Assembly: GCA_015063305.1 (NCBI GenBank)
Contig: SVUJ01000005.1
Coordinates: 34,484 to 98,483 of the forward strand
Length of the DNA: 64,000 bases
Source: Oscillospiraceae bacterium
GTDB lineage: Bacteria > Bacillota > Clostridia > Oscillospirales > CAG-272
Reading direction: 5' to 3'
Translations under genes and position numbers: made by a program
The notes under the pieces: generated by a model
The model's input: only the letters and a program-made list of their open reading frames with translations
The model's database searches: none
What the model was told of the DNA's origin: nothing
Part shown: in pieces, positions 1 to 64,000 of the stretch
Layout of the letters: the number at the start of each line of letters is the position of its first letter
Position numbering within the stretch: position 1 is the stretch's first letter

Positions 1-1
1 A

Positions 2-1594
2 ACGGGAGCGATACTTGCTATGGCCACATCGTCGCCGTTTGACCTTAACGATCCGTGGACGCTTGACGAGCTATCGCAGTCGAAGCTCGACAGCAGCGGA
101 TTTGCCAAGGATTCCGAGCAATACAGCAATTTTTCACGCGGACTTCTCACCACTATGTGGTCGAACAAAGCGATAACCGAGAGCTACATACCGGGTTCTA
201 CCTTTAAGATAATAACCTCGTCTATGGCGCTTGAGGAGAATAAAGTTTCTCTTAACGAAACCTGCACCTGTAACGGCTATAAGATCGTTTCGGGCAGAAA
301 GATAAAGTGCCATGAGGTACACGGACACGGAACGATAACCTATACACAGGGACTTCAGCAGTCCTGTAACGTCTGGTTTATGACGCTTGGTGAGCGTGTT
401 GGGATTGAAAAGTTCCAACAATACGCAAAGGCGTTTGGATATCACGAAAAGACGGGTATCGACCTCCCCGGAGAGGGAAGCAGTATATTTGCAACTCAGA
501 TGACGGGTCTTGACCTTGCGATATACGCCTTCGGTCAGAACTTCAACGTGACCCCCATTCAGCAGATATGCGCTGTTGCGGCGGTGGCTAACGGTGGAAA
601 TCTCGTCACTCCTTACGTTGTCGAGAGTGTGACCGACAATATGGGAAATACTATATACCGCCACGAGACCGAAATTAAAAGAGATGTCCTCAGCGACGAG
701 GTCTGCAAAACTCTTGCGACCGTTCTTGAGGAAGGCGTTTCGGGTGACGGCGGAGCTAAGACCGCATACGTTGCTGGATACAGAGTAGCCGCAAAAACGG
801 GAACTTCCGAGAAAAAAGAAAGAGAGTGCCCGATATGCGGATACACAGGTCAGCATAAGGAAACGCTGAACAAGGATACCGAGAACGAGCAGATAATTTA
901 TGAATGTACCGTTTGCAAGCACACGGGACTTATGGATGATTTTGCTCAGAGCGAAAAGTATGTTTGTTCAACAGTAGCCTTTGCCCCCGCAGACGACCCT
1001 GAGATAGCAATAATAATCATGGTCGACGAGCCCACTAAGGGAAGTCTTTACGGAAGCACGGTTGCAGCCCCCTATATAGCGGGCGCGCTTAAGAATATTT
1101 TGCCCTATTACGGTATCGAGCCCGTTTACGATGAGAAGGAGATAGAAAATATATCCATTACCATCAGTAACTACAGAGGACAGAATACCGCAACAGCAAA
1201 GGAAAGAATAGAAAAGCTTGGTTTCAAGTGTACTATAGTCGGAAGCGGAGATAAGGTCACATCGCAGCTTCCCGCGGCATACAGCGTGGTAAACAAGAAT
1301 TCGGGATCGTTTTCGGGCGTGATCGTGCTTTACACGGGAAATGCCGAGCAGGCGCAAACGGTGATAGTTCCCGACCTTACGGGAAAGACATCTGTTGCGG
1401 CAAATCAGCTTTTGATAAATCTCGGACTTAATATAAGAATAGAGGGAGTAAATAATCCCTACGTTTCGGAGAACAACATCGCAAAGGTAGTGTCTCAGTC
1501 GATAGCACCGGGAACGGCAGTTGCGCCGGGTACGGTAGTGACAGTCGAGTTCAGGCATCCCGTTGTGGATGAGGATACCGATTATCTATCTTAA
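2..1594 (+). CDS. Class B penicillin-binding protein (SpoVD/FtsI-type transpeptidase). The 5' end lies outside the window. It has two C-terminal PASTA-like repeats
   Basis: The reading frame is open to the window edge. Motifs seen: STFK (SxxK), SCN (SxN), AKTGT (KTG) and FAPADDP. Two PASTA-like segments lie near the C-terminus. It is the first gene of the mur/fts cluster. Confidence 0.85.
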   Translation, partial: TGAILAMATSSPFDLNDPWTLDELSQSKLDSSGFAKDSEQYSNFSRGLLTTMWSNKAITESYIPGSTFKIITSSMALEENKVSLNETCTCNGYKIVSGRKIKCHEVHGHGTITYTQGLQQSCNVWFMTLGERVGIEKFQQYAKAFGYHEKTGIDLPGEGSSIFATQMTGLDLAIYAFGQNFNVTPIQQICAVAAVANGGNLVTPYVVESVTDNMGNTIYRHETEIKRDVLSDEVCKTLATVLEEGVSGDGGAKTAYVAGYRVAAKTGTSEKKERECPICGYTGQHKETLNKDTENEQIIYECTVCKHTGLMDDFAQSEKYVCSTVAFAPADDPEIAIIIMVDEPTKGSLYGSTVAAPYIAGALKNILPYYGIEPVYDEKEIENISITISNYRGQNTATAKERIEKLGFKCTIVGSGDKVTSQLPAAYSVVNKNSGSFSGVIVLYTGNAEQAQTVIVPDLTGKTSVAANQLLINLGLNIRIEGVNNPYVSENNIAKVVSQSIAPGTAVAPGTVVTVEFRHPVVDEDTDYLS

Positions 1595-1662
1595 GTAAGT
1601 CCAATTAGAACTGGCGCAAACAGCGCCGAGGAAGTTTAAATAAATAAACTTCGGAGGCGGAT

Positions 1663-3168
1663 ATGAAGGTATCTGAGCTGTTTGGTAAGTCCAACATAGA
1701 TTACCCGCGAGAAGCGGAAAATATTGAAATAACCGAGATAGTTACCGATTCGAGGAAGGCGTGCGAGGGCTGTGCGTTTATATGTATAAACGGACAGAGA
1801 CACGACGGACACGAAAATATCGGAGAAGCTGTTTCGGTAGGTGCCAAGGTTATAGTAGCAGAGCAAGTGCGTGACGAAGGTGTGGGTGGTGCCGCAGCGA
1901 TTTATGTTGAAAACACCAGACGGGCGGCTGCTTTGCTCTATAACACATGGTATAATAACCCCGCCGAGGGCATGAAGCTCGTGGCGGTGACGGGTACTAA
2001 CGGAAAGACCTCGGTAAGCTTTTTGCTCAAAAAGATATTTGAGAGAGCGGGATACCGATGCGGTGTGATAGGAACGGTGGGCTGCATAAGCTGTGGAAGG
2101 CTTATCCACAGCTATTCGGAAAATCCAAATGTCAGTATGACCACACCCGACCCCGAGGATCTTTACAGGATACTCTCTCTTATGAGAGATGACGGCGTTG
2201 AATACGTTTTTATAGAAGCGACATCACACGCGCTTGCCTTATCAAAGCTCGACGCCTTGAGCTTTGATATAGGAATCTTCACAAATCTCACACAGGATCA
2301 CCTTGATTTTCACGGAAGTATGGAAAATTATTTCAAGGCGAAATCAAGGCTCTTTGAAATGTGTGATAAGGCGATAATAAACATTGACGATTTGTGGGCA
2401 CAAAGATTTATAGAACGCGCCCATTGTAAGGATATCTACACGGTGTCCGCGAAGGCAGAAGCGGACGTTATAGCAAAGAATATAATATTTTCTCGGGATC
2501 ACAGCACCTCTTATATGCTCCGCAGCAGATTTGGAGATGCGAGTGTGAAGCTTGGAGTTCCGGGAAGATTTTTCGTCGTAAACTCCCTTGAGGCGGCGGC
2601 AGCCGCGCTGGTCAGCGGGATCGACGCCGCTGATATTGCAGGGGCTCTTGCCGACTTTGGCGGAGTTGACGGAAGAATGGAACGCGTGCGCCTTGATGAG
2701 GACGCGCGGATATCTGTCTTCGTTGATTACGCGCATACGCCCGACGCACTTGAAAATCTGCTTAAGAGTGTCAGAGATATACGCGACCCAAGGCAGAGGA
2801 TAGTTCTCCTCTTCGGATGCGGAGGGGACAGGGACAGAGGAAAGCGCAAAGAAATGGCGCAAATAGCTTCAAGATTATCGGATTTTGTTATAGTAACGTC
2901 TGATAACAGCAGAAGCGAGGATCCCGAGAGGATAATATCTGATATCCTTAAGGGAATAGATAAGGAAAAAGAGTTCGTTGTTATAGAGGAAAGAGCTTCG
3001 GCGATAGAATATGCGGTATGCAATTCGCGCCGAGGGGATATAATAATCCTTGCGGGTAAGGGGCACGAGCGGTATGAGATAGACCGCGACGGAAAACATC
3101 CCTTTGACGAGCGGGATATAGTAAAAAAGGCTTACGAAAAATTTAAACGTATATATAAGGATAACTGA
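1663..3168 (+). CDS. murE: UDP-N-acetylmuramoyl-tripeptide synthetase MurE
   Basis: GGAGG RBS. Mur-ligase P-loop VTGTNGKTS. The C-terminal TSDNSRSEDP region resembles the MurE DNPR region. Position between the PBP and murF. Confidence 0.9.
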   Translation: MKVSELFGKSNIDYPREAENIEITEIVTDSRKACEGCAFICINGQRHDGHENIGEAVSVGAKVIVAEQVRDEGVGGAAAIYVENTRRAAALLYNTWYNNPAEGMKLVAVTGTNGKTSVSFLLKKIFERAGYRCGVIGTVGCISCGRLIHSYSENPNVSMTTPDPEDLYRILSLMRDDGVEYVFIEATSHALALSKLDALSFDIGIFTNLTQDHLDFHGSMENYFKAKSRLFEMCDKAIINIDDLWAQRFIERAHCKDIYTVSAKAEADVIAKNIIFSRDHSTSYMLRSRFGDASVKLGVPGRFFVVNSLEAAAAALVSGIDAADIAGALADFGGVDGRMERVRLDEDARISVFVDYAHTPDALENLLKSVRDIRDPRQRIVLLFGCGGDRDRGKRKEMAQIASRLSDFVIVTSDNSRSEDPERIISDILKGIDKEKEFVVIEERASAIEYAVCNSRRGDIIILAGKGHERYEIDRDGKHPFDERDIVKKAYEKFKRIYKDN

Positions 3169-3182
3169 GGGAGGTAATACTG

Positions 3183-4631
3183 ATGAAGGTAAATATCGGA
3201 TGGAACAAGCTTACGATGTCAGAGCTGGCGCAGATATGCGGCGGTATGCTTTGCTGTATCGGCGGAGAGACCGACCACGATATTTTGTTTGATTCGGTAT
3301 GTACCGACTCCCGTGAGACCGATGCGGGCGCGCTTTTCGTTGCTATCGACGGAGAAAAGGTAAGCGGACACGATTATATCGGCGCGGCAGTATCCTCGGG
3401 AAGCGGTTGCGTTCTTTGTGAGCGCATACCCGAAACACTCACCGATAAGAAATACGCGGCTGTTGTGGTAGAAGACTCGATAAAGGCGATGGGAGAGCTT
3501 GCAAAGGCATACGACCGCCGTCTTAATCACCGCAAGGTAGCTATCACGGGAAGCGTTGGAAAGACAACTACCAAGGAGTTCGTTGCGGCTGTTCTTGCCG
3601 AGAGCTTTAAGGTCCATAAAACAGAGGGTAACTTTAACAGTAATATAGGTATGCCCCTTTCTATGCTCTCTATGAAGCACGATACACAGGTGTCGGTGCT
3701 TGAGATGGGTATGAGCGATTTTGGCGAGATAGACTACCTTTCCAGAATAGCAGAGCCCGATATCGCGATAGTCACAAATATTGGCTCTTCGCATATGGAG
3801 CATCTCGGCTCGCGCGAGAATATATGCCGCGCAAAGCTTGAGATAGTAAACGGACTTAAGAAGGGCGGAACGCTGCTTCTCAACGGAGATGAGCCTCTTC
3901 TCAGAGAGTACAGCAACCCCGATTATACCCCCATATACGTCGGTATAGACAACAAGGATTGCGATTTCAGAGCTGTGAATATAAGAAGCAGTATGGAGTC
4001 CACCAAATTTGAGCTTATTTACAACAATAAGGTCGTAAAGAGGGCAACTATCCCCGCGCTTGGAAAGCACAACGTATACGCGGCGCTTTTTGCATACGCG
4101 GTCGGCGTTCGTATGGGACTTGACGATGAAACTATAATGAACGGTCTTAAGAATTTCAAGCCCGTCGGAATGAGACAGAACATATATGATCTTGGGGGTA
4201 TAACAGTTATCGAGGACTGCTATAACGCAAGCCCCGAGTCTATGCGCGCGGCTATATCTGTTTTGCGCGACCTCAAGGAAAGACAGGGCGGAAGAATGAG
4301 CGCTGTTCTCGGAGACATGTATGAGCTTGGCGATACCTCGCCCGCGCTTCACGAGCAGATAGGACTTGAGTTTGCGAAGATGGGTGGAAGTATGCTTTAT
4401 ACCTTCGGTAAACAGGCAAATGATATAGCGCTCGGCGCTGTGCTTGGCGGTGTTCAGAATGAGAACATATTCCGCAACGAGGACGTAAGGTCGCCTGCGC
4501 TCAGCGCAGAGATGATACTCTCAAGCTTAAGAGCGGGAGATCTCTTGCTTGTCAAGGCGAGCCGCGGAGCGGCTGCTGAGAGGATACTCGCGTATCTCAA
4601 GGAAAACAAGGATAGGATAGCTAAGAACTGA
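3183..4631 (+). CDS. murF: UDP-N-acetylmuramoyl-tripeptide--D-Ala-D-Ala ligase MurF
   Basis: GGGAGG RBS. ITGSVGKTTTKE P-loop. Mur-ligase layout. Synteny murE-murF-mraY. Confidence 0.9.
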   Translation: MKVNIGWNKLTMSELAQICGGMLCCIGGETDHDILFDSVCTDSRETDAGALFVAIDGEKVSGHDYIGAAVSSGSGCVLCERIPETLTDKKYAAVVVEDSIKAMGELAKAYDRRLNHRKVAITGSVGKTTTKEFVAAVLAESFKVHKTEGNFNSNIGMPLSMLSMKHDTQVSVLEMGMSDFGEIDYLSRIAEPDIAIVTNIGSSHMEHLGSRENICRAKLEIVNGLKKGGTLLLNGDEPLLREYSNPDYTPIYVGIDNKDCDFRAVNIRSSMESTKFELIYNNKVVKRATIPALGKHNVYAALFAYAVGVRMGLDDETIMNGLKNFKPVGMRQNIYDLGGITVIEDCYNASPESMRAAISVLRDLKERQGGRMSAVLGDMYELGDTSPALHEQIGLEFAKMGGSMLYTFGKQANDIALGAVLGGVQNENIFRNEDVRSPALSAEMILSSLRAGDLLLVKASRGAAAERILAYLKENKDRIAKN

Positions 4632-4661
4632 TATCATATTAATTTACGACGTAAAAAAACA

Positions 4662-5486
4662 ATGAGATATAAAAAACACTTACTCAGAGTTTGCTGTATT
4701 CTGCTTACGCTTGTTCTTTGTATGGTCGGATGCGAAAAGGAAAAGGACAACAAAAACAGCGTTAACGAGGACGAATTTTTGCCTGTAATGGCAGATGTCA
4801 GCAACACTAAAAAAACGAATAATAAAGGAAACGGTGGCAAAAAAGTAGCACTTACCTTTGATGACGGACCACATAACGTCTATACAAAGGCGATAGTTGA
4901 TGAGCTTTCGAAATACGGTTACAATGCCACCTTTTTCGTACTTGGAAACCGCGTTGACGGAACTGATTATAACGGCTCGTCGGCTCTTATTTACGCCGCC
5001 GAGAAGGGAAACGAGATAGGTATTCACGGCTACACGCACGAGATCTATTATGATAGATGCAGTGATGCCGATTATAACAACGAGATATCAAAAACCGACA
5101 GCGCAATAAAAAACAGGCTAAAGGGAACTAACCCCAAGCTTATGCGCCCCATTGGCGGCAAAATAACCGATAGCAGGATACAGACCTCAAAGTATTCGGT
5201 GATATTCTGGGACGTTGACTCGGAGGACTGGAGATATAAATACAAGCCCAGTGACGACGAGGCAACGAAAAAGGAAAAGTTAGATACGATAGTTAATAAC
5301 GTAATGTCCTCGGTCAGAGAGGGAAGCATAATACTTATGCACGATATCTACGAGGGTACATACGATGCGACTGTTATAATATTACAGAGGTTGCACCAAG
5401 AGGGATACGAGGTCGTAACGGTGTCTGAACTGTTGGGCTCGGATCTCAGCGCGGGGAAGAGCTATAGCCGAAGGGCGGCATCATAA
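4662..5486 (+). CDS. Polysaccharide deacetylase (NodB homology domain), probable lipoprotein
   Basis: Signal peptide with lipobox-like MVGC. NodB motifs ALTFDDGP, HGYTHE and LMHD. Confidence 0.8.
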   Translation: MRYKKHLLRVCCILLTLVLCMVGCEKEKDNKNSVNEDEFLPVMADVSNTKKTNNKGNGGKKVALTFDDGPHNVYTKAIVDELSKYGYNATFFVLGNRVDGTDYNGSSALIYAAEKGNEIGIHGYTHEIYYDRCSDADYNNEISKTDSAIKNRLKGTNPKLMRPIGGKITDSRIQTSKYSVIFWDVDSEDWRYKYKPSDDEATKKEKLDTIVNNVMSSVREGSIILMHDIYEGTYDATVIILQRLHQEGYEVVTVSELLGSDLSAGKSYSRRAAS

Positions 5487-5514
5487 AATAAGTGTTATAG
5501 AGTAGAGGTAGATA

Positions 5515-6507
5515 ATGTTTAAAGAGCTGTTAGTTAATTTTGCAACGGTGGCGATAGTGACCTTCGTGCTTACCGTTATAATATCAAAAATAGTAATACC
5601 GATACTCAGAGGTCATAAGATAGGTCAGTCGATAAGAGAGGAAGGACCTCATTGGCATCGCTCAAAGGCGGGAACTCCCACAATGGGCGGTATATGCTTT
5701 ATAATGGCGATGCTCATAAGCCTTGCCATAATGACGGTCATATACTTCACACAGGGCAGACAGGAGGAGCTTATCCCCCTCGCGCTCACCTTGGGACTTG
5801 CTCTTGCGAACGGACTTATCGGATTTGTTGACGATTACTGTAAGCTTATAAAAAAGCAGAACGAGGGACTTAAGGTATATCAGAAAACTATACTTCATAT
5901 TCTGGTAGCCGCTATATACGTCTTCGTTATGGAGCTGCTCGGCTGCATAGACACCTCGCTTTCAATACCCTTTACCGATATTTCTATCGAGCTTGGTTGG
6001 CTCTATTACGTTTTCGCTATCGGACTTATATTCGGTATGGCAACGGGAGTTAACTTTACCGACGGTATAGACGGACTTGCAAGCTCGGTAACGCTCGTTA
6101 TATCGGTATTCTTCGGAGTGGTGGCGCTCACGATGCTCAGCCCCTCGCTCACGCTTATATCGGCGGCGCTTATCGGCGGACTTTGCGGATTTCTCGTTTT
6201 CAATATACACCCCGCAAAGGTGTTTATGGGAGATACAGGCTCGCTCTTTCTGGGCGGAGCGGTAACGGGAGCGGCATTTATTATGGGTGAGCCGCTTGTG
6301 ATAGTGATAATCGGCGGTATATACATCATTGAGGTGCTTTCTGTGATCATACAGGTCACAAGCTTCAAGCTCAGGGCAAAGCGTGTATTTAAAATGACCC
6401 CTATCCATCATCATTTTGAAAAATGCGGTTGGGGTGAGGGGAAGATAGTAATGATCTTCTCGGCTATTACGGTTGCCTTGTGTGTTATAGGTTGGTTCAG
6501 CATATAA
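5515..6507 (+). CDS. mraY: Phospho-N-acetylmuramoyl-pentapeptide transferase MraY
   Basis: Polytopic membrane protein. Motifs GFVDDY, NFTDGIDGLA and MGDTGSLFLGG. dcw synteny. Confidence 0.92.
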   Translation: MFKELLVNFATVAIVTFVLTVIISKIVIPILRGHKIGQSIREEGPHWHRSKAGTPTMGGICFIMAMLISLAIMTVIYFTQGRQEELIPLALTLGLALANGLIGFVDDYCKLIKKQNEGLKVYQKTILHILVAAIYVFVMELLGCIDTSLSIPFTDISIELGWLYYVFAIGLIFGMATGVNFTDGIDGLASSVTLVISVFFGVVALTMLSPSLTLISAALIGGLCGFLVFNIHPAKVFMGDTGSLFLGGAVTGAAFIMGEPLVIVIIGGIYIIEVLSVIIQVTSFKLRAKRVFKMTPIHHHFEKCGWGEGKIVMIFSAITVALCVIGWFSI

Positions 6508-6533
6508 AATTTTAAAGGTCGGAGGTGGCTGAA

Positions 6534-7841
6534 ATGGATAACGAAAAAGAAAATCAGACTGCTCCGGCAGAAGACCTCACCGATAAACAAGAGAAAAAAC
6601 AAAGCACGGCAGTAAGAATAATAAACGATTATAAGAGAAAGAGGGAGGAGGACGCCGCTATAAACGACGTTATCTTCACCGAGCCGCTGGGCGGTCTTCC
6701 CGAGGAGAAGCCACAGCCGCTTCGCAAAGGGAATATAGACGTATGGTTCTTTTTGTGGGCGGTGATGCTGATACTCTTCGGCGCGGTAATGTCCTACAGT
6801 GCAAGCGCGGTGTATGCGGAGACCTACTATGAGCTATCAAGCTACTTTCTTATAAGATACATTATATTTTCGGGTATAGCTATAGCGATAACGATACCCT
6901 TCGTCCTCTTTGCGCGTCCGTGGCATTGGAGGATAATAGGGGCGGGAAGCTACGCCTTGTCGATAGTGTTGCTCCTTGCGGTAATAGTTGTGGGAGATAC
7001 GGGCGGCGGAGCGCAGAGATGGATACAGGTAGGACCTATAACCATACAGCCCTCCGAGATAGCAAAAATGGCGGTGGTAATGGTACTCGCCATATACATG
7101 TCAAAATACGAAAAACAGATAAATTCCAGACATAAGTTCGGCGGAAATTTCAAGCACGGAGTGCTCTTTCCGATGATATTTATAGGCATCATCTGCGTGC
7201 TGGTCGCGCTTGAGCGCCACATATCGGGACTTATGATAATAGGTATGATAGGCGTTATGGTAATGTTCCTCGGCGGAACTCGCCTCAAATGGCTTGGAAT
7301 GTTTCTTGGACTTATAGGTGTGGCGGGAGTTTTTCTGATATTGGTTTCGGATTACGCTCAGGCGCGAGTGAACATCTGGTGGAACATAGATGCCGTTGAC
7401 CCTCTCGGAGCTGCATGGCAGACGCTTCAGGGACTTTACGCGATAGGCTCGGGAGGATTTTTTGGAGTGGGGCTTGGAAACAGCCGACAGAAATTCGGTT
7501 ACGTTTCAGAGCCGCAAAATGACTTTATCTTCTCGATAATATGCGAGGAGCTTGGATTTGTAGGGGCATTTCTGGTAGTATTCCTCTTTGGACTTCTTAT
7601 ATGGAGAGGAATAAAGATAGGGCAGAGAGCGCCCGATAAATTCTGCGCGCTGGTTATATGGGGACTAACCTTTAAGATAGCGCTGCAGGTGGCGATGAAT
7701 ATAGCGGTCGTAACAAACTCGATGCCGAACACGGGAATATCCTTGCCCTTCTTCAGCTCGGGAGGAACGTCGCTTATGCTTCAGATATTCGAGATAGGAA
7801 TAATCCTGTCCCTTTCAAGATATTCAACGCAGAAACAATAG
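6534..7841 (+). CDS. ftsW: SEDS family peptidoglycan polymerase FtsW/SpoVE/RodA with a charged ~70-aa N-terminal tail
   Basis: About ten TM segments. The C-terminal motif NTGISLPFFSSGGTS is typical of SEDS proteins. ATG 6534 follows GGAGG at 6521-6525. The ORF-track start at 6525 is a GTG that overlaps the RBS. Confidence 0.85.
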   Translation: MDNEKENQTAPAEDLTDKQEKKQSTAVRIINDYKRKREEDAAINDVIFTEPLGGLPEEKPQPLRKGNIDVWFFLWAVMLILFGAVMSYSASAVYAETYYELSSYFLIRYIIFSGIAIAITIPFVLFARPWHWRIIGAGSYALSIVLLLAVIVVGDTGGGAQRWIQVGPITIQPSEIAKMAVVMVLAIYMSKYEKQINSRHKFGGNFKHGVLFPMIFIGIICVLVALERHISGLMIIGMIGVMVMFLGGTRLKWLGMFLGLIGVAGVFLILVSDYAQARVNIWWNIDAVDPLGAAWQTLQGLYAIGSGGFFGVGLGNSRQKFGYVSEPQNDFIFSIICEELGFVGAFLVVFLFGLLIWRGIKIGQRAPDKFCALVIWGLTFKIALQVAMNIAVVTNSMPNTGISLPFFSSGGTSLMLQIFEIGIILSLSRYSTQKQ

Positions 7842-7899
7842 AAATTCAAATACCCCGCTTTCGCTCGGAATGCGGGGTAGATTTATAAACGGAGAGATT

Positions 7900-9021
7900 A
7901 TGAGAGTTTTGATAACAGGCGGAGGAACGGGAGGACACGTAAATCCCGCTCTTGCCATAGCGGAAATAATAAAGAGAAACCAGCCGTCCTCGGAGATAGC
8001 GTTTGTTGGAACACAGAAGGGTATGGAGAACACGCTCGTGCCAAAGGCGGGGTATCATTTGTACCATATAAATATTCAGGGCATACGCCGCTCACTCTCG
8101 CTGTCAAATCTCAAAACGGCGTATCTCGTGCTTGTATCACCCTCACACGCCAAAAAGATAATAAGGGAATTTAAGCCCGATATCGTTATAGGAACGGGCG
8201 GATACGTATGCTGGCCTTTGCTTAAAGCGGCGTCCTCTATGGGGATACCCACGATAGTGCACGAGTCTAATGCTATCGCGGGGGTAGCCGTAAAGCAGCT
8301 CAAGAATAAGCTTGACGTTATTATGACCAATTTTGAGTCTACCACAGCCACGCTCAAGGCAAAGGCAAAGATAATGAGAGTTGGAAATCCGATAAGCGGA
8401 GATTTCGGAAGATATAGCAAGGAAGAGGCAAGAGAATTGCTCGGAATCCCCCAAAGTGTTAAGCACGTTGTGCTTTCTTGCGGCGGAAGCCTTGGAGCGC
8501 AGAGAATGAACGAAGCTGCTCTTGAGGTTATGAGAGATTTTACCTCAAAGGACGAGAGCATTATGCACTTCCACGCGAGTGGAAAACGAGGTGCTGAGGC
8601 GGTCAGGCAGACGGCTGTTGAGTACGGTATAGCCGATAAGAAGAATATAGTTATATCGGAATACATCTACAATATGCCTGTGTTGATGGCGGCGGCGGAC
8701 GTTGTGATATGCCGCGCGGGTGCGATGACACTCTCTGAGATAGCGGCAATGGGAAAGGCGGCGATAATAATTCCGTCACCTAACGTGACCGATAATCACC
8801 AATATAAGAACGCGAAGGTGCTGTCCGACAAGGGTGCGGCTATATTGCTTGAGGAAAAGGATATGAGCGGCAAGAGCCTTTGCGAAGCGGTGCAAAAGCT
8901 GTGTTGCGACGATAAGCTCAGAGCGGATATGGAAGAAAAGATAGGCGCGTTTGCGTCAAGGGATACCGATAAGCTTATATATGAGGAGATATGTGACCTT
9001 ATCGAGAGAAAGAAAAAATAA
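7900..9021 (+). CDS. murG: Undecaprenyldiphospho-muramoylpentapeptide beta-N-acetylglucosaminyltransferase MurG
   Basis: MRVLITGGGTGGHVNPALA N-terminus. RBS GGAGAG at 7891-7896 precedes ATG 7900. dcw synteny. Confidence 0.9.
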   Translation: MRVLITGGGTGGHVNPALAIAEIIKRNQPSSEIAFVGTQKGMENTLVPKAGYHLYHINIQGIRRSLSLSNLKTAYLVLVSPSHAKKIIREFKPDIVIGTGGYVCWPLLKAASSMGIPTIVHESNAIAGVAVKQLKNKLDVIMTNFESTTATLKAKAKIMRVGNPISGDFGRYSKEEARELLGIPQSVKHVVLSCGGSLGAQRMNEAALEVMRDFTSKDESIMHFHASGKRGAEAVRQTAVEYGIADKKNIVISEYIYNMPVLMAAADVVICRAGAMTLSEIAAMGKAAIIIPSPNVTDNHQYKNAKVLSDKGAAILLEEKDMSGKSLCEAVQKLCCDDKLRADMEEKIGAFASRDTDKLIYEEICDLIERKKK

Positions 9022-9038
9022 AAGAAGGAGGGACGCGC

Positions 9039-9863
9039 ATGAGGAGAAAAGCTCAAAAAGCCGAAAAGACAATAGTTATAGATATAGTAAAGCTTATATC
9101 TGTCTTGCTGATAATAGCGATGTGCGTTCTTCTTATCATATCGGCGGTAAGATACGTAAAGAGCCTTATGAGGGTGTCGGGCTTTGAGATAATAGGCGAC
9201 TCTCCTTATGACAGGGAGGATATAGTAAACGCCACGGGAATAAAGCTCGGTGACAAGCTTTACGCCATCGAATATGATGATATAGAAAAAAAGATAATGA
9301 CAGAGTGCCCTTATATAAACGAGGTCGAGATAAAAAGCGTATTTCCGAACACCGTAAAGATAAAGGTCAGCTCGCTTTCGGCATCGTGGTACGTTAAGAT
9401 AGTTGACGACTACTACGCGCTTGACGCCGATCTTCGCGTACTTGAGGAGACCACCGACAACAAAAAATTTATAAACGGAAACGTTCCGTTTTTGGGTCTG
9501 CCGAATATAAAGAATTCCGTGGTAGGCTCAACTCTCACCTTTGGAGAGAGTGAGAGCGAGGTAAAATACGCAAATGAGATAATGGATATGATAAAGTCAA
9601 CTACCTTTAAGTCAAGGCTGACGGCGGTAAATATCGAAAACAGGTTTGATATATACATTCAGGTCGACGGCAAGATAGATGCTTATATGGGGGACACGTC
9701 GAAATTCGAGGCGAAGCTGAACGCTCTGCAAAGGGTGCTTAATGATAGTAGGCTTCAGGGCTGCGTGAGCGCCAAGATAGACCTGTCAAATCCCGAAAAT
9801 ATAGCGGTAAGCCCCGTGTATGATTACAGTACAACACAAGAGGAAACTACGGCGGAAGGATGA
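9039..9863 (+). CDS. ftsQ: Cell division protein FtsQ/DivIB (single TM, POTRA-type)
   Basis: N-terminal basic segment followed by a TM helix, then a POTRA-like beta-rich ectodomain. Position immediately upstream of ftsZ. Confidence 0.7.
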   Translation: MRRKAQKAEKTIVIDIVKLISVLLIIAMCVLLIISAVRYVKSLMRVSGFEIIGDSPYDREDIVNATGIKLGDKLYAIEYDDIEKKIMTECPYINEVEIKSVFPNTVKIKVSSLSASWYVKIVDDYYALDADLRVLEETTDNKKFINGNVPFLGLPNIKNSVVGSTLTFGESESEVKYANEIMDMIKSTTFKSRLTAVNIENRFDIYIQVDGKIDAYMGDTSKFEAKLNALQRVLNDSRLQGCVSAKIDLSNPENIAVSPVYDYSTTQEETTAEG

Positions 9864-10074
9864 GTTTTAAAAGAGTTAAATCAAATGCCTTTAATTTCTT
9901 AATTGTAACTCTTTTGACGAAAAAACAAGATAAAAAATTGTAAAAATATCATTAAATTGAAAAAAAGGTATTGCAAAATAACAGAAAATATATTATCATA
10001 TATATTAAGTAGAGCCGCGCCTGAGGGGCGTTGGCAGGAATAAGAGAATGTTAAAAATTTGGGAGGATATGATA

Positions 10075-11166
10075 ATGACTTTTGAACACGATGACAGCTG
10101 CGAATGCGGCGTATGTATCAAGGTCGTCGGCGTAGGCGGCGGCGGAAATAACGCGGTAAACAGAATGATCTCCAAGAATATAAAGGGTGTGGATTTTATA
10201 ACTATCAATACTGATAGACAAGCTCTTAACCGTTCCACAGCCCCCAGCCAGCTCGTTATCGGTGAAAAGATCACGAAGGGATTTGGCGCGGGAGCTAAGC
10301 CCGAGATCGGAGCTCGTGCCGCTGAGGAATCTATAGAAGAGATCAAGGCTGCCCTTGCGGGCGCTGATATGGTGTTTATCACCGCGGGAATGGGCGGCGG
10401 AACAGGAACAGGAGCTGCTCCCGTTGTTGCAAGAATAGCTCACGAGATGGATATACTCACAGTAGCTATAGTAACCAAGCCCTTCCAGTTTGAAGGTCCT
10501 AAGAGAATGGTTCAGGCTGTAGACGGTATAGCAGAGCTGAGCCAGTACGTTGACTCTCTGGTAGTAATCCCCAACGAAAGACTTAAGCAGGTATCGGATA
10601 CAAGAATAACTCTCTTCAATGCTTTCGAGGCTGTTGACGAAATACTTCGCCGCGGTGTTCAGAGCATATCCGACCTTATCAACGTTCCCGGCTTTATCAA
10701 CCTCGACTTTGCAGACGTAACGTCTGTTATGGCAAATTCGGGTCTTGCTCACATGGGTATCGGAAGCGCAACAGGTAAGGATAAGGCAGAGGTTGCCGCA
10801 AGAATGGCTATTGCCAGCCCCTTGCTCGAAACCTCTATCGAGGGCGCAACGGGCGTTGTTATAAGCATTTATGCTTCTCCCGATGTAGGACTTGAAGACG
10901 TTGACCTCGCTTCTACAATGATAGCAAACGAGTGCAATCCCGATGCTAATATCATCTGGGGTGTTGCGTTTGATCCTGAGCTTGAGGACGAGATGAGAAT
11001 AACCATCGTTGCTACAGGCTTTGACAAGAAGCCCGGTGACGAGGATGTTTCGGTAGTAACAAGAAGAGCTGACGGTGAAAAGACCGGAGCTGCAAAGAAG
11101 GTAAATAAGTCCTCTGAGGAATTCGATCTCGACGATTTCTTCGGTGATGTATTTGGAAACAACTGA
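10075..11166 (+). CDS. ftsZ: Cell division GTPase FtsZ
   Basis: [13 protein letters not shown] and the tubulin signature [11 protein letters not shown]. Acidic linker and a conserved C-terminal peptide (DLDDFF). GGGAGG at 10061-10066 lies 8 nt upstream of ATG 10075. Confidence 0.93.
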
Positions 11167-11184
11167 TAATAACCGATAAAAATT

Positions 11185-11216
11185 CCGCAGACCGAGAACA
11201 CGGTCTGCGGATTTTG
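11185..11216 (+). terminator. Intrinsic terminator after ftsZ
   Basis: 10-bp stem ccgcagaccg/cggtctgcgg, 6-nt loop, followed by attttgatt. Confidence 0.7.
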
Positions 11217-11227
11217 ATTATGAAAGG

Positions 11228-11971
11228 GTGATATATACGGCACAAATAATAGATTATCTGACGGGGTTGGCACTGTGGGGAAGTATAGTGAACTGCTTTA
11301 CGGTCATAGTTGGAGCTGTTGTCGGACTGTTTGTAAAAAGGATAATAGGAGCAGGGGCTGAGGGACGACTCTCAGGGCGCATTTCCGATGCGCTTATGAA
11401 GGGCGTTGCCCTGTGTGTTCTGCTCATAGGTATAACGGGAGCGATAAAAACGCAAAACGTTATTATAGTTATCGTTTCTATGGTGATAGGCGCGGTGATA
11501 GGCGAGCTTTGCAACCTTGAGGGGCTTGTTGAGCGGCTTGGAAAAAAGATAGAGGACAAAACACGCGGACGCTTTGGAAGCGTGGCACAAGGTTTTGTCA
11601 CGGCGAGCCTGCTGTTTTGTGTTGGCTCAATGGCGATAGTCGGAGCGCTTAACGGCGGACTTATGAGAGATCACGAAATGCTTTATACTAAATCTCTTCT
11701 TGATATGATATCGTCGTTTGTCCTTGCTTCAAGCTTAGGAATAGGGGTTATTTTCTCCGCGGCATTCGTTCTTGTGTACCAAGGGTCGATAACCCTTCTT
11801 GCAGCTTGGGTAGCGCCCTTGCTTTCCGAGGTTACTATAGTAGAGATGTCGGCGGTGGGATCGCTTCTCATCGTGGCGCTTGCGTTGAATATGCTGGGGA
11901 TAACCAAGATAAAGGTGATGAATTACGTTCCCGCGATATTTATACCGATAATAATTTTTCTGTTTATATAA
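11228..11971 (+). CDS. DUF554-family integral membrane protein (start codon uncertain)
   Basis: About six hydrophobic segments. Gly/Ile/Val-rich sequence resembling the YdfK/YqgA-type DUF554 family. The true start may be downstream of 11228. Confidence 0.55.
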   Translation: MIYTAQIIDYLTGLALWGSIVNCFTVIVGAVVGLFVKRIIGAGAEGRLSGRISDALMKGVALCVLLIGITGAIKTQNVIIVIVSMVIGAVIGELCNLEGLVERLGKKIEDKTRGRFGSVAQGFVTASLLFCVGSMAIVGALNGGLMRDHEMLYTKSLLDMISSFVLASSLGIGVIFSAAFVLVYQGSITLLAAWVAPLLSEVTIVEMSAVGSLLIVALALNMLGITKIKVMNYVPAIFIPIIIFLFI

Positions 11972-11973
11972 CC

Positions 11974-12012
11974 AAAAAACCGCAGAAGGCAAGATGCCTT
12001 CTGCGGTTTTTT
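11974..12012. terminator. Bidirectional intrinsic terminator
   Basis: Stem aaaaaaccgcagaaggc / gccttctgcggtttttt. An A-run precedes it and a T-run follows it, between convergent genes. Confidence 0.75.
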
Positions 12013-12026
12013 GGTGATGATTTGAT

Positions 12027-12506
12027 TTATTTTAATATCATATTAAGTCTGTCATTTTCTATGTTAAGCACTTTAACGCCTTTGCTCTGAGCGTATTTCA
12101 TAGCCTTGTATGCCCCGCCCGACTCGTTTTGAACATAGGTGATAACAAGGTCGCTGTTATCTATCATCCACTCGTTTCTCTTGGCGATAGCCGCCTTGAA
12201 GTGATGTTTGCCCTCTACGGGAACTATAACGTCATCATAAAATTTCTGGTAATATTCGATATCCTTAACAACGTAAGGAAGTGTAAGTATAATGGGGCAT
12301 ATTTCTTTGCCAACACGGTGTTGAACGCGTTTTATTGCCGATGCGACAACAATATCGAAGTCGCCGTTTCGTCCGACGTAGAACTCCACGAATTGGCGGT
12401 TTCTTACGAGTGTGAGGGTGATATCTTCAACTTTATCCTCTAAATCTCTTATTGAATACAAGGTTCTGTGACCGAAAAAAGAAACTCTGTAAGGGAACAT
12501 ATCCAT
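12027..12506 (-). CDS. SLOG-fold DUF1273 protein (YpsA/YoqJ-like)
   Basis: FFGHR motif near the N-terminus, then GRNGDFD and SGGAYKAMKYA, as in the DUF1273 family. The likely start is ATG 12506 or 12500, next to GGAG. The ORF-track start at 12602 is probably too far upstream. Confidence 0.6.
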   Translation of the reverse strand: MDMFPYRVSFFGHRTLYSIRDLEDKVEDITLTLVRNRQFVEFYVGRNGDFDIVVASAIKRVQHRVGKEICPIILTLPYVVKDIEYYQKFYDDVIVPVEGKHHFKAAIAKRNEWMIDNSDLVITYVQNESGGAYKAMKYAQSKGVKVLNIENDRLNMILK

Positions 12507-12803
12507 CTCCAAAAATAAAAAAGTGCGCCAACCGAAGCCGACGCACAAAAAACGCAAACCCCGATTGCTGCTACACAAATTTATGCAAAATGGTTGTATC
12601 ACACCTACATAAAAGGAATTTGCATTTTTATCAAATTCAATATGTAGATGTGCGAAAAAAGGGTATAGTTACCCTGTAAATAAGACACAACGATTTTGCG
12701 GAATATTAAATTTGTGTAGCAAATTTATTATACCACACAAAAATGTATTTGTAAACAAGAAAATAAAAATATGGGGAGAAAACTTCAATCATAAGGCAAA
12801 CTA

Positions 12804-13147
12804 AAAAAGCCTTCTCCCACTGGAGAAGGCTTTTTATAAGGCTCCCTCCGGGAGGGAGCTCCCGCGATAGCGGGTGAGGGAGAGCGCGGTAGAATAAAAT
12901 TAATCTGAATTTAAAATCACGCATTCTCCTTCCGTCACTCCTTCGTCGTGCCACCTTCCTCCCGGAGGAAGGCTTATATAGGCATAATTTCGCTGTTATG
13001 GTGTGATTGGTTTGTGATGCTTGTGAAACGGACCGTCGAGGACGCCGCTCCCCTACAATTTTAAATATCCGTTGTGGGGAATTTCACCGTAACAGATTGT
13101 ACATTAATTATTAGTTAATCTGTATGGACAGGCGTCCTCGACTGTCC
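12804..13147. repeat. Mosaic of hairpin-forming intergenic repeat modules (copy set A)
   Basis: Tandem hairpins are present: gccttctcc-cact-ggagaaggc, gctccctcc/ggagggagc, cccgc-gata-gcggg and ccttcctcc/ggaggaagg. An inverted-repeat-flanked core lies at 13031..13147. The same modules recur at 47759..48340. Confidence 0.85.
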
Positions 13148-13192
13148 ATACAAATTTGAAATTCAATGATACATATTTTTGTGAGCGAACTG

Positions 13193-13966
13193 TTAGATCT
13201 GCTTCTTCATGTGCTCAAGCGCACCCTTTTCAAGACGTGAGACCTGAGCTTGGGATATGCCTATCTCCTCGGCTATCTCCATCTGCGTTTTGTTCTGATA
13301 GTAGCGCATATTTATTATCGTTCTCTCGCGCTCGGTCAGCTTTTTCATAGCCTCTCGCAAAACTATATTTTCAAGCCATATCTCGTCCGAGCTGCTCATA
13401 TCGCTGAGCTGATCCATAACGTATATCGAATCCTCGTTCTCGCTGTAAACAGGCTCGTAAAGCGAGATGGGCTCAATTATAGCTTCCATCGCGCGCAGGA
13501 CAGAGGCTCTCGGTTCTCCGATCCTCGCGGCTATCTCGTCAACCGTGGGCTCACACTCCTTTTCGTGTATCAGCTCCTCGCGCGCCTGAAGCGAGCGATA
13601 GGCAAGATCTCTGACCGAGCGGCTGATGCGGATAGCGTTATTGTCGCGCAGATATCTGCGGATCTCTCCTATTATCATCGGAACGGCGTAGGTCGAGAAT
13701 TTTACGTCAAGCTCAAGATTGAAGTTATCAACTGCCTTCACAAGTCCGATACAGCCCACCTGAAACAGATCGTCAAGGTTTTCCTTTCTTCCCGTAAAGC
13801 GCTGTATGATGCTTAGTACAAGCCTGAGATTCCCGTATATAAGATCCTGACGCGCCGCCATATCTCCTTTTTGAGCTTTTTCGAGCAAGGTCCTTTTTTC
13901 TTCATCGGTCAAGGTTTTAAGATCAGAGGTGTTTACACCGCATATCTCCACTTTGTTATAGTACAT
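13193..13966 (-). CDS. sigG: Sporulation sigma factor SigG (forespore, late)
   Basis: The N-terminus NKVEICGVNTSDLKTLTDEE matches the B. subtilis SigG N-terminus as I recall it, as do GNLRLVLSIIQRF, DDLFQVGCIGL, FSTYAVPMIIGEIRRYLRDNN and EIGISQAQVSRLEK. It has no pro-sequence, so it is not SigE. Confidence 0.85.
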   Translation of the reverse strand: MYYNKVEICGVNTSDLKTLTDEEKRTLLEKAQKGDMAARQDLIYGNLRLVLSIIQRFTGRKENLDDLFQVGCIGLVKAVDNFNLELDVKFSTYAVPMIIGEIRRYLRDNNAIRISRSVRDLAYRSLQAREELIHEKECEPTVDEIAARIGEPRASVLRAMEAIIEPISLYEPVYSENEDSIYVMDQLSDMSSSDEIWLENIVLREAMKKLTERERTIINMRYYQNKTQMEIAEEIGISQAQVSRLEKGALEHMKKQI

Positions 13967-13972
13967 AAAATA

Positions 13973-14004
13973 AATACTCCCGATATTTTTATATCGGGAG
14001 TATT
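13973..14004 (-). terminator. 14-bp perfect hairpin. It is the terminator of the upstream ABC operon, and its 3' arm contains the sigG RBS
   Basis: Arms aatactcccgatat / atatcgggagtatt with a tttt loop. On the minus strand the 3' arm carries GGGAG, followed by tatttatttt and then the sigG ATG. Confidence 0.7.
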
Positions 14005-14022
14005 GGCTTTTTTAACATAGTG

Positions 14023-14631
14023 CTATTCACAAAACGGTATGTTACTTTTTACCAGCTCTAATCTCGTTTGGGGTTCGGAGATGAGCTTCAGGATATAATG
14101 CGCGTATTTTGTATCGGCTTCGTCGTGAGTTACCATAATGACCGTTTTACCTCGAAGTGCGGAGAATACCGCCTCGCTGACCTTCTCGCGTCTATCGGGG
14201 TCAAGTCCTTTAAAGGGTTCATCGAGAAATACCGTTTCGGCATCATACGCAAGAGCGCGCGCAAGCGACACGCGCTGCTTCATTCCGCCCGAAAGCTCGG
14301 ACGGATATTTTTCAAAAACCTCCTCAAGTCCCATCAAGGTAAGCAATTCTTTTGCTGTTTTCTCGTCACTTACCGTGCTCACGTTCTCAAGCGCCGTCAT
14401 CCACTCAAATAGCCTTGGCTCTTGAAAAACGAAGGATATCTTATTTGCGGTATTGCTAAGAGTACCCGCGCTCGGACGGATAAGCCCTGACATCATATTC
14501 AGCAAAGAGGTCTTTCCAATACCCGATTCACCCGTGATAGCATATATTTTGCCTTCCTCAAATTCATAGGATAGGGAATCTATGACCGTATTTTTTCCGA
14601 ATTTCAAGGAGATATTTTCAAGTCTAAGCAT
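14023..14631 (-). CDS. ABC transporter ATP-binding protein (nitrate/sulfonate/taurine SsuB-like class)
   Basis: Walker A GESGIGKTS, signature LSGGMKQRV, Walker B VFLDEP. Short single-domain ATPase. A 2-nt gap separates it from the permease. Confidence 0.8.
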   Translation of the reverse strand: MLRLENISLKFGKNTVIDSLSYEFEEGKIYAITGESGIGKTSLLNMMSGLIRPSAGTLSNTANKISFVFQEPRLFEWMTALENVSTVSDEKTAKELLTLMGLEEVFEKYPSELSGGMKQRVSLARALAYDAETVFLDEPFKGLDPDRREKVSEAVFSALRGKTVIMVTHDEADTKYAHYILKLISEPQTRLELVKSNIPFCE

Positions 14632-14633
14632 TA

Positions 14634-15404
14634 TTATATACTCCTTTCTATCCGTAATTTTCTGGCAAGGTGACTGAGTGAGGCAATAAGGAGCTTTTCT
14701 ATTATCACGCTCATTATGATAACCACCAGCGTCCAGGCAAAGAGCTCTGTGGTTTCAAGATAGGTCTTTGAGAGATATATCTGCGTACCTATCGCCTTTT
14801 GAGGGGTACAAAGTACTTCGGCAGCTATCCCTGCTTTCCACGCCATTCCGAGAGAGGCTCTGCACGCGGCAAGAAAATAGGGCATTACCGAGGGAATATA
14901 TACCTTAGCAAGTCGCTTTCCAAACGGAAAACGGTATACCTTTGCTACCTCAAGAAGCCCTCTATCGACAGAGCGTATTCCTTGGGAAATATTTGCCCAA
15001 ACGATAGGGAGAACGATAAGCACGGTTATAAAAATCGGTAGGGTATTTCTGTCTATCCACAAAAGCGCGAGGATTATAAATGAAGCAACGGGAGTTGCCT
15101 TTATGACCGTCATAAGCGGAGAGAGGAGCGAGTCGGCGCTCCAAATATTTGCCGTGAGCACGCCAAGAATAACACCTATCTCAACCGCCGCTATAATTCC
15201 TATGAGTATTCGAAGAATAGAGAGCGCCGTTATCTGCCAGAAATCCGCGTCCATAGCAAGTGTGCCTATAGCCTTCAAGGTGGCGCTCGGCGAGGGGAGC
15301 AGCAGTTCAATATTTATCTTGTGGGCAAGAAGTGCCCAGATAAGTATCCAGAAGAGGATAGAAAATAACAGAGAAGCAAATTTTATGAGCTTGTTCTTCT
15401 TCAT
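14634..15404 (-). CDS. ABC transporter permease (BPD-type, SsuC-like)
   Basis: Six TM segments. The region around AKVYRFPFGKRLAKVYIP resembles an EAA loop. Operon position. Confidence 0.75.
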   Translation of the reverse strand: MKKNKLIKFASLLFSILFWILIWALLAHKINIELLLPSPSATLKAIGTLAMDADFWQITALSILRILIGIIAAVEIGVILGVLTANIWSADSLLSPLMTVIKATPVASFIILALLWIDRNTLPIFITVLIVLPIVWANISQGIRSVDRGLLEVAKVYRFPFGKRLAKVYIPSVMPYFLAACRASLGMAWKAGIAAEVLCTPQKAIGTQIYLSKTYLETTELFAWTLVVIIMSVIIEKLLIASLSHLARKLRIERSI

Positions 15405-15465
15405 AATACTTCCTTTCTAAAAAGCTTGGGAAGGTACTGAGGTATCCTTCCCGAAGCTATTTTGT

Positions 15466-16503
15466 TTATCTGCTGTAATAGAAGCCGTCGTCGGGTATTG
15501 CGGCGATCGATTTGTTGTTGGATTCATAGAGCTTCGCGTAGAAGACCGATATAGCATTCTTCATATCCTTGCCCTCGATAAAGCAGATATTGCAGTTGGG
15601 AAGTGCCTTCTTGGCAACTCCCGCCGCGGGAAGGATACCTGCGTCAACTATCATATTTATCGCGTCGTCGGAAGCTGCGGCGATATACTCAACAGACGCC
15701 TTGTAGTCGTCAAGGAACTTGGCAACCTCAAGCGGGTGATCCTTAGCAAACTGAGTATTTACAACAAGACAGCCCTGAGCCATCGTGTTCTCACCGTATA
15801 TCTTCTCCCACTCTGCGGTGAAGTCCATAGCTACCTGTACGTTCTGATTGTTGTTTCTAACAACCGTTACCTTAGGCTCGGGGAGTACCGCAAGAGATAC
15901 CTGACCTGCGCTTACCGCTGTAGCAAGAGCGTCGGGCGAGGGATAGGTGGTGGTGTCAAGGGTTATGTCACTCTCACTAAGTCCGTTAGCCTTGATGAGC
16001 GCCGCGGTGATAAATTCGGGGTTAGAGCCCGCGCCGGGGAGATATATAGTCTTGCCCTTGAGAGAGTTGAAGTCGGAAATTTCCTCTCCGTTGTTGAGCA
16101 GATAAAGCACACCAAGGGTGTTTATCGCAAGGAGCTGGACCTTACCCGCACTCTTTTTGTAGAGGTTGGCTGCGGCGTTGGTGGGGAGAGCTGCTATAGC
16201 ACATTCACCCGAAACTATAGCGCCCGTGATGGCATCAGCGGCGGCAAAGGTTTCGATCTTGTAGTTCATTCCCGCTTTTCCCGCCTTAGTGTCACTGATG
16301 AGCTTTGATGCTCCAAGAGCGGTAGTGCCGTTGAGAAGATATATCTTCATCTCAAGCGATGAGTCGGGCTTGGATTCGGTGGTTGCCGCCGTGGTAGAGT
16401 CGGTGGTGTCGGGATCTTCGTTGTTATTGCAGGATACCAGCGGTACAACGACCATACAGAGCGCTAAAATAAGCGCAAAAGCTTTCAAAATAATGTTTTT
16501 CAT
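15466..16503 (-). CDS. ABC substrate-binding lipoprotein (NMT1/THI5-like or SsuA-like)
   Basis: Signal peptide with lipobox LVSC. Thr/Ser-rich linker. Periplasmic-binding fold pattern. Upstream of the permease and ATPase. Confidence 0.65.
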   Translation of the reverse strand: MKNIILKAFALILALCMVVVPLVSCNNNEDPDTTDSTTAATTESKPDSSLEMKIYLLNGTTALGASKLISDTKAGKAGMNYKIETFAAADAITGAIVSGECAIAALPTNAAANLYKKSAGKVQLLAINTLGVLYLLNNGEEISDFNSLKGKTIYLPGAGSNPEFITAALIKANGLSESDITLDTTTYPSPDALATAVSAGQVSLAVLPEPKVTVVRNNNQNVQVAMDFTAEWEKIYGENTMAQGCLVVNTQFAKDHPLEVAKFLDDYKASVEYIAAASDDAINMIVDAGILPAAGVAKKALPNCNICFIEGKDMKNAISVFYAKLYESNNKSIAAIPDDGFYYSR

Positions 16504-16543
16504 TTGAATTTATTCCTTTCAGTTTTTTGTATAAATATTAGCT

Positions 16544-17257
16544 TTAGCTAAAATATTTTTCAAGCATTCCTTCCTTATTTTTAAGAAGGATAGTTTTTTC
16601 TTTCTTCTGGATAAATCCCTCAGCCTCGAGCTTGTCAAACGCTCGGTAAAGCGATGCTCTGCCTATATCAAGCATATCGGCAAGGGCGACCATCGAAACG
16701 TCGGCACAATACACTCCGTCGCTCTCGTTATCGGCGAGGAAGAGCGAAAGACGGCGCTCAGCACTTCCCGCGGTGAATGAGTGTATCTTTTTATTGAGAT
16801 ACAATATCCTGTTTCCAAGATAGCTTACAAGCGCCTTCATAGCCGATATATCGTTTTCTATAAGAGAACAAAAGGCTAACCGTGAAATAAACAGAACCGA
16901 GCATTCGTTTTTTGCGGATATCAGGGAGGGGAAGGACTCTTGCTCGGAATATATGCCCGATATTCCAAAGACCGCGCCGCGGGATACCGTTCTTATCAGC
17001 ACGTTCTTTGTTCCGTCAGCCGAGCTTATCGTAGCTGTTCCGTCAAGTATAATGCCTATGCGGTGGTCTGTGTTCTTGGGCGAGCATATCTCCTCACCCG
17101 CCGAATATTTCCGAAGGCAACAGGAGTTATCATTTATATATACCGAGATACTTTGTGCATTTGCATCTTTAAATATGACGGTATTTTTCAATACGGGATA
17201 TTTATCTAAAATATTCACAGCAGATATCCTCCGTCGAAATTGTCTCAAATGAGACAA
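16544..17257 (-). CDS. Crp/Fnr family transcriptional regulator
   Basis: N-terminal cNMP-binding-like beta-roll (GAVFG). C-terminal HTH segment LADMLDIGRASLYRAFDKLEAEG. Confidence 0.75.
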   Translation of the reverse strand: MSHLRQFRRRISAVNILDKYPVLKNTVIFKDANAQSISVYINDNSCCLRKYSAGEEICSPKNTDHRIGIILDGTATISSADGTKNVLIRTVSRGAVFGISGIYSEQESFPSLISAKNECSVLFISRLAFCSLIENDISAMKALVSYLGNRILYLNKKIHSFTAGSAERRLSLFLADNESDGVYCADVSMVALADMLDIGRASLYRAFDKLEAEGFIQKKEKTILLKNKEGMLEKYFS

Positions 17258-17317
17258 TTTATTATAACAAGTAATTTTTGTTTTGTCAATAGAAAAATAA
17301 ATTTTTATATAAAAATA

Positions 17318-17343
17318 GCCCTTGTGTCTTGCGACACAAGGGC
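17318..17343 (-). terminator. Intrinsic terminator of the 603-aa gene
   Basis: 11-bp stem gcccttgtgtc/gacacaagggc with loop ttgc. T-rich tract follows on the minus strand. Confidence 0.7.
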
Positions 17344-17356
17344 ATTGTGTTTTTAT

Positions 17357-19168
17357 TTATCCGGCAGCCTCTTCGTCATCGTCGGAAGTTTCACCGTCAG
17401 GAATTATATCCTCTATCCAATCGCCGAAGATATCCTCAAGGGCATCGCGGATAGCGTCAAAGAAATCTCCTGTTCCGAGTACCGCGTTTACAGAGTCACA
17501 ATCCTTCGCAACAAGCTTAAAGCTCTTTCCCGAGGACGTGAAGTAGATATCGTAAAGATCTGTCTCGGGATTGATGATATAAGCATACGAGCGCTTCTGC
17601 GCGGGATCGGTAAAGGTAGGAGCAACCGCTATCTCAGCGCGGTCAAATTCTGCGATCTCCTTTACAGAGCCTTCCTCGGTAAGGTAAGCCTTGGTATCTT
17701 CATCTACGTTGAAATAAAGCACGTTGGAATACTCATTAAAGGTCATTGAGGTAACGTCACCCGCAATGGTCTTTCTCTTTCCTGTGGAGGACTTGTAGAA
17801 TATAAGATCGCGGTCAAGCTCGTCCATTATGAAGTAAATGTTATCCTTCTCGGTAACAACGAAGTCGATAACGTCATCAAATATCTTTTCAGGCGTACGG
17901 GTCTTATCGTTAAGGTCGATATAACGCAGAGTATCATCCTTGTCGATATAGTAGAATATATCACCCTTGGAGTTAAGAGTTCCGTTGTATCCGCATATAC
18001 GGGTAGCTTCGTAGTTCTTGTTTATGTAGTGAGTTGCGCTTGTGCCGGGAGCTACGGGTATGGTGTTCTGAACCACAATGTTTTTAAGTGTGGAAAGACA
18101 TACTACCGAAGGATCGGCAACCGTGGGAACGCATCTTCCCGCGCCTATCTCATAAGACTCGTTCTTCTTTGCGCTATATACGTGAGAGCGTATTTTATCG
18201 ACCGAAACACCCGAGGAATAGATTATTTCATCACCCTTGACGTTGAGATATGTTATTTCGTCAAAGTTACTGCTTATCTCTATCTTTTCAGACTCTTCTT
18301 CGGGCTTGATGAGATAAAGCTTCTTGGTTACCGAGGTCTCGGTTGCTACGATAGCATAAGCGTAAATGTACTTTCCGCCCTTGGAAACAGCAACGGGAAC
18401 CATATTCTTTCCAAGACTTTCGCTTCCGCCGTCAACGTAAAGATAAAGCTTTGATGCGGTTGCGTCGCTGCTGTCGGGCTCGGTGTATACGATAGCCGAA
18501 GCATCATCCGAGATCATAAAGTTAGCTGCTGTGGTGCTGCGGGTTATTCTTCCCTCATCCTCTGCTGTGTAGAAATAAACAGCATCGTTGTCCTTACGGT
18601 AAATGATACCGGGATTAAACTTGGACATGGTGAGGATCTCTTTGACCGGGCTGGAGGATATCTGTGTAAGCTCCTTGTCCTCGAGAATATATATGATATC
18701 TCCCTCGCTGGTATGCTCCACTACGTAGGCAAACGAGTTATCGTCGGCAGGGATAAGAGAGATCTCGTTTTCAAACGGCTGATCAAGCGTCTTACCGTTC
18801 ATCGCGACGTAATAAGTACCGTCTATATCGTAGGAAAGATAGGAATTATTCTTAAGCGTGAGGTTGCTTCCGCTTGAATTTGCCATAGATACGAAAATAA
18901 CTATAAGCAAAATTGCGGCAACGAGCACGGCTGCGGCAATGGCCACGGTTTTGAGGCTGAGCTCAAAAGTTTTCTGGGGCTTCTTTTTCTTTTTTGGGGG
19001 TCTTCTCATCTCGCCCGAGCCCTGCGAGGTGTTGAATGAATTGAAATCGTCTGTCTCGCTGTTTGCGGCGCTAAATGTCACAAATTCCTTTTCGGAGCGT
19101 GAATTATGCGCTTTGGCATTGTTCGCACTTGCAAATGCAGGGCGTAAATTATTATTATAAAACATCAA
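17357..19168 (-). CDS. Hypothetical single-pass membrane protein with a large beta-rich ectodomain and an acidic C-terminal tail
   Basis: GGAGG RBS. N-terminal cytoplasmic segment with a PPKKKKKP run. One TM helix (AIAAAVLVAAILLIVIFV). About 500 aa with recurring Y/I-rich strand patterns. C-terminus is DGETSDDDEEAAG. Confidence 0.6.
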   Translation of the reverse strand: MMFYNNNLRPAFASANNAKAHNSRSEKEFVTFSAANSETDDFNSFNTSQGSGEMRRPPKKKKKPQKTFELSLKTVAIAAAVLVAAILLIVIFVSMANSSGSNLTLKNNSYLSYDIDGTYYVAMNGKTLDQPFENEISLIPADDNSFAYVVEHTSEGDIIYILEDKELTQISSSPVKEILTMSKFNPGIIYRKDNDAVYFYTAEDEGRITRSTTAANFMISDDASAIVYTEPDSSDATASKLYLYVDGGSESLGKNMVPVAVSKGGKYIYAYAIVATETSVTKKLYLIKPEEESEKIEISSNFDEITYLNVKGDEIIYSSGVSVDKIRSHVYSAKKNESYEIGAGRCVPTVADPSVVCLSTLKNIVVQNTIPVAPGTSATHYINKNYEATRICGYNGTLNSKGDIFYYIDKDDTLRYIDLNDKTRTPEKIFDDVIDFVVTEKDNIYFIMDELDRDLIFYKSSTGKRKTIAGDVTSMTFNEYSNVLYFNVDEDTKAYLTEEGSVKEIAEFDRAEIAVAPTFTDPAQKRSYAYIINPETDLYDIYFTSSGKSFKLVAKDCDSVNAVLGTGDFFDAIRDALEDIFGDWIEDIIPDGETSDDDEEAAG

Positions 19169-19419
19169 TAAACCTCCAATAGGTATACTTATAAATTTCT
19201 CTAAATAATTTTATCATAATTATATTATATATACAACAACACATTGTTAAAAAATAATGAACAAACTATTAACTGCAACTATATATTGTGTCGGACAAGC
19301 ATATATAATGCCGTATTTTGAATTTTTTGCGAAAAAGATTGTTAAAATTATGAATACAGTCATAAGGCGGAATGGGGCTAAATATAATTTTACAGAAAGG
19401 AAGCCCAGGAGGACGGAAG

Positions 19420-20373
19420 ATGGGAATAACGATAGTAAATCCTGCTGTGTCGGAGCTCTATCCGGCCATTCTCGACCGCTTTCTCCCAAGAGAGCTCACT
19501 GAGGAGATAAAGAGGGTGGCTTGCGGGTGCGGACGCATAGAAGAGATACGGCTTCGTCGAGAGAGAGTAGCCTCTCTTACCACCGAGCAAGGGAATTTGT
19601 TTTTGAGCACCGTGCTGGGCGGCGAGCAGATAAACCGAATACTCTCTGATATGTGTGACCGTTCGCTATATGCCCACAGCGGTACGATAAATAACGGATA
19701 CATAACGCTTTCGGGTGGGATACGCGTGGGAATATGCGGACGCGCGGCGATAGAAAGCGGCAAGGTGATGGGTGTATATGACGTATCGGCGCTCAATATC
19801 CGAATACCCTCGGTATTTCGCAGTCTGGGAGAACCCATCTGTCGGCTTTTGCGGGAAATGAAGGGAAGCAGGGGAGTGCTGATATACTCTCCGCCCGGAG
19901 TCGGTAAGACAACTCTTTTGCGCTCGGTAGCTTACAAAATGTCCACGGGCAGGGACGCGTGGCGCGTGGCGGTGATAGACAGCAGATGTGAGCTGATGGT
20001 AGGGCAAGGAATGGAGGGTGCGGCGCTCGACGTCCTCTCGGGATATCCAAAGGGAATAGGGATAGAGATAGCCGCGCGGACTATGAACGCCCAGCTTATG
20101 GTCTGCGACGAGATAGGAGACAGAGAGGAAGCAACCGCTATAGTCTATGCGCAGAATTGCGGAGTGCCGCTTCTCGCAAGTGCTCACGGCGACAACATTC
20201 TGGGACTTTTACGCAGAGGGTCGATAATGAAGCTGCATAACGCAAGGGTCTTCGGCGCTTACGTTGGGATAGAGCGAATGAGGTCGGGCGGCGAATACAG
20301 ATACAGTATAACGAAGGCGGAGGAGGCAGATGTACTTTTGCAAAATAGCAGGAGCGCTTATCCTGGCTCTTAG
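19420..20373 (+). CDS. spoIIIAA: Stage III sporulation protein AA (ATPase)
   Basis: AGGAGG lies 7 nt upstream of ATG 19420. Walker A SPPGVGKTTLLR, Walker B MVCDEIG. First gene of an eight-gene spoIIIA-like array. Confidence 0.85.
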   Translation: MGITIVNPAVSELYPAILDRFLPRELTEEIKRVACGCGRIEEIRLRRERVASLTTEQGNLFLSTVLGGEQINRILSDMCDRSLYAHSGTINNGYITLSGGIRVGICGRAAIESGKVMGVYDVSALNIRIPSVFRSLGEPICRLLREMKGSRGVLIYSPPGVGKTTLLRSVAYKMSTGRDAWRVAVIDSRCELMVGQGMEGAALDVLSGYPKGIGIEIAARTMNAQLMVCDEIGDREEATAIVYAQNCGVPLLASAHGDNILGLLRRGSIMKLHNARVFGAYVGIERMRSGGEYRYSITKAEEADVLLQNSRSAYPGS

Positions 20374-20809
20374 CGGTGTGATAGGCGCGCTTACGATGAA
20401 TTCCGCGGCATCTAAAAAAGCAGATCAAAGCGAGGCACTCATATCCTTTTTGAGATTCGTAAGGAGCAGGATAGAATGCTTTTCTCTCCCCGCCTCTGAG
20501 ATAATACAGCGATGTGATAAGGGTCTGCTGTACGAATGCGGCTATGAGGGAGATGATTTGCCACAGGATATGGGGGATCTCTTTGAGGCGATGGCTATAC
20601 GGGACGATGAGAGCTATCGCATACTTCAAGGCTTTGCCGAGGGTTTTGGAAACAGCTACCGCGAGGAGCAGCTCAAGGAATGCGACTACTACATAGACCT
20701 TTTGTGTGAGCGCAGCCAAAGGATAGGGGAAGAGCTTCCGAAAAAGAAAAAACTTAACTCAACACTTTGTATTTCCTCAGCGCTTGGAGTGGCGATCCTG
20801 TTGCTGTAG
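20330..20809 (+). CDS. spoIIIAB: Stage III sporulation protein AB
   Basis: Overlaps the end of spoIIIAA. GGAGGAGG RBS. One N-terminal TM helix plus a soluble domain. Operon position. Confidence 0.75.
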   Translation: MYFCKIAGALILALSGVIGALTMNSAASKKADQSEALISFLRFVRSRIECFSLPASEIIQRCDKGLLYECGYEGDDLPQDMGDLFEAMAIRDDESYRILQGFAEGFGNSYREEQLKECDYYIDLLCERSQRIGEELPKKKKLNSTLCISSALGVAILLL

Positions 20810-20842
20810 GAGAGATAATAAAGAGAGAGGATATTGCAATAT

Positions 20843-21037
20843 ATGGACGTCACTCTTATATTGAAGATTGCCGGCGTTGGAATACTTGTGTCGATCGCGT
20901 CGGCAATTTTAAGTAAATCGGGCAGGGACGAGCAGGCTATGTTCGTGAGTGTGGCAGGGATAATCGTGGTCATGCTTATGCTCGTTGGGGAGATAGGTGA
21001 GCTTATCGACACGGTACGCTCGGTGTTTGGCTTCTGA
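20843..21037 (+). CDS. spoIIIAC: Stage III sporulation protein AC
   Basis: 64-aa protein with two TM helices, IAGVGILV... as in SpoIIIAC. The ORF-track start at 20834 is a TTG too close to the RBS. Confidence 0.75.
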   Translation: MDVTLILKIAGVGILVSIASAILSKSGRDEQAMFVSVAGIIVVMLMLVGEIGELIDTVRSVFGF

Positions 21038-21435
21038 TGGGCGGACAACTACTTAAGATATGCGCGCTTGCCGTTATCTGTGTGGCAGTCGGCGCGGTGA
21101 TAAATCAAATAAAGCGGGAGCTGTCCTTTGCGGTAAGATGCGCGGGGAGTATTCTGATATTCGGAATGATAGTAATATCGCTCGAACCGCTGCTGTCGGA
21201 GCTTGAGGCTGTCCGCGGACTTGAGGGCAGCGCGGAATACGTAGAGATAATGCTAAAGGCGCTCGGTGTGGCTATACTGACCCAGATATGCTCGGGAATA
21301 TGCCGCGACTGCGGAGAGAACGGCATCTCGGCTGGGGTGGAGTTCGCGGGAAAGACCGAGATACTCATACTCTGTCTGCCGCTCATAAAGAGGATACTTC
21401 AATATGCCGCCGAGATCCTTTCGATCGACGGGTGA
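21037..21435 (+). CDS. spoIIIAD: Stage III sporulation protein AD
   Basis: ATGA-type overlap with spoIIIAC. About 130-aa polytopic membrane protein. Operon position. Confidence 0.75.
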   Translation: MGGQLLKICALAVICVAVGAVINQIKRELSFAVRCAGSILIFGMIVISLEPLLSELEAVRGLEGSAEYVEIMLKALGVAILTQICSGICRDCGENGISAGVEFAGKTEILILCLPLIKRILQYAAEILSIDG

Positions 21436-21440
21436 AGGAT

Positions 21441-22577
21441 ATGAAAAAAATAATAGCGGTCTGCTTTAGTCTTTTGCTTGTATGCTCTGCCTTTTGTGCG
21501 AGGGTGGGCGCGACTGAGGCGGATAAGCTCCCCGAGGAATACTACGAGATGGTTGAGCAGCTACCCGATGATCTGCTCGATAAATTGCCCGACGGCATAG
21601 CGTCGGAGGATACGGAAAGCATAGGAGATACGATTATGAGCCTGACAAGCTCGGAGTATGTATTCTCCCTTATCGGTGAGCTTTTCGGGGAGGGCTTGGG
21701 CGGAGCTGTCGGACTTGCCGCGCGTCTGTGCGGTATTCTCGTAATATCAGCCGTTTTCTCAAGCTTTAAGAGATCGATAGGCTCGGACGCGGTCTCGGGA
21801 GCTATAGGCTTTTGCAGCTCCTGCGCGGTGTTTGCGGCGATAATCGAGGTCGAGCATAAGCAGATACTTATGGTCGGGGAGTTTTTTGAACGCCTTAATT
21901 CTCTTATGCTCTCAATGATACCCGTAACGGGCGCGGTATACGCTATGTGCGGTAACGTGACCACGGCGGCAACGGGAAGCGCCACTATGTATGCCTTTTT
22001 GGCGGTGTCCGAGGGGATATGCGCAAAAACTATTGTCCCGATAAGCAGCATTTGTCTTGCACTTGCCTTGTGCAGAAGCGTTTCTCCCGACTTGAACCTT
22101 CAGGGAATATCCTCGGGGATAAAAAAATGTTATACCTTTGTGCTTGGAATGATAATGACTATACTCATAGCACTGCTTTCGGCGCAGACCTCGCTCAGCG
22201 CGGCGGCTGACAGCACGGCGGCGAGGGCGGCAAAGATGGTCGCATCAACAGTTATCCCTGTTGTGGGCGGCTCGGTGTCCGAAACTCTGCGCACTGTGGC
22301 GTCGAGCGTACAGTATATGAAAAGCATCGTGGGAGTGGGGGGAATAGCCTTTGTGCTGATACTCCTTCTGCCCACATTAGTCACACTTCTTTTAAACCGC
22401 TTGGCGTTTATGGCGGCGGGGTGTATTGCCGATCTTCTGGGGTGTGAGAGCGAGAGCAGACTTATATCCGATATCGGCGCAATAAACGGCTGTATGATAG
22501 CCACGGTCTCTATGTGCTCGGTGATGTTTATCCTCGCCCTTAATATTTTTATCAAAACAGCAGTCGCAATATTGTGA
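21441..22577 (+). CDS. spoIIIAE: Stage III sporulation protein AE
   Basis: ATG 21441 (MKKIIAV) begins a signal peptide followed by a polytopic membrane domain. The upstream part of the ORF-track frame overlaps spoIIIAD. Confidence 0.8.
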   Translation: MKKIIAVCFSLLLVCSAFCARVGATEADKLPEEYYEMVEQLPDDLLDKLPDGIASEDTESIGDTIMSLTSSEYVFSLIGELFGEGLGGAVGLAARLCGILVISAVFSSFKRSIGSDAVSGAIGFCSSCAVFAAIIEVEHKQILMVGEFFERLNSLMLSMIPVTGAVYAMCGNVTTAATGSATMYAFLAVSEGICAKTIVPISSICLALALCRSVSPDLNLQGISSGIKKCYTFVLGMIMTILIALLSAQTSLSAAADSTAARAAKMVASTVIPVVGGSVSETLRTVASSVQYMKSIVGVGGIAFVLILLLPTLVTLLLNRLAFMAAGCIADLLGCESESRLISDIGAINGCMIATVSMCSVMFILALNIFIKTAVAIL

Positions 22578-22611
22578 TGAATAATACAATAAAATGTAGA
22601 ATAAAAGAAAT

Positions 22612-23106
22612 ATGAAGGACTATGTGATCACACTTATAAGCGTTTCGATAGTTTGCGGAATAGTACATATCTTAGCGCCTGCGGGAACGGGAGAGGGAAT
22701 AAGGAAGCACGTAAAGCTTATAAGCTCTCTCTGCGTTCTCTGTATAATGATAGCGCCGATAAGCGGATTTATAAGAAGCTTGGAAAGCTCGGAATTTAAT
22801 ATACTCGGAGAGTACAAAGAAAGCGGGAGCTTGGAAAACAGATATGATAAAATTTACAATGATATGATTTCTGCATATAGCGCGGAGCAGATAGCCGAGA
22901 GGTGCGAAGAGATACTGAGAGAGAGGTTTTCTCTTGAAGAAGGCGATATACAGGTGATGATATATTTTTCCTCGTCGGATAACGAGCCTGTTATATCAAA
23001 AGCCGCTGTAATCCTTTATACGGGAGCGATAACAAAAGACCCAAGAGAGATATCTGCGTGTGTGACTGAGCTTCTCGAGTGCGAGTGTGAAATAATATAT
23101 CGATAA
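22612..23106 (+). CDS. spoIIIAF: Stage III sporulation protein AF
   Basis: Two N-terminal TM helices plus a soluble C-terminal domain. Operon position. Confidence 0.7.
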   Translation: MKDYVITLISVSIVCGIVHILAPAGTGEGIRKHVKLISSLCVLCIMIAPISGFIRSLESSEFNILGEYKESGSLENRYDKIYNDMISAYSAEQIAERCEEILRERFSLEEGDIQVMIYFSSSDNEPVISKAAVILYTGAITKDPREISACVTELLECECEIIYR

Positions 23107-23175
23107 AATGATATTATTTGTTATTTAAAATCATAAAATCTTGTAATATAAGAAATTATGTCGAGGAAATGAATA

Positions 23176-23685
23176 ATGAAAAATGATAATAATACTAAAA
23201 AAAGCAACGGAAAAATAATATTGATTATTTTGGGTATTGCTGTAGGTGTCTTTCTTTTGATATACGGGAGCTATGCCGAAAAAAAGAATGAAACAGAAAA
23301 AACAAACCTTTCCGAAAGCTCAACCGAGATGGATGCCGACGCCTATGCCAGAGAGGCGGAGAGCCGCATTGCAAAGCTTTGCCAGAGCGTTCGGGGCGTG
23401 AGCAACGTTCACGTCTCGGTCACCCTTTCGGGCGGATATAACGCCGTGTACGCGCAAAACTCTCAATCGGGCTCTTCGGGATATAAGAATGAGTTCGTTC
23501 TCACGGGTAACGGCTCTTCCGAAAAGGCGCTTCTTATAGGATATTCAGTTCCTCAGATATCGGGTGTGGGGATAGTCTGTACAGGCGGCGGAGATGCTGA
23601 TACGCGCCGAGAGATAATAGCGCTCGTTGGAGCGGCTTTTGGCGTTAGCAGTAACAAAATTTACGTTACCGAGGCGCAAAACTAA
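23176..23685 (+). CDS. spoIIIAG: Stage III sporulation protein AG
   Basis: N-terminal TM helix. The C-terminal segment GVSNVHVSVTL...GVGIVCTGG resembles the ring-building (EscJ/PrgK-like) motif region. Operon position. Confidence 0.75.
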   Translation: MKNDNNTKKSNGKIILIILGIAVGVFLLIYGSYAEKKNETEKTNLSESSTEMDADAYAREAESRIAKLCQSVRGVSNVHVSVTLSGGYNAVYAQNSQSGSSGYKNEFVLTGNGSSEKALLIGYSVPQISGVGIVCTGGGDADTRREIIALVGAAFGVSSNKIYVTEAQN

Positions 23686-23757
23686 AAATCGGGTCATAAT
23701 TGTCCGCAAGTCTCAATATAAATGTACCGTAGAACTAATTTATCGGAGGATAATATT

Positions 23758-24336
23758 ATGAAATCTGAAAATTTCAAGGAAAAATTCAAAAGCTTTTGCC
23801 AAAGGGTCGGAAAAAGAAACTTTATTATCGCGGGTGCGGTAGTGCTTATAGCATCGGCGGTAATACTCAACTTTGCGGTATTCGCAAACGGAAAGGACGA
23901 TCCCGGGTACGATTACGACCAAAGCGCGGGACTTAACGGCACAACTCCCTCTACTACCGCATCTACCACAGCTCCGTCAGAGCCCAGCTCCGACTCCTAT
24001 TTCTCAAGCGTACAGGTGTCAAGACAGCGCACCAGAGACGAGGCGATAGAGGTTCTCCAGAGTGTTGTGGATAATCAGTCCTCTACAGAAACCGCAAAGA
24101 ACGAAGCTCTTGCCGAGATAAACAAGCTCGCAACGGTAATGGAGAACGAGGCTAACATCGAGACCCTCATTATAGCTAAAGGATTTGAGGAGTGCGTGGC
24201 AGTAATCAGCGGTGACAGCGCGAGTATCGTTGTCAGAAGCGACGGACTTATTCCCGCGCAGATATCACAGATAAACGAGATAGTATATCAGCAGGCGGGA
24301 ATACTTCCCGTAAACATAACCATCATAGAAAGATAA
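23758..24336 (+). CDS. spoIIIAH: Stage III sporulation protein AH
   Basis: GGAGG RBS before ATG 23758. TM helix, low-complexity linker, and a C-terminal YscJ/FliF-like domain. Last gene of the operon. Confidence 0.75.
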   Translation: MKSENFKEKFKSFCQRVGKRNFIIAGAVVLIASAVILNFAVFANGKDDPGYDYDQSAGLNGTTPSTTASTTAPSEPSSDSYFSSVQVSRQRTRDEAIEVLQSVVDNQSSTETAKNEALAEINKLATVMENEANIETLIIAKGFEECVAVISGDSASIVVRSDGLIPAQISQINEIVYQQAGILPVNITIIER

Positions 24337-24398
24337 TAGCAAGACGTATGTGGGGAGCATATGCTGTACTGCACAGAAATTTTGCAGGAGGCGTATGA

Positions 24399-25478
24399 AT
24401 GAGATCGACCGATAAGAGATATTTCAAGGGCGGAGGGCTGTTTGCGGCATCAAACAGCTCACAAGGATTTAAGAGCTACTATAAGCAAGTGTTCGAGGAT
24501 AGAGAGCTTTCGCGTATATACATAATAAAGGGCGGACCGGGTACGGGAAAGAGCCGCTTTATGAGAGAGGTAGCCGAGTGCGCCGAGAAGCTTGGAAAGT
24601 ACGTTGAGTATTACTATTGCTCATCTGATCCCGATTCGCTCGACGGAATAATAATCGAGGAGAGAGTGGCTATAATCGACGGAACATCGCCGCACAGCGT
24701 CGAGCCTAAAACGGCGGGCGCGAGGGAAGAGATCATCGACCTCGGCGCTTTCTGGGACTCGGATAAACTCTGTGCGCGCTACAGCGAAATAAAGCTGCTA
24801 AGCGAGAAAAAGAGTGAATGTTATATCAAAGCATACCGATATCTTTCGGGCTGTGGAGAGCTGTCGGCGATAAACAGGTCCTTGATATTGCCCACTCTTA
24901 TGGAAGAGAAGATGTTCGCATACATCGGCAGACTGTTAGATACGATACCTAAAGGCGATGGCTTTTCTCTCACCCCCGCGCTCTGCGACTCGGTGGGAAT
25001 GAAGGGAAGGGTCAAGTTCGATACCTATGAAAAATGCGCCGATAGGCTGTATTACGTTATTGATTGGTACTCAAGCGCCCACTTCTTTTTGGCGGCGCTC
25101 GTATGCGCCGCGAAGCGCAGGGATATACCACTCAGGGTATCCTATGACCCCATCAACTCCGAGCGCGTAGACGCGGTCTATTTCTGTAATTGCGGATATG
25201 CCTTTGTGAGCGTAGAGCCAAGCGAGGCGGAAGAGCTTGACGGTAAGTGTGTAAATATGAAGCGCTTCGTGGATAAGGAGGTGCTTGAGGGCTCGAAAAA
25301 GGAATACAGATATAACTGTAGGCTCTATGAGGCACTCCTGTCCTCGGCGTGTGATGCCTTTTCGGAGGCGGGGGAATATCATTTTGAGCTTGAGAGGATA
25401 TATTCCGCCTGTATGGATTTTGGCGCAAAGGAGAGATATACGCGCTCCTTTTGTGAGATGTTAGGCAGAATTATATAA
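24399..25478 (+). CDS. P-loop NTPase of unknown function (resembles the PRK06851-type family found in Firmicutes)
   Basis: AGGAGG RBS. N-terminal YFKGGGLFAASNSSQGFKSYY followed by Walker A GGPGTGKS. No other recognisable domain. Confidence 0.55.
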   Translation: MRSTDKRYFKGGGLFAASNSSQGFKSYYKQVFEDRELSRIYIIKGGPGTGKSRFMREVAECAEKLGKYVEYYYCSSDPDSLDGIIIEERVAIIDGTSPHSVEPKTAGAREEIIDLGAFWDSDKLCARYSEIKLLSEKKSECYIKAYRYLSGCGELSAINRSLILPTLMEEKMFAYIGRLLDTIPKGDGFSLTPALCDSVGMKGRVKFDTYEKCADRLYYVIDWYSSAHFFLAALVCAAKRRDIPLRVSYDPINSERVDAVYFCNCGYAFVSVEPSEAEELDGKCVNMKRFVDKEVLEGSKKEYRYNCRLYEALLSSACDAFSEAGEYHFELERIYSACMDFGAKERYTRSFCEMLGRII

Positions 25479-25482
25479 AATA

Positions 25483-25520
25483 AAAGCTGTGCCCACGAAT
25501 TTATCGGGGCACAGCTTTTT
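25483..25520. terminator. Bidirectional terminator between the ATPase gene and ruvB
   Basis: 12-bp stem aaagctgtgccc/gggcacagcttt. Flanked by A-runs and T-runs between convergent genes. Confidence 0.7.
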
Positions 25521-25529
25521 ATCTGTTAT

Positions 25530-26600
25530 TCAATTATCGTTGTTCTGGAATATATCGAGCTGTTCGGGAGCGTTCTTTTGCGCCTTGGTGTAATTTATAC
25601 CCAGATGCTCGTAAGCCAAGCGGGTAACGCATCTTCCGCGAGGTGTGCGGCTAAGATATCCTATCTGCATAAGATAGGGCTCGTAAACGTCCTCAAGGGT
25701 TATCGCTTCCTCACCGACCGTTGCGGCGAGAGTTTCAAGCCCAACAGGGCCGCCGTCATAGAATTTTATTATAGTTTCAAGCATTCTTCTGTCGGTGTTG
25801 TCAAGTCCGAGCTCGTCTATCTCAAGCCGCTGAAGCGCGTAATTTGCGATAACGCTGTCTATCTTGGAGTTTCCCTTCACCTGCGCGAAATCTCTTACTC
25901 GTTTAAGAAGTCTGTTGGCTATTCGGGGAGTACCTCGGGAGCGGGATGCTATCTCGTAAGCGCCGTCGTCGGTTATATCAAATCCGAGTATTCCCGAGCT
26001 TCTCTTAACTATTATCGCAAGCTCCTCGGGGGTGTACAATTCCAACTTGAGAACCACTCCAAAGCGGTCACGCAGAGGGGTCGTAAGCTGCCCCGCTCTT
26101 GTTGTAGCTCCTATAAGAGTGAATTTTGGAAGGTCTATTCTTATACTTCTCGCCGCAGGACCCTTGCCGATTATTATGTCAAGGGCGTTATCTTCCATAG
26201 CGGGGTAGAGTATCTCCTCGACCGTGCGCGGCAGACGGTGTATCTCATCGATGAAGAGAACATCTCCCTCGGAGAGATTTGTAAGCAGCGCTGCGAGATC
26301 TCCCTGCTTCTCGATAGCAGGGCCTGAGGTAACACGGATATTGACCCCCATCTCGTTCGCTATTATGTTTGAAAGGGTGGTCTTTCCAAGACCGGGAGGG
26401 CCGTAGAGCAGAACGTGGTCAAGGCTATCTCCTCTGAGCTTTGCGGCTTGAATATATACACTCAGGTTTTCCTTAACCTTGTCCTGACCGATATAGTCGT
26501 CAAAATTTTTGGGACGCAGAGATAATTCGGTGTCTGCATCGTCCTTGGTGTAGGAAGTGGTCATCATTCGGTTTTCAAAGTCAAATTCTTCGTCGAACAT
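25530..26600 (-). CDS. ruvB: Holliday junction branch migration helicase RuvB
   Basis: [12 protein letters not shown], Walker [10 protein letters not shown], Walker [10 protein letters not shown] and sensor motifs. Downstream of ruvA. Confidence 0.95.
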
Positions 26601-26609
26601 AGCTCCTCC

Positions 26610-27233
26610 TTATCTCATAAGCCTTTTGAGGGCTTCCTTGATGATATCGTCGACCTCAAGGCTTGTGATGTCTATCTTCTTGATGACCGCTTCAGCCTCG
26701 GCGCGGGTGTATCCCAGCACACTAAGAGCGCTTATAGCGTCCGAGCGCTTGTCCGAGGTCGAGAAGATATCCGAGATATCGTTCTGCTCCGCTTCGTCCG
26801 CGCTTGAAAATCCTTCTGCCTTGAGCTTGTCCTTGAGCTCAAGGACTATCCTTGCGGCGGTCTTAGGGCCTACGCCGTTCGCCTTGGATATCGTCTTTTT
26901 ATCATCGGTACAAACTGCGATAGCAAGTTTTTGCGGGGAGAGCAGAGAGAGTATAGAGATGGCGGCCTTAGGGCCAACTCCCGACACCGTGATAAGAAGC
27001 TTGAAGGCATCAAGCTCGTCTTCGTTTGCAAATCCGAAAAGCTCGATACCGTCCTCTCTCACCGCCATATAGGTGTAAAGTGTGACCACAGGCTTCTCGC
27101 TGACACTTCTGTGGGGCGGCATCTGCGCGTGAGTTGCCGCCGATATGGTAAGCTTATAACCAACACCGCCCGCGTCTATGACGGCGAAAGCGGGGTCGAG
27201 ATGTGCGAGTTTACCGCTTATATAGTGGAACAT
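26610..27233 (-). CDS. ruvA: Holliday junction DNA-binding protein RuvA
   Basis: MFHYISGKL...VIDAGGVGY N-terminus. Two HhH motifs (VSGVGPKAA and ANGVGPKTA). C-terminal domain III. Confidence 0.93.
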   Translation of the reverse strand: MFHYISGKLAHLDPAFAVIDAGGVGYKLTISAATHAQMPPHRSVSEKPVVTLYTYMAVREDGIELFGFANEDELDAFKLLITVSGVGPKAAISILSLLSPQKLAIAVCTDDKKTISKANGVGPKTAARIVLELKDKLKAEGFSSADEAEQNDISDIFSTSDKRSDAISALSVLGYTRAEAEAVIKKIDITSLEVDDIIKEALKRLMR

Positions 27234-30142
27234 CAGTTATCTCCGTTCTTATCGTTTTCTGTTTCCGATCCCTCGGGGGTAGGTGTGGACTGAGTATCTG
27301 TTTTTGGTGTTTCCTCAAGAAGCGCCTCAGCCTCAAAGTCCTCAAGTGTCCAAAGCTCCTCCTCAGGAAGCTCTTTTGTGTTCATCATCAGAAGTCTTCC
27401 GAAAAAGCGCTTGGATATCAGCTCCAACATGCATATCAGACTGAATGCGCATATTCCTGCTATGGAAATTATCATTCCAAGGGTGTATACGGTGGGTCTG
27501 TATTTCATCTCAAGGGTGTGCTCTCCCGCTTCGGGGATATCAAAGGCGATGAGCGCATCGAGCGTTTCGTAGGTATCTACCCTCACGCCGTCAACGTATA
27601 TCTTCCAGCCCTCGTCGTAGGGAATGGTGGTCTGTATCATCTGGTTGGACTTGGCTGTTGTTATCGTGCCTGTAAGGTGGCTGTCTGTAAAGTCCTCGGA
27701 GATGTTGTACTGGGGATTTGCGTTCAGCCTTGTGAAAGCCTCTCGGAATGCCGCGGTGTCCATATAGTAGAAATACGAGCAATCCTGAACGATATAAAGC
27801 TTTTCCTTTTCCAGCTTGAGCTTAACGGTTACTTCCTTTCCTTCCTCAAAAACTCCAAGCGAGAGTATCTTTTTAGTTCCCGCATCATAATATTTGCCCT
27901 TGTCTATGTTGTTTACATAAATAGTAACTTCTCTTGTGTATCTTGAGGGGGCTTGGAAGAAGATCTCTTTGCTCTCCTTTTTGCCGTCACCGTCGTCGGG
28001 AACTCGTATCGTGAAGGTTACCGAAGCATCGCCCGTGTCTTCGGCTTCAAACAATAGATGTCCGTCGTTACCGCCAGCAGTTTTCTCGACATTATCATAG
28101 GTGTAATCGTGCTGTATGGGAAGGAATATATCGACATTTTCCTCGCCGAGCATAGCCGCAACAAGACTGTTAAGACGCTCAAGGCTGCTATCGTCCTTCT
28201 GCATATCAAAATCCTTCACGGCATCGTCAACGCCGTAAGCGAGTGAGAGGGCATAAGGGTTTTTATACGCCGCGTATTTGCCCGTCTTATATACCGCGCT
28301 ATAGTAGAGCTTAGCGCTGGCGGACGAGGGAGAATCGACTATATATTTTATTCCGAGCAGGGAATCGTTCACGGGAGTTCCGCCCTGATATTTTGACCAG
28401 TGAGATACAGACGCGTATCCCATCTGATTGAGAAAATCAATGGTAGAGCGGTTGAGCGTTGAGGTCGAGCCCGACACGCCGAAGGTGTCATGAGTGAAGG
28501 AGTCGTTAACGGCGCGGAGCTTAGTGAACTCGGTCCTGTAGAAGGAAGAGTCGCCTTCTTTTATCAGGTCGGTTATCTCTCTTGTATCGTCAAAATGGTT
28601 GTTATAGTTGCTGTATTTAGTGTAAAGAACGTCCTTATCGAACTTTTCGATGCAGGCAAGCGCGCTGCAGAAGAGCTCAACACACACAACTACCGCGAGA
28701 ATAGCCGCCAGATTTTCGCGCTTTTTGGGAGATCTGTTTCGCACCAGCATACAAAGCAGCACGAACAGGATGGCTATAACGATTATCGAGAGCCAAACCG
28801 TTTCGAGCGTGAGAAGCTTGGACTCGGATTTGAGGTAGGTTTCAAATTCCTGCTTTTCGCAAACGGCAACGGCAAGCGCCAAAAACGCGCATATTGCAAG
28901 AATGACCTTCTCGCTTATCTGCCTGAGGTTTCCGAATGCCTTGTATGCAAGGACGAGCAGGAAGAAGCAGAGCATAAAGCTGTATCTCGTGTTGAGCCAG
29001 TTGGGCTTCTGGAAACCGTGCCAGATAAGGTCGAGCGTGCTTGCGAACATACTCAAAGTCATAAATCCAAGGAATGCGCCCGCCGCAAGCTTTTCGCGAA
29101 CCGAGAATTTTTTGGATATGAAGAATATCGGTACAAGGATAAGTGTGAGTATACCCGTGTAAACGAAGGGCATTCCCTCGGGACGTACCGTGTCGTAAGA
29201 GCCGGGCAGGAATTTGGTGAAGAAATCAAGGAAACCGAATTTTGCCTTGAGCGTCCAGTCGGGATTTGAGAATTCGTTCTTACCAAAGCCGAGCGAGTAA
29301 TACGCGCCAAGAATTATAAACGCCGCCATAGCTATCGCTATCAGAGAAAATACGGCTATGCGTATAAAAGATCTTGTGAAGTGAGCCTTCTCGCCGCAGG
29401 GATTGTTTCTGCCGTCGCCGTAAGCGAGGAAATAGTAGAAGAAATAGAGCGCTACGTATATACATACCATGTATCCGATATAGTAGTTGCTCCAGATACA
29501 AAGGGCGAGCGAGAGCACGAAAAGCTTGAACTTTCCGAACTTAACGAGCTGTTCTATACCGTATGTGATAAGGGGAAGGAGCATCATCGCGTCTATCCAC
29601 ATCGAGTTGTGCTGATGGATTATGCCGTAAGCCGAAAGGGCGTACATAGTTGAAAGGGTCAGCACTATGAGCTTGTTCGGAGCTTTTGAATTCTTATGCA
29701 GATAAAAACCGAAGGTAAATCCGCAAAGACCTGTCTTCAAAATAAAGATGGTGAGCAGGGCTTCAAGTATCCTCTCCTTCGGGAAAAGAGCCACGATATA
29801 GGAAAGTGGGCTTGCCACGTAATATGCGTATATACCTATAAATTCTCCGCCGAGCGAACGCGAGAATGAATAAAGGATATCGGCATCTCCGTGAGCGAAG
29901 GAGCGAAGACCCTCGTAGAAGTAGACGTACTGCGCGTTGAGGTCGAGCACGAGCACCGAGCCGTCGCCAAAGGGATAGATCCCTCTCGCGAGGTATACAA
30001 GATACATTACCACCGCGGGAACTATAAAGCACAGGGCAAGGTAGGATGAGGGCGACGCGCTTATGCGCTGCTGCAGCCTTCTGAAGAATGAGAGCTTCGG
30101 TTGCTCGGTAGTTGTTACTTTTGTTGATATATTTTCGTTCAT
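27233..30142 (-). CDS. YfhO-family polytopic membrane protein (putative glycosyltransferase), 969 aa
   Basis: More than 12 TM segments in the N-terminal ~480 aa, a large extracytoplasmic domain, then a final TM helix. This is the YfhO architecture. Its stop overlaps the ruvA start (TGATG). Confidence 0.7.
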   Translation of the reverse strand: MNENISTKVTTTEQPKLSFFRRLQQRISASPSSYLALCFIVPAVVMYLVYLARGIYPFGDGSVLVLDLNAQYVYFYEGLRSFAHGDADILYSFSRSLGGEFIGIYAYYVASPLSYIVALFPKERILEALLTIFILKTGLCGFTFGFYLHKNSKAPNKLIVLTLSTMYALSAYGIIHQHNSMWIDAMMLLPLITYGIEQLVKFGKFKLFVLSLALCIWSNYYIGYMVCIYVALYFFYYFLAYGDGRNNPCGEKAHFTRSFIRIAVFSLIAIAMAAFIILGAYYSLGFGKNEFSNPDWTLKAKFGFLDFFTKFLPGSYDTVRPEGMPFVYTGILTLILVPIFFISKKFSVREKLAAGAFLGFMTLSMFASTLDLIWHGFQKPNWLNTRYSFMLCFFLLVLAYKAFGNLRQISEKVILAICAFLALAVAVCEKQEFETYLKSESKLLTLETVWLSIIVIAILFVLLCMLVRNRSPKKRENLAAILAVVVCVELFCSALACIEKFDKDVLYTKYSNYNNHFDDTREITDLIKEGDSSFYRTEFTKLRAVNDSFTHDTFGVSGSTSTLNRSTIDFLNQMGYASVSHWSKYQGGTPVNDSLLGIKYIVDSPSSASAKLYYSAVYKTGKYAAYKNPYALSLAYGVDDAVKDFDMQKDDSSLERLNSLVAAMLGEENVDIFLPIQHDYTYDNVEKTAGGNDGHLLFEAEDTGDASVTFTIRVPDDGDGKKESKEIFFQAPSRYTREVTIYVNNIDKGKYYDAGTKKILSLGVFEEGKEVTVKLKLEKEKLYIVQDCSYFYYMDTAAFREAFTRLNANPQYNISEDFTDSHLTGTITTAKSNQMIQTTIPYDEGWKIYVDGVRVDTYETLDALIAFDIPEAGEHTLEMKYRPTVYTLGMIISIAGICAFSLICMLELISKRFFGRLLMMNTKELPEEELWTLEDFEAEALLEETPKTDTQSTPTPEGSETENDKNGDN

Positions 30143-30154
30143 AGCGGACCTCTC

Positions 30155-30376
30155 TTAGTTTTTATTATCGGGGCTTTGTGTCTGCTGCTCGGAGGATATA
30201 ACGCGTTTAGTGGCTTTTTCAAGCTTGATACGGTCTATATTCATATCTCTGCCGCAGCCTAGGCAGACCACGCGCATCTCGCTTCCAACGCGGAGCACGG
30301 TAAATTCTTTTGAGGAGCAGGGGTGAGGCTTTTTCAGCTCTATTATGTCCCCGACCTTGAATGGAATTATTTTCAT
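30155..30376 (-). CDS. DUF951 family small protein
   Basis: 73 aa. FKVGDIIELKKPHPC...VCLGCGRDM is the Cys-containing DUF951 pattern. Confidence 0.6.
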   Translation of the reverse strand: MKIIPFKVGDIIELKKPHPCSSKEFTVLRVGSEMRVVCLGCGRDMNIDRIKLEKATKRVISSEQQTQSPDNKN

Positions 30377-30503
30377 AAAAAAACGTCCTTTTAAAAATCG
30401 TTAAAAAGCAAAAAAGCTTGTGCAACAATACTTATACTATTTTACCATAATAGTACCAATTTGTAAATAAGTATTTAAAATTTTACAAATTAATAAAATA
30501 TGT

Positions 30504-30532
30504 TTGACTTGGGCAGGTTTATGTGTTATAAT
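30504..30532 (+). promoter_or_regulatory. Sigma-A type promoter upstream of ruvC
   Basis: TTGACT, 17 nt, TATAAT, with TGn immediately 5' of the -10 box (extended -10). Confidence 0.6.
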
Positions 30533-30593
30533 GTAAGATGAATTATTTTTGCCTTTTGGTGTTGGCGGAAGATCAAAAAAGGGGGGTGGCTCT

Positions 30594-31091
30594 GTGGTAA
30601 TACTTGGAATAGACCCGGGACTTGCTATCGTTGGTTGGGGGGTTATAGATTACAGGGGCTCTCGGTTTGACGTGCTTGGCTACGGCTCGATACAAACCCC
30701 CGCAGGAATGCCCACCGAGCAAAGGCTCGCCGCGATATATGACGGTCTTAAAGAGATAATACAAAAGTACAAGCCCGACCAGATGGCGGTGGAGGAGCTT
30801 TTCTTCAATACCAACCAGACAACGGGCATCAGAGTTGCCGAGGCAAGGGGAGTTATACTGCTGTGCGCCACGAAGCACGGAGTGCCCACCTTTGAATATA
30901 CACCTCTTCAGGTGAAGCAGTCGGTAGTTGGATACGGACGCGCCGAGAAAAAGCAGGTCATCACCATGGTCACTATGCTTTTGGGACTCAAGAGCGCCCC
31001 AAAGCCCGACGATACCGCCGACGCGCTTGCGATAGCGGTGTGTCACGCGCATTCGGGAGCGTCCCGACTCGCGCAATATTACAATAAATGA
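30594..31091 (+). CDS. ruvC: Crossover junction endodeoxyribonuclease RuvC
   Basis: GTG 30594 follows AAGGGGGGTG. ILGIDPGLAIVGWGV N-terminus, EELFF and DTADALAIAVCH catalytic motifs. Confidence 0.9.
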   Translation: MVILGIDPGLAIVGWGVIDYRGSRFDVLGYGSIQTPAGMPTEQRLAAIYDGLKEIIQKYKPDQMAVEELFFNTNQTTGIRVAEARGVILLCATKHGVPTFEYTPLQVKQSVVGYGRAEKKQVITMVTMLLGLKSAPKPDDTADALAIAVCHAHSGASRLAQYYNK

Positions 31092-31107
31092 CTTACGGAG
31101 GTATGCC

Positions 31108-31977
31108 ATGTGGTGTTCCGAAAATTGGAAAGATTATGAGCTTCTCGACGCGTCTGACGGAGAAAGGCTTGAAAGATGGGGAAAATACATATTAGTCCGT
31201 CCCGACCCTCAGGTCATCTGGAAGAACACGGCGCGCCACCCGAAGTGGGCGCGTGCCGACGCGGTATATAAGCGCTCCTCCAACGGAGGCGGCGGTTGGG
31301 CAAAGAACACTCTGCCCACACAGTGGAATATCGGATACGGAGAGCTTTCTTTCGTGCTCCGTCCTATGGGATTTAAGCATACGGGACTTTTTCCCGAGCA
31401 GGCGGCTAACTGGGATTGGTTCTCGGAGCTTATAAGAAAATCGGGACGTAAGAGCGTAAAGGTGCTCAACCTTTTCGCGTATACGGGCGGAGCTACCGTC
31501 GCGGCGGCAAAGGCTGGGGCGTCTGTAGTCCACGTTGACGCGGCAAAGGGAATGGTTGCTCAGGCTAAGGAGAACGCCGCCCTCTCGGGTCTTGCCGATG
31601 CGCCGATAAGATACATCGTTGACGACTGCAAAAAATTCGTGCAAAGAGAGATACGCAGAGGCAATAAATACGATGCTATAATTATGGACCCGCCCTCATA
31701 CGGCAGAGGGCCGTCGGGCGAGGTCTGGAAGATAGAGGACAGCGCAGACGAGCTTGTAACGCTCACGGCGCAGCTGCTGTCCGACGACCCGCTGTTCTTC
31801 CTGATAAATTCCTACACCACGGGACTTTCCCCTATGACGATGAAATATATCATCGACCTCAGAGTGCGTTCCCGTTTCGGCGGAAAAACAGAAACAGGAG
31901 AGCTTGGTCTTAAGATAAGCGCAACGGGCGGATATCTGCCCTGCGGCGCAAGCGCAAGATGGACAGCGGAAAAGTAA
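31108..31977 (+). CDS. Class I SAM-dependent methyltransferase (RlmI/RlmK-like catalytic domain, no PUA domain)
   Basis: SAM-binding segment VLNLFAYTGGATVAAA, then IIMDPPSYGRG (DPP motif). Confidence 0.7.
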   Translation: MWCSENWKDYELLDASDGERLERWGKYILVRPDPQVIWKNTARHPKWARADAVYKRSSNGGGGWAKNTLPTQWNIGYGELSFVLRPMGFKHTGLFPEQAANWDWFSELIRKSGRKSVKVLNLFAYTGGATVAAAKAGASVVHVDAAKGMVAQAKENAALSGLADAPIRYIVDDCKKFVQREIRRGNKYDAIIMDPPSYGRGPSGEVWKIEDSADELVTLTAQLLSDDPLFFLINSYTTGLSPMTMKYIIDLRVRSRFGGKTETGELGLKISATGGYLPCGASARWTAEK

Positions 31978-32001
31978 AACAAAAACGAAAAGGTGTTTTA
32001 G

Positions 32002-32877
32002 ATGGATTTACCGTTTATAAAGGTTGAAAATGTAAGCTACTCATATCGGGGAGAGGGAGATGCGGCTATCCGCGTTATAAAAGAGCTCTCTCTTGAGATA
32101 GATGAGGGTGAGTTTGTGGCTGTTCTCGGACATAACGGTTCGGGAAAATCCACACTTGCCAAGCTTTTGAATATGATACTAACCCCCGCGAGCGGAAAAA
32201 TATTTATCGAGGGCAAGGATATAACCGACGAAAATATGAGCGAGGAAGAGATATTCGCGCTCCGCAAAAACGTTGGAATGGTCTTCCAGAATCCCGATAA
32301 TCAGCTCGTCGCCACGATAGTTGAGGACGACGTTGCCTTCGGCCCTGAAAATCTGGGCGTACCCTCGCAGGAGATAAGACGAAGAGTTGACGAGGCGCTC
32401 TCTAAGGTGGGAATGACCGAGTACGCTCATCACGAGCCGCACAGGCTCTCGGGCGGACAGAAGCAGAGAGTGGCTATCGCGGGAATAATGGCGATGCTGC
32501 CCAAATGTATAATTTTTGATGAGTCCACGGCAATGCTCGACCCCATAGGCAGAAGAGAGGTAATGTCGGCTATAAAGAAGCTCAATTCCGAGATGGGGAT
32601 AACCGTGATAATGATAACTCACTATATGGACGAGGCGGCTATGGCAAACAGAGTGGTCGTTCTTGATGACGGCAGAATAGCGCTTGACGGAACGCCGTCC
32701 GAGGTGTTTGAGAAAGAGGAGCTTTTGCGCTCGATGGGTCTTGACGTTCCTCAGTGTACGGCGCTTGTTCACAGGTTGCGCCGCGCGGGGATAGCTCTTG
32801 AGGGAGAGTGTACAGACCCCGAAAAGTGCGCCGACCTTATCGCAACGGCGCTCGGAAAGGAGCTCGGAAATGGCTGA
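32002..32877 (+). CDS. ecfA1: Energy-coupling factor transporter ATPase EcfA1
   Basis: Walker A GHNGSGKST, LSGGQKQRVAIAG, Walker B IIFDEST. Tandem with a second ATPase and EcfT. Confidence 0.88.
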   Translation: MDLPFIKVENVSYSYRGEGDAAIRVIKELSLEIDEGEFVAVLGHNGSGKSTLAKLLNMILTPASGKIFIEGKDITDENMSEEEIFALRKNVGMVFQNPDNQLVATIVEDDVAFGPENLGVPSQEIRRRVDEALSKVGMTEYAHHEPHRLSGGQKQRVAIAGIMAMLPKCIIFDESTAMLDPIGRREVMSAIKKLNSEMGITVIMITHYMDEAAMANRVVVLDDGRIALDGTPSEVFEKEELLRSMGLDVPQCTALVHRLRRAGIALEGECTDPEKCADLIATALGKELGNG

Positions 32878-33727
32878 GATATCGCTAAGAGAGGTGTCCT
32901 TCCGTCACGGAAAGGGAACACCGTATGAGATATGCGCACTTGACAAGATAACGCTTGATATAGCTCCCGGGGTTATCACGGGAATAATCGGGCATACGGG
33001 GTCGGGAAAATCCACCCTTGTTGAGCTTTTTAACGGAATACTCAAGCCCGCCGAGGGCAGAGTGCTTATCGACGGCGAGGATATATGGGCAAAGCCAAAG
33101 GAGATACGAAAGGTAAGATTTCGCGTGGGACTTGTAATGCAGTACCCCGAATCACAGCTTTTTGAGGAAACTATAAGACAGGATATCGCCTTCGGACCGA
33201 AAAATATGGGGCTCTCCGATAAGGAGATCGAGAGGAGAGTTGTCGAGGCGGCAAGATTTGTCGGACTTGATGAGGAGCTGCTCGAGAAATCGCCCTTTGA
33301 CCTCTCGGGTGGACAGAAGAGAAGAGCGGCGATAGCGGGTATAATCGCTATGCGTCCCGACGTTCTGGTGCTGGACGAGCCCGCGGCAGGACTTGACCCT
33401 GTAGGAAGAGAGTCGATATTCGCGAATATCGTCGAATATAAGGAAAAGACGGGAAGCACGGTCGTTATCGTCAGCCACAGTATGGAGGATATGGCGAGAT
33501 ATTGTGACAGAGTTGTGGTGATGTCGGGCGGAAAAATGATAATGAACGGCAGCCGTGACGAGGTCTTCTCACAGTCGGCAAGCCTTGAGGGCGCGGGACT
33601 TGATATCCCGCAGATAACCAAGCTTATGACCCTGCTCAGAGACAGAGGGATAGATGTGGATCAGAGCATATATACCTCGGAGAAGGCATACGAGGAGATA
33701 ATGAAGCTTTTCGCAAAGAAGGGCTAA
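32870..33727 (+). CDS. ecfA2: Energy-coupling factor transporter ATPase EcfA2
   Basis: ATG 32870 overlaps the end of ecfA1 by 8 nt. GHTGSGKST, LSGGQKRRAAIAG, LVLDEPAAGLD. Confidence 0.88.
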   Translation: MAEISLREVSFRHGKGTPYEICALDKITLDIAPGVITGIIGHTGSGKSTLVELFNGILKPAEGRVLIDGEDIWAKPKEIRKVRFRVGLVMQYPESQLFEETIRQDIAFGPKNMGLSDKEIERRVVEAARFVGLDEELLEKSPFDLSGGQKRRAAIAGIIAMRPDVLVLDEPAAGLDPVGRESIFANIVEYKEKTGSTVVIVSHSMEDMARYCDRVVVMSGGKMIMNGSRDEVFSQSASLEGAGLDIPQITKLMTLLRDRGIDVDQSIYTSEKAYEEIMKLFAKKG

Positions 33728-33755
33728 ATCAAAGATACAGAGGCAAATTTAGAGA

Positions 33756-34577
33756 ATGAAGAACATTGCATTGGGTCAGTATTACCCCGCGAAGTCGCCT
33801 ATACACAGGCTCGACCCGCGTATAAAGGTGATATTGGCGATATTGTATATAATTTGCGCCACGTTTTTGGGAAAGAACATAGTAAGCTTCGGGCTATTGC
33901 TCGTATCGGCGCTTGCGCTCATCGTTATGGGCAGGATACCCTTGCGGACGGTGCTTCGCGGTATAGTTCCCGTGCTCTTCGTTATGGCGTTTGCGGCGCT
34001 ATTTCAGGTGTTTGGAAGAAGCGGAGAGATGCTGATATTCGAGTGGAGATTTATCCACATATACGGAGAGGGACTTTTCGCCGCGCTGTTTATGATAATA
34101 AGAATATTCGCGCTTATAGTGGGAACGAGTATGTTCCTCACTTACACCACAACGCCTATCGAGCTTACCGACGCGATAGAGGATCTGCTCTCTCCGCTCA
34201 AAAAGCTCAAAGTGCCGGTGCACGATTTCGCTATGATGATGACGCTGGCGCTCAGGTTTATCCCTACGCTCGTTGAGGAGACCGAGAAGATAATGACGGC
34301 GCAAAAGGCAAGGGGAGCGGACTTTTCAAGCGGAAGCCTTGTCAAACGCGCAAAGGCGCTCATTCCCGTGCTCATACCGCTTATAGTGTCGGCTATAAGA
34401 CACGCGGTGGAGCTTGCCGTGGCGATGGAGTGCAGATGCTATCACGGTGACGGAAAGAGGACGAGAATGACTGTCAGACGTTGCAGAGTATGGGATTTTG
34501 TGGCGCTTGTGATAATGATCGCCTTTGGCGCGGCGCTCGTATATTTCAATATACTTGGCATCGGCTACAGCCTTTAA
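33756..34577 (+). CDS. ecfT: Energy-coupling factor transporter transmembrane protein EcfT
   Basis: Polytopic protein. HRLDPRIK N-terminus and conserved ARG motifs (AQKARGADF). Follows ecfA1 and ecfA2. Confidence 0.88.
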   Translation: MKNIALGQYYPAKSPIHRLDPRIKVILAILYIICATFLGKNIVSFGLLLVSALALIVMGRIPLRTVLRGIVPVLFVMAFAALFQVFGRSGEMLIFEWRFIHIYGEGLFAALFMIIRIFALIVGTSMFLTYTTTPIELTDAIEDLLSPLKKLKVPVHDFAMMMTLALRFIPTLVEETEKIMTAQKARGADFSSGSLVKRAKALIPVLIPLIVSAIRHAVELAVAMECRCYHGDGKRTRMTVRRCRVWDFVALVIMIAFGAALVYFNILGIGYSL

Positions 34578-34588
34578 GTGAGGCGGCT

Positions 34589-35353
34589 ATGAAGATATTG
34601 ATATACGTGTCGTTTCTCGGAACTAAGTATTCGGGATACCAGATACAAAAAAACGCGCCCACAGTACAGCAGGCACTTTGCGAAGCGTCCGAGAGGGTGT
34701 TCGGATTTAAGTGTGACGTCACGGGGTGCAGCAGGACCGATAGCGGAGTACACGCCAATATGTTCTGCGCGGCTGTGAGCGAGAGCGGAAAGAGTGGCAT
34801 CGACACAACTATCCCGATAAAAAAGATCCCCCTTGCATACGCCGCGGTACTGCCCAATGATATAGCGGTGTTTGATGCCAAAGAGGTGGATGATGACTTT
34901 CATCCAAGATATGACGTTGAATATAAGGAATACGTTTATAAAATATACAACCGATCGATAAGCGACCCGTTTATGGCAGACAGGAGCTGGCATTATCCGA
35001 GAGTGCTTGACGACGGCGCTGTGGAGCGAATGAACGAGGCGGCGGCAAGGTTTGTTGGCAAACACGATTTTGCATCCTTTATGTCGAGCGGCTCGGATGT
35101 GACCGATACGGTCAGGACGATATTTGAAGCCGAGGTGAAAAGAGAGGGAGCTCTCATAGAGTTTCGGGTGTCGGCTGACGGATTTCTCTACAATATGGTA
35201 AGGATACTCACGGGAACGCTTATAGCCGTTGCCGAGGGGAAGATAGAGCCCACCGATATAGATGCTGTAATCGAGTCGCGCGACAGAAAGCGCGCGGGAG
35301 TTACAGCTCCGCCCACGGGGCTTTACCTCAATAGAGTGGTTTACAGGGACTAA
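34589..35353 (+). CDS. truA: tRNA pseudouridine(38-40) synthase TruA
   Basis: ATG 34589 (MKILIYVSFLGTKYSGYQIQ). Catalytic motif GCSRTDSGVHA. The ecf-truA synteny is typical of Firmicutes. Confidence 0.9.
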   Translation: MKILIYVSFLGTKYSGYQIQKNAPTVQQALCEASERVFGFKCDVTGCSRTDSGVHANMFCAAVSESGKSGIDTTIPIKKIPLAYAAVLPNDIAVFDAKEVDDDFHPRYDVEYKEYVYKIYNRSISDPFMADRSWHYPRVLDDGAVERMNEAAARFVGKHDFASFMSSGSDVTDTVRTIFEAEVKREGALIEFRVSADGFLYNMVRILTGTLIAVAEGKIEPTDIDAVIESRDRKRAGVTAPPTGLYLNRVVYRD

Positions 35354-35375
35354 AAATTTAAAGAAAGGCGGGCGC

Positions 35376-36701
35376 ATGAAAATACCTTTTTTCAAAAAAA
35401 AGAATAACGATGCGGCTACGGAGCAGGGCGCAGGGCGCTTTGCCGAGAACATAGCTCGGTTTTTCAGCGCTGAGCCGCAAAAGGAAAAGATACTTCGCCA
35501 CGAGGACTTTGCGAGGGCGGGTGACGTTTATTACGCCACCGTTTCGGCAAGGTACAAGGTGGCGCAGAGGATACTTATACTGCTTCTCGTGATCTTTCTG
35601 CTCTTTTCGATATTCACCAATATCAGCAATATAACCTACGGTAATTTATTCTATTTCTTCAGGGATTTCGGAAATGCCGTGGACATAGAGAGCAGTAATT
35701 ATGAGAGCCTGTCTTATGACGTCTATGGCGATCAGAGCTTCGCGCTGTACAGAGGAGGAATAGCGGCGGTCAGTCCGTCTAACGTGTCGGTCTTCACAGC
35801 AACGGGAAGACGAACGCTAAAGAGCCGCTCGGATTTCGCGCAACCATATGCTGTGTGCTCCAAGAAATACGCCTTGGTCTATGACGTTTCGGGAAATTCA
35901 TTCGCGCTGTATAATTCATTCTCCAAAATATATACCGAGAGCTTTGATTATCCGATAAGCGATGCGGCTATCTCGGATTCGGGAGTGTTTGCGCTTCTTA
36001 CGCGCTCGGCGGATTATAAATCGGTCGTTAACGTGTATAATAAAAACGTAAAGCTTGCGGGAAGATACAGCAAGGATATGTACGCGCTTGATATTGCGCT
36101 GGATAGCGCGGGCGAGAGAATGGCTGTTATATATTACGATATCGGCGACGGGCTTGGGCGTACGGTGCTCAGAGTTTACGATATATCAAACCGTGTGGCT
36201 GAGGGGAAAGATCCCGATGAGGACAGAGTGATAGCGCAAAAGACGCTTGAGGGAGAATTTCCGCTTGGGTGCGCGTTTATGAGTGACGGTAAGCTCTCGG
36301 TGGCTACGAACGGTTCTGTCAGCATTCTTGACAATAGCGAGTATGAGGTATATGACTACATAAATTTTGAAGGTGAGCTCAGAGCCGTCTATGCAAGTGA
36401 GAACGGCGTTGCGGTGGCGGTCAAAGAGGGAGTGCTTAACGACGTGAATACCGTGATAGCCTTTGACAAGGACGGAAAAGTTTTATATAATGAGCTCGTC
36501 AGAGAATCGGTGAGAGAAATAGCGGTTCTCGGAAGACATATATTTATAAAGACCGATGCGGGCGTTGCGAGGATAAACGCCGACACGGGTGAGGAAGAAG
36601 AGCTTTCTTCCCAGGCGGGAAAGATGCTCATATATGATGAGTCGACCGCGATAGTCTGCGGTGAATCAAAAGCTGTGTATATCAAATTTAAGGAAAATTA
36701 A
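35376..36701 (+). CDS. Hypothetical membrane-anchored protein (DUF5711-like by recollection)
   Basis: N-terminal cytoplasmic segment, one TM helix (ILILLLVIFLLFSIF), and a ~340-aa beta-rich ectodomain with no recognisable catalytic motif. Confidence 0.5.
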   Translation: MKIPFFKKKNNDAATEQGAGRFAENIARFFSAEPQKEKILRHEDFARAGDVYYATVSARYKVAQRILILLLVIFLLFSIFTNISNITYGNLFYFFRDFGNAVDIESSNYESLSYDVYGDQSFALYRGGIAAVSPSNVSVFTATGRRTLKSRSDFAQPYAVCSKKYALVYDVSGNSFALYNSFSKIYTESFDYPISDAAISDSGVFALLTRSADYKSVVNVYNKNVKLAGRYSKDMYALDIALDSAGERMAVIYYDIGDGLGRTVLRVYDISNRVAEGKDPDEDRVIAQKTLEGEFPLGCAFMSDGKLSVATNGSVSILDNSEYEVYDYINFEGELRAVYASENGVAVAVKEGVLNDVNTVIAFDKDGKVLYNELVRESVREIAVLGRHIFIKTDAGVARINADTGEEEELSSQAGKMLIYDESTAIVCGESKAVYIKFKEN

Positions 36702-36724
36702 GATTCGAGGTTTAATAAAGAGCT

Positions 36725-37324
36725 ATGAAATTAAAAAATATTCCTAATATCTTATCGGCAATAAGAATAATGTTGGTCGGAGTATTCGTCTACACGTTTT
36801 TCTGTGTTAGCCCATACGTTGCTTTGGTGGTATTCCTGCTGGCGGGGGCTACCGACGTGGTCGACGGATATCTTGCAAGGAGAAACAACTGGATAAGTGA
36901 TCTTGGTAAGATACTCGATCCCTTTGCGGATAAGCTTATGCAGTGTACCGTGCTCGTAAGCCTTTATATTAAAAAGATGATACCGATATGGTTCGTTATC
37001 CCCTTCTTCCTTAAGGAGATAACCTCGCTCATTATGGGGCTTATCGTTATCAAAAAGAGAAACATAGTTATAGTTAGCAAGTGGTACGGAAAGATGACGG
37101 TATGCTTGTTCTACGCGACTATAGTTCTCTCTGTGTTTATATCGGATATACTCAGAGAAAATCTGCTTTTGGCAGTAATTGTGTTCATGCCGGCAGTAGT
37201 AAGCGCTATAATAACCTTTGTGGCGTACGTTAAGCATTATGCGGTGCTTAAGAATAAAAATTACGCAGAAAAAATAAAAACAGAAGAAAAGGCAGATGCG
37301 GTAGACGCCGCTGAAAATATTTAA
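36725..37324 (+). CDS. pgsA: CDP-alcohol phosphatidyltransferase (PgsA-like)
   Basis: The motif DVVDGYLARRNNWISDLGKILDPFADK matches D(x)2DG(x)2AR(x)8G(x)3D(x)3D. Four to five TM helices. Confidence 0.8.
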   Translation: MKLKNIPNILSAIRIMLVGVFVYTFFCVSPYVALVVFLLAGATDVVDGYLARRNNWISDLGKILDPFADKLMQCTVLVSLYIKKMIPIWFVIPFFLKEITSLIMGLIVIKKRNIVIVSKWYGKMTVCLFYATIVLSVFISDILRENLLLAVIVFMPAVVSAIITFVAYVKHYAVLKNKNYAEKIKTEEKADAVDAAENI

Positions 37325-37326
37325 TT

Positions 37327-39651
37327 ATGGTAATGTGTTCAAAATGCCACAAGAGAGTGGCTGTGGTTTTCGTGGCCAAGGTAGAGAACGGAAATAAGGT
37401 GACCGAGGGACTTTGTATGAAGTGTGCAAAGGAGCTTGGAATACCCGTTGAAACTATGCTCGGAAACGTTATGGATAAAATGGGTATCCCCGCCGAGATG
37501 CTTCAGGATATGGAGGGTATGGAGGGGGATATAAACGAATATCTTCAGGAGAACGGACTTATTCCGTCCCAAGGGGACGACGATGAGGAGGGCGGAGCTC
37601 CCGCCATACCTATGCCCAAGCTCTTTGAAACCCCGGCTGATGGTGTAGTGCCCTCAGAGCCTGATCCCAAGGGCGGAAGCTCGGCGAAGAAGGAAAAGGG
37701 AAAAGATAATAAGCCCAAGTTCAAATATCTCGACGTTTATTGCCGCAACCTTACAAGACGCGCGGCAGAGGGTAAGCTTGACAGAATAGTGGGCAGAGAG
37801 CGAGAGATGGAGAGAGTTATACAGATACTCTGCCGCAGACAGAAGAATAACCCTTGCCTTATCGGTGAGCCCGGTGTGGGTAAAACGGCTATAGCCGAGG
37901 CGCTCGCTCAGAGGATAGCCGAGGACAGAGTTCCTTATAAGCTCCGCGGAAAGCAGATATATCTTATGGACCTCACGGCGCTCGTTGCGGGTACGCAGTT
38001 CAGAGGACAGTTTGAGTCAAGGATACTCGGACTTCTCAACGAGGTCAAGGCGGCGGGTAATATAATCCTCGTTATAGACGAGGTGCACAACATCGTCGGA
38101 ACGGGAGATGCCGAGGGCGGTGTCAACGCGGCAAATATCCTCAAGCCCGCGCTTTCAAGAGGAGAGATACGAATCATAGGCGCAACAACGCTTAATGAGT
38201 ACAGAAAATATATAGAAAAGGATACGGCGCTCGAACGCCGCTTCCAGCCGGTAACGGTAAATGAGCCCTCTGTTGAGGAAACTGTCGAGATGCTTGGGGG
38301 CATCAAGCACTATTACGAGGACTTCCACGCTATCAGAATTCCCGATGACGTTGTCCGCAGAACGGTCGTGCTCTCGGAGAGATATATCACAGACCGCTAT
38401 TTGCCCGATAAAGCGATAGACCTTCTTGACGAGGCGGCATCGCATCTCTCGCTCTCAAGCTCTGTTCTCAATGAGGCTCAGGAGCTTCGTGAGCAGCTTC
38501 TCACACTCAAGGAGAAGAGAGAGGAGGCTGAGGCCCAAACACCTGTGAACGATAATGAGTCGCAGAAGCTTTATGAGGAGATAACCAAGATAAAGGCTGA
38601 CGAGCTTCGCCTGTCGCAAAGACTGCGCGAGATAGAACCCTCGTGCGAGAATGTGGTTCTTTCCGAAGAGGATATAGCTGAGGTCATAGAGGTTTGGACG
38701 GGAATTCCCGCCTCAAGCATATCGCAGAATGAATTTGAGAGAATAGATACCCTCAAGGAAAGACTGCTTGGACGAATCATCGGACAGGACCAGGCGGTAG
38801 AGGCGGTATCAAAGGCTATAAAGAGAAACAGAGCGGGAATATCCTACAAGAGAAAGCCTGTGTCCTTCATATTCGCAGGACCTACGGGAGTTGGAAAGAC
38901 AGAGCTTGTAAAAACTCTTGCGGCTGACCTCTTTAACTCGCCCGAAACGCTTATAAGACTTGATATGTCGGAGTTTATGGAGAAGCATTCGGTGTCGCGC
39001 ATCATAGGAGCGCCCCCCGGATACGTGGGATACGACGAGGCGGGACAGCTTACCGAGAAGATACGCCGCAGACCCTATTCGGTCATTTTGTTTGACGAGA
39101 TAGAGAAGGCGCACCCCGACGTGCTCAATATAATGCTTCAGATACTCGATGACGGAAGAATAACCGACGCCAGAGGAAAGACCGTCAATTTTGAGAATAC
39201 TATAATAGTTATGACCACCAACGCGGGTTCGGATAATTCGGCTGTGACCGTCGGCTTTGCGGCAGACTCACACAGCGCGTCGGAAAACAGAACGCTCAAG
39301 GCGCTCTCGGGCTTCCTTCGCCCCGAATTTTTGAACCGTGTTGACGAGATAATAACCTTCAACTCGCTCACCGAGCGTGATTTCTCGGCAATAGCCAAGA
39401 TAATGCTTGACGAGCTTAAGACGGCTCTCGGAGAGAAGAATATCCTCTTTAAGTACTCGGACGAGGCGGCGGATAAGATAGCTAAGGAATCCTATTCGCT
39501 CAAATTCGGCGCGAGAAATATGAGAAGATATATCCGTTCTCACGTTGAGGATCAGCTTGCCGAGAAGATAATCTCGGATTATAACGGAAGCATAGGTATC
39601 GCGTCACTCTTTGTGGACGACGAAGGAAAACTTACTGTTGAGTGTGTTTGA
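37327..39651 (+). CDS. ClpC/ClpB-type double-AAA+ ATPase with an N-terminal CxxC...CxxC zinc-ribbon in place of the Clp_N repeat domain
   Basis: Two Walker A motifs (GEPGVGKTA and GPTGVGKTE). A coiled-coil middle region. N-terminus MCSKCHKRVAVVF...GLCMKCAKELG. Confidence 0.8.
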   Translation: MVMCSKCHKRVAVVFVAKVENGNKVTEGLCMKCAKELGIPVETMLGNVMDKMGIPAEMLQDMEGMEGDINEYLQENGLIPSQGDDDEEGGAPAIPMPKLFETPADGVVPSEPDPKGGSSAKKEKGKDNKPKFKYLDVYCRNLTRRAAEGKLDRIVGREREMERVIQILCRRQKNNPCLIGEPGVGKTAIAEALAQRIAEDRVPYKLRGKQIYLMDLTALVAGTQFRGQFESRILGLLNEVKAAGNIILVIDEVHNIVGTGDAEGGVNAANILKPALSRGEIRIIGATTLNEYRKYIEKDTALERRFQPVTVNEPSVEETVEMLGGIKHYYEDFHAIRIPDDVVRRTVVLSERYITDRYLPDKAIDLLDEAASHLSLSSSVLNEAQELREQLLTLKEKREEAEAQTPVNDNESQKLYEEITKIKADELRLSQRLREIEPSCENVVLSEEDIAEVIEVWTGIPASSISQNEFERIDTLKERLLGRIIGQDQAVEAVSKAIKRNRAGISYKRKPVSFIFAGPTGVGKTELVKTLAADLFNSPETLIRLDMSEFMEKHSVSRIIGAPPGYVGYDEAGQLTEKIRRRPYSVILFDEIEKAHPDVLNIMLQILDDGRITDARGKTVNFENTIIVMTTNAGSDNSAVTVGFAADSHSASENRTLKALSGFLRPEFLNRVDEIITFNSLTERDFSAIAKIMLDELKTALGEKNILFKYSDEAADKIAKESYSLKFGARNMRRYIRSHVEDQLAEKIISDYNGSIGIASLFVDDEGKLTVECV

Positions 39652-39653
39652 AT

Positions 39654-42350
39654 ATGAACGAAAAATGGTTTGTATCCGATATTTCGGATATTGAAAAAAA
39701 GCTTAAGACCAACGCCGCCTCAGGAATCACCCCCAAGGCGGCGCGTTCTCGATTGAGAAAGAACAGGTCTTTATTTTACATAAAGCCGAGAAAGAGCGTT
39801 GCGGCTATGCTCGGCGAGATAGTTACCGATTTTGCCCTTCTTTTGCTTATAATATCCTCGGTGATAGCGCTCTGCTTTACCGAGTACACAACGGGAGTGA
39901 CGATAAGCCTTATCGTTCTGCTCAATCTCGGGGCTTGTCTGTTTTTGTATTTCAAGTCGCAAAGACTTTTTGAGTCGCTCTCGGCGTTCTTCCGTCCTAC
40001 GGTGACGGTGATACGCTCGGGCAAGGCGTTTTCGGTAGACCCCGAAAGCGTGGCGGTCGGTGACGTGGTGCTGATATCCGAGGGGGATATGCTCAGCTTT
40101 GATGCAAGGCTCGTCACATCCGATAACCTCAGGGTTATGGTGAGGGTGGACAGAGAGACCGAGGAGGAGGCAGAGAAGCTTGCGGGGGCAAGTGTACGCG
40201 AGAACGAAAATGACGTCAGAAAGATGTTCAATATGGTCCACGCGGGTTCTCGTGTGACGTCGGGAAGCGCGAGAGCTATAGTCACGGCTACGGGAAGATA
40301 TACCTATTACGGCGCGATGACGGGCGGTATAGTTATGCCCGCGCTCAAGGAGATACCGCACGGTCTCAAGCTGCTCAGAAAATACTGCTCGGGCTTTGGA
40401 ATGGCGATAATGATAGCCGTTGTTCCTTTCAGTCTGCTCTGCCTTATATTCAGCAAGGGAAACGTAACGCTGATGACGACATTTATGGCGGCGTTGGCGA
40501 TAGCGGCGTCCTCAATGTCACAGCTCTCCTGTACGGTCTGCCGAGCTTTCTTTGAAAAGCAGGCAAGAAAGTGCTTGCAGGGTAAGAACGCGGCGGTATT
40601 GAGAAGCTCCGAGGTTATGGACAAGCTCGTGTCCTGTGAATATATCTTTATGCTTGACGGAAGTGCCGTGAGCGACGGTGTCCTTCATTTTTACAAGGCT
40701 ATATGCGCCGAGGGCGAGATAGTGGAGTTTTCCGCTATGAGCCCCGCTATGACCGCTTTTTCGGAGCTTGTGGCGCTTTATGACTCTGCGGAGAGCAGAA
40801 CGCTGACCACGGGTGTCCACGCGCCCGGGCGCTACAGAGGGGCGCTCAGGGAATTTATACGGCGCTCGGCGGTAGATTCCGAGGCGCTTAAGATAAGATG
40901 CACTATCGGCGGCTACGTACCGGGAAGCTCTGCCGATATGACCGATAAGCTGTTCTATTCAGACAGAGGAAAGCGCTATGTTCTCAACGTTTCGCAGGGG
41001 AACGATAAGCTCGCGCTTTGCCGGAGAGCTTATTTCGGAAGCAGGATAGTTGATATAAGCCCCGAGGAAAGAGAAGCCTTCCTTTCGGAATATGAAAAAT
41101 ATAAAAAGCAGGGAAAGGACCTTCTCGTTTTCACTCTCACAGAGGGAGAATTTGATGAGGCTCATATTTTCGGCGGAATGATAGTTCTCTCCGAGAAGAA
41201 CGACAGCGCCTTCAAAAAGGCTATATCCGAGCTTAACGCTATGGGAGTGAAGACCGTGTCCTTTGCAGGACGCATAAACGGAGCAGAGCAGGGAGAGGAC
41301 AGCCTTCCCGCGCCTATGGTAGGAAAATGCGCGACTTTTGCGGATTTTACCGCTAACAAGCTTCCCATTACCTATGATTTCGGACTTATAGACACCTACC
41401 TCGATTTTGGGGCGAAGCAGATAGATACGCTTATAAGATACGTACATTCGGTGAACAAAAAGGTTGCGGTGATATCCTTCTCCGAGCTTTACCGAGAGCT
41501 TTCGGAAAAGCCAGACGTTCTCGTTAGCTGCTCGGCAATGCAGTACCGTTTTTCGGGAAGGCTTGAGGAGGAGATAGAAATACTTGAGCTTCCGGGCGGA
41601 GCGGAGAGCCGCTGTTGCCGACAGGACGTAAAGACAAGCGCTGACGTTATCATACCAAGACCCTCATCGGGCTCGGGTGGACTTGCCTCGCTCAAACGGG
41701 CGTTCATGCTGGCGGGTGCTGTGTATAACAATCTTTCGGGATTTTTCAGATACGTGCTGTGCAGTCAGTTTATAAGACTTGTTATGGTGATGCTTCCGAT
41801 GGTCTTCGGAGAGGCGTTCCTTGACGCAAGACACGCGCTGTTCTGCGGATTTATCGTGGATATGCTTGTTATGATGATATTCGTGAGCGAGAAATGCGGA
41901 GCGGAGAACGCAAGGGGATTCAGGAGCATATCGGGAGAATTCCGAACTCCGATAAAGAACAACGCGGGAATGATAATAGCTTCCTGCATAGGCGGACTTT
42001 CGGCGGTATTCCTTCCTAATATAATAGGATATATAGGATTTATGGGTCAGTACTTCTATCAGACCGAATATCTCTTTATATCGATGATACTTTTGCATAT
42101 AACGCTTATGTATTGTATAAGGATAGATAATCTGAGAAGGTTTGGGGAGGCGGATATAAACAGGTTCGCGATAGGGCTTGACGTCTTCGCGCTGCTGTTT
42201 GTTATATCCTGCTTCGCAATAGCGCCGATAGGGGTATTCTTCGACGTGCTGGAGATAACAATTCCTTATCTGATTTTGACGGTAGTTCCGTCTGCGGTGT
42301 GCGCTCTTATGTATTTCCTTATTGGAAACTTCAGAGTTCGTACAGAGTGA
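39654..42350 (+). CDS. P-type ATPase-like membrane protein with degenerate catalytic motifs (probable pseudo-ATPase)
   Basis: Cation_ATPase_N-like start (IEKKLKTNAASGITPKAARSRLRKN), a TM1-2 hairpin, an A-domain-like segment, and 4+ C-terminal TM helices. The DKTGT, TGES, TGD and GDGxND positions read DGSAV, RETEEE, AGR and SFSELY. Confidence 0.7.
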   Translation: MNEKWFVSDISDIEKKLKTNAASGITPKAARSRLRKNRSLFYIKPRKSVAAMLGEIVTDFALLLLIISSVIALCFTEYTTGVTISLIVLLNLGACLFLYFKSQRLFESLSAFFRPTVTVIRSGKAFSVDPESVAVGDVVLISEGDMLSFDARLVTSDNLRVMVRVDRETEEEAEKLAGASVRENENDVRKMFNMVHAGSRVTSGSARAIVTATGRYTYYGAMTGGIVMPALKEIPHGLKLLRKYCSGFGMAIMIAVVPFSLLCLIFSKGNVTLMTTFMAALAIAASSMSQLSCTVCRAFFEKQARKCLQGKNAAVLRSSEVMDKLVSCEYIFMLDGSAVSDGVLHFYKAICAEGEIVEFSAMSPAMTAFSELVALYDSAESRTLTTGVHAPGRYRGALREFIRRSAVDSEALKIRCTIGGYVPGSSADMTDKLFYSDRGKRYVLNVSQGNDKLALCRRAYFGSRIVDISPEEREAFLSEYEKYKKQGKDLLVFTLTEGEFDEAHIFGGMIVLSEKNDSAFKKAISELNAMGVKTVSFAGRINGAEQGEDSLPAPMVGKCATFADFTANKLPITYDFGLIDTYLDFGAKQIDTLIRYVHSVNKKVAVISFSELYRELSEKPDVLVSCSAMQYRFSGRLEEEIEILELPGGAESRCCRQDVKTSADVIIPRPSSGSGGLASLKRAFMLAGAVYNNLSGFFRYVLCSQFIRLVMVMLPMVFGEAFLDARHALFCGFIVDMLVMMIFVSEKCGAENARGFRSISGEFRTPIKNNAGMIIASCIGGLSAVFLPNIIGYIGFMGQYFYQTEYLFISMILLHITLMYCIRIDNLRRFGEADINRFAIGLDVFALLFVISCFAIAPIGVFFDVLEITIPYLILTVVPSAVCALMYFLIGNFRVRTE

Positions 42351-42448
42351 AATAGGACAAACAACTAAAGAATTAAGGGTGTTTTGCGAGCATAGATTTT
42401 AATGACTTGCAAAACACCTTTTAATTTTTCGATAAGGAGGAGAGCGAT

Positions 42449-42736
42449 ATGGAGCGCTTCAGTACCTGTGAGCTTCGTGAGAAGGAGGTGGTAAATATCT
42501 GTGACGGCGCAAGGCTGGGATGTCCCTCGGATTTTGAATTTAACGTTTGCGATGGAAGGATAACCGCCCTCATAGTGCCAAGAGGCTGCGGATTTTTAGG
42601 GTTTGGAAGAGATGATATAATAATTCCTTGGTGCAAGATAGAGTGCATAGGGAGCGATACGATACTTGTAAAACTCTCGCCCGAGGAGTATCGGCAGAGG
42701 GAAATCGATAAGAAAAAGAAGAAAAGCTTTTGGTAA
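42449..42736 (+). CDS. ylmC: YlmC/YmxH family sporulation protein (PRC-barrel)
   Basis: ELREKEVVNICDGARLG...DFEF...GRITALIVP...IPWCKIECIG is the family pattern. AAGGAGG RBS. Confidence 0.8.
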   Translation: MERFSTCELREKEVVNICDGARLGCPSDFEFNVCDGRITALIVPRGCGFLGFGRDDIIIPWCKIECIGSDTILVKLSPEEYRQREIDKKKKKSFW

Positions 42737-42769
42737 TTGTAAACAATTTGTAAAATCGCAAAAGTGCTC

Positions 42770-42798
42770 TTGAAGAGATATAAGTAATATGGTATAAT
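42770..42798 (+). promoter_or_regulatory. Sigma-A promoter for rpsB-tsf
   Basis: TTGAAG, 17 nt, TATAAT, with an upstream TGg (extended -10). Confidence 0.6.
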
Positions 42799-42929
42799 AT
42801 CCGTTGCGTCGGCGTGAGCGCCGATAGTATACAAATACACACACATGGCTACAGAGCGTGACGGTGTTGCCAAAAGGCAATGAAAATGCAGAAGCTATGT
42901 GGTGGAAAAACCGAAGGAGGACATTTAAA

Positions 42930-43673
42930 ATGTCAGTAATTTCAATCAAACAGCTGCTTGAAGCAGGCGTCCATTTCGGACATCACACAAGAAGATGGAA
43001 CCCCAAGATGCAGGAGTACATCTTCACAGAGAGAAACGGTATCTACATCATCGACCTTCAGAAGACCGTAAAGAAGTTTGAGGAAGCTTATAACTTCGTA
43101 CGCGATATATCTGCTGAGGGCGGTACGATCCTCTTCGTAGGAACAAAGAAGCAGGCTGCAGATGCTATCAAGGAAGAGGCAACACGTTGCGGAATGTACT
43201 ACGTAAACGTTCGTTGGCCCGGCGGAATGATGACCAACTTTAAGACAATAAAGAGATCCATCAGCCGTCTTAACAGCCTTGAAAAGATGCAGGAGGACGG
43301 AACATTTGATCTTCTTCCCAAGAAGGAAGTTGCTATCAAGCAGAAGGAAATGTTCGACCTCGAGAAGAACTATGGCGGTATCAAGACCATGGAAACTCTC
43401 CCCTCCGCTCTCTTTATAGTTGACCCCAAGAAGGAAGCAAACGCAGTTCTTGAGGCTAAGAAGCTCGGTATACCGGTAATCGCTATCGTTGACACCAACT
43501 GTGACCCCGATGATGCAGATTACATCATTCCCGGAAACGATGACGCTATCCGCGCTATCAAGCTCATCTCCGCAGCTCTCGCAGACGCTGTTATCGAAGG
43601 CAGACAGGGCGAGCAGACCGTAGAGGCTGAGGCTGTTGCTGAGGCTGAGGAAGCTGTAGCAGACGCTGAGTAA
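42930..43673 (+). CDS. rpsB: 30S ribosomal protein S2
   Basis: AAGGAGG RBS before ATG 42930. [27 protein letters not shown]. Confidence 0.97.
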
Positions 43674-43710
43674 TAACTAAAAGATATTATAACGAAAGGA
43701 AGATATAAAA

Positions 43711-44643
43711 ATGGCTAACATCACAGCTAAGGACGTTGCTGCTCTCAGAGCAAAGACCGGTATCGGTATGATGGAGTGCAAGAAGGCACTTGTTGAGGCA
43801 AACGGCGACGTTGAAGAGGCAATAAAGATACTCCGCAAGAGAGGAGAGCTTAAGGCAGAGGCTAAGGCAGCAACAAGAATAGCTGCAGACGGTATCGTTG
43901 ACATCATGAAGGACGGCAACGTAACCGCAATGATCGAGGTAAACTCTGAAACAGACTTCGTTGCAAAGAACGCTTCCTTCCAGGAGTTCGTAAAGAACCT
44001 GCTTAAGACAATAATCGCAAACAAGCCCGCTGATCTCGACGCACTTCTCGCAAGTGAGTACGTTGACGGAAGCGCAACCGTTGAGGCAAAGCTCAAGGAG
44101 ATGATCTTCGTTATCGGAGAGAAGCTCAGCATCCGCCGTTTCGTAGTTGTAGAGGGCGTTACAAGCACCTACATCCACGGCACAGGTTCTATCGGTGTTG
44201 TTGTATCCTTCGACGTTGATGCGGCAGTGGCAGAGAAGGACGAGTTCGTTGCATTCGCAAAGAACGTAGCACTTCAGGTTGGCGCATACCCCACACCTTA
44301 TCTTGATCGCGAGTCTGTTCCCGCTTCTGTTATCGAGGAAGAGAAGAACATTCTTATGGCTCAGATCGCTAACGATCCCGCAAACGCTAAGAAGCCCGCA
44401 CAGATCATCGAGAAGATGGTTTCGGGAAGAATCGGCAAGTTCTATGACAACAACTGTCTGCTTGATATGTCCTATGTAAAGGACGATGAGATCAAGGTTG
44501 GCAAGTACGTTGAGAACACCGCTAAGGAGCTTGGCGCTGCTATCAAGGTAACAGGCTTCCACCGCTTTGAAAAGGGTGAGGGAATCCAGAAGAGAGAAGA
44601 GAACTTTGCAGACGAGATAGCAAAGCTCACTAATAAACAGTAA
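43711..44643 (+). CDS. tsf: Translation elongation factor Ts
   Basis: ITAKDVAALRAKTGIGMMECKKALVEANGDVEEAIKILR (UBA-like N-terminus). Follows rpsB. Confidence 0.97.
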   Translation: MANITAKDVAALRAKTGIGMMECKKALVEANGDVEEAIKILRKRGELKAEAKAATRIAADGIVDIMKDGNVTAMIEVNSETDFVAKNASFQEFVKNLLKTIIANKPADLDALLASEYVDGSATVEAKLKEMIFVIGEKLSIRRFVVVEGVTSTYIHGTGSIGVVVSFDVDAAVAEKDEFVAFAKNVALQVGAYPTPYLDRESVPASVIEEEKNILMAQIANDPANAKKPAQIIEKMVSGRIGKFYDNNCLLDMSYVKDDEIKVGKYVENTAKELGAAIKVTGFHRFEKGEGIQKREENFADEIAKLTNKQ

Positions 44644-44655
44644 ATAGGTTATTTT

Positions 44656-44689
44656 AGGGGAAACTTTTTTGAGGTTTCCCCTGTTTTTT
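44656..44689 (+). terminator. Intrinsic terminator after tsf
   Basis: Stem aggggaaac/gtttcccct followed by gtttttt. Confidence 0.75.
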
Positions 44690-44741
44690 GTTGTTTTGGA
44701 AAGAAAATATTAAATTATTTAATAATAAAGATAAAAAACTC

Positions 44742-44770
44742 TTGACAAAAGAGAAAAAATATGGTTTAAT
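44742..44770 (+). promoter_or_regulatory. Sigma-A promoter for rpmH-rnpA
   Basis: TTGACA, 17 nt, TTTAAT, with a TGg extended -10. Confidence 0.5.
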
Positions 44771-44874
44771 ATAATGGTGTCATTGAAAGATTGGCAGTGC
44801 AAACAAGCAACACGCTTCCGGAAAGTTCCGGATATTCGTGTCCGGAAGTAATAAATGGTAAGGAGGTGCACAAA

Positions 44875-45009
44875 ATGCTCAGAACATATCAGCCTAAGAA
44901 GAGACAGAGAAAGAAAGAGCACGGCTTCAGAAAGAGAATGGCTACGGCAGACGGAAGAAACGTCCTCAAGAGAAGACGCGCAAAGGGCAGAAAAAGACTG
45001 ACCTATTAA
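44875..45009 (+). CDS. rpmH: 50S ribosomal protein L34
   Basis: AAGGAGG RBS. 44 aa: [44 protein letters not shown]. Confidence 0.97.
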
Positions 45010-45121
45010 TTAAAATCTCAGCTTTGATATAAAAACCGCCGATGACACTGAAAGCAGAAATGTTGTTTTCCAAGTACATCGGGGTTTTTGCTATTCAAAG
45101 ATAGTAGAGAAAGAGAAACAA

Positions 45122-45517
45122 ATGAAAGAAACTGCTATAAGAGAAAATCATCTTTATAACAAGGCGTATACCCGCGGCAAAAGAGCGGTGGGAAAATGCG
45201 TTGCGGTGTATGTTCTCAAGGATCTTGCGGCAAAACGGTTGAAGAAGGCTAACCCCGAGGGCGAGTATATAAACAGACTCGGAATAACCGTTTCCAAAAA
45301 GATCGGAGGAGCGGTAGAGCGAAATCGCGCTAAGCGAATAATCAGAGCCGCATACAGAGCACACGCAGACAAGCTTCGCCGCGGAAACCTGATAGTGATA
45401 AGCGCAAGAGCGGCAATATCGGGAAAGAAGAGCGGAGATATAGAGGTTGAACTTTTAAAGGCTTTCAGAGAACTTGGATTGATGGCGGAAATACCGCCGA
45501 AAACGGAAGAAAAATGA
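45122..45517 (+). CDS. rnpA: Ribonuclease P protein component
   Basis: Basic ~130-aa protein with the RNR-like motif ([16 protein letters not shown]). Follows rpmH. Confidence 0.9.
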
Positions 45518-45783
45518 AACATGTTTGCATTTGGTTGGTACGGCTGTACCAAAAGTTTCTTTCGCCGCTGAAGGGTGGCCCAACATGTCGGTTTACGCCG
45601 ACGTGCTCAGCCTACGCCATTGAGGCGTTTACTAAACGTGGCTTTTTCGTTGGATTTGGACTAACGGTGTGGCGCATATTGCGCTGTAATCCGTTTTGTG
45701 TGGGAGGGCACGACCCCGTGCCGCCGAAGAAGATCCCGAAATACAAGGGCAGAGCGGACAGAGAAACAGAAGAAGAACAATGA
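45514..45783 (+). CDS. yidD: Membrane protein insertion efficiency factor YidD
   Basis: [27 protein letters not shown]...[12 protein letters not shown] overlap with rnpA. Confidence 0.9.
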
Positions 45784-45822
45784 CAGGCATTTTGCCAAAA
45801 AAGAGAGAGGAAATTCCGCAGC

Positions 45823-47010
45823 TTGTGCGGAAGAACAACATCTATGGGAAATATTGGAGATTTTTTGATAAGCATACCCGGATGGCTTTTGAACTGGTGT
45901 AACAAGATAGTTGGCAATCAGTATATATTTGCGTTGCTGATATTTGCCTTTATCGTTGAGATAATCCTTTTGCCGTTTGGTATCAAGCAACAGAAAAACG
46001 CGATAAAGCAGGCTAAGATGCGTCCTAAGGAAATGGCGATCCGCAAGAAATACGCGGGACGCGATGACCAGGCAACTAAGCAGAAAATGTCGATGGAAAT
46101 TCAGGAGATGTATCAGAAGGAAGGATACAACCCTATGGGCGGATGTCTTCCCTTGCTCATACAGTTTCCTATAATCATTGCGCTCTATAATATCGTGATG
46201 AACCCGCTCAAATATATATGCGGTATGTCAACACAGGCGATAAATGAGGTCATCGCAAAGGTACAGTCCTTCCCGGAATATGCAAACACTACCTTCACGG
46301 CAAACAGAAATATCGACCTTATGTCGGCAATGAAGAAGATAATAGAAAATCACGGTAACGTATTTACAGCGCAGGGAATCGAATCGGTCGATGCGCTTCC
46401 TAATCTGAGTATGTTTGGCGGGGCAGTAGATCTTGCGGCAACCCCCTCGTTTAGCAACTTCAACTGGCTTTTGCTCATTCCCGTGCTTACCTTCCTTGCT
46501 TACTTCTTCAGCATGAAGATAAACAAAAAGCTTATGTATAATCCCGCGCAGAACGACCCCGCAATGGGTTGCTCTAACAAGATGATGGATTATATTATGC
46601 CCCTGATGAGCGTATTTATTACCTTTGGTGTTCCCGCGGCACTCGGCGTTTACTGGATATTCAAGTGCATTATAGGCGTTATCAAGCAGGCGCTTCTGAG
46701 TGTTTGTATGCCTATGCCCAAGCTCTCCGAGGAAGAGATAAAGGCGGCGGAGCAGGAATATAACGCTAAGGCTTCAAAGAAGCCCGAGAGAAATCTTCCC
46801 GAGGGTAAGAAGTACCGTTCGCTTCACCATATAGACGATGAGGACGAGGTGGTAAGTACACCTGCGGTCACAGAGCCTAAGAAGGTTGAAGAAAAGACCG
46901 AGGAGAAAGAGCCCGTAGTTGAGCGCGCTGAGCTTAAAGAGGACAACACCGAGGAAAATTTGCGCGCTTACCGCAAAAAATTCAACAAAAAAGACGACGA
47001 TAAAAATTAA
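45823..47010 (+). CDS. yidC: Membrane protein insertase YidC/SpoIIIJ family (start uncertain: TTG 45823 or ATG 45844)
   Basis: Conserved KMRPKEMAIRKKY...YQKEGYNPMGGCLPLLIQFPI region. Long Lys/Glu-rich C-terminal tail. Synteny. Confidence 0.88.
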   Translation: MCGRTTSMGNIGDFLISIPGWLLNWCNKIVGNQYIFALLIFAFIVEIILLPFGIKQQKNAIKQAKMRPKEMAIRKKYAGRDDQATKQKMSMEIQEMYQKEGYNPMGGCLPLLIQFPIIIALYNIVMNPLKYICGMSTQAINEVIAKVQSFPEYANTTFTANRNIDLMSAMKKIIENHGNVFTAQGIESVDALPNLSMFGGAVDLAATPSFSNFNWLLLIPVLTFLAYFFSMKINKKLMYNPAQNDPAMGCSNKMMDYIMPLMSVFITFGVPAALGVYWIFKCIIGVIKQALLSVCMPMPKLSEEEIKAAEQEYNAKASKKPERNLPEGKKYRSLHHIDDEDEVVSTPAVTEPKKVEEKTEEKEPVVERAELKEDNTEENLRAYRKKFNKKDDDKN

Positions 47011-47028
47011 TCATAACGGAGAAATAAC

Positions 47029-47673
47029 GTGAAAAAAGAAATTGTTATGAGTGCTAAGACCGTTGAGGAAGCACTCGAGCTGGCTGCTAAGGAGCTTGGC
47101 GTAGACAGCGTTGAAAAGATAGAATATACAGTTCTTGAAGAGCCGAAGAAGGGACTTTTCGGAATAGGAGCAGTTCCCGCAAAGATATCCGCAAGCTGTG
47201 TTTGCGGAGGTGAGGCTGACGCGCTCGCGCTTGTTGAGGAGCTTATCGCTAATATGAACGTTGAGGCTACCGTATCTATGAGCGACGGCGAGTCGGGCGA
47301 GAAGAAGATAGTTATCGAGGGCGGAAATGCCGCAATCCTTATAGGACACCACGGTGAAACGCTTGACGCGCTCCAGTACCTCGCAAATCTTGCGGCAAAT
47401 AAAAAGGTTGCGGGTGAGAAGAGAGAGTACGTTAAGATAACCGTTGACGTTGAGGGTTACCGCGCTAAGCGCGAGGAAACACTCAGAGCTCTTGCAAGAA
47501 GAATGGCAGATAAGGTTCTCAAATATAAGAAGAGCGTTATGCTTGAGCCGATGAATCCTTACGAGAGAAGAATAATCCATTCTGAGGTACAGAAGATAGA
47601 GGGCGTTTCTACAAACTCTATCGGTTCTGACGGAAACAGAAAGGTAGTTATGTACCTTGACGCAAAGAAGTAA
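47029..47673 (+). CDS. jag: RNA-binding protein Jag/KhpB (Jag_N, KH, R3H)
   Basis: GTG start after GGAG. IGHHGETLDALQYL (KH-like) and EPMNPYERRIIHSEV (R3H). Follows yidC. Confidence 0.88.
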   Translation: MKKEIVMSAKTVEEALELAAKELGVDSVEKIEYTVLEEPKKGLFGIGAVPAKISASCVCGGEADALALVEELIANMNVEATVSMSDGESGEKKIVIEGGNAAILIGHHGETLDALQYLANLAANKKVAGEKREYVKITVDVEGYRAKREETLRALARRMADKVLKYKKSVMLEPMNPYERRIIHSEVQKIEGVSTNSIGSDGNRKVVMYLDAKK

Positions 47674-47676
47674 TAT

Positions 47677-47716
47677 AAAAAACACAGCGGAAATTCAAAA
47701 TTCCGCTGTGTTTTTT
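47677..47716 (+). terminator. Intrinsic terminator after jag
   Basis: Stem cacagcggaa/ttccgctgtg followed by tttttt. Confidence 0.8.
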
Positions 47717-47758
47717 ATGTTTAAATTATAGGAAAATAATAAAATAAACACCTGAGTT

Positions 47759-48340
47759 TGTAGGGATAGGCGTCCTCGACTGTCCATTTCGCAAACAATA
47801 CAAACAAATCTCACCACGGTGTGAAAAACATTATCTTATAATTGGTAGGGGCGACCATTGGTCGTCCGTAAAACAAACAATATAAACAGTCATCACCTCG
47901 ATAATGAATTATACCTATATAAGCCTTCTCCTGTGGGAGAAGGGGGACCACGGAGTGGTGGATGAGGAGTTAGTTTGAGTTTTAAAACACCTCATCCGTC
48001 GCCTGACGGCGCCACCTTCTCCCACTGGAGAAGGCTTTGGGGACGGACGACCAATGGTCGTCCCTACATTGCGGGAGGATAATATCCTCCCCTACATTTT
48101 TTTGGTGATGTTTGGTTTTCTATTTTATGTTCTATTTAATTGTTTGTTTCTCGGGTCGTCGAGGACGTCGACCCCTACAATTTGAAATATCCGTTGTGGT
48201 GAATTATACTGTAACAGATTGCACGTTAATATTAGTTAACCTGTAGGGGTCGACGTCCTCGACGACCCGTTTATAAACAATACAAACAAACGTCACCACG
48301 GTGTAGGAAATATCACCTCATAATCGGTAGGGGTCGGCGC
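47759..48340. repeat. Mosaic of hairpin-forming intergenic repeat modules (copy set B), homologous to 12804..13147
   Basis: Shared modules: tgtaggg.ggcgtcctcgac.gtcc arms, the caaacaatacaaacaaa..tcaccacggtgt tail module (two copies here, one inverted in set A), ggacgaccaatggtcgtcc palindromes, and ccaccttctcccactggagaaggc hairpins. Confidence 0.85.
48153..48268. repeat. Compact element with 27-bp perfect terminal inverted repeats and a conserved ~62-nt core (MITE/REP-like or small structured RNA)
   Basis: gggtcgtcgaggacgtcgacccctaca at 48153..48179 is the exact reverse complement of 48242..48268. By my manual alignment the core differs from the core at 13058..13120 at 9 positions out of ~63. 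Confidence 0.8.
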
Positions 48341-48342
48341 CT

Positions 48343-48500
48343 TGTTTCATCTAAAATTCACGTTTTGATCTCCGCCCGAGATCCTTCACAGCGATGTTTT
48401 CCCCGTTGTCATTCTCGAGCGAAGCGAAGAATTTCGGGGAAAACATCTCGTTCGAGGATGACACGGGCGGAGATGGCTTTGTCAACTTTCAGATGAAACA
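48343..48500. repeat. ~158-nt imperfect long hairpin (three perfect helices separated by internal loops)
   Basis: tgtttcatct...atctccgcccg...gatgttttccccg on the left pairs with cggggaaaacatc...cgggcggagat...agatgaaaca on the right. The apical segment contains cattctcgagcgaagcgaagaat. Confidence 0.75.
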
Positions 48501-48517
48501 ATGTACTACAATAACAA

Positions 48518-48542
48518 ACTCCCCTCTTTCTGCGAGGGGAGT
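48518..48542 (-). terminator. Intrinsic terminator after trpS
   Basis: Stem actcccctc/gaggggagt. On the minus strand it is followed by tttgttatt. Confidence 0.65.
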
Positions 48543-48559
48543 TATTATAATGTTAAAGA

Positions 48560-49558
48560 TTACAGTTTAACAAAACCAAGCTTCTTCTGTACCTTTGAAA
48601 GCGTCCTGCGGGCGTAATAGGAAGCTTCCTCAGCGCCCTTCTTCATCTGAGCCTCAAGCATAGCCTTGTCGGAAAGAAGCTCGTTAAATCTCTGCTGTAT
48701 GGGTGCTAAAGCGTCTGCACAAGCCTCGCCTACCGCAAGCTTGAATTCGCCGTAACCCTTGCCGTCAAACTCTCGCTCTATCTCCTCTACAGTCTTGCCC
48801 GTGAAGCAGGAATAAATACCTATGAGGTTGTTTATTCCGTGCTTGCCCTCTCCCATACACACACAGGTGTCGGAATCGGTCACAGCGCGCTTAAATTTGC
48901 GTATAATGGTGTCCTTGTCGTCAAGGATATATACGACAGCATTCGCGTTCTCGTCGGATTTAGACATCTTCTTGGTGGGGTCGGCAAGCGACATTATCTT
49001 CATACCGCTCTTGGCGATAACGGGCTCGGGAACGGTAAACGTTCCGGGATAGAGCTGGTTGAAGCGCTCGGCGATATTTCTGCAAAGCTCAACGTGCTGC
49101 TTCTGGTCGATACCCGTGGGAACGACGTCGGTCTGATAAAGAAGTATATCGGCAGCCATAAGCGTGGGATACGTGAAAAGCCCCGCGTTTATGTTGTCCG
49201 AGTGCTTGGCACTCTTGTCCTTGAACTGTGTCATTCTTGAGAGCTCACCGAACATAGTGAAGCAGTTGAGTATCCAAGCGAGCTCGGCGTGCTCCTTGAC
49301 GTGTGACTGAACGTAAAGCGTGTTCTTTTCGGGATCAAGACCGCAAGCCATATAGAGGGCGAGGGTTTCATACGTTCTTCTTCTGAGCTCTGCGGGGACT
49401 TGACGCACGGTTATCGCGTGTTCGTCAACAACACAGTAAAAGCACTTGTACTGCTCAGAGAAAAGGGAAAAATTCTTTATAGCTCCCAGATAATTTCCTA
49501 TCGTGAGGTTTCCGCTGGGCTGTACGCCCGAGAAGCAGATGCGGGTATCGTTTATCAT
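48560..49558 (-). CDS. trpS: Tryptophan--tRNA ligase
   Basis: Class I aaRS of 332 aa. HIGH-region variant SGVQPSGNLTIGNY, KMSKS motif (KMSKSD). Size and overall pattern match TrpRS. Confidence 0.9.
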   Translation of the reverse strand: MINDTRICFSGVQPSGNLTIGNYLGAIKNFSLFSEQYKCFYCVVDEHAITVRQVPAELRRRTYETLALYMACGLDPEKNTLYVQSHVKEHAELAWILNCFTMFGELSRMTQFKDKSAKHSDNINAGLFTYPTLMAADILLYQTDVVPTGIDQKQHVELCRNIAERFNQLYPGTFTVPEPVIAKSGMKIMSLADPTKKMSKSDENANAVVYILDDKDTIIRKFKRAVTDSDTCVCMGEGKHGINNLIGIYSCFTGKTVEEIEREFDGKGYGEFKLAVGEACADALAPIQQRFNELLSDKAMLEAQMKKGAEEASYYARRTLSKVQKKLGFVKL

Positions 49559-49671
49559 AGTGTAAAACCTTTCCTATATCAATATAGTCGTGAAACCTTG
49601 ATATTTCTTAAAAATGAATATCATCAACCTATTTATTTTATAATAATATCATAGAAATGCCGAAATGTCAA

Positions 49672-49700
49672 TTGACTTTTGCGGTAAATCGTGATATTAT
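49672..49700 (+). promoter_or_regulatory. Sigma-A promoter for the Dabb / ThyX-like gene pair
   Basis: TTGACT, 17 nt, TATTAT, with a TGa extended -10. Confidence 0.55.
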
Positions 49701-49740
49701 TAATATATATTTTGTTGCTATATTGACGGAGGGCGGAAAA

Positions 49741-50043
49741 ATGGTCAAGCATATAGTTATGTGGAAGTTCAAGGAAAGCGCCGAGGGCAGAAGCGCGGCA
49801 GAAAATATGGAGCTTGTAAAGGACAGACTTTATGCCCTTGTCGGCGTTATAGACGAGATAAAGAAGATGGAGGTAGGTATCGACATCTCGCATAAGAACG
49901 GCTCGATGGATCTTGCGCTCATCACCGAGTTTGAGAGTGCTGAGGCGCTTGGCGTGTATGCCGTTCACCCCGAACACCTCAAGGTAGTAGACCTTGTAAG
50001 AAAAGTTACCGAAACGAGAGTGGTTCTCGATTATAATATGTGA
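49741..50043 (+). CDS. Dabb family (stress-responsive dimeric alpha/beta barrel) protein
   Basis: GGAGGG RBS. MVKHIVMWKFKE...ITEFESAEALGVYAVHPEH is the typical Dabb pattern. 100 aa. Confidence 0.8.
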   Translation: MVKHIVMWKFKESAEGRSAAENMELVKDRLYALVGVIDEIKKMEVGIDISHKNGSMDLALITEFESAEALGVYAVHPEHLKVVDLVRKVTETRVVLDYNM

Positions 50044-50058
50044 TTGTGAGGACGAAAG

Positions 50059-50679
50059 ATGATAAAGCTCGAAAGAACATCTGTAATGAATTTTGAGAAC
50101 GCGATAAGAGGCGCGAGAAATCCGCTCAACAGCTGGGACAGAATGGACAGCGTTTACGACGAGGAAGGGAACTATATCCTCGGAGAGAACGATCTCGGAC
50201 TTGCTAAGCGCCTTGCATCGGCGGGAAGCGACCACCGCAAATTTTTAAGACAGATAATCGTGTCTGTCGATATAACCGCGCCGCTTTATTGGTGGAAGGA
50301 ATTTGACACTTACAAGGTGGGCACGGTTGCAAATTCAACCTCTACTATGCACAAGATACACTCAAAGGAGTTCGATAGGTCTGATTTTTCCTGCGACAGA
50401 CTTGACGAGGGCGGACTCGCGGCGCTTGACGCTATCATAGTCTACCTTGAGGAGCAGAGAAAGCTTTTCTGCGAGGACAAGACCAACAGACAGCCGTGGC
50501 ACAATATGATACAGCTTTTGCCGTCAAGCTACAATCAGATGAGGACTGTTACGATGAATTACGAGAACCTCATCAATATGTACTACGCGCGCAAAACGCA
50601 CAAGCTCGCCGAGTGGCATACATATTGCGATTGGATAGAATCTCTGCCATACGCAAAGGATCTTATCATTATAAAGTAA
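50059..50679 (+). CDS. ThyX-fold (flavin-dependent thymidylate synthase-like) protein lacking the ThyX signature
   Basis: By eye it aligns with ThyX. DITAPLYWWKEFDTYKVGTVANSTSTMH aligns to V.[24 protein letters not shown], and VTMNYENLINMYYARKTHKLAEW aligns to [23 protein letters not shown]. RHR reads TYK and SGRY reads STMH. Confidence 0.4.
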   Translation: MIKLERTSVMNFENAIRGARNPLNSWDRMDSVYDEEGNYILGENDLGLAKRLASAGSDHRKFLRQIIVSVDITAPLYWWKEFDTYKVGTVANSTSTMHKIHSKEFDRSDFSCDRLDEGGLAALDAIIVYLEEQRKLFCEDKTNRQPWHNMIQLLPSSYNQMRTVTMNYENLINMYYARKTHKLAEWHTYCDWIESLPYAKDLIIIK

Positions 50680-50719
50680 AAAACAGCGCGGAAAGCTCAA
50701 AGGAGCTTTCCGCGTTTTT

Positions 50720-53221
50720 CTAATTTTCCTCTCGTCTTTTCAACCAGTTGTGATAATTGAAATCGGCTCGGCAGTATCTGTTATATTGCTGAGCTTTTCT
50801 GCTTATGCCGCTGTATTCGTTCTCGCCCAAAAGATTTGCGAAAAAGGGAAGCTCGGGCGAGGTGGCGGGGAGTACGTCGCTCCCGATATCCCGCCACACG
50901 TACTCGGCGTCGGTGACGTATATCTGCATAGGGAATACGCGGATAACCTTGATAAGACCGACGTAGGTGATGTTTTCTGAGGGACAGTCGGCACTTGCCA
51001 CCCCGCCGCCCGCGGCGTCGTAAGCCACCGATACGTGTGTGGTGCACAGAGCACTCGGCTCTGTACCCTTAACGAAATATCCCTTTTCGGCTCGGCTGCC
51101 GCGGGGGTCTTTTCTGCACGCCTCGCTCATAAGCATTCCCGAGTCGGCGCAGTATTCGGCTTCAACTATATTCGCACTTGTTTTAAATTCCTTCAGCTTT
51201 TCCTCTCCGAGCCTGTCTGCCTCAATATAGTCGGAGTGAAGCTCGGTCATCACCTCGTCCCATATTTTAAGACAGGTGTTTGAGGGGATATCACTCAGCG
51301 GCTTCGGGTACTCATAGCCGTACCAGATGCCGCAGATATAATAGGGAGTGTAACCTACAAACCATCTGTCCTCGTTGTTTTGTGTAGTACCCGTTTTTCC
51401 CGCGCAATCTACAAGCTCGTCAAGCTTTATCGTTGTGGCAGTACCTTTCTTTATGACGTTTTCGAGCATCATAGTCATAATAGAGGCATTCTCCTCGGAT
51501 AAAACTATCTCGCCCTTGTAATCCTTGTTCAGTATCTCGTTGCCGAGAGCATCTACCACAGACAGATAAGACCTCGGTTCATTGTAAACTCCGTTGTTTG
51601 CGAATATCGAGTATGCCGCCGTTATCTCCCTCACACTCACGCCGTAGTTGAACTGTCCGAGCGCGAGAGCCGCGTAATCCACGTCAGTTATGATGCTTCC
51701 GTCACTCAGCTGTTCTCGCTCTATAAGAGAGCTTATGTGCAGCTTTTGGGTAAGAAAATCGAAGGAGTTTTGCCGTCCAAGATCCTCCAAAACCTTTACC
51801 ACAACGGTGTTTACGGAATGCTCTATGGCATAGTTGATGTTTGTAAGTCCTCTGTATTCTCCCGTCGAGTTTCTGGGCCAGGCGGAGGGCTCTACTATTT
51901 GTCCCGCGTTCGGGTCAAGATTGTATTTTCCGAAGTTCACGGGGACGTCGTCATATACGCTTGACCAGTTTATAAGCCCCGCTTCAAGCGCGGGAGCATA
52001 TACCGAAAGAGGCTTTATTACCGACCCTGCGGGACGCACGGTCTGTGTGGCGAAATTTTGAAGACGGTTGCTTTTTTTCTCTCCTATAGCACCCGCCACT
52101 CCGAGAATATCGCCCGTGGCGCTGTCAATTATTATCATCGAGGATTGGGGACGCTCTCCCTCTTTTTTTGAGTAAAAGTGTGAAGAGTTAGCATAATATT
52201 CCTCAAGTGTGGTCTGCACCTCGGGGTCCATTGCGGTGTATATCTTAAGACCGCCCGTGTATATCGTCAGGTTAGCCATCTGACGGCTGTATCCCTTTTG
52301 CTCCATAAGGTCGCTTATAACGTCCTCTATTACCATATCAACGTACCACGAGTTTACCTTTGCCGAGCTGTTTTGGGAGTTTACATTGAGTGTTATCGGC
52401 TTATCATAATATTCGTTCAGGCTTTCCTCGGATATATAGCCTTGCTCGTACATCTGCTTGAGGATTATATTTCGTCTGTAGGTGTTGTTGTCTGGGTTTT
52501 TGATGGGGTCGTAGTAAGAGGGGCTGTTGGTTATAGCGGCAATACAGGCACACTCGCCAAGGGTAAGCTCACTTACGTCCTTCGAGAAATAATAATTTGC
52601 CGCCGCCCCCACCCCGTAACAGCCCTGGGAAAGATTTATTATATTGAGATACATAGAAAGTATCTCGTCCTTTCCCATCTTGGTTTCAAGGTCGAGCGCC
52701 CAAAGTATCTCCTGTATCTTTCGCTGGAAGGAATAATCGTCCTTCTGTGTCACGTTTTTTATAAGCTGTTGGGTTATCGTAGAGCCGCCGTAGCTGTCGC
52801 TGAATTTGAGGAAATAATTTGCGCCCGCCGATATACTTCTCAGCCAATCCACCCCCGAATGCTTGTAAAATCGCTTGTCCTCAATGCTTATAAAGGCGTT
52901 TATAAGGTCTTTGGGGATCTTTTCAAATTCCACGTATTCGCACCTATAACCGCCGTATATCTCGGTGGATAGCTCAACAGGCTCGCCAATTCTGTTTTCT
53001 CTGTCGCTGAAATCGTAGTAATATAGCTTGGTCGCGCTCTCAGCGCCCACTGTGGTGAAGAGAGTTTCGTCTATACTTTTCTCAATATTACGTTCAATAT
53101 ATATGGCGAAAACAAGCCCCGTCACGGTGGCGGTGAGAGTTAATATCAAGGCGGTGACGCTAAGTATCTTTAATATTTTCAAAAATATCCTTTTAGCACT
53201 TCTTCTTTTTTCTTTTTTCAT
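50720..53221 (-). CDS. Class A (bifunctional glycosyltransferase/transpeptidase) penicillin-binding protein
   Basis: N-terminal TM helix. GT51 motifs SIEDKRFYKHSGVD and GGSTITQQL. Transpeptidase motifs SVIKP (SxxK) and KTGTT. Long C-terminal extension. Confidence 0.9.
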   Translation of the reverse strand: MKKEKRRSAKRIFLKILKILSVTALILTLTATVTGLVFAIYIERNIEKSIDETLFTTVGAESATKLYYYDFSDRENRIGEPVELSTEIYGGYRCEYVEFEKIPKDLINAFISIEDKRFYKHSGVDWLRSISAGANYFLKFSDSYGGSTITQQLIKNVTQKDDYSFQRKIQEILWALDLETKMGKDEILSMYLNIINLSQGCYGVGAAANYYFSKDVSELTLGECACIAAITNSPSYYDPIKNPDNNTYRRNIILKQMYEQGYISEESLNEYYDKPITLNVNSQNSSAKVNSWYVDMVIEDVISDLMEQKGYSRQMANLTIYTGGLKIYTAMDPEVQTTLEEYYANSSHFYSKKEGERPQSSMIIIDSATGDILGVAGAIGEKKSNRLQNFATQTVRPAGSVIKPLSVYAPALEAGLINWSSVYDDVPVNFGKYNLDPNAGQIVEPSAWPRNSTGEYRGLTNINYAIEHSVNTVVVKVLEDLGRQNSFDFLTQKLHISSLIEREQLSDGSIITDVDYAALALGQFNYGVSVREITAAYSIFANNGVYNEPRSYLSVVDALGNEILNKDYKGEIVLSEENASIMTMMLENVIKKGTATTIKLDELVDCAGKTGTTQNNEDRWFVGYTPYYICGIWYGYEYPKPLSDIPSNTCLKIWDEVMTELHSDYIEADRLGEEKLKEFKTSANIVEAEYCADSGMLMSEACRKDPRGSRAEKGYFVKGTEPSALCTTHVSVAYDAAGGGVASADCPSENITYVGLIKVIRVFPMQIYVTDAEYVWRDIGSDVLPATSPELPFFANLLGENEYSGISRKAQQYNRYCRADFNYHNWLKRREEN

Positions 53222-53325
53222 AGCCTTTGCAAGTACCTATCAATTTATTTTACTATATTATTGCACCTCGGGCGAATATCTAAACACCCGCGGGGGATAA
53301 TATTTACAGTTGTTAGTTCGGAGGT

Positions 53326-53724
53326 GTGGCTATGAAAAGGTCAAGATTGCCTGTTATATTGGGAACTTATTCTGTAATTCTTCTTGCTTGTACGATGATT
53401 GCTATAGCGGCGGTCGTTTGGAGGACAGCGCCGAGCGCGAAGCAGACAGTAATAGAAACCGTGATAGAAACAGAACATATATACGTATTTTTAGGCCCTG
53501 AGGCAACAGATGAGGCACAGACAACGAGCGAGGCGGACACGGTATGGATAATTCGCGAGTACGGAGAAAGGATAGGTATATTCAACGAGTCCGATGAGCT
53601 CATAGATATAATCGACGTATACACGAAAACTCTCCCCGAGGCGGACAGGCTTTTGCTTAAGGAGGGAATAGTGGTAAGCTCAGAAAAGCAATTAAATTCA
53701 TTAATAGAGGACTATTCAAGTTAA
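53326..53724 (+). CDS. Small membrane-anchored protein; its C-terminal part resembles the BofC C-terminal domain (tentative)
   Basis: GGAGG RBS and an N-terminal TM helix. The pattern YGERIGIF...LPEADRLLLKEGIVV...LIEDYSS resembles the BofC C-terminus as I remember it. Confidence 0.4.
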   Translation: MAMKRSRLPVILGTYSVILLACTMIAIAAVVWRTAPSAKQTVIETVIETEHIYVFLGPEATDEAQTTSEADTVWIIREYGERIGIFNESDELIDIIDVYTKTLPEADRLLLKEGIVVSSEKQLNSLIEDYSS

Positions 53725-53727
53725 AAT

Positions 53728-53955
53728 GGGCTACTTCATTCAGCGCAGAACAAAAACACACTAAAAAAGACATAAAAAGAACCGCCTTTACTACCTTAGT
53801 TGATAGTAAGAGCGGTTTTTAATGTAGAAATTCTTACGAATTTCAATTTTATTTTATGTGTGTTTTTTAGCCGCGTTTTGGCTCTCTGGCGTACCCTCGT
53901 ACGCCGACGAGAACCAAATCACGACTTCTGCATCTTAATGAAGCTGCCCCTTTTT
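53728..53955. other. ~225-nt highly structured intergenic element whose ends base-pair (candidate ncRNA or MITE-like insertion); it contains an internal terminator-like hairpin
   Basis: gggctacttcattcagcgcagaa (53728-) is an imperfect complement of ttctgcatcttaatgaagctgcccc (-53950), which is followed by ttttt. Nested pairs: aaaaacacac/gtgtgtttttt, ttggctctc/gagaaccaa and ggcgtac/gtacgcc. The internal hairpin aaccgcctttacta/tagtaagagcggttttt lies at 53779-53820. Confidence 0.55.
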
Positions 53956-54029
53956 GGTATAAAATATATTGACTTTTCGTATAACTTATATGAAGATTTG
54001 TGTAAGGTGGAGAATTGAGAAAAACCATA

Positions 54030-54058
54030 TTGACAAGAAGTCACAGAGGGATTATTAT
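54030..54058 (+). promoter_or_regulatory. Sigma-A promoter for the rubredoxin gene
   Basis: TTGACA, 17 nt, TATTAT. Confidence 0.6.
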
Positions 54059-54089
54059 ATTATTAGCAATTTAATCATCAGGAGGCATT

Positions 54090-54278
54090 ATGAAACACGT
54101 TTGTGCTCTTTGTGGGTACGTATACAAGTCCGAAGCAGGCGACCCCGAAAACGGAGTAGCTAAAGGAACCGATTTTGAAGATATCAGCGCAGATTGGGTC
54201 TGTCCCCTCTGCGGAGCGTCCAAGGAAGATTTTGATCTTGTTGAGGACGGCGATGTAAATGAGAACGACGAATTTTAA
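54090..54278 (+). CDS. rd: Rubredoxin with a short acidic C-terminal tail
   Basis: AGGAGG RBS. CALCGY ... [13 protein letters not shown] is the classic CxxCG...CPxCG pattern. Confidence 0.9.
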
Positions 54279-54302
54279 ATTCTTTCAAATAAGGTATAAC
54301 CT

Positions 54303-54335
54303 AAAAACGCTTACGTAATTTACGTAAGCGTTTTT
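54303..54335. terminator. Bidirectional terminator between the rubredoxin and trxB-like genes
   Basis: Stem aaaaacgcttacgta / tacgtaagcgttttt. Confidence 0.8.
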
Positions 54336-54343
54336 GTTTTATC

Positions 54344-55252
54344 TTATAAGCTGTCTATGTATCTGCAAGCGGCAAGTGCGGCAACAGCGCCGTCGGCGCT
54401 TGCTGTGGTCACCTGACGGATAGCCTTTGTTCTACAGTCCCCCGCAACGAAGATACCAGGGGTGCGAGTGAGGCAATCCTCGCCTGCGGCTATGTAGCCG
54501 TAATCGTTGAGGTCAGCTACGTTTTCAAATCCGCGGTTCTCGGGAACTTGTCCAATAGCAACGAATATACCGTCAAGCTCGATATCGCTTTCAGTGCCGT
54601 CAACGGTGTTCTTTATCCTGATTCCGCTGAGCTTGTCCTCGCCCTTCAGCTCGGTGACTACCGAGTTGAATATAAAGGTGACGTTGTCGCGGGTCTGGAG
54701 CTTTGCAACAAGTCTGCCCTCACCTGTCATCATAGCAAGATTCTGTATAACGTAGACCTTTGTGCAGTATTCACTGAGCATCACAGCTTCCTGAAGAGCG
54801 GTGTTTCCGCCGCCGATAACGGCAACGTCGCGTCCGTTATAGAACGCTCCGTCACAAACGGCACAGTAGGAAACGCCCTCGCCTGTAAGCTCTTCCTCGC
54901 GCTCTATACCGAGGTGGCGGTGCTTCGAGCCTGCCGCGATTATAACGGTCTTCCCCTCAAAATTGCCCTGGTCTGTGATAACGGTGAATTTGTCGTCTGT
55001 CTTTTCTATTTTCTCAGCAGTTGCAAGTTCAATATCAGCTCCGTGAGCGATCACCTGATCAAGCAGCTTCTCAGCAAGCTCGTTTCCGCTTATCTGCATT
55101 ATAGAGGGATAGTTCTCGACCTTCGGGGAGAAGGTTATCTGTCCGCCAAATGTCTCCTTTTCAAGAACGAGCACCTTTTTGTCGGCTCTGAGCGCGTAAA
55201 GCGCGGCAGTAAGTCCCGCAGGACCTGCGCCAATGATTATAATATCGTGCAT
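54344..55252 (-). CDS. Low-molecular-weight thioredoxin-reductase homologue lacking the NADPH-binding HRRxxxR motif (FFTR-like candidate)
   Basis: FAD motif GAGPAGLTAA, redox CAVC, second Rossmann motif GGGNTALQEA, and GDC at the C-terminus. Where E. coli TrxR has HLIHRRDGFRA, this protein reads YVIQNLAMMTG. Confidence 0.8.
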   Translation of the reverse strand: MHDIIIIGAGPAGLTAALYALRADKKVLVLEKETFGGQITFSPKVENYPSIMQISGNELAEKLLDQVIAHGADIELATAEKIEKTDDKFTVITDQGNFEGKTVIIAAGSKHRHLGIEREEELTGEGVSYCAVCDGAFYNGRDVAVIGGGNTALQEAVMLSEYCTKVYVIQNLAMMTGEGRLVAKLQTRDNVTFIFNSVVTELKGEDKLSGIRIKNTVDGTESDIELDGIFVAIGQVPENRGFENVADLNDYGYIAAGEDCLTRTPGIFVAGDCRTKAIRQVTTASADGAVAALAACRYIDSL

Positions 55253-55297
55253 ATTAAAATTCCTTCTTGTTATTGATTTTTCGATAAAACGGGGGAG

Positions 55298-55337
55298 CGG
55301 GGAAGGATAAAGGCGTTTGCGCCTTTTTCCTTCCCCG
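55298..55337 (-). terminator. Strong hairpin between nrdD and the trxB-like gene (terminator or attenuator)
   Basis: Stem cggggaaggataaaggcg / cgcctttttccttccccg with a 4-nt loop. Only a short T tract follows on the minus strand. Confidence 0.5.
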
Positions 55338-55348
55338 TATCTTTATGA

Positions 55349-57736
55349 TTATGCCTCTTCGGCAAACTTGCGGATGTTGGAAACGTTAACTATCTTTTCA
55401 ACGTTCTCTCCGTCAACGATAACGAGTGTGGGAGCCTGCTTGATACCGTAAGCATTAGCGAGATCGGGAGCTTCCTCAGCGATGATCTTGTCGTAAACGA
55501 TACCTGCATCGTCAAGGAACTTAGCCGCCATCTTACAGTTGGGGCAGGTCTTGGTAGCGAAAAGCATAAGCTTTCCGTTTGATGCCTTAGCTTCGCTCTT
55601 TTCCTCAGCCTTTACCGAAGGAGCGCAGGGGTCTGCATTCATATTGTATCCGTGCTTGTTCATAGAAGCGCTGATATCATAGAGCTTACGCGACTTGTAC
55701 TCCTGAGACTTACCGTCGTTCCAGTTCTGAACGGGTCTGTAGTATCCTGTGATACGGCTGTATACCTCGGTCTTCTCGCCGCAGTGAGGACAAGCGAACG
55801 CCTCGCCTACGATATAGCCGTGAGTCTTACAAACCGAATATGTGGGAGAAAGAGTATAATAGGGAAGCTTGTAGTTTTCAGCGATCTTGCGAACGAGGTT
55901 AGCCGCAGCCTGCCATGTGGGAAGCTTCTCGCCGAGAAAGGCGTGGAATACTGTTCCCGATGTGTAGAGGGTCTGGAGCTCGTCCTGAATGTCAAGCGCC
56001 TCAAATATATCCGAGGTGTAGCCAACGGGGAGGTGAGAGGAGTTGGTGTAGTAGGGAACGCTGTTGTCCTCGCAAGCGGTAACGATGTCGGGGAATCTCT
56101 TAAGGTCGTGCTTAGCAAGACGGTAAGAGGTAGACTCTGCGGGAGTAGCCTCGAGGTTGTAGAGGTCTCCGTACTTTTCCTGATAGTCGGAGAGACGGTT
56201 TCTCATGAAGTTAAGAACGTCCTTGGTGAACTCCTGAGTTTCCTTATGTGTAAGGTCAGCCTTGAGCCACTTAGCGTTAAGACCAACCTCATTCATACCA
56301 ACAAGACCGATGGTAGAGAAGTGGTTCTCGAATGTTCCGAGGTAACGCTTGGTGTAGGGGTAAAGACCCTCTTCAAGAAGCTTTGTTATAACAGTTCTCT
56401 TTACCTTGAGCGAACGAGCCGCAACGTCCATGATGTGACCCAAGCGCTTGTAGAAGTCAGCCTCATTTTCAGCGAGATATGCGATTCTGGGCATATTGAC
56501 TGTAACAACACCGATAGAACCTGTGCTCTCACCGCTTCCGAAGAATCCGCCCGACTTCTTGCGAAGCTCACGGAGGTCAAGGCGCAGACGGCAGCACATA
56601 CTTCTTACGTCACTGGGCTCCATATCGCTATTGATGTAGTTAGAGAAGTAGGGAGTACCGTACTTGGAGGTCATCTCGAAGAGAAGACGGTTGTTTTCGG
56701 TATCCGACCAATCGAAGTTAGATGTGATGGAGTAGGTGGGGATAGGATACTGGAAGCCTCTGCCGTTGGCATCGCCCTCGATCATTATCTCGATAAACGC
56801 CTTGTTTATCATATCCATCTCAGCCTGACAATCCTTGTACTTGAAGTCCATCTCCTTGCCGCCAACGATAGCATTCATCTCAGCGAGGTCAGCGGGGACC
56901 TTCCAGTCGAGAGTGATGTTGGAGAAGGGAGCCTGAGTACCCCAACGGGAGGGTGTGTTTACACCGAATATGAAGGACTCGATGCACTTCTTTACCTGAG
57001 AGTAGGTAAGATTGTCAACCTTAACGAAGGGAGCGAGGTAGGTGTCGAAGGACGAGAATGCCTGAGCGCCTGCCCACTCGTTCTGCATGATACCGAGGAA
57101 GTTTACCATCTGGTTACAGAGGGTAGCGAGGTGGCTTGCGGGAGCGGAAGTGATCTTTCCAACAACTCCGCCAAGACCTTCCTGAATGAGCTGCTTGAGC
57201 GACCAACCTGCGCAGTAGCCTGTGAGCATCGAGAGGTCGTGGAGGTGGATATCCGCGTTTCTGTGCGCGTTTGCGATCTCCTCGTCATAAACCTCAGAGA
57301 GCCAGTAGTTAGCGGTGATAGCGCCCGAGTTGCTGAGTATAAGACCGCCTACCGAGTAGGTAACGGTGGAGTTTTCCTTAACACGCCAGTCTATGCTCTT
57401 TACGTAGCTGTCCACGAGCTCCTTGTAGTCAAGGATAGTAGACTTCATATTACGGAGCTTTTCTCTCTGCTTACGGTAAAGGATGTAAGCCTTTGCAACG
57501 TCAGCGTATCCAGCCTGAACGAGAACTGCCTCAACGCTATCCTGAATATCCTCGACAGCGATAAGACCTTCCTTTATTTTTGATTCGAAATCAGCCGTGA
57601 CCTTAAGTCCGAGCAGATCTATAACATCGGGGTGATAATTTTTTTCCTGTGCTTCAAAAGCGAGCTTGATGGCTTCGTTGATCTTATCTATCTTAAAGTC
57701 AACTACTTTTCCATCTCTTTTAAGTACCTGATACAT
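55349..57736 (-). CDS. nrdD: Anaerobic ribonucleoside-triphosphate reductase NrdD (class III) with an N-terminal ATP-cone and a fused C-terminal thioredoxin/glutaredoxin-fold domain
   Basis: ATP-cone at the N-terminus (VLKRDGKVVDF...ILYRKQREKLR). C-terminal Zn site CPHCG followed by the glycyl-radical motif SRITGYYRP. A further ~109-aa extension contains LFATKTCPNCKMAAKFL. Confidence 0.9.
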   Translation of the reverse strand: MYQVLKRDGKVVDFKIDKINEAIKLAFEAQEKNYHPDVIDLLGLKVTADFESKIKEGLIAVEDIQDSVEAVLVQAGYADVAKAYILYRKQREKLRNMKSTILDYKELVDSYVKSIDWRVKENSTVTYSVGGLILSNSGAITANYWLSEVYDEEIANAHRNADIHLHDLSMLTGYCAGWSLKQLIQEGLGGVVGKITSAPASHLATLCNQMVNFLGIMQNEWAGAQAFSSFDTYLAPFVKVDNLTYSQVKKCIESFIFGVNTPSRWGTQAPFSNITLDWKVPADLAEMNAIVGGKEMDFKYKDCQAEMDMINKAFIEIMIEGDANGRGFQYPIPTYSITSNFDWSDTENNRLLFEMTSKYGTPYFSNYINSDMEPSDVRSMCCRLRLDLRELRKKSGGFFGSGESTGSIGVVTVNMPRIAYLAENEADFYKRLGHIMDVAARSLKVKRTVITKLLEEGLYPYTKRYLGTFENHFSTIGLVGMNEVGLNAKWLKADLTHKETQEFTKDVLNFMRNRLSDYQEKYGDLYNLEATPAESTSYRLAKHDLKRFPDIVTACEDNSVPYYTNSSHLPVGYTSDIFEALDIQDELQTLYTSGTVFHAFLGEKLPTWQAAANLVRKIAENYKLPYYTLSPTYSVCKTHGYIVGEAFACPHCGEKTEVYSRITGYYRPVQNWNDGKSQEYKSRKLYDISASMNKHGYNMNADPCAPSVKAEEKSEAKASNGKLMLFATKTCPNCKMAAKFLDDAGIVYDKIIAEEAPDLANAYGIKQAPTLVIVDGENVEKIVNVSNIRKFAEEA

Positions 57737-57784
57737 TTTATTCTCCTTTTCTTTTAAAATTTATTACACTATGTGACGTATATA

Positions 57785-57813
57785 AGTATAAAGCAAAAAA
57801 GGAGAAAAGTCAA
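57785..57813 (-). promoter_or_regulatory. Sigma-A promoter for nrdD
   Basis: On the minus strand: TTGACT (57813..57808), 17 nt, TATACT (57790..57785). Confidence 0.55.
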
Positions 57814-57822
57814 TTGTGAGTT

Positions 57823-57872
57823 ATCACAATATATTGGTGTTTTGCTTGTACAAAATCACAATATATTGTATA
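57823..57872. promoter_or_regulatory. Two tandem NrdR-box-like palindromes
   Basis: atCACAATATATTGGTGt (57823-57840) and atCACAATATATTGTAta (57855-57872) have equivalent positions 32 bp apart. They lie immediately upstream of the nrdD -35 box. Confidence 0.7.
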
Positions 57873-57898
57873 AATTGAGATTTTTGAAAATTTAAGGG

Positions 57899-58588
57899 TT
57901 ATATACCGCGAAGCTCTGTTGAGGGTATGTTTTTACGCGCAATATCAAGCAAAGAGCGCATTTCTTCTGGGGTGTAGGCGGATAATCCGTCGGATATTAT
58001 ATCCCCCGAGTCCTTAAATGACTGAAGAAAATAGCGCCCAGCGCCTACTATCCAGCGGGACATATCCTCTATATCTTGTGGTGTGTGAAATTCTTTAACC
58101 ACAGTCGTTCTGAATTCGTAGGGGATATTTCCGTTTATCAGCAAAGATATGCTTTCGGATATCTTTGCGGTATCCACGTCAGTACCGCAGATGAGGGAAT
58201 ATTTTTCTTTTGAGTTTTTTATGTCCATAGCTACATAATCAACAAGACCGCGGGCGAGAATAGAATTGAGCCTTTCGGGGAAGGAGCCGTTTGTGTCCAG
58301 CTTAACGGCAAGACCGATATCCTTGATCTTTTGCAAAAAGTCTTCAATATCTTTTTGCAGGAGCGGCTCGCCGCCGCTTACACATACGCCGTCAAGTATC
58401 GAGCTTCTCTTTTTTAAGAATGAGAAGAAATCGTCCTCGGATATAATATCCGAAAAATCGGGGGATATCACCAAAGAGGCGTTGTGACAAAACGGACAGC
58501 GGAAGTTACAGCCGCCCGTAAATACCGTACACGCTACCTTGCCCGGAAAATCAAGCAGAGTGGTTTTTTGAAGACCTTTTATTATCAT
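57899..58588 (-). CDS. nrdG: Anaerobic ribonucleotide reductase activating protein (radical SAM) NrdG
   Basis: GGCNFRCPFCHN radical-SAM cluster motif, then VSGGEPLLQ. 229 aa. Adjacent to nrdD. Confidence 0.88.
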   Translation of the reverse strand: MIIKGLQKTTLLDFPGKVACTVFTGGCNFRCPFCHNASLVISPDFSDIISEDDFFSFLKKRSSILDGVCVSGGEPLLQKDIEDFLQKIKDIGLAVKLDTNGSFPERLNSILARGLVDYVAMDIKNSKEKYSLICGTDVDTAKISESISLLINGNIPYEFRTTVVKEFHTPQDIEDMSRWIVGAGRYFLQSFKDSGDIISDGLSAYTPEEMRSLLDIARKNIPSTELRGI

Positions 58589-58688
58589 AGCAGCACAAAC
58601 CTTTCATTCTTATTACATATAAGACAAGTATATCACAAAACTGTCCGAAAAGCAATCGGCAAGAAAAAAGTTTTGTATCGGGGGAGAA

Positions 58689-59696
58689 ATGAGCATATTT
58701 GACGTTTTAGACCTTGTTTGCGGCTTGGCGCTATTTTTGTTTGGTATAAATTTTATGGGAGAAACACTCAAACGAAGCGCCGGAAACAGACTTAAAGTTT
58801 TTTTGGAAAATATCACAGCGTCACCTATAAAAGGTTTTTTCTTTGGCGTTGCGGTAACCGCGGCAATGCAGTCATCGAGCGCCACAACGGTTATGGTGGT
58901 AGGTTTTGTCAATTCGGGAGCTATGACACTCTCACAGGCGATAAGCGTTATAATGGGAGCGAACGTCGGCACTACCGTCACATCGTGGTTAACGGGACTT
59001 TCGGGGCTTGGCACGGTCGGCGAGGAAACGGTAAGCTTCTTGAGATGGCTCAAGCCATCTTCCTTCGTACCCATAGTGGCGCTTATTGGAATAATCTTAT
59101 ATATGTTTGGGAAGAGCTCGGCAAGAAAGAATATAGGTTCTATACTTCTTGGGTTTTCTATACTTATGGTAGGAATGGAGCTTATGTCGGCGGCGGTAAG
59201 TCCGCTTGCCGAGAGCGAAAGCTTCAAGGCGACCCTTTTGTGGTTTGAGGACCCAATACTCGGAGTTTTTGTTGGTGCGCTTATGACCGCAATACTTCAA
59301 AGCTCGTCAGCCGCCGTTGGTATCCTGCAATCGCTTACCGTCACGGGCGCGATAAATTTTGAAAACGCAATACCCATACTTCTGGGTCAGAATATAGGAA
59401 CTTGCATCACCACTATAATAGCATCTATAGGGGCGGGAAAAAACGCCAAAAGAGCGGCTTTCGTACATCTTTATTTTAATATAATAGGTGTGACCGTTTT
59501 TATGAGCTTATTCTACCTTATTAATAATATAGTGGGACTGCCCTTTGCGAGCGATAGTATAGACGTGTGGGGAATAGCAATAGTTCATACAGTATTCAAT
59601 ATTTTGTCGGTGCTCCTGATAGCGCCGTTTGCGCGACAGCTTGAAAAGCTTGTTTGTATAACTGTCAGGGATAACAAAAAAAGCGGTTCAATTTGA
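58689..59696 (+). CDS. Na/Pi cotransporter family protein (short form, no PhoU-like C-terminal domain)
   Basis: Duplicated motif QSSSATT...GANVGTT and QSSSAAV...GQNIGTC, characteristic of Na_Pi_cotrans repeats. Confidence 0.8.
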   Translation: MSIFDVLDLVCGLALFLFGINFMGETLKRSAGNRLKVFLENITASPIKGFFFGVAVTAAMQSSSATTVMVVGFVNSGAMTLSQAISVIMGANVGTTVTSWLTGLSGLGTVGEETVSFLRWLKPSSFVPIVALIGIILYMFGKSSARKNIGSILLGFSILMVGMELMSAAVSPLAESESFKATLLWFEDPILGVFVGALMTAILQSSSAAVGILQSLTVTGAINFENAIPILLGQNIGTCITTIIASIGAGKNAKRAAFVHLYFNIIGVTVFMSLFYLINNIVGLPFASDSIDVWGIAIVHTVFNILSVLLIAPFARQLEKLVCITVRDNKKSGSI

Positions 59697-59754
59697 TTTC
59701 TTCTCTTAAGAATAGGTTTTAGAGTTGAATATAATACGTTACCCACCGACAGAA

Positions 59755-59787
59755 AAGGGCGAAGAATTGTTAAAATTCTTCGCCCTT
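59755..59787. terminator. 14-bp hairpin (probable terminator; the A-run on the + side suggests it serves minus-strand transcripts)
   Basis: Stem aagggcgaagaatt / aattcttcgccctt with a 5-nt loop, preceded by agaaaa. Confidence 0.55.
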
Positions 59788-59813
59788 TACCTTGGCAAAT
59801 GTGATTTTGTTTG

Positions 59814-60018
59814 TCGATATGCCTCGCTCGGCTCAGCTCGATATATTTGCCTTGCGGCAAATTCGATATAACCTCCCTTGCGGTCGGTTTCGATATGATA
59901 TAAATCCCTCGTTTGCGAAGCAAACATATCGAGCGCAGCTATATCGAGTTGCGTCAGCAACATATCGAAAATCCCGCAAGGGATTTATATCGATGCTTTG
60001 CGCCCCCGGGCGCAAAGC
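59814..60018. repeat. Phased 7-mer / hairpin array C: four TCGATAT then four ATATCGA, separated by unique short hairpins
   Basis: TCGATAT at 59814, 59838, 59863 and 59890. ATATCGA at 59926, 59941, 59962 and 59987. Spacers fold as atttgcc-ttgc-ggcaaat, gtttgc-gaa-gcaaac, gttgc-gtca-gcaac, aaatccc-gcaa-gggattt and gctttgcgcc-cccg-ggcgcaaagc. Confidence 0.85.
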
Positions 60019-60022
60019 TAAT

Positions 60023-60673
60023 TTAAACCGTGGCGTATGTAATTCCGTAGCTCTCGGCATACGCCTGAGCGAAAGATCCGCTCTGGCAGTATATAGTGAA
60101 TGACTTCGAACAGCCGCTGAACGCCGAGTGTCCTATCTTCTTGATGCTTTTGGGTATGGTGATAGCGCCGAGAGATGAGCAGTTGTAAAATGCAAACCAA
60201 TCTATCTCCTCAACTCCCTCTGAAATTATTACCGATTTAAAACGGTATCCCTCAAAGGCGTTTGAGGATATCGAATAGACCTCAAATCCGTCAACCATAG
60301 AGGGTATCACGATATGCTCGTCTTTGCCTGTGAAGCCTGTTATGATAGCCTTGCCGTCGCTCAATTTATAAGTGAATATCGACTCGGGCAGGGAAGCGCT
60401 CGTCGTGGTGGCTTGTGTTGTGGTAGCTTGTGAGGTCAATTCATTGAGCTGATTTTGCAATTCTTCAAGCTGCTTTCTGCTCTCTTCTTCAGAGAGGGAG
60501 CTGTTCTTCTGGAGCTCAAGTATCTTGTTTTCAAGCTCTTTGATGAGGGCTTCGTAAGAGCCCGAGGTGTCCTGCGGGATATCCGAGGGCGTATCGGCAA
60601 CGGGGGAACAAGCAATAAATATAAAGGAAAAAATAAGTACAAAGGATATAAACGGTAATAAGAATTTTTTCAT
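60023..60673 (-). CDS. Lipoprotein with a coiled-coil segment and a BspA-type leucine-rich-repeat domain
   Basis: AAGGAG RBS before ATG 60673 (MKKFLLPF...FIACS lipobox). Heptad-like LIKELENKILELQ. LRR_5-like ISSNAFEGY...IDWFAFYNCSSL...IGHSAFSGC. Confidence 0.7.
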   Translation of the reverse strand: MKKFLLPFISFVLIFSFIFIACSPVADTPSDIPQDTSGSYEALIKELENKILELQKNSSLSEEESRKQLEELQNQLNELTSQATTTQATTTSASLPESIFTYKLSDGKAIITGFTGKDEHIVIPSMVDGFEVYSISSNAFEGYRFKSVIISEGVEEIDWFAFYNCSSLGAITIPKSIKKIGHSAFSGCSKSFTIYCQSGSFAQAYAESYGITYATV

Positions 60674-60783
60674 TAGACTAACGCTCCTTTCGTAGGAAAA
60701 GGATAGCATTAATAAAAAAATAAATCAAGAAAAAGCTGTCGAAGGGAATAAAAATATTTTTTAAAGTTTTTTCAAAAAAGGTA

Positions 60784-60812
60784 TTGACAAATGAGAAATT
60801 ATAGGATATAAT
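60784..60812 (+). promoter_or_regulatory. Sigma-A promoter for the tRNA gene
   Basis: TTGACA, 17 nt, TATAAT. The tRNA 5' end lies 18 nt downstream of the -10 box. Confidence 0.7.
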
Positions 60813-60829
60813 ATCAAGGTCGCAACTGA

Positions 60830-60906
60830 GGGCCAATAGCTCAGTTGGTTAGAGCTACCGGCTCATAACCGGTCGGTCCGGGGTTCGAGTCCCTGTTGGC
60901 CCACCA
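60830..60906 (+). tRNA. tRNA with CAT anticodon, encoded CCA; probably tRNA-Ile2 (lysidine-modified) rather than elongator Met; not an initiator
   Basis: 77-nt cloverleaf folded by hand: acceptor GGGCCAA/TTGGCCC, D arm GCTC-AGTTGGTTA-GAGC, anticodon arm ACCGG-CTCATAA-CCGGT, T arm CGGGG-TTCGAGT-CCCTG. G1-C72 is paired. C4-G69 and C5-G68 match E. coli and B. subtilis tRNA-Ile2. Confidence 0.9.
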
Positions 60907-60907
60907 G

Positions 60908-60939
60908 AAAAAAGCACTTGCAAAAGCAAGTGCTTTTTT
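60908..60939 (+). terminator. Intrinsic terminator after the tRNA
   Basis: Stem aaaaagcacttgc / gcaagtgcttttt followed by a T-run. Confidence 0.8.
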
Positions 60940-60941
60940 CA

Positions 60942-61105
60942 GTTATATTCGCCTGTGGCGAGTTATATTGCTTCGCAGTGATATTCGGCTAACGCCGAGT
61001 GATATTCGCTTCGCGAGTTTTGGTGGCGAATATAATATCACTGAAGCCGTAAGGCTTCAATATCACTTTTGCGCAAGCAAATGCTTCATATCGCCGTAAG
61101 GCGAT
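60942..61105. repeat. Phased 7-mer / hairpin array D: four GT(T/G)ATAT then ATATCAC/ATATCGC units, separated by unique tetraloop hairpins
   Basis: GTTATAT at 60942 and 60962. GTGATAT at 60978 and 60999. ATATCAC at 61035 and 61060. ATATCGC at 61088. Spacers: tcgcc-tgt-ggcga, tcggc-taa-gccga, tcgc-ttc-gcga, gaagcc-gtaa-ggcttc, tttgc-gcaa-gcaaa and atcgcc-gtaa-ggcgat. Confidence 0.85.
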
Positions 61106-61129
61106 GCCTCATTTATAAAATACAACCAC

Positions 61130-61167
61130 AAAGCTCCGCCCGATAATCGGGCGGAGCTTTAATTTTT
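61130..61167. terminator. 13-bp hairpin between array D and the convergent surface-protein gene
   Basis: Stem aaagctccgcccg / cgggcggagcttt followed by aattttt. Confidence 0.6.
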
Positions 61168-61179
61168 AGATATGTTTAA

Positions 61180-62397
61180 TTAGTCCTCTTTTTTCTTGGA
61201 AACAACTGCAACGCCAAGGCCGAGAAGGGGAACTATAGCGAGAGCGGAAAGTGCTATGGACTTGCCGCATCCCTTTTCCTCAGCTGCGGTGGTAGCTGCC
61301 GTGGTTGCTGCTGTGGTAGCCTCTGTATTTACTGTGGGCTTGGTTGCATCAGGCTCAGCTGTAGTTGTAGCTGCGGTCGTGGGCTCAGCGGTCGTGGACT
61401 CATCAGTTGTGGACTCAGCACCCGAGGATTGCTCGGACCCTGCCAACGGATCCTCATAGAGGCATATAAATCTAAGAAGTCTTCCGTAGGTGGAATAATA
61501 GGTTTTAGCAACGGTGGAAGCATCGGGCCACAGCTCGTAGGACTTCATATAACCGTCTTCGATCATATCTAAGGAGTTGAGTCTGTTCTGGAGTGTTACG
61601 TCGCCGCCTTCAGCGCAGTTTGCTCCCGCCTCGGTTCTCTTACCCTTTGCCATATAACCAAAGTAGTTAAGCTCCTGGTCACCGGTAGCTCTCAGAAGAG
61701 AAGCCTTAGAGAATCTGAACTCTGCGGTTATATTAGCAACAGTTTCCTGAGATTCGTCCGTCCAGTTTCTCTGAGCAATACCGTCGAGATCGTCTGTTTC
61801 TTCCTCGACTGTAAGAATGTTATCCTTGTCATAGAGCATAGAGAACTTGTTTCTTCCATCAGCGTCACCTATATATGTGGGGTCGGTTATATCGTTTGCA
61901 AACATAATGTCGGGAGTATTATCAAGGTCTATGCCTTCGGGAAGGTCAAAATTAATCGAGAGTGTGTTGTGAGCAGCAGCCGGGTCATAGGCAGCAGCCT
62001 GAGTGGGGTTTATTCTGAGCATGAAGTCGGAAAGATCCTGACCGAACTCAAAAGCAAGGTAGATATTCTCCTCGTCAACGGCAATAAACTCCTTTATAAC
62101 AACTCTGTTATTGGGGTGGCAGTTTACACCGAAGTTGTTGTTAGCTCTGTAGTCCTCGTACTCTCTGGTCTCACTTGTGAGATTGGTGTACGATCTCGAG
62201 TATGTATACTCGCCTTCGCTGATAACACCGTCCAGTTCGGGTGCTGTGGTTACGTTTTCAGTAGCGTATAGGCCGCTAACGCCGTATTTTCTGAATACTT
62301 CTTCCACAAGGTTGAGGGGTTCGTCCGCAGAAACAGAGAAGGTCACTGCAGAAGCGAGAAGGATAAAACAAAGCATGATTGAAACGAGCTTTTTCAT
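61180..62397 (-). CDS. Secreted or cell-surface protein (paralogue 1): signal peptide, beta-rich domain, Thr/Ala-rich linker, Cys-containing C-terminal membrane anchor
   Basis: MKKLVSIMLCFILLASAVTFSVSA signal peptide. TAPELDGVISEGEY. TTAATTAATTAA linker. C-terminus KGCGKSIALSALAIVPLLGLGVAVVSKKKED. Confidence 0.7.
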   Translation of the reverse strand: MKKLVSIMLCFILLASAVTFSVSADEPLNLVEEVFRKYGVSGLYATENVTTAPELDGVISEGEYTYSRSYTNLTSETREYEDYRANNNFGVNCHPNNRVVIKEFIAVDEENIYLAFEFGQDLSDFMLRINPTQAAAYDPAAAHNTLSINFDLPEGIDLDNTPDIMFANDITDPTYIGDADGRNKFSMLYDKDNILTVEEETDDLDGIAQRNWTDESQETVANITAEFRFSKASLLRATGDQELNYFGYMAKGKRTEAGANCAEGGDVTLQNRLNSLDMIEDGYMKSYELWPDASTVAKTYYSTYGRLLRFICLYEDPLAGSEQSSGAESTTDESTTAEPTTAATTTAEPDATKPTVNTEATTAATTAATTAAEEKGCGKSIALSALAIVPLLGLGVAVVSKKKED

Positions 62398-62583
62398 AAA
62401 TTGTCTCCTATTCGTTATATAATTTTGTTTTGTGTATAAAGATACATACCTACATATCTTTACGCAGTATTATACCACAGGTTGAATTTTAATGTGTACA
62501 AAATTATGCACAATTTGTACAAAATTCTATCCTATTTCGATAGAATTTTTTGTTATAAGTCACTTTTTTCCATATTCAAGAAA

Positions 62584-62626
62584 TTAACGGTCGGCGTCAG
62601 AGGGAGTCTCTGACGCCGACCGTTAA
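62584..62626 (-). terminator. 19-bp perfect hairpin downstream of surface-protein paralogue 2
   Basis: Stem ttaacggtcggcgtcagag / ctctgacgccgaccgttaa with a 5-nt loop. Confidence 0.6.
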
Positions 62627-62657
62627 AGTCTAAATATTCTTAATTATATTTTGAATT

Positions 62658-63947
62658 TTAGTTTTCTTTTTTCTTAGCAACGAGTGCAACACCAAGACCG
62701 AGCATTTGGACTATTGCGAGTGCTGAGAGTGAAAGGGAATTCTGACAGCTGTCTGCTTCGGGGACTGTCGTTTGTTCGGTGGTTTGCTCTGTAGTTGTGG
62801 TGTTCGGTCTGTATGCGGGATCGCCATCGGAAGGCGGTATAAGGTCGTTTGTGGTATTTTGGGTGGTTGTGGTAGATACTGTTGTATTATCGGTTGTCTG
62901 ATTGACCCCGGAGGTTTGAGAGGTGGTTGTAGCCGCCGAGGTAGCTTCTTCGAAAAGCTCAGGGGGCATCGTTGAAGGCTCTTGACCGAGCACATAAGTG
63001 TCCTCGTAGAAGCAGATATATCTCAAAAATCTCCAGGAAGAAGAATAAGCGTCAGCGGCAGCTTCGCCGTAATGATAATGCAAAAAATCTGTTGAGCTGT
63101 CGTAACCATTAGCAACAAAGGGTTCGTTGGGAAGAAAGGCTTGAAGGGTTATTCTGGAGAGATCGCAAAAAGCCTCTCTTTTTGCAACGCAATAGTAACC
63201 GATAGATCTTACCTCTGTTTCATTTTCCTTGGTAGCACTCATAATAGCTTCCTTTGAAATTCTGAACTCGGCGGTAACGTTCTCAAAGTCATACACGTCG
63301 AAGTGCCTTTTTGCTACGGCATCATACTCATCAGGCTCTACCTTTGATGTCAGAGGATTATCGCCGCATTTTAGGGCTCTAAAAGAGAAATCAGCATCGT
63401 AGTTTATACCCTTTCCGCCTACTACTGTAACATTGCTGTTGGTGTCTGAATCATAGCCATCTTTCACATAATTTGTGCCTATGGGAAGATCGATTTCTAT
63501 TTCGCCCGTGTTTTCAACGCCCGCTCCGTCGAATATTGCCGACTGAGAAAGGTTGTATCTCAATTCCACCGATAACACGTTCTCGGTGTATACAAACGCA
63601 ATGTAAATGTTTTCATCGTCCTGAGCCACGTATTCGGTCACAGAATAGCCCTGTTGAGGTTCTGCCAACGCGCCGAAATTGAGCTCGTAGGGAAGGTCAA
63701 CCCCATCTTCATTTTTTGCTTTAAAAACTCTTTTTGATGTATACTCATTAAGGTTTACCACACCGTCCATAACGGGGGCGGTAGAAATGTTCTCTGAAAC
63801 GAAGGTGGGGTTGATACCGTAAGGTCTTAAAAGGTCGGCAACGTTAACGCCTAAAGCGCCGAGGTCTCTTTCTGTCGCCGAAATAGTCAGCGCAACCGCC
63901 GAAACGAGCATTGCAAGACAAAGCATAATAGCGATAAATTTTTTCAT
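62658..63947 (-). CDS. Secreted or cell-surface protein (paralogue 2) with the same architecture
   Basis: MKKFIAIMLCLAMLVSAVALTISA signal peptide. TAPVMDGVVNLNEY. RFLRYICFYED (paralogue 1 has RLLRFICLYED). Thr-rich linker. C-terminus DSCQNSLSLSALAIVQMLGLGVALVAKKKEN. Confidence 0.7.
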   Translation of the reverse strand: MKKFIAIMLCLAMLVSAVALTISATERDLGALGVNVADLLRPYGINPTFVSENISTAPVMDGVVNLNEYTSKRVFKAKNEDGVDLPYELNFGALAEPQQGYSVTEYVAQDDENIYIAFVYTENVLSVELRYNLSQSAIFDGAGVENTGEIEIDLPIGTNYVKDGYDSDTNSNVTVVGGKGINYDADFSFRALKCGDNPLTSKVEPDEYDAVAKRHFDVYDFENVTAEFRISKEAIMSATKENETEVRSIGYYCVAKREAFCDLSRITLQAFLPNEPFVANGYDSSTDFLHYHYGEAAADAYSSSWRFLRYICFYEDTYVLGQEPSTMPPELFEEATSAATTTSQTSGVNQTTDNTTVSTTTTQNTTNDLIPPSDGDPAYRPNTTTTEQTTEQTTVPEADSCQNSLSLSALAIVQMLGLGVALVAKKKEN

Positions 63948-64000
63948 AGTGTCCTCCTGGGAAAATGCTTACAAATAACAGTGTAAATTAACGGTCAATA

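Follow-up and report, generated by a model that had tools for sequence, protein, structure and literature searches.

What supplies the electrons for ribonucleotide reduction at this locus, formate or a protein thiol? The window, by which we mean the whole 64,000-nucleotide stretch of DNA that was analysed, carries the locus of an oxygen-sensitive class III (glycyl-radical) ribonucleotide reductase (RNR) of a gut Clostridia bacterium, putatively regulated by NrdR. Here a thioredoxin-like domain is attached to the catalytic subunit, NrdD, and a thioredoxin reductase (TrxR) gene follows. Of the class III RNR sequences with a double cysteine, 83% have the MCCR motif found in the active site of this enzyme, and whether the physiological reductant of MCCR enzymes is formate, thioredoxin or both is not readable from sequence (Burnim et al., PMC9669993). 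We favour, with moderate confidence, a thiol-dependent class III RNR of the NrdD2 kind that has the tethered thioredoxin as its own reductant, reduced in turn by the downstream TrxB. The open reading frames of nrdG, nrdD, the trxB-like gene and a rubredoxin gene lie where the earlier note had placed them (Table 1).

Table 1. Features of the class III RNR locus, in window coordinates (residue numbers where given), listed in the 5' to 3' direction of the minus strand
Feature	Position	Strand	Basis
nrdG, class III RNR activase, radical SAM, 229 aa	57899..58588	-	TIGR02495 NrdG2 221 bits (cutoff 131); PF04055 match
Two NrdR-box-like palindromes, ACAATATATTGT and CCAATATATTGT, 32 bp centre to centre, nrdG–nrdD spacer	57825..57870		Pattern search
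Promoter-like TTGACT-17-TATACT upstream of nrdD	57785..57813	-	10/12 consensus positions; consensus match only
nrdD, class III ribonucleoside-triphosphate reductase with C-terminal thioredoxin-fold fusion, 795 aa	55349..57736	-	Pfam/NCBIfam
Cys175 in strand βA (TGYCAGW), bottom-face active-site cysteine	57212..57214	-	Aligns with Cys of TmNrdD PYCFAY; 81/81
Finger loop S379-M-C-C-R-L384, Met before double Cys	56585..56602	-	Aligns with TmNrdD SCCR; 81/81
Glu529 (YNLEATPAE), putative proton source of thiol-type NrdD	56150..56152	-	Aligns with TmNrdD E495; 81/81
Gly664 of glycyl-radical motif SRITGYY (residues 660-666)	55745..55747	-	Sequence motif
Low-complexity linker, about 33-35 aa, single Cys (DPCAP)	55580..55678	-	Unconserved; pLDDT <50
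Thioredoxin-fold domain, residues 720-795, about 75 aa; C731-P-N-C734 at nt 55535-55546	55352..55579	-	PF00462, AlphaFold, Foldseek
Strong hairpin in nrdD–trxB spacer	55298..55337	-	-33.7 kcal/mol, z -5.7; T-run 9 nt past stem
trxB-like low-Mr thioredoxin reductase, 302 aa	54344..55252	-	TIGR01292, PDB matches
C130-A-V-C133 of TrxB	54854-54865	-	Sequence motif
GGGNTA of TrxB	residues 147-152	-	Pyrophosphate motif
QNLAMMTGE of TrxB	residues 170-178, nt 54719-54745	-	Sequence motif
Palindromic terminator-like hairpin between convergent trxB and rubredoxin genes	54302..54336		16-bp stem, then T-run
Rubredoxin gene, 62 aa	54090..54278	+	PF00301 E 3.7e-20

By its profile matches, NrdD belongs with the class III RNR catalytic subunits. 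An ATP-cone covers residues 3–92 (PF03477) and the NRDD core residues 121–686 (PF13597, E 1e-186); NF006126 (1129 bits, cutoff 548, residues 1–688) and TIGR02487 (507 bits, cutoff 326) both scored above cutoff, and the SRITGYY motif is present. Beyond this core come the linker, which among 81 orthologues shows no conservation and varies widely in length, and a Glutaredoxin/Thioredoxin match placed by Pfam at residues 719–786. Searched in isolation, the tail exceeded the gathering scores of both PF00462 (28.8 bits, E 1.4e-6; gathering score 22.9) and PF00085 (25.2 bits; gathering score 23.5). Its AlphaFold (AF2) model, at pLDDT 88.7, has the topology beta-alpha-beta-alpha-beta-beta-alpha, and the top Foldseek matches to this model in the PDB were all thioredoxins, with probability 1.0. 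All of 66 tails compared have TCPNC, and the cis-Pro motif (QAPTL) is nearly invariant among them. By profile scores, topology, structural matches, CPNC and cis-proline, the tail is a redox-active thioredoxin fold; Pfam, AlphaFold and Foldseek thereby bear out the earlier reading of a redoxin domain, with a CPNC active site, fused in cis to NrdD.

Two more specific assignments of the tail were rejected. It is not an NrdH-redoxin, scoring 25 bits with TIGR02194 (cutoff 85.75) and having a CPNC site in a class III context, as against the C-[VMI]-Q-C of nrdHIEF systems. Nor is it a classical TrxA, which has WCGPC, ~105 aa and an extra N-terminal beta-alpha unit; the tail scored 25.5 bits with TIGR01068 (cutoff 96.8) and has TCPNC in a minimal ~75-aa fold. 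Docking of the tail on the active site was sought in a full-length AlphaFold2 model of NrdD, made with a 59-sequence alignment of 83–95% identity, and the model (pLDDT 51.7, pTM 0.31) gave no structural support for it.

Word-indexed and exhaustive searches for a free-standing protein ancestral to the tail returned mostly short proteins, and those inspected were contig-end fragments or artefacts. Examples of the latter are L082, with a run of N, and L081, whose Zn site is interrupted by an in-frame TAA. Because of this, and because the domain takes the very C-terminal position in nearly all representatives listed with E up to 1e-10, it appears specific to the NrdD tail. In one representative, P0302, a protein of TPR-TIR-RCC1 architecture has a related domain.

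We surveyed the best 80 species-level genomes for the arrangement. All 80 carry the NrdD tail, so that the fusion is neither a chance event nor a frameshift artefact. In 65 of them (81%) trxB lies directly downstream of nrdD on the same strand, as at the window locus, where the ORFs confirm the spacer of 96 nt given earlier; at most of the 80 loci nrdG precedes nrdD, and 15 fusion genomes have no adjacent trxB. The gap between nrdD and trxB is 30 nt or less at 31 of the 65 syntenic loci, from which we predict co-transcription as the rule across the fusion family. The fusion clade is widespread among Oscillospiraceae, Acutalibacteraceae and Lachnospiraceae of human and animal guts. The nrdG-nrdD-trxB module was found also in Lentisphaeria MAGs at ~80% identity, with trxB in four of eight, an apparent transfer into another phylum. 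The proposal that a TrxR gene is the partner of the fused NrdD gains from this conservation, and the conserved tail together with the synteny supports a relay in which electrons pass from TrxR through the tethered redoxin to a disulfide in the active site of NrdD.

The partner gene in the window encodes a protein like the low-Mr TrxRs: TIGR01292 aligns with it over the full length, although at 328 bits it falls slightly short of the curated cutoff of 343, CAVC is present, and more than 40 TrxR matches in the PDB have E <1e-40. The best of these is 7jyp (Thermosipho TrxR, 240 bits), which has the QNLxxxTGE motif in common with it. At the position of the HRRxxxR of NTRs the window protein has IQNLAMMTGE; set against the NTR pair GGGxxAxE and HRRDxxR, GGGNTALQ is present and HRRxxxR is replaced by QNLAMMT. 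The earlier note was thus right that the NADPH motif is missing, but its further description of the protein as FFTR-like fails. FFTRs lack both GxGxxA and HRRxxxR and cluster with clostridial/cyanobacterial FFTRs (PMC10880999, PMC8154056), and the published clostridial ones are reported without the GGGxxA pyrophosphate motif (PMC10880999). The window TrxB resembles clostridial and cyanobacterial FFTRs in being a low-Mr TrxR homologue without HRRxxxR, whereas it keeps GGGxxA and, in a comparison by sequence only, is much closer to ordinary NTRs and 7jyp (225–240 bits) than to the clostridial FFTR structures 6gna, 6gnc and 6gnd (115–131 bits; 152 bits with 5j60).

GGGxxA is kept in all 65 syntenic TrxBs. 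In 52 of them, forming a monophyletic clade, QNLxxxTGE replaces all three 2'-phosphate arginines, while at the other 13 loci the syntenic trxB is of the canonical HRRxxFR NADPH type. The co-occurrence of the fusion with HRR-less trxB that the earlier note had proposed to survey holds for the 52 and not for the 13. Since both Q-type and HRR-type enzymes occupy the locus, the conserved feature is a TrxR as such, with no particular donor.

These counts bear on the alternative that the HRR-less TrxB is pyridine-nucleotide-independent and depends on ferredoxin, rubredoxin or flavodoxin, so that dNTPs would be drawn from reduced ferredoxin and not from NAD(P)H, an alternative that we consider possible and on the doubtful side. 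Replacement of the arginines throughout a clade of 52 argues for it, but loss of HRR is also a signature of NADH-preferring TRs (Thermotoga TR, DvTR3, Cp34), and the Thermotoga enzyme indeed prefers NADH (PMC5627308). Ferredoxin-dependent flavin TrxRs are known in Clostridia (PMC10880999, PMC8154056), yet the pyrophosphate motif is reported to be absent from the clostridial FFTRs (PMC10880999); TRs that use NAD(P)H conserve it, whereas in NAD(P)H-independent TRi it is degenerate (PMC5627308), and it is kept here in every case. The low similarity to clostridial FFTR structures and the ordinary NADPH-type partner at 13 loci weigh in the same direction. The adjoining rubredoxin gene, which the earlier note had made a component of the chain, lies on the opposite strand, convergent with trxB, and has its own promoter-like TTGACA-17-TATTAT at 54030–54058 (11/12 consensus positions); only one of the 80 related loci has a rubredoxin within 6 kb, and on these grounds it was rejected as a member of the module. 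The genes for the clostridial pair Cp34 and Cp9 reportedly adjoin a rubredoxin gene. Judged from sequence, NADH is at least as likely a donor for TrxB as reduced ferredoxin or flavodoxin and is slightly favoured, and rubredoxin is not implicated; the low-potential route from ferredoxin or rubredoxin suggested earlier is possible, with support no better than that for NADH.

A rather doubtful extension is a complete NADPH-independent thiol relay, in which a QNL-type flavin reductase, fed by reduced ferredoxin or flavodoxin or by NADH, would reduce the tethered thioredoxin, and in roughly one family member out of three a CxC or CxxC of the flexible linker would swing into the active site as a dithiol shuttle. 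In 27 of the 81 orthologues the linker has at least two cysteines, mostly paired as CxC or CxxC. The active site of class I and II RNRs is inaccessible to thioredoxin, and a C-terminal Cys pair has to act as shuttle (PMC4390871); if the extension is true, the linker pair would be a convergent class III reinvention of that shuttle. The window linker has a single cysteine, which, compared with the class I/II pair, counts against the tethered thioredoxin as reductant of the active site.

Evidence on the reductant itself comes from the active site, for which we take the meaning of the finger-loop motifs from PMC9669993 and PMC4493059. NrdD2 is defined by a third active-site cysteine and a Glu, with a Met also present in some members (PMC4493059), and an NrdD2 of this kind, that of N. 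bacilliformis, uses thioredoxin according to work cited in PMC9669993. When formate-type and thiol-type residues were compared, as the earlier note had advised, the window NrdD proved by its residues to be thiol-type, with the double-cysteine finger loop, Glu529 and the βA cysteine; the βA cysteine, SMCCRL and Glu529 are invariant in 81 of 81 NrdD sequences. We rejected the formate-dependent NrdD1 type (single-Cys MxCR, no third cysteine, no Glu), with which only the Met is shared, and also NrdD3, which has a QCCR/A finger loop and neither Met nor Glu (PMC9669993), as against MCCR plus Glu in the window. A nuance absent from the earlier note is that the loop is MCCR and not SCCR, and so keeps the Met of formate chemistry. 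In formate-type enzymes this Met forms a thiosulfuranyl radical, and Burnim et al. regard MCCR-type enzymes as able to use either reductant (PMC9669993); with the Met kept, the sequence leaves room for formate use (PMC9669993).

Formate might then be the turnover reductant and act, as in NrdD of E. coli, via Met380 and Cys175, with the tethered thioredoxin and TrxR reserved for maintenance or activation. The tail would hold the cysteines of the Zn-ribbon/glycyl-radical domain in the reduced state, or restore oxidised thiols of the active site, and so allow NrdG to install the radical, for instance following brief exposure to O2 in the gut. Its attachment right behind the Zn site and glycyl-radical segment would suit such a role, and clostridial Trx systems are generally linked to oxidative-stress repair (PMC10880999), but a stoichiometric 1:1 fusion exceeds the needs of occasional repair. 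Likewise, the Met is kept in 81 of 81 sequences (by the interpretation of PMC9669993), yet so is the full NrdD2 set of third cysteine and Glu, which a purely formate-driven enzyme would not need, and the characterised formate-type P. copri enzyme has a single-Cys MGCR loop in our alignment. We judge the formate reading unlikely.

The predicted module points instead to a protein thiol as the electron source. In the thiol-dependent relay that we favour, the downstream low-Mr TrxB most likely reduces the tethered domain (FAD to CAVC to CPNC). The reductant would be the minimal CPNC thioredoxin-fold domain itself, carried on a flexible linker of ~35 residues C-terminally, just past the glycyl-radical domain. 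In every turnover a disulfide would arise between βA Cys175 and C381 or C382 of the finger loop; the tethered domain would reduce it again, with Glu529 the putative proton source, and in this way supply the turnover electrons. The 15 genomes without an adjacent trxB, the retained Met380 and the TIGR01292 score of TrxB, slightly under its cutoff, count against this relay.

The hairpin in the nrdD–trxB spacer concerns the supply of TrxB. We rejected it as a clean intrinsic terminator, as the terminator scan did not call it. Almost every related locus with a spacer of at least 50 nt has a comparable hairpin, often with a T-run behind it, which suggests a leaky terminator or a stabiliser common in the family. 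Between the hairpin and trxB there is no space for a promoter, and trxB is probably expressed by read-through, the hairpin presumably lowering its level relative to nrdD. So strong a hairpin with a nearby T-run could terminate much transcription before trxB, a further observation that counts against the relay. It is quite improbable that trxB is merely the general cellular thioredoxin reductase, adjacent without dedicated function while any thiol system reduces the fused domain: the full-length, ordinary-looking TrxB, the fusion genomes without a neighbouring trxB, and, in the window, the spacer hairpin and the separate NrdR-type control region of nrdD would fit such a case, but adjacency in 81% of species from several families, with apparent transfer into another phylum, and short gaps at about half of the loci, with no promoter space past the hairpin, are stronger than a chance neighbourhood.

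Likenesses to the favoured thiol-dependent system are found in several known ones. NrdD2 of N. bacilliformis and T. maritima (Wei et al. 2014, as reported in PMC4493059 and PMC9669993) shares the glycyl-radical core, the βA cysteine, the double-cysteine loop and the Glu, and a thioredoxin-type protein reductant is expected for both; the window differs in that its NrdD carries the redoxin in cis as a C-terminal fusion, a TrxR gene comes next, and the loop is MCCR, not SCCR. Similarity of the window NrdD to TmNrdD is limited (139 bits). A fused redoxin as the enzyme's own reductant is known from the Grx::ATP-cone::NrdB class I RNR of Facklamia ignava, in which the Grx domain fused to NrdB is functional (PMC6187632). 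That domain is N-terminal on the radical-generating subunit, glutathione-dependent and of the CPYC-type Grx (PMC6187632). The window fusion is by contrast class III and C-terminal on the catalytic subunit, with a TrxR as partner.

The ferredoxin:disulfide reductase of Methanosarcina barkeri belongs to the Fe-S enzymes and not to the flavoproteins. The NrdD3 of this archaeon (Wei et al. 2015, cited in PMC9176816) is similar in having a dedicated small redoxin and a reductase encoded nearby; it differs in its QCCR loop, in lacking the Glu and in having a separate NrdH-like redoxin, and the name of the reductase indicates a ferredoxin-dependent enzyme acting on disulfides and not a homologue of TrxR. 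Clostridium pasteurianum Cp34 is described as an NADH-dependent TrxR that works with the small Grx-like redoxin Cp9 (Reynolds 2002, cited in PMC3720550), again a clostridial low-Mr TrxR homologue with a minimal ~75-aa redoxin. Cp9, however, stands as a protein of its own, has a site of the CP[YW]C type, and acts on a peroxiredoxin. Our literature search for a C-terminal Trx-NrdD fusion found no paper describing one, and the only mention was a single grx::nrdD entry in a supplementary table, for Lachnospiraceae bacterium TWA4 (subclass NrdDd), listed and not studied (PMC6187632). The remark in the earlier note that the fusion is uncharacterised seems right.

A large MCCR clade with a thioredoxin on its catalytic subunit and a TrxR gene 3' of it is the strongest genomic argument so far for a protein dithiol in MCCR-plus-Glu enzymes. 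The fusion module recurs in at least 80 species, and by its wide distribution in gut Oscillospiraceae, Acutalibacteraceae and Lachnospiraceae the clade bears on DNA-precursor synthesis in a large share of gut anaerobes. NrdG, NrdD-Trx and TrxB form a self-contained three-protein system for an in vitro test of the reductant, and Q-type and HRR-type TrxRs at the same locus are a natural series for donor switching in thioredoxin reductases.

On regulation the earlier note needs a correction: nrdD has its own promoter region and NrdR-box-like palindromes, between nrdG and nrdD. An Rfam scan of 53000–60000 gave only sub-threshold chance matches, with no riboswitch or known leader. The NrdR-box-like pattern matched three times in the window against 0.17 expected; the match at 19277, upstream of spoIIIAA, was judged to be chance. 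Ten related loci have exact copies of the boxes upstream of nrdD or nrdG, and one of them (L003) has a pair with the same separation of 32 bp.

In the window nrdG, nrdD and a trxB homologue are co-oriented, and gene and domain calls agreed with the coordinates and description in the earlier note. NrdD has four parts: an ATP-cone, a class III core, a low-complexity linker and a C-terminal redoxin-like domain (the tail, active site C731-P-N-C734) that matched both the Glutaredoxin and the Thioredoxin profiles of Pfam above gathering scores. Modelled alone with 65 homologous tails, the tail took up a minimal thioredoxin fold with high confidence (pLDDT 88.7; E13-19, H24-35, E41-44, H49-54, E62-67, E70-75, H77-86), whose best PDB structural matches were all thioredoxins, at probability 1.0. 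Among aligned tails T-C-P-N-C is invariant, the cis-proline invariant or nearly so, and the rest of QAPTL nearly so. Both model and alignment indicate that the tail is a real redoxin. It scored 18–26 bits against the curated NrdH, TrxA, Grx3 and YruB models, under their cutoffs of 85–97, and we therefore place it in a small subfamily of its own.

Features of the nrdG-nrdD-trxB locus and other window sites mentioned in the text
Feature	Position	Strand	Remarks
nrdG	58588..57899	minus	229 aa; TIGR02495 NrdG2, 221 bits
nrdD	57736..55349	minus	795 aa
ATP-cone	NrdD residues 3-92		
Class III core	NrdD residues 121-686		PF13597; NF006126, 1129 bits, match ends at residue 688
NrdD linker	55580-55678		
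trxB homologue	55252..54344	minus	302 aa
Palindromic terminator-like hairpin	54302-54336		between trxB and rubredoxin genes
Rubredoxin gene	54090..54278	plus	convergent with trxB
Na/Pi-cotransporter-family gene	58689-59696	plus	divergent from nrdG
NrdR-box-like match	19277-19290		~80 nt upstream of spoIIIAA homologue
spoIIIAA homologue	19372-20373		PF19568

The C-terminal Trx-NrdD fusion is uncharacterised but very widespread. A survey of the fusion and of HRR-less trxB, as proposed earlier, took one genome per GTDB species; at least 598 genomes had a relative, and the best 80 were analysed. All 80 (73–83% identity) carry a CPxC tail. They span Oscillospiraceae, Acutalibacteraceae, Christensenellaceae and Lachnospiraceae, with the cultured species Roseburia lenta, Pseudoflavonifractor phocaeensis and Ruminococcus turbiniformis, and several MAGs of Lentisphaeria and Victivallaceae are among them too. 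In 65 of the 80 the gene immediately 3' of nrdD, on the same strand, is a trxB homologue, at gaps of ≤30 nt (down to an 8-nt overlap) in 31 loci, 51–114 nt in 26, 147–249 nt in six, and 466 and 1082 nt in the last two; in the other 15 nothing consistent stands downstream of nrdD. The view that the fused arrangement had not been characterised appears to hold, in that we found no description of it in the searchable literature. A single grx::nrdD entry is given in a supplementary table of a 2018 RefSeq survey (PMC6187632).

The window TrxB has a CAVC redox disulfide and a GGGNTA pyrophosphate motif, and reads QNLAMMT where NTRs carry HRRxxxR. This Q-type motif (consensus QNLxxlTGE) occurs in 52 of the 65 syntenic TrxBs, the HRR-less set, and neighbour-joining groups these 52 in a single clade. 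The remaining 13 are canonical HRRDxFR (NADPH-type) enzymes, mostly beside Lachnospiraceae and Pseudoflavonifractor NrdDs (loci L007, L014, L034, L037, L043, L054, L055, L056, L062, L067, L072, L075 and L076). GGGxxA is kept in 65/65. FFTRs are described as having neither NAD(P)H motif (PMC10880999), whereas the window TrxB keeps GGGNTA and is without HRRxxxR. TRs that use NADPH or NADH conserve the pyrophosphate motif, which is degenerate in the NAD(P)H-independent TRi (PMC5627308); loss of HRR alone marks NADH-preferring TRs (T. maritima TR, DvTR3, C. pasteurianum Cp34). Scores for solved structures were 240 bits against the Thermosipho africanus TrxR 7jyp, which likewise reads QNL, 223–230 against ordinary Gram-positive NTRs, 152 against the Gloeobacter FFTR 5j60, 115–131 against the clostridial FFTRs 6gna, 6gnc and 6gnd, and 102 against the D. 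vulgaris TRi 5nii. The 'FFTR-like' label given earlier thus fails as a statement of membership, and from sequence NADH is no weaker a candidate for the donor than ferredoxin. Q-type and HRR-type TrxRs at one syntenic position amount to a natural donor-switch series.

Formate-type and thiol-type NrdDs were to be told apart by active-site residues. Aligned on T. maritima NrdD (PDB 4coi), window SMCCRL falls on SCCR, Glu529 (YNLEATPAE) on E495 and Cys175 (TGYCAGW) on the βA cysteine, and all three motifs are invariant across 81 orthologues. This is the NrdD2 residue set, and not that of NrdD1 or NrdD3, by the definitions relayed in Aurelius et al. Met is kept in the finger loop (MCCR), which, read with Burnim et al. 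(PMC9669993), makes formate use compatible with the sequence; the window NrdD may use it.

Alongside the demonstrated architecture, active-site residues and synteny of the module, we propose a relay in which a donor (NADH?) would reduce the TrxB FAD, and electrons would pass to TrxB C130/C133, to the tethered C731/C734 and on to a Cys175-Cys381/382 disulfide, with Glu529 as proton source; its two thiol-exchange steps we infer. Experimental precedent comes from a class I RNR that is reduced by its own fused Grx domain (PMC6187632). The main rival holds that formate is the turnover reductant and that the tail and TrxR serve activation or repair; it can draw on the retained Met and on a reported activation of the class III RNR of E. 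coli by thioredoxin (cited in PMC4390871). The proposed relay keeps the core idea of the reductant chain in the earlier note and drops its FFTR and rubredoxin parts.

The linker is unconserved among the 81 orthologues except in Cys content. At least two Cys are found in 27 of them, in most cases paired as CxC or CxxC (CVEC, CTC, CDC, CGC, CVC, CPC, CAEC and similar; loci L001, L002, L003, L005, L017, L032, L046, L053, L055, L056, L058, L061, L065, L068, L073 and others); the window linker has a single Cys (DPCAP). Such pairs might bind a metal, or might work as a swinging dithiol shuttle in the manner of the C-terminal tail in class I and II RNRs.

Eight loci in Lentisphaeria or Victivallaceae MAGs (L009, L013, L016, L018, L021, L025, L045, L047; contigs up to 254 kb) hold nrdG and fused nrdD at ~79–80% amino-acid identity to the Clostridia version, and in four of them trxB follows. 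The module may thus have moved horizontally between gut phyla; with several independent MAGs carrying it, mis-binning is the less likely explanation.

In related loci with spacers of ≥50 nt, a strong hairpin almost always follows the nrdD stop directly, often with a T-run next, and the trxB ribosome-binding site comes ~15–40 nt later. That stretch is too short for a promoter, in keeping with the earlier reading of this interval, so trxB is probably expressed by read-through from nrdD. The 96-nt window spacer matches the pattern: its hairpin (−33.7 kcal/mol, z −5.7) is followed by GCUCCCCCG and next by UUUUAU. A terminator scan made no call on this hairpin, which we read as a putative operon-internal attenuator or stabiliser keeping trxB expression under nrdD.

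The 162-nt nrdG-nrdD spacer contains two palindromes, ACAATATATTGT and CCAATATATTGT, 32 bp apart and adjoined by promoter-like hexamers; we take them to be candidate NrdR boxes by their likeness to the consensus rather than by a curated model. Matches to the pattern are more frequent in the window than expected (3 vs 0.17), and 10 related loci have exact copies upstream of nrdD or of nrdG. The third match, before spoIIIAA, is probably chance; the spoIIIAA homologue itself indicates a spore-former.

Rubredoxin, once counted as part of the module, was within 6 kb in only one of the 80 best loci, and in the window its gene is convergent to trxB. It has a near-consensus promoter, TTGACA-17-TATTAT (within 54030-54336), and a perfect 16-bp palindrome serves as a terminator common to it and trxB. 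In the known C. pasteurianum cluster the TrxR-like gene cp34 and the Grx-like gene cp9 likewise adjoin rubredoxin; the parallel may be coincidence. The Na/Pi-cotransporter-family gene has a homologue likewise adjoining nrdG at the related locus L003.

Among 1.84 billion representatives, searched exhaustively, 293 had a tail match at E up to 1e-10, and in nearly all of the 150 matches listed the domain is at the very C-terminus. Those short 'stand-alone' matches that were inspected are artefacts or pieces of NrdD at contig ends. Among the matches listed, one context alone was clearly not NrdD: P0302 (877 aa), a TPR-TIR-RCC1-repeat protein whose C-terminal domain shares 47% identity with the tail and which could be a chimeric gene call. 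In one MAG (L081 4700-5060) an in-frame TAA within the NrdD Zn-site (GEV*KCPHC) separates the tail from nrdD, with trxB next; pseudogene formation, recoding or an error in sequencing may explain it. Some fused NrdDs have the Grx-like tail at their end although the NRDD core is interrupted, by an intein bearing an HNH/NUMOD3 homing endonuclease in P0315 (1314 aa) and by a large insertion of another kind in P0001 (950 aa).

Follow-up and report, generated by a model that had tools for sequence, protein, structure and literature searches.

The window analysed here is a 64,000-nt stretch of an Oscillospiraceae bacterium genome (assembly GCA_015063305.1, contig SVUJ01000005.1, positions 34,484 to 98,483), and all coordinates below are positions within it unless another contig is named. 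Its minus strand carries three genes in the order nrdG, nrdD and trxB′, the last of which encodes a low-Mr thioredoxin reductase (TrxR) homologue, and a rubredoxin gene on the plus strand converges on them. The features are as follows:

54090..54278, plus strand: rubredoxin gene (PF00301 at 3.7e-20), a neighbour only, outside the conserved cassette
54302..54336, no strand assigned: bidirectional terminator-like palindrome with a 16-bp stem, common to trxB′ and the convergent rubredoxin gene
54344..55252, minus strand: trxB′, an open reading frame for a low-Mr TrxR homologue of 302 amino acids (P0001), last gene of the cassette
54725..54745, minus strand: QNLAMMT, residues 170-176 of TrxB′, in place of E. 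coli HRRDGFR, the 2′-phosphate site of NADPH-dependent TrxR
54797..54814, minus strand: GGGNTA, residues 147-152, intact dinucleotide pyrophosphate-binding motif
54854..54865, minus strand: CAVC, residues 130-133, redox-active disulfide
55214..55231, minus strand: GAGPAG, FAD-binding Rossmann motif
55298..55337, minus strand: strong RNA hairpin, not followed by a T-run, within the 96 nt between nrdD and trxB′
55349..57736, minus strand: nrdD, class III ribonucleotide reductase (RNR) of 795 amino acids, with ATP-cone, NRDD core, glycyl-radical motif and fused redoxin tail
55352..55597, minus strand: thioredoxin-fold domain at the NrdD C-terminus, carrying CPNC (55535-55546) and a conserved motif of the cis-Pro type, A-P-T-L
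55733-55756, minus strand: glycyl-radical motif of NrdD
56150-56152, minus strand: E529 of NrdD, aligned with E495 of Thermotoga maritima NrdD
56588..56599, minus strand: finger-loop MCCR of NrdD, residues 380-383
57785..57870, minus strand: region upstream of nrdD, with NrdR-box-like palindromes at 57857-57870 and 57825-57838, 32 bp apart
57813..57785, minus strand: promoter-like TTGACT-17-TATACT, after these palindromes
57899..58588, minus strand: nrdG, radical-SAM activase of NrdD

The trxB′ product matches Pyr_redox_2 (PF07992 at 1.6e-44), and its AF2 model (pLDDT 88.9) has the two Rossmann-type domains and FAD GxGxxG motif of the TrxR fold, with TM 0.93-0.94 to 4GCM, 7AAW and 7JYP. A first-pass annotation of this DNA had recognised a TrxB homologue by its FAD motif, CAVC pair and GGGNTA motif, and all three were found at their coordinates. 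The CxxC lies in the nucleotide-binding domain, and both its cysteines are invariant in our alignment (A2), as is the GGG of the pyrophosphate motif, which reads GGGNTALQEA in TrxB′. In the form GGGNxAxxEA this motif is intact in 80 of 80 relatives, and GGGN[ST]A is invariant among the sequences that share the Q-type site described below (the Q clade). The TIGR01292 score of TrxB′ (328.2 bits) falls under the curated equivalog cut-off of 343.45, as does that of a canonical paralogue on contig C3 of the same genome (332.2 bits), so the sub-threshold score is not specific to TrxB′ and was not taken as a sign of divergence.

At the NADPH 2′-phosphate site, Q170, N171, L172 and T176 of TrxB′ align on H175, R176, R177 and R181 of E. 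coli K-12 TrxB (mature numbering), and TrxB′ reads VYVIQNLAMMT in place of the pattern VxxxHRRxxxR that marks NADPH specificity. The loss of HRRxxxR within YVIQNLAMMTG, as first annotated, was borne out: all four 2′-phosphate ligands are replaced and the aligned segment holds no basic substitute. His and Arg are absent throughout this stretch, which was numbered one residue too high (about 168-178) and spans residues 167-177. The Q, N, L and T of Q-N-L-x-x-x-T are each kept in 78 of the 80 related loci; the replacement is a conserved feature and no local accident. Comparison of 93 Q-type with 68 HRR-type sequences gave a sharp separation at the four 2′-phosphate ligands only, and apart from these the dinucleotide pocket of TrxB′ is canonical. 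Basic residues recur nearby, with R/K180 kept in 76 of the 80 relatives and K or R frequent at positions 164-165.

The decisive context, missing from the first-pass annotation, is the upstream nrdD with its fused CPNC redoxin domain. Among 80 related loci, whose reductases are 54-83% identical to TrxB′, 79 show the order nrdG - nrdD::CPNC redoxin fusion - trxB′, with the redoxin-tailed nrdD immediately upstream of the reductase on the same strand and nrdG present wherever the contig reaches. The nrdD-trxB′ gaps range from 1 to 174 nt (median about 14), and besides nrdD, nrdG and the reductase gene no gene occurs in more than 12 of these loci. The same position is taken by the more distant reductases P0005 and P0009 (about 52% identical) and by the reductase in nine genomes that represent further families of this order. 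Two distant Q-type genes (P0010 and P0042) do not adjoin nrdD, so the link to nrdD holds for the inner clade only, and the contig of a third (P0040) is too short to tell. In all, at least 80 species-level genomes of Clostridia from gut and rumen contain the cassette. A literature search found no published work on an nrdD-redoxin-trxB cassette, biochemical studies included.

The reductases found in the cassette carry three forms of the coenzyme site, namely HRR, QNL...T and GDA/TLF. Ordinary HRR reductases occupy the same cassette in sister lineages (P0003, G018, G020), so at least some cassettes keep a full NADPH site. A 'TLFDKFF' subclade in the same cassette (the GDA/TLF form, represented by P0009) has lost the GGG motif also (I-G-D-A-N-T-A), which suggests that the cassette can function with no pyridine nucleotide at all; the Q-type enzymes could represent a transition to such a state, or could already have reached it. 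This subclade groups with the Q clade in a tree of 125 representatives (SH-aLRT 94 for the joint group), of which the backbone is unresolved, with many forks below 80, so that no assignment of the HRR lineage as its sister was drawn from it.

NrdD is the only RNR detected in this genome, a search of which (94.6% complete) found no class I or class II enzyme. Its active site carries the two finger-loop cysteines described for thiol-dependent enzymes, MCCR aligning with SCCR of T. maritima NrdD, and the active-site glutamate, E529 in YNLEATPAE aligning with FNIEQVPAE of the T. maritima enzyme; judged from sequence, these would be the components for thiol-dependent turnover (PMC9669993). Absence of the finger-loop methionine marks thioredoxin-only subclades (PMC9669993); M380 is present, which places this NrdD in the majority 'MCCR' ('dual') type that could use formate or thiols. 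With this methionine and two pyruvate formate-lyase-like (PFL-like) enzymes in the genome, formate could still serve as a reductant of NrdD.

The non-coding features bear on the cassette in different ways. A 116-nt fold of the nrdD-trxB′ spacer has a predicted energy of -37.4 kcal/mol (z -5.06), and a hairpin as strong as this prediction indicates would count against the cassette model. A search of positions 53800-58900 against Rfam found no RNA family. The palindromes upstream of nrdD resemble NrdR boxes, and an NrdR gene is present on contig C9. Metatranscriptome contigs (X19, X20) matching positions 54000-58700 are mostly 90-95% alike and pile up on the conserved nrdD core, from which we take them to come from relatives; none of these contigs bridges nrdD and trxB′. 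The first-pass annotation had also drawn attention to the rubredoxin gene. Its convergent orientation, the 65-nt gap and the shared terminator-like palindrome stand, and the linkage is local: only 2 of the 80 loci (L010 and L049) have a rubredoxin gene close to the reductase, and rubredoxin was rejected as a conserved partner. Across the 80 loci, the surroundings of the cassette show no conserved ferredoxin, flavodoxin or rubredoxin cluster.

A look for a canonical NADPH-type trxB elsewhere in the genome, as the first-pass annotation had proposed, found one on contig C3 (G000:C3:12115-13014), 47% identical to trxB′ and with GGGNTA and HRRDEFR, and its presence implies that the trxB′ copy is specialised. 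NADPH-type TrxR (E. coli TrxB 1TDE/1F6M, S. aureus 4GCM and this paralogue) share with TrxB′ the fold, FAD motif, length, CxxC in the nucleotide domain, GGGNxA motif and C-terminus. They differ in that H175/R176/R177/R181 are Q/N/L/T in TrxB′, R130 is E125 and F141 is A136, and in that trxB′ is fixed behind nrdD. The last two substitutions concern thioredoxin contacts, which in E. coli comprise G-R-G before the CxxC and CDG-F-F after it (G-R/K-G and a Phe pair in general); TrxB′ has G-E125-G and CDG-A136-F137. CAVCDGAFY is common to the nrdD-linked reductases, with a non-basic residue at the E. coli R130 position, a contact position at which E, N, S, A, K and H all occur, whereas the unlinked canonical paralogue retains G-R-G and S-F-F. 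The genome has one canonical thioredoxin gene (C15:113704-114000). A predicted complex of TrxB′ with the 82-aa NrdD tail scored 0.52, against 0.00 for the best of three controls, and passed a mark that 58 of 80 solved complexes and 2 of 110 mismatched pairs also attain; with scores of 0.60 or less, only 7 of those 80 solved complexes passed, as did both of the passing mismatches. Contact agreement between runs was at least 90% and partner pLDDT at least 81. The prediction lends weak support to the pairing of TrxB′ with the NrdD tail, and the pass may reflect likeness to solved structures, since TrxR-thioredoxin complexes are among these.

Loss of HRRxxxR had been read in the first-pass annotation as the hallmark of the ferredoxin- or flavodoxin-linked flavin thioredoxin reductases (FFTR). 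The loss stands; the family assignment does not, since the pyrophosphate motif is intact and the bit scores are low. FFTR (6GNA/6GNC/6GND from C. pasteurianum / C. acetobutylicum, and the cyanobacterial 5J60) and DvTRi (Desulfovibrio vulgaris, 5NII) resemble TrxB′ in their TrxR fold without HRRxxxR, and FFTR, DTR and TRi are, like trxB′ here, second reductases beside an NTR in anaerobes, a pairing of NTR and non-NTR enzymes that is common in Clostridia (PMC10880999). Their similarity to TrxB′ is, however, much lower (102-152 bits): in a PDB search TrxB′ scored 239.6 bits with 7JYP and 173 with E. coli TrxB, compared with 130.7, 119.5 and 115 for 6GNC, 6GNA and 6GND and 101.9 for the TRi structure 5NII. 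Moreover, FFTR and TRi have lost or degenerated the GxGxxA pyrophosphate motif (PMC10880999, PMC5627308), whereas TrxB′ shares with clostridial FFTR the loss of HRRxxxR and not that of GxGxxA (PMC10880999); with 115-131 bits against clostridial FFTRs and an intact GGGNxAxxEA, membership of that family is not supported. The cyanobacterial FFTR has, and requires, a C-terminal aromatic (Trp) tail (PMC8154056), and TrxB′ ends at its last helix, at or before the end of E. coli TrxB, without the extension of the cyanobacterial FFTR/DTR type (Gloeobacter, 5J60). In TRi, HRRD is replaced by TQ/NGK and the pyrophosphate motif has degenerated to GEGxxAxN (PMC5627308), where TrxB′ has QNLA and GGGNTALQE. 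The comparison of TrxB′ with FFTR and DTR, as with Thermoplasma acidophilum and T. maritima TrxR, draws on bit scores and published motif statements. Absence of HRRxxxR should not be taken as 'FFTR' in annotation. A literature search found no published description of the motif of C. pasteurianum Cp34.

The best match of TrxB′ in both sequence and structure is the Thermosipho africanus TrxR 7JYP (240 bits, 41% identity, TM 0.93), which shares with it the GGG motif and the replacement by Q-N-L-x-x-x-T (VQNLPYLT); it comes from Thermotogae and differs from the query clade in having A-A after the Thr instead of G-E. A literature search found no paper that mentions 7JYP. Other reductases without the arginine cluster bear on which nucleotide such a site could accept. 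E. coli AhpF prefers NADH, and in alignment with TrxB′ it keeps GGGNSG and has LLEFAPEMK at the HRR site, with Glu at the position of Gln170. A carboxylate at the end of strand beta-2, such as this Glu in AhpF, binds the adenosine ribose hydroxyls and is typical of NADH sites. TrxB′ has Gln170 instead, kept in 78 of the 80 relatives, so that the sequence gives no positive indication of NADH; the Gln170 amide could hydrogen-bond at the ribose position, which is not diagnostic. The Thermoplasma TrxR, which lacks HRRxxxR, was initially described as independent and then turned out to use NADH (PMC6262447), so loss of HRRxxxR alone is no proof of pyridine-nucleotide independence. The TrxR of T. maritima, an organism related to Thermosipho, has a preference for NADH (Yang & Ma 2010, cited in PMC5627308) and works with a glutaredoxin-like and not a classical thioredoxin partner (PMC5627308). 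The NADH-preferring DvTR3 keeps GGGxxAxE, and the NAD(P)H-inert TRi has a degenerate motif (PMC5627308). AhpF (E. coli/Salmonella), Thermoplasma acidophilum TrxR (3CTY), T. maritima TrxR and DvTR3 (Desulfovibrio vulgaris) thus all resemble TrxB′ in keeping the pyrophosphate motif and having lost the arginine cluster (PMC6262447, PMC5627308); a link to a class III RNR is described for none of them.

The reading we favour, with confidence about evenly balanced, is that TrxB′ is the dedicated reductase of the NrdD-fused redoxin and that its coenzyme site has switched from NADPH, most likely to NADH, for which AhpF and the Thermoplasma, Thermotoga and DvTR3 reductases are precedents. Three parts of this we infer, namely reduction of the fused domain by TrxB′, re-reduction of NrdD by that domain, and which donor is used. 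The cassette would supply the one RNR detected in the organism with a reductant chain of its own, in which TrxB′ is the dedicated flavin disulfide reductase. Electrons would pass from reduced pyridine nucleotide to FAD and on to Cys130/Cys133 of TrxB′, from there to the CPNC thioredoxin-fold domain at the NrdD C-terminus, and finally to the disulfide that each ribonucleotide reduction leaves at the NrdD active site, where the finger loop supplies the Cys-Cys pair and Glu529 would be the proton donor. Replacement of H-R-R...R by Q-N-L...T in an otherwise preserved pocket would then represent a coenzyme switch and not a ferredoxin-dependent conversion.

Rather unlikely, in our judgement, is convergence on an FFTR-like enzyme that uses no pyridine nucleotide and passes single electrons from a low-potential protein (2x[4Fe-4S] ferredoxin, flavodoxin or possibly rubredoxin) to the NrdD redoxin. 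Other class III RNR lineages reportedly rely on a ferredoxin-dependent disulfide reductase, as Wei and co-workers are said to have found in 2015 for Methanosarcina barkeri. All 2′-phosphate ligands are lost with a different motif conserved instead, and a subclade in the same cassette lacks GGG as well, yet GGGNxAxxEA is invariant in the Q clade and HRR-type enzymes are found in that cassette too. A rubredoxin gene adjoins trxB′ here, but genes for ferredoxin, flavodoxin or rubredoxin are not conserved near the cassette. The frequent NTR and non-NTR pairing in Clostridia (PMC10880999) fits such an enzyme, whereas TrxB′ shows no affinity to either FFTR family, lacks the C-terminal tail, and the same inference failed before for the Thermoplasma enzyme (PMC6262447). 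Comparably doubtful is the broader proposal that Q-N-L...T and GDA/TLF reductases form a third, independently evolved pyridine-nucleotide-independent lineage that passes electrons from ferredoxin or flavodoxin to the NrdD-tethered redoxin only; if the ferredoxin/flavodoxin reading were true, DNA-precursor synthesis of many gut Clostridia would draw directly on the low-potential ferredoxin pool.

We consider it less probable still that TrxB′ continues to use NADPH, or uses NADH and NADPH equally, with the 2′-phosphate held by other residues such as Arg/Lys180 or Lys165. The canonical remainder of the pocket and the recurrent basic residues at 180 and 164-165 agree with this, and Thermotoga TrxR is said, from work by Yang and Ma in 2010, to take both nucleotides with NADH preferred. 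However, the four known 2′-phosphate ligands have all become neutral residues, R/K180 aligns with a helix position (I185 of E. coli TrxB) that has no known NADPH contact, and retention of a separate canonical NADPH enzyme argues for different specificities. Very improbable is that TrxB′ is a general thioredoxin reductase beside nrdD by chance, with free thioredoxin and not the NrdD tail as substrate. Eight of the nine sampled genomes of the order with a Q-type gene have no second TrxR homologue at E <= 1e-40, so the enzyme may serve free thioredoxins there, and the present genome does have one canonical thioredoxin gene; it also keeps a canonical TrxB for general duty. Such a chance position is difficult to reconcile with synteny to the fusion-bearing nrdD in 79 of 80 loci and at identities as low as about 52%, with nrdD-trxB′ gaps down to 1 nt, and with thioredoxin-contact residues altered specifically in nrdD-linked enzymes.

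The source of reducing equivalents for class III RNRs of strict anaerobes is settled in few cases: E. coli and T4 use formate, Neisseria bacilliformis uses Trx/TrxR/NADPH, and Methanosarcina a ferredoxin-linked route. Here, gene order defines a complete three-protein system of NrdG, NrdD with its tethered redoxin and a private reductase, and the series HRR, QNL...T and GDA/TLF offers a handle on the donor for dNTP synthesis in abundant uncultured anaerobes and on the evolution of TrxR coenzyme specificity. A thioredoxin-dependent class III RNR, NrdD2 (Neisseria bacilliformis, Thermotoga maritima), was reportedly described by Wei and co-workers in 2014; the cassette NrdD resembles it in its finger-loop Cys-Cys and in the Glu aligned with TmNrdD E495, and differs in that its finger loop keeps the Met of the 'dual' MCCR type (PMC9669993). 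In Facklamia ignava Grx::NrdB, a fused redoxin was shown to act as RNR reductant, and one grx::nrdD fusion (Lachnospiraceae TWA4) has been listed without study (PMC6187632). In contrast to the known NrdD2 and redoxin-RNR systems, the candidate operon described here includes a private reductase whose coenzyme site is altered, and its redoxin, unlike that of the known fusions, follows the glycyl-radical domain as the C-terminal part of NrdD.

In our reading, the TrxB' protein is dedicated to reducing the redoxin domain attached to the class III ribonucleotide reductase (RNR), has lost NADPH specificity and would most likely use NADH; to this interpretation as a whole we assign about an even chance. 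Its gene encodes an enzyme of the pyridine-nucleotide-disulfide-oxidoreductase family, thioredoxin reductase (TrxR) type (PF07992 1.6e-44; TIGR01292 328 bits), and lies among the following features:

54344..55252, minus strand: trxB' open reading frame, 302 residues
55214-55231, minus strand: GAGPAG
54854-54865, minus strand: CAVC, residues 130-133
54797-54814, minus strand: GGGNTA, residues 147-152
54725-54745, minus strand: QNLAMMT, residues 170-176
55349-57736, minus strand: nrdD, 795 residues, upstream of trxB' on the same strand
55535-55546, minus strand: CPNC of the NrdD thioredoxin-fold domain
57899-58588, minus strand: nrdG, upstream of trxB' on the same strand
54090..54278, plus strand: rubredoxin gene, convergent with trxB' across a 65-nt gap
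54302-54336: palindromic terminator between trxB' and the rubredoxin gene

All motifs named in the first-pass annotation (FAD motif, CAVC, GGGNTA and the altered site) were found and their coordinates checked, as was the convergent rubredoxin gene. The claim that the NADPH-binding His and Arg are missing also holds: in an alignment with E. coli K-12 trxB, V-Y-V-I-Q-N-L-A-M-M-T stands opposite V-H-L-I-H-R-R-D-G-F-R, so that the four 2'-phosphate ligands H175, R176, R177 and R181 (mature numbering) are all replaced by neutral residues and the segment holds no basic residue. The observation is thus confirmed. The AlphaFold model (pLDDT 88.9) matches ordinary TrxRs in the flavin-oxidising conformation (TM 0.93-0.94).

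Related loci from species-representative genomes (80, reductase 54-83% identical to the query) retain V-x-[VIL]-[IV]-Q-N-L-x-x-x-T-G-E in 78 cases and GGGN[ST]A in all, which suggests selection on the replacement motif and an otherwise intact dinucleotide pocket. When 93 sequences with QNL...T at this site (Q-type) were compared column by column with 68 of the HRRxxxR type, sharp discrimination was seen solely at the four 2'-phosphate positions, the informative result being that no other column separates the groups, as these positions define them. Among the 150 closest representatives of clusters built at 50% identity from 1.8 billion proteins, 15 of 16 Q-type sequences group together (SH-aLRT 94), with a small 'TLFDKFF' group inside the same group.

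All 80 loci come from gut, rumen or faecal Clostridia (Oscillospiraceae, Acutalibacteraceae and unclassified). An nrdD with redoxin tail lies directly upstream of the reductase on the same strand in 79 of them, with a spacer of 1-174 nt (median about 14), and nrdG was found wherever the contig reaches far enough. Clustering of their ORFs recovered the reductase in 80, nrdD in 76 and nrdG in 56 loci, and no further conserved gene, including ferredoxin or flavodoxin. As the same position behind nrdD recurs in more distant cluster representatives and in nine genomes sampled evenly across other families of the order, the conserved unit is nrdG - nrdD::redoxin - trxB'. Rubredoxin is close to the reductase in 2/80 loci only, so the rubredoxin link is not supported and the gene was rejected from the cassette as a chance neighbour.

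NrdD comprises an ATP-cone, the NRDD core, a glycyl-radical motif (residues 661-668), a linker and the thioredoxin-fold domain. It carries the finger loop MCCR (residues 380-383) and E529 opposite E495 of T. maritima NrdD, the finger-loop cysteines and the Glu being parts required for thiol-dependent turnover (scheme of PMC9669993). A formate route may also be possible, the Met of the finger loop being retained. The genome seems to encode no RNR other than NrdD, a search with PF02867 having found no class I or II RNR in the 94.6%-complete assembly (1.58 Mb, 22 contigs); two PFL-like glycyl-radical enzymes are encoded at C4:60127-62199 and C21:35744-37501. In Facklamia, an NrdB-fused Grx domain was shown to serve as RNR reductant, and a single grx::nrdD fusion was listed in that work, not studied (PMC6187632); we found no paper on the present cassette. 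On one metagenome contig (L097:1350-3713) NrdD is called as two ORFs, a core of 706 aa and a redoxin tail of 57 aa, which are fused (787 aa) in the near-identical locus L096; the separation stems from a frameshift or an assembly error, or else is natural.

The complex of TrxB' with the last 82 NrdD residues, predicted with family alignments for both chains, scored 0.52, against 0.00 for the best of three controls, with at least 90% contact agreement between runs and partner pLDDT of at least 81. The mark is reached by 58/80 solved complexes and 2/110 mismatched pairs; among those reaching it, scores of at most 0.60 comprise only 7 of the 80 solved complexes and both passing mismatches. The prediction lends weak support to the pairing and adds little beyond synteny, and since TrxR-Trx complexes are already solved, the pass may mirror likeness to known structures.

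At least three coenzyme-site variants of the cassette exist. An ordinary HRR reductase is found in P0003 (57% identical to the query) and in genomes G018 and G020, showing that some cassettes at least retain the full NADPH site; these sister-lineage cassettes lie at L117:1605-4912, L113 (G018) and L114 (G020). QNL...T occurs in this window and the majority of relatives, and would amount to the smallest alteration that a switch to NADH is expected to need. In a sub-group of nrdD-linked reductases that includes P0009 the glycine motif is also lost (I-G-D-A-N-T-A, with T-L-F-D-K-F-F at the 2'-phosphate site); the P0009 gene (L096:5001-5918) has a start codon overlapping the stop of its nrdD::redoxin (L096:2638-5001). 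C-A-V-C-D-G-A-F-Y is common to all nrdD-linked enzymes, whatever their coenzyme site, and all have a non-basic residue opposite E. coli R130, unlike the canonical unlinked paralogue, which retains R and F-F. We take these enzymes to form a single functional group that has the NrdD tail as common partner and whose electron-donor site has probably drifted. A distant Q-type homologue, P0115 (L095:4412-6389; H-F-C-V-A-C-D and Q-D-L-K-Y-L-T), lies between thymidine kinase and nucleoside deoxyribosyltransferase genes, in a series of small genes on one strand (Thg1, NADAR, NAPRTase) resembling a nucleotide-metabolism module of a phage.

Loss of HRRxxxR had been taken as the hallmark of the ferredoxin/flavodoxin-linked enzymes (FFTR). 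E. coli AhpF is an NADH-preferring member of the TrxR fold; aligned with TrxB', it retains GGGNSG and reads L-L-E-F-A-P-E-M-K at the site, with Glu where TrxB' has Gln170, a difference that counts against a clean NADH call. Thermoplasma TrxR, also without HRRxxxR, was initially called pyridine-nucleotide independent and later shown to use NADH (PMC6262447). Because both NADH users share the arginine loss, it is not exclusive to FFTR, and 'GGG kept, arginines lost' is the NADH-user pattern. FFTRs lack both GxGxxA and HRRxxxR (PMC10880999), whereas TrxB' has GGGNTA; the C-terminal tryptophan tail required by the cyanobacterial FFTR (PMC8154056) is absent from TrxB'. TRi enzymes carry GEGxxAxN and TQ/NGK, and the NADH-preferring DvTR3 retains GGGxxAxE (PMC5627308). 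The closest relative by sequence is Thermosipho africanus TrxR 7JYP (240 bits), with a similar V-Q-N-L-P-Y-L-T at the site, followed by ordinary NADPH enzymes (170-230 bits); most distant are the enzymes independent of pyridine nucleotides, 5J60 (cyanobacterial FFTR/DTR, 152), clostridial FFTRs (115-131) and TRi 5NII (102 bits). On these comparisons TrxB' is not a member of the FFTR families.

A ferredoxin- or flavodoxin-type donor is nevertheless the main rival to NADH. It stays alive for the Q-type because members with the GDA/TLF site exist in the same cassette, which are better candidates than TrxB' for true pyridine-nucleotide independence, but no ferredoxin or flavodoxin gene is conserved across the 80 loci, and we consider it rather unlikely. 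Residual NADPH use or dual use appears improbable.

The genome does contain a canonical NADPH-type trxB, the presence of which had been left to check: contig C3 encodes a second TrxR homologue, 47% identical to TrxB', with GGGNTA, HRRDEFR and the usual G-R-G contact motif, so that trxB' is a specialised second copy. One classical thioredoxin gene lies beyond the window. Eight of the nine sampled Q-type genomes of the order (G014, G007, G019, G024, G015, G010, G004 and G036) have no second TrxR homologue at E <= 1e-40; in these, the sole thioredoxin reductase may be the Q-type enzyme behind nrdD.

Candidate regulatory elements are the following:

57857-57870 and 57825-57838, minus strand: NrdR-box-like palindromes, 32 bp apart, upstream of nrdD
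after these palindromes, upstream of nrdD: promoter-like TTGACT-17-TATACT
55298-55337, minus strand: strong hairpin with 17-bp stem and no T-run after it, in the 96-nt nrdD-trxB' spacer

An NrdR gene is present in the genome (G000:C9:33436-33867, 198.9 bits, above cut-off). As nrdG lies upstream of the palindromes, nrdD-trxB' may be transcribed apart from it. The spacer (116 nt folded) gives -37.4 kcal/mol (z -5.06), and its hairpin may act as a partial terminator or stabilise the transcript, setting the nrdD:trxB' ratio. Metatranscriptome contigs aligned with 54000-58700 are mostly 90-95% alike, gather on the conserved nrdD core and stem from relatives; none of them spans both nrdD and trxB'. 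A further NrdR-box-like palindrome (19277-19290), single and not tandem, is flanked by a 603-aa ORF (17357-19168, minus strand) and a 333-aa ATPase-like ORF (19372-20373, plus strand) and is probably a chance match.
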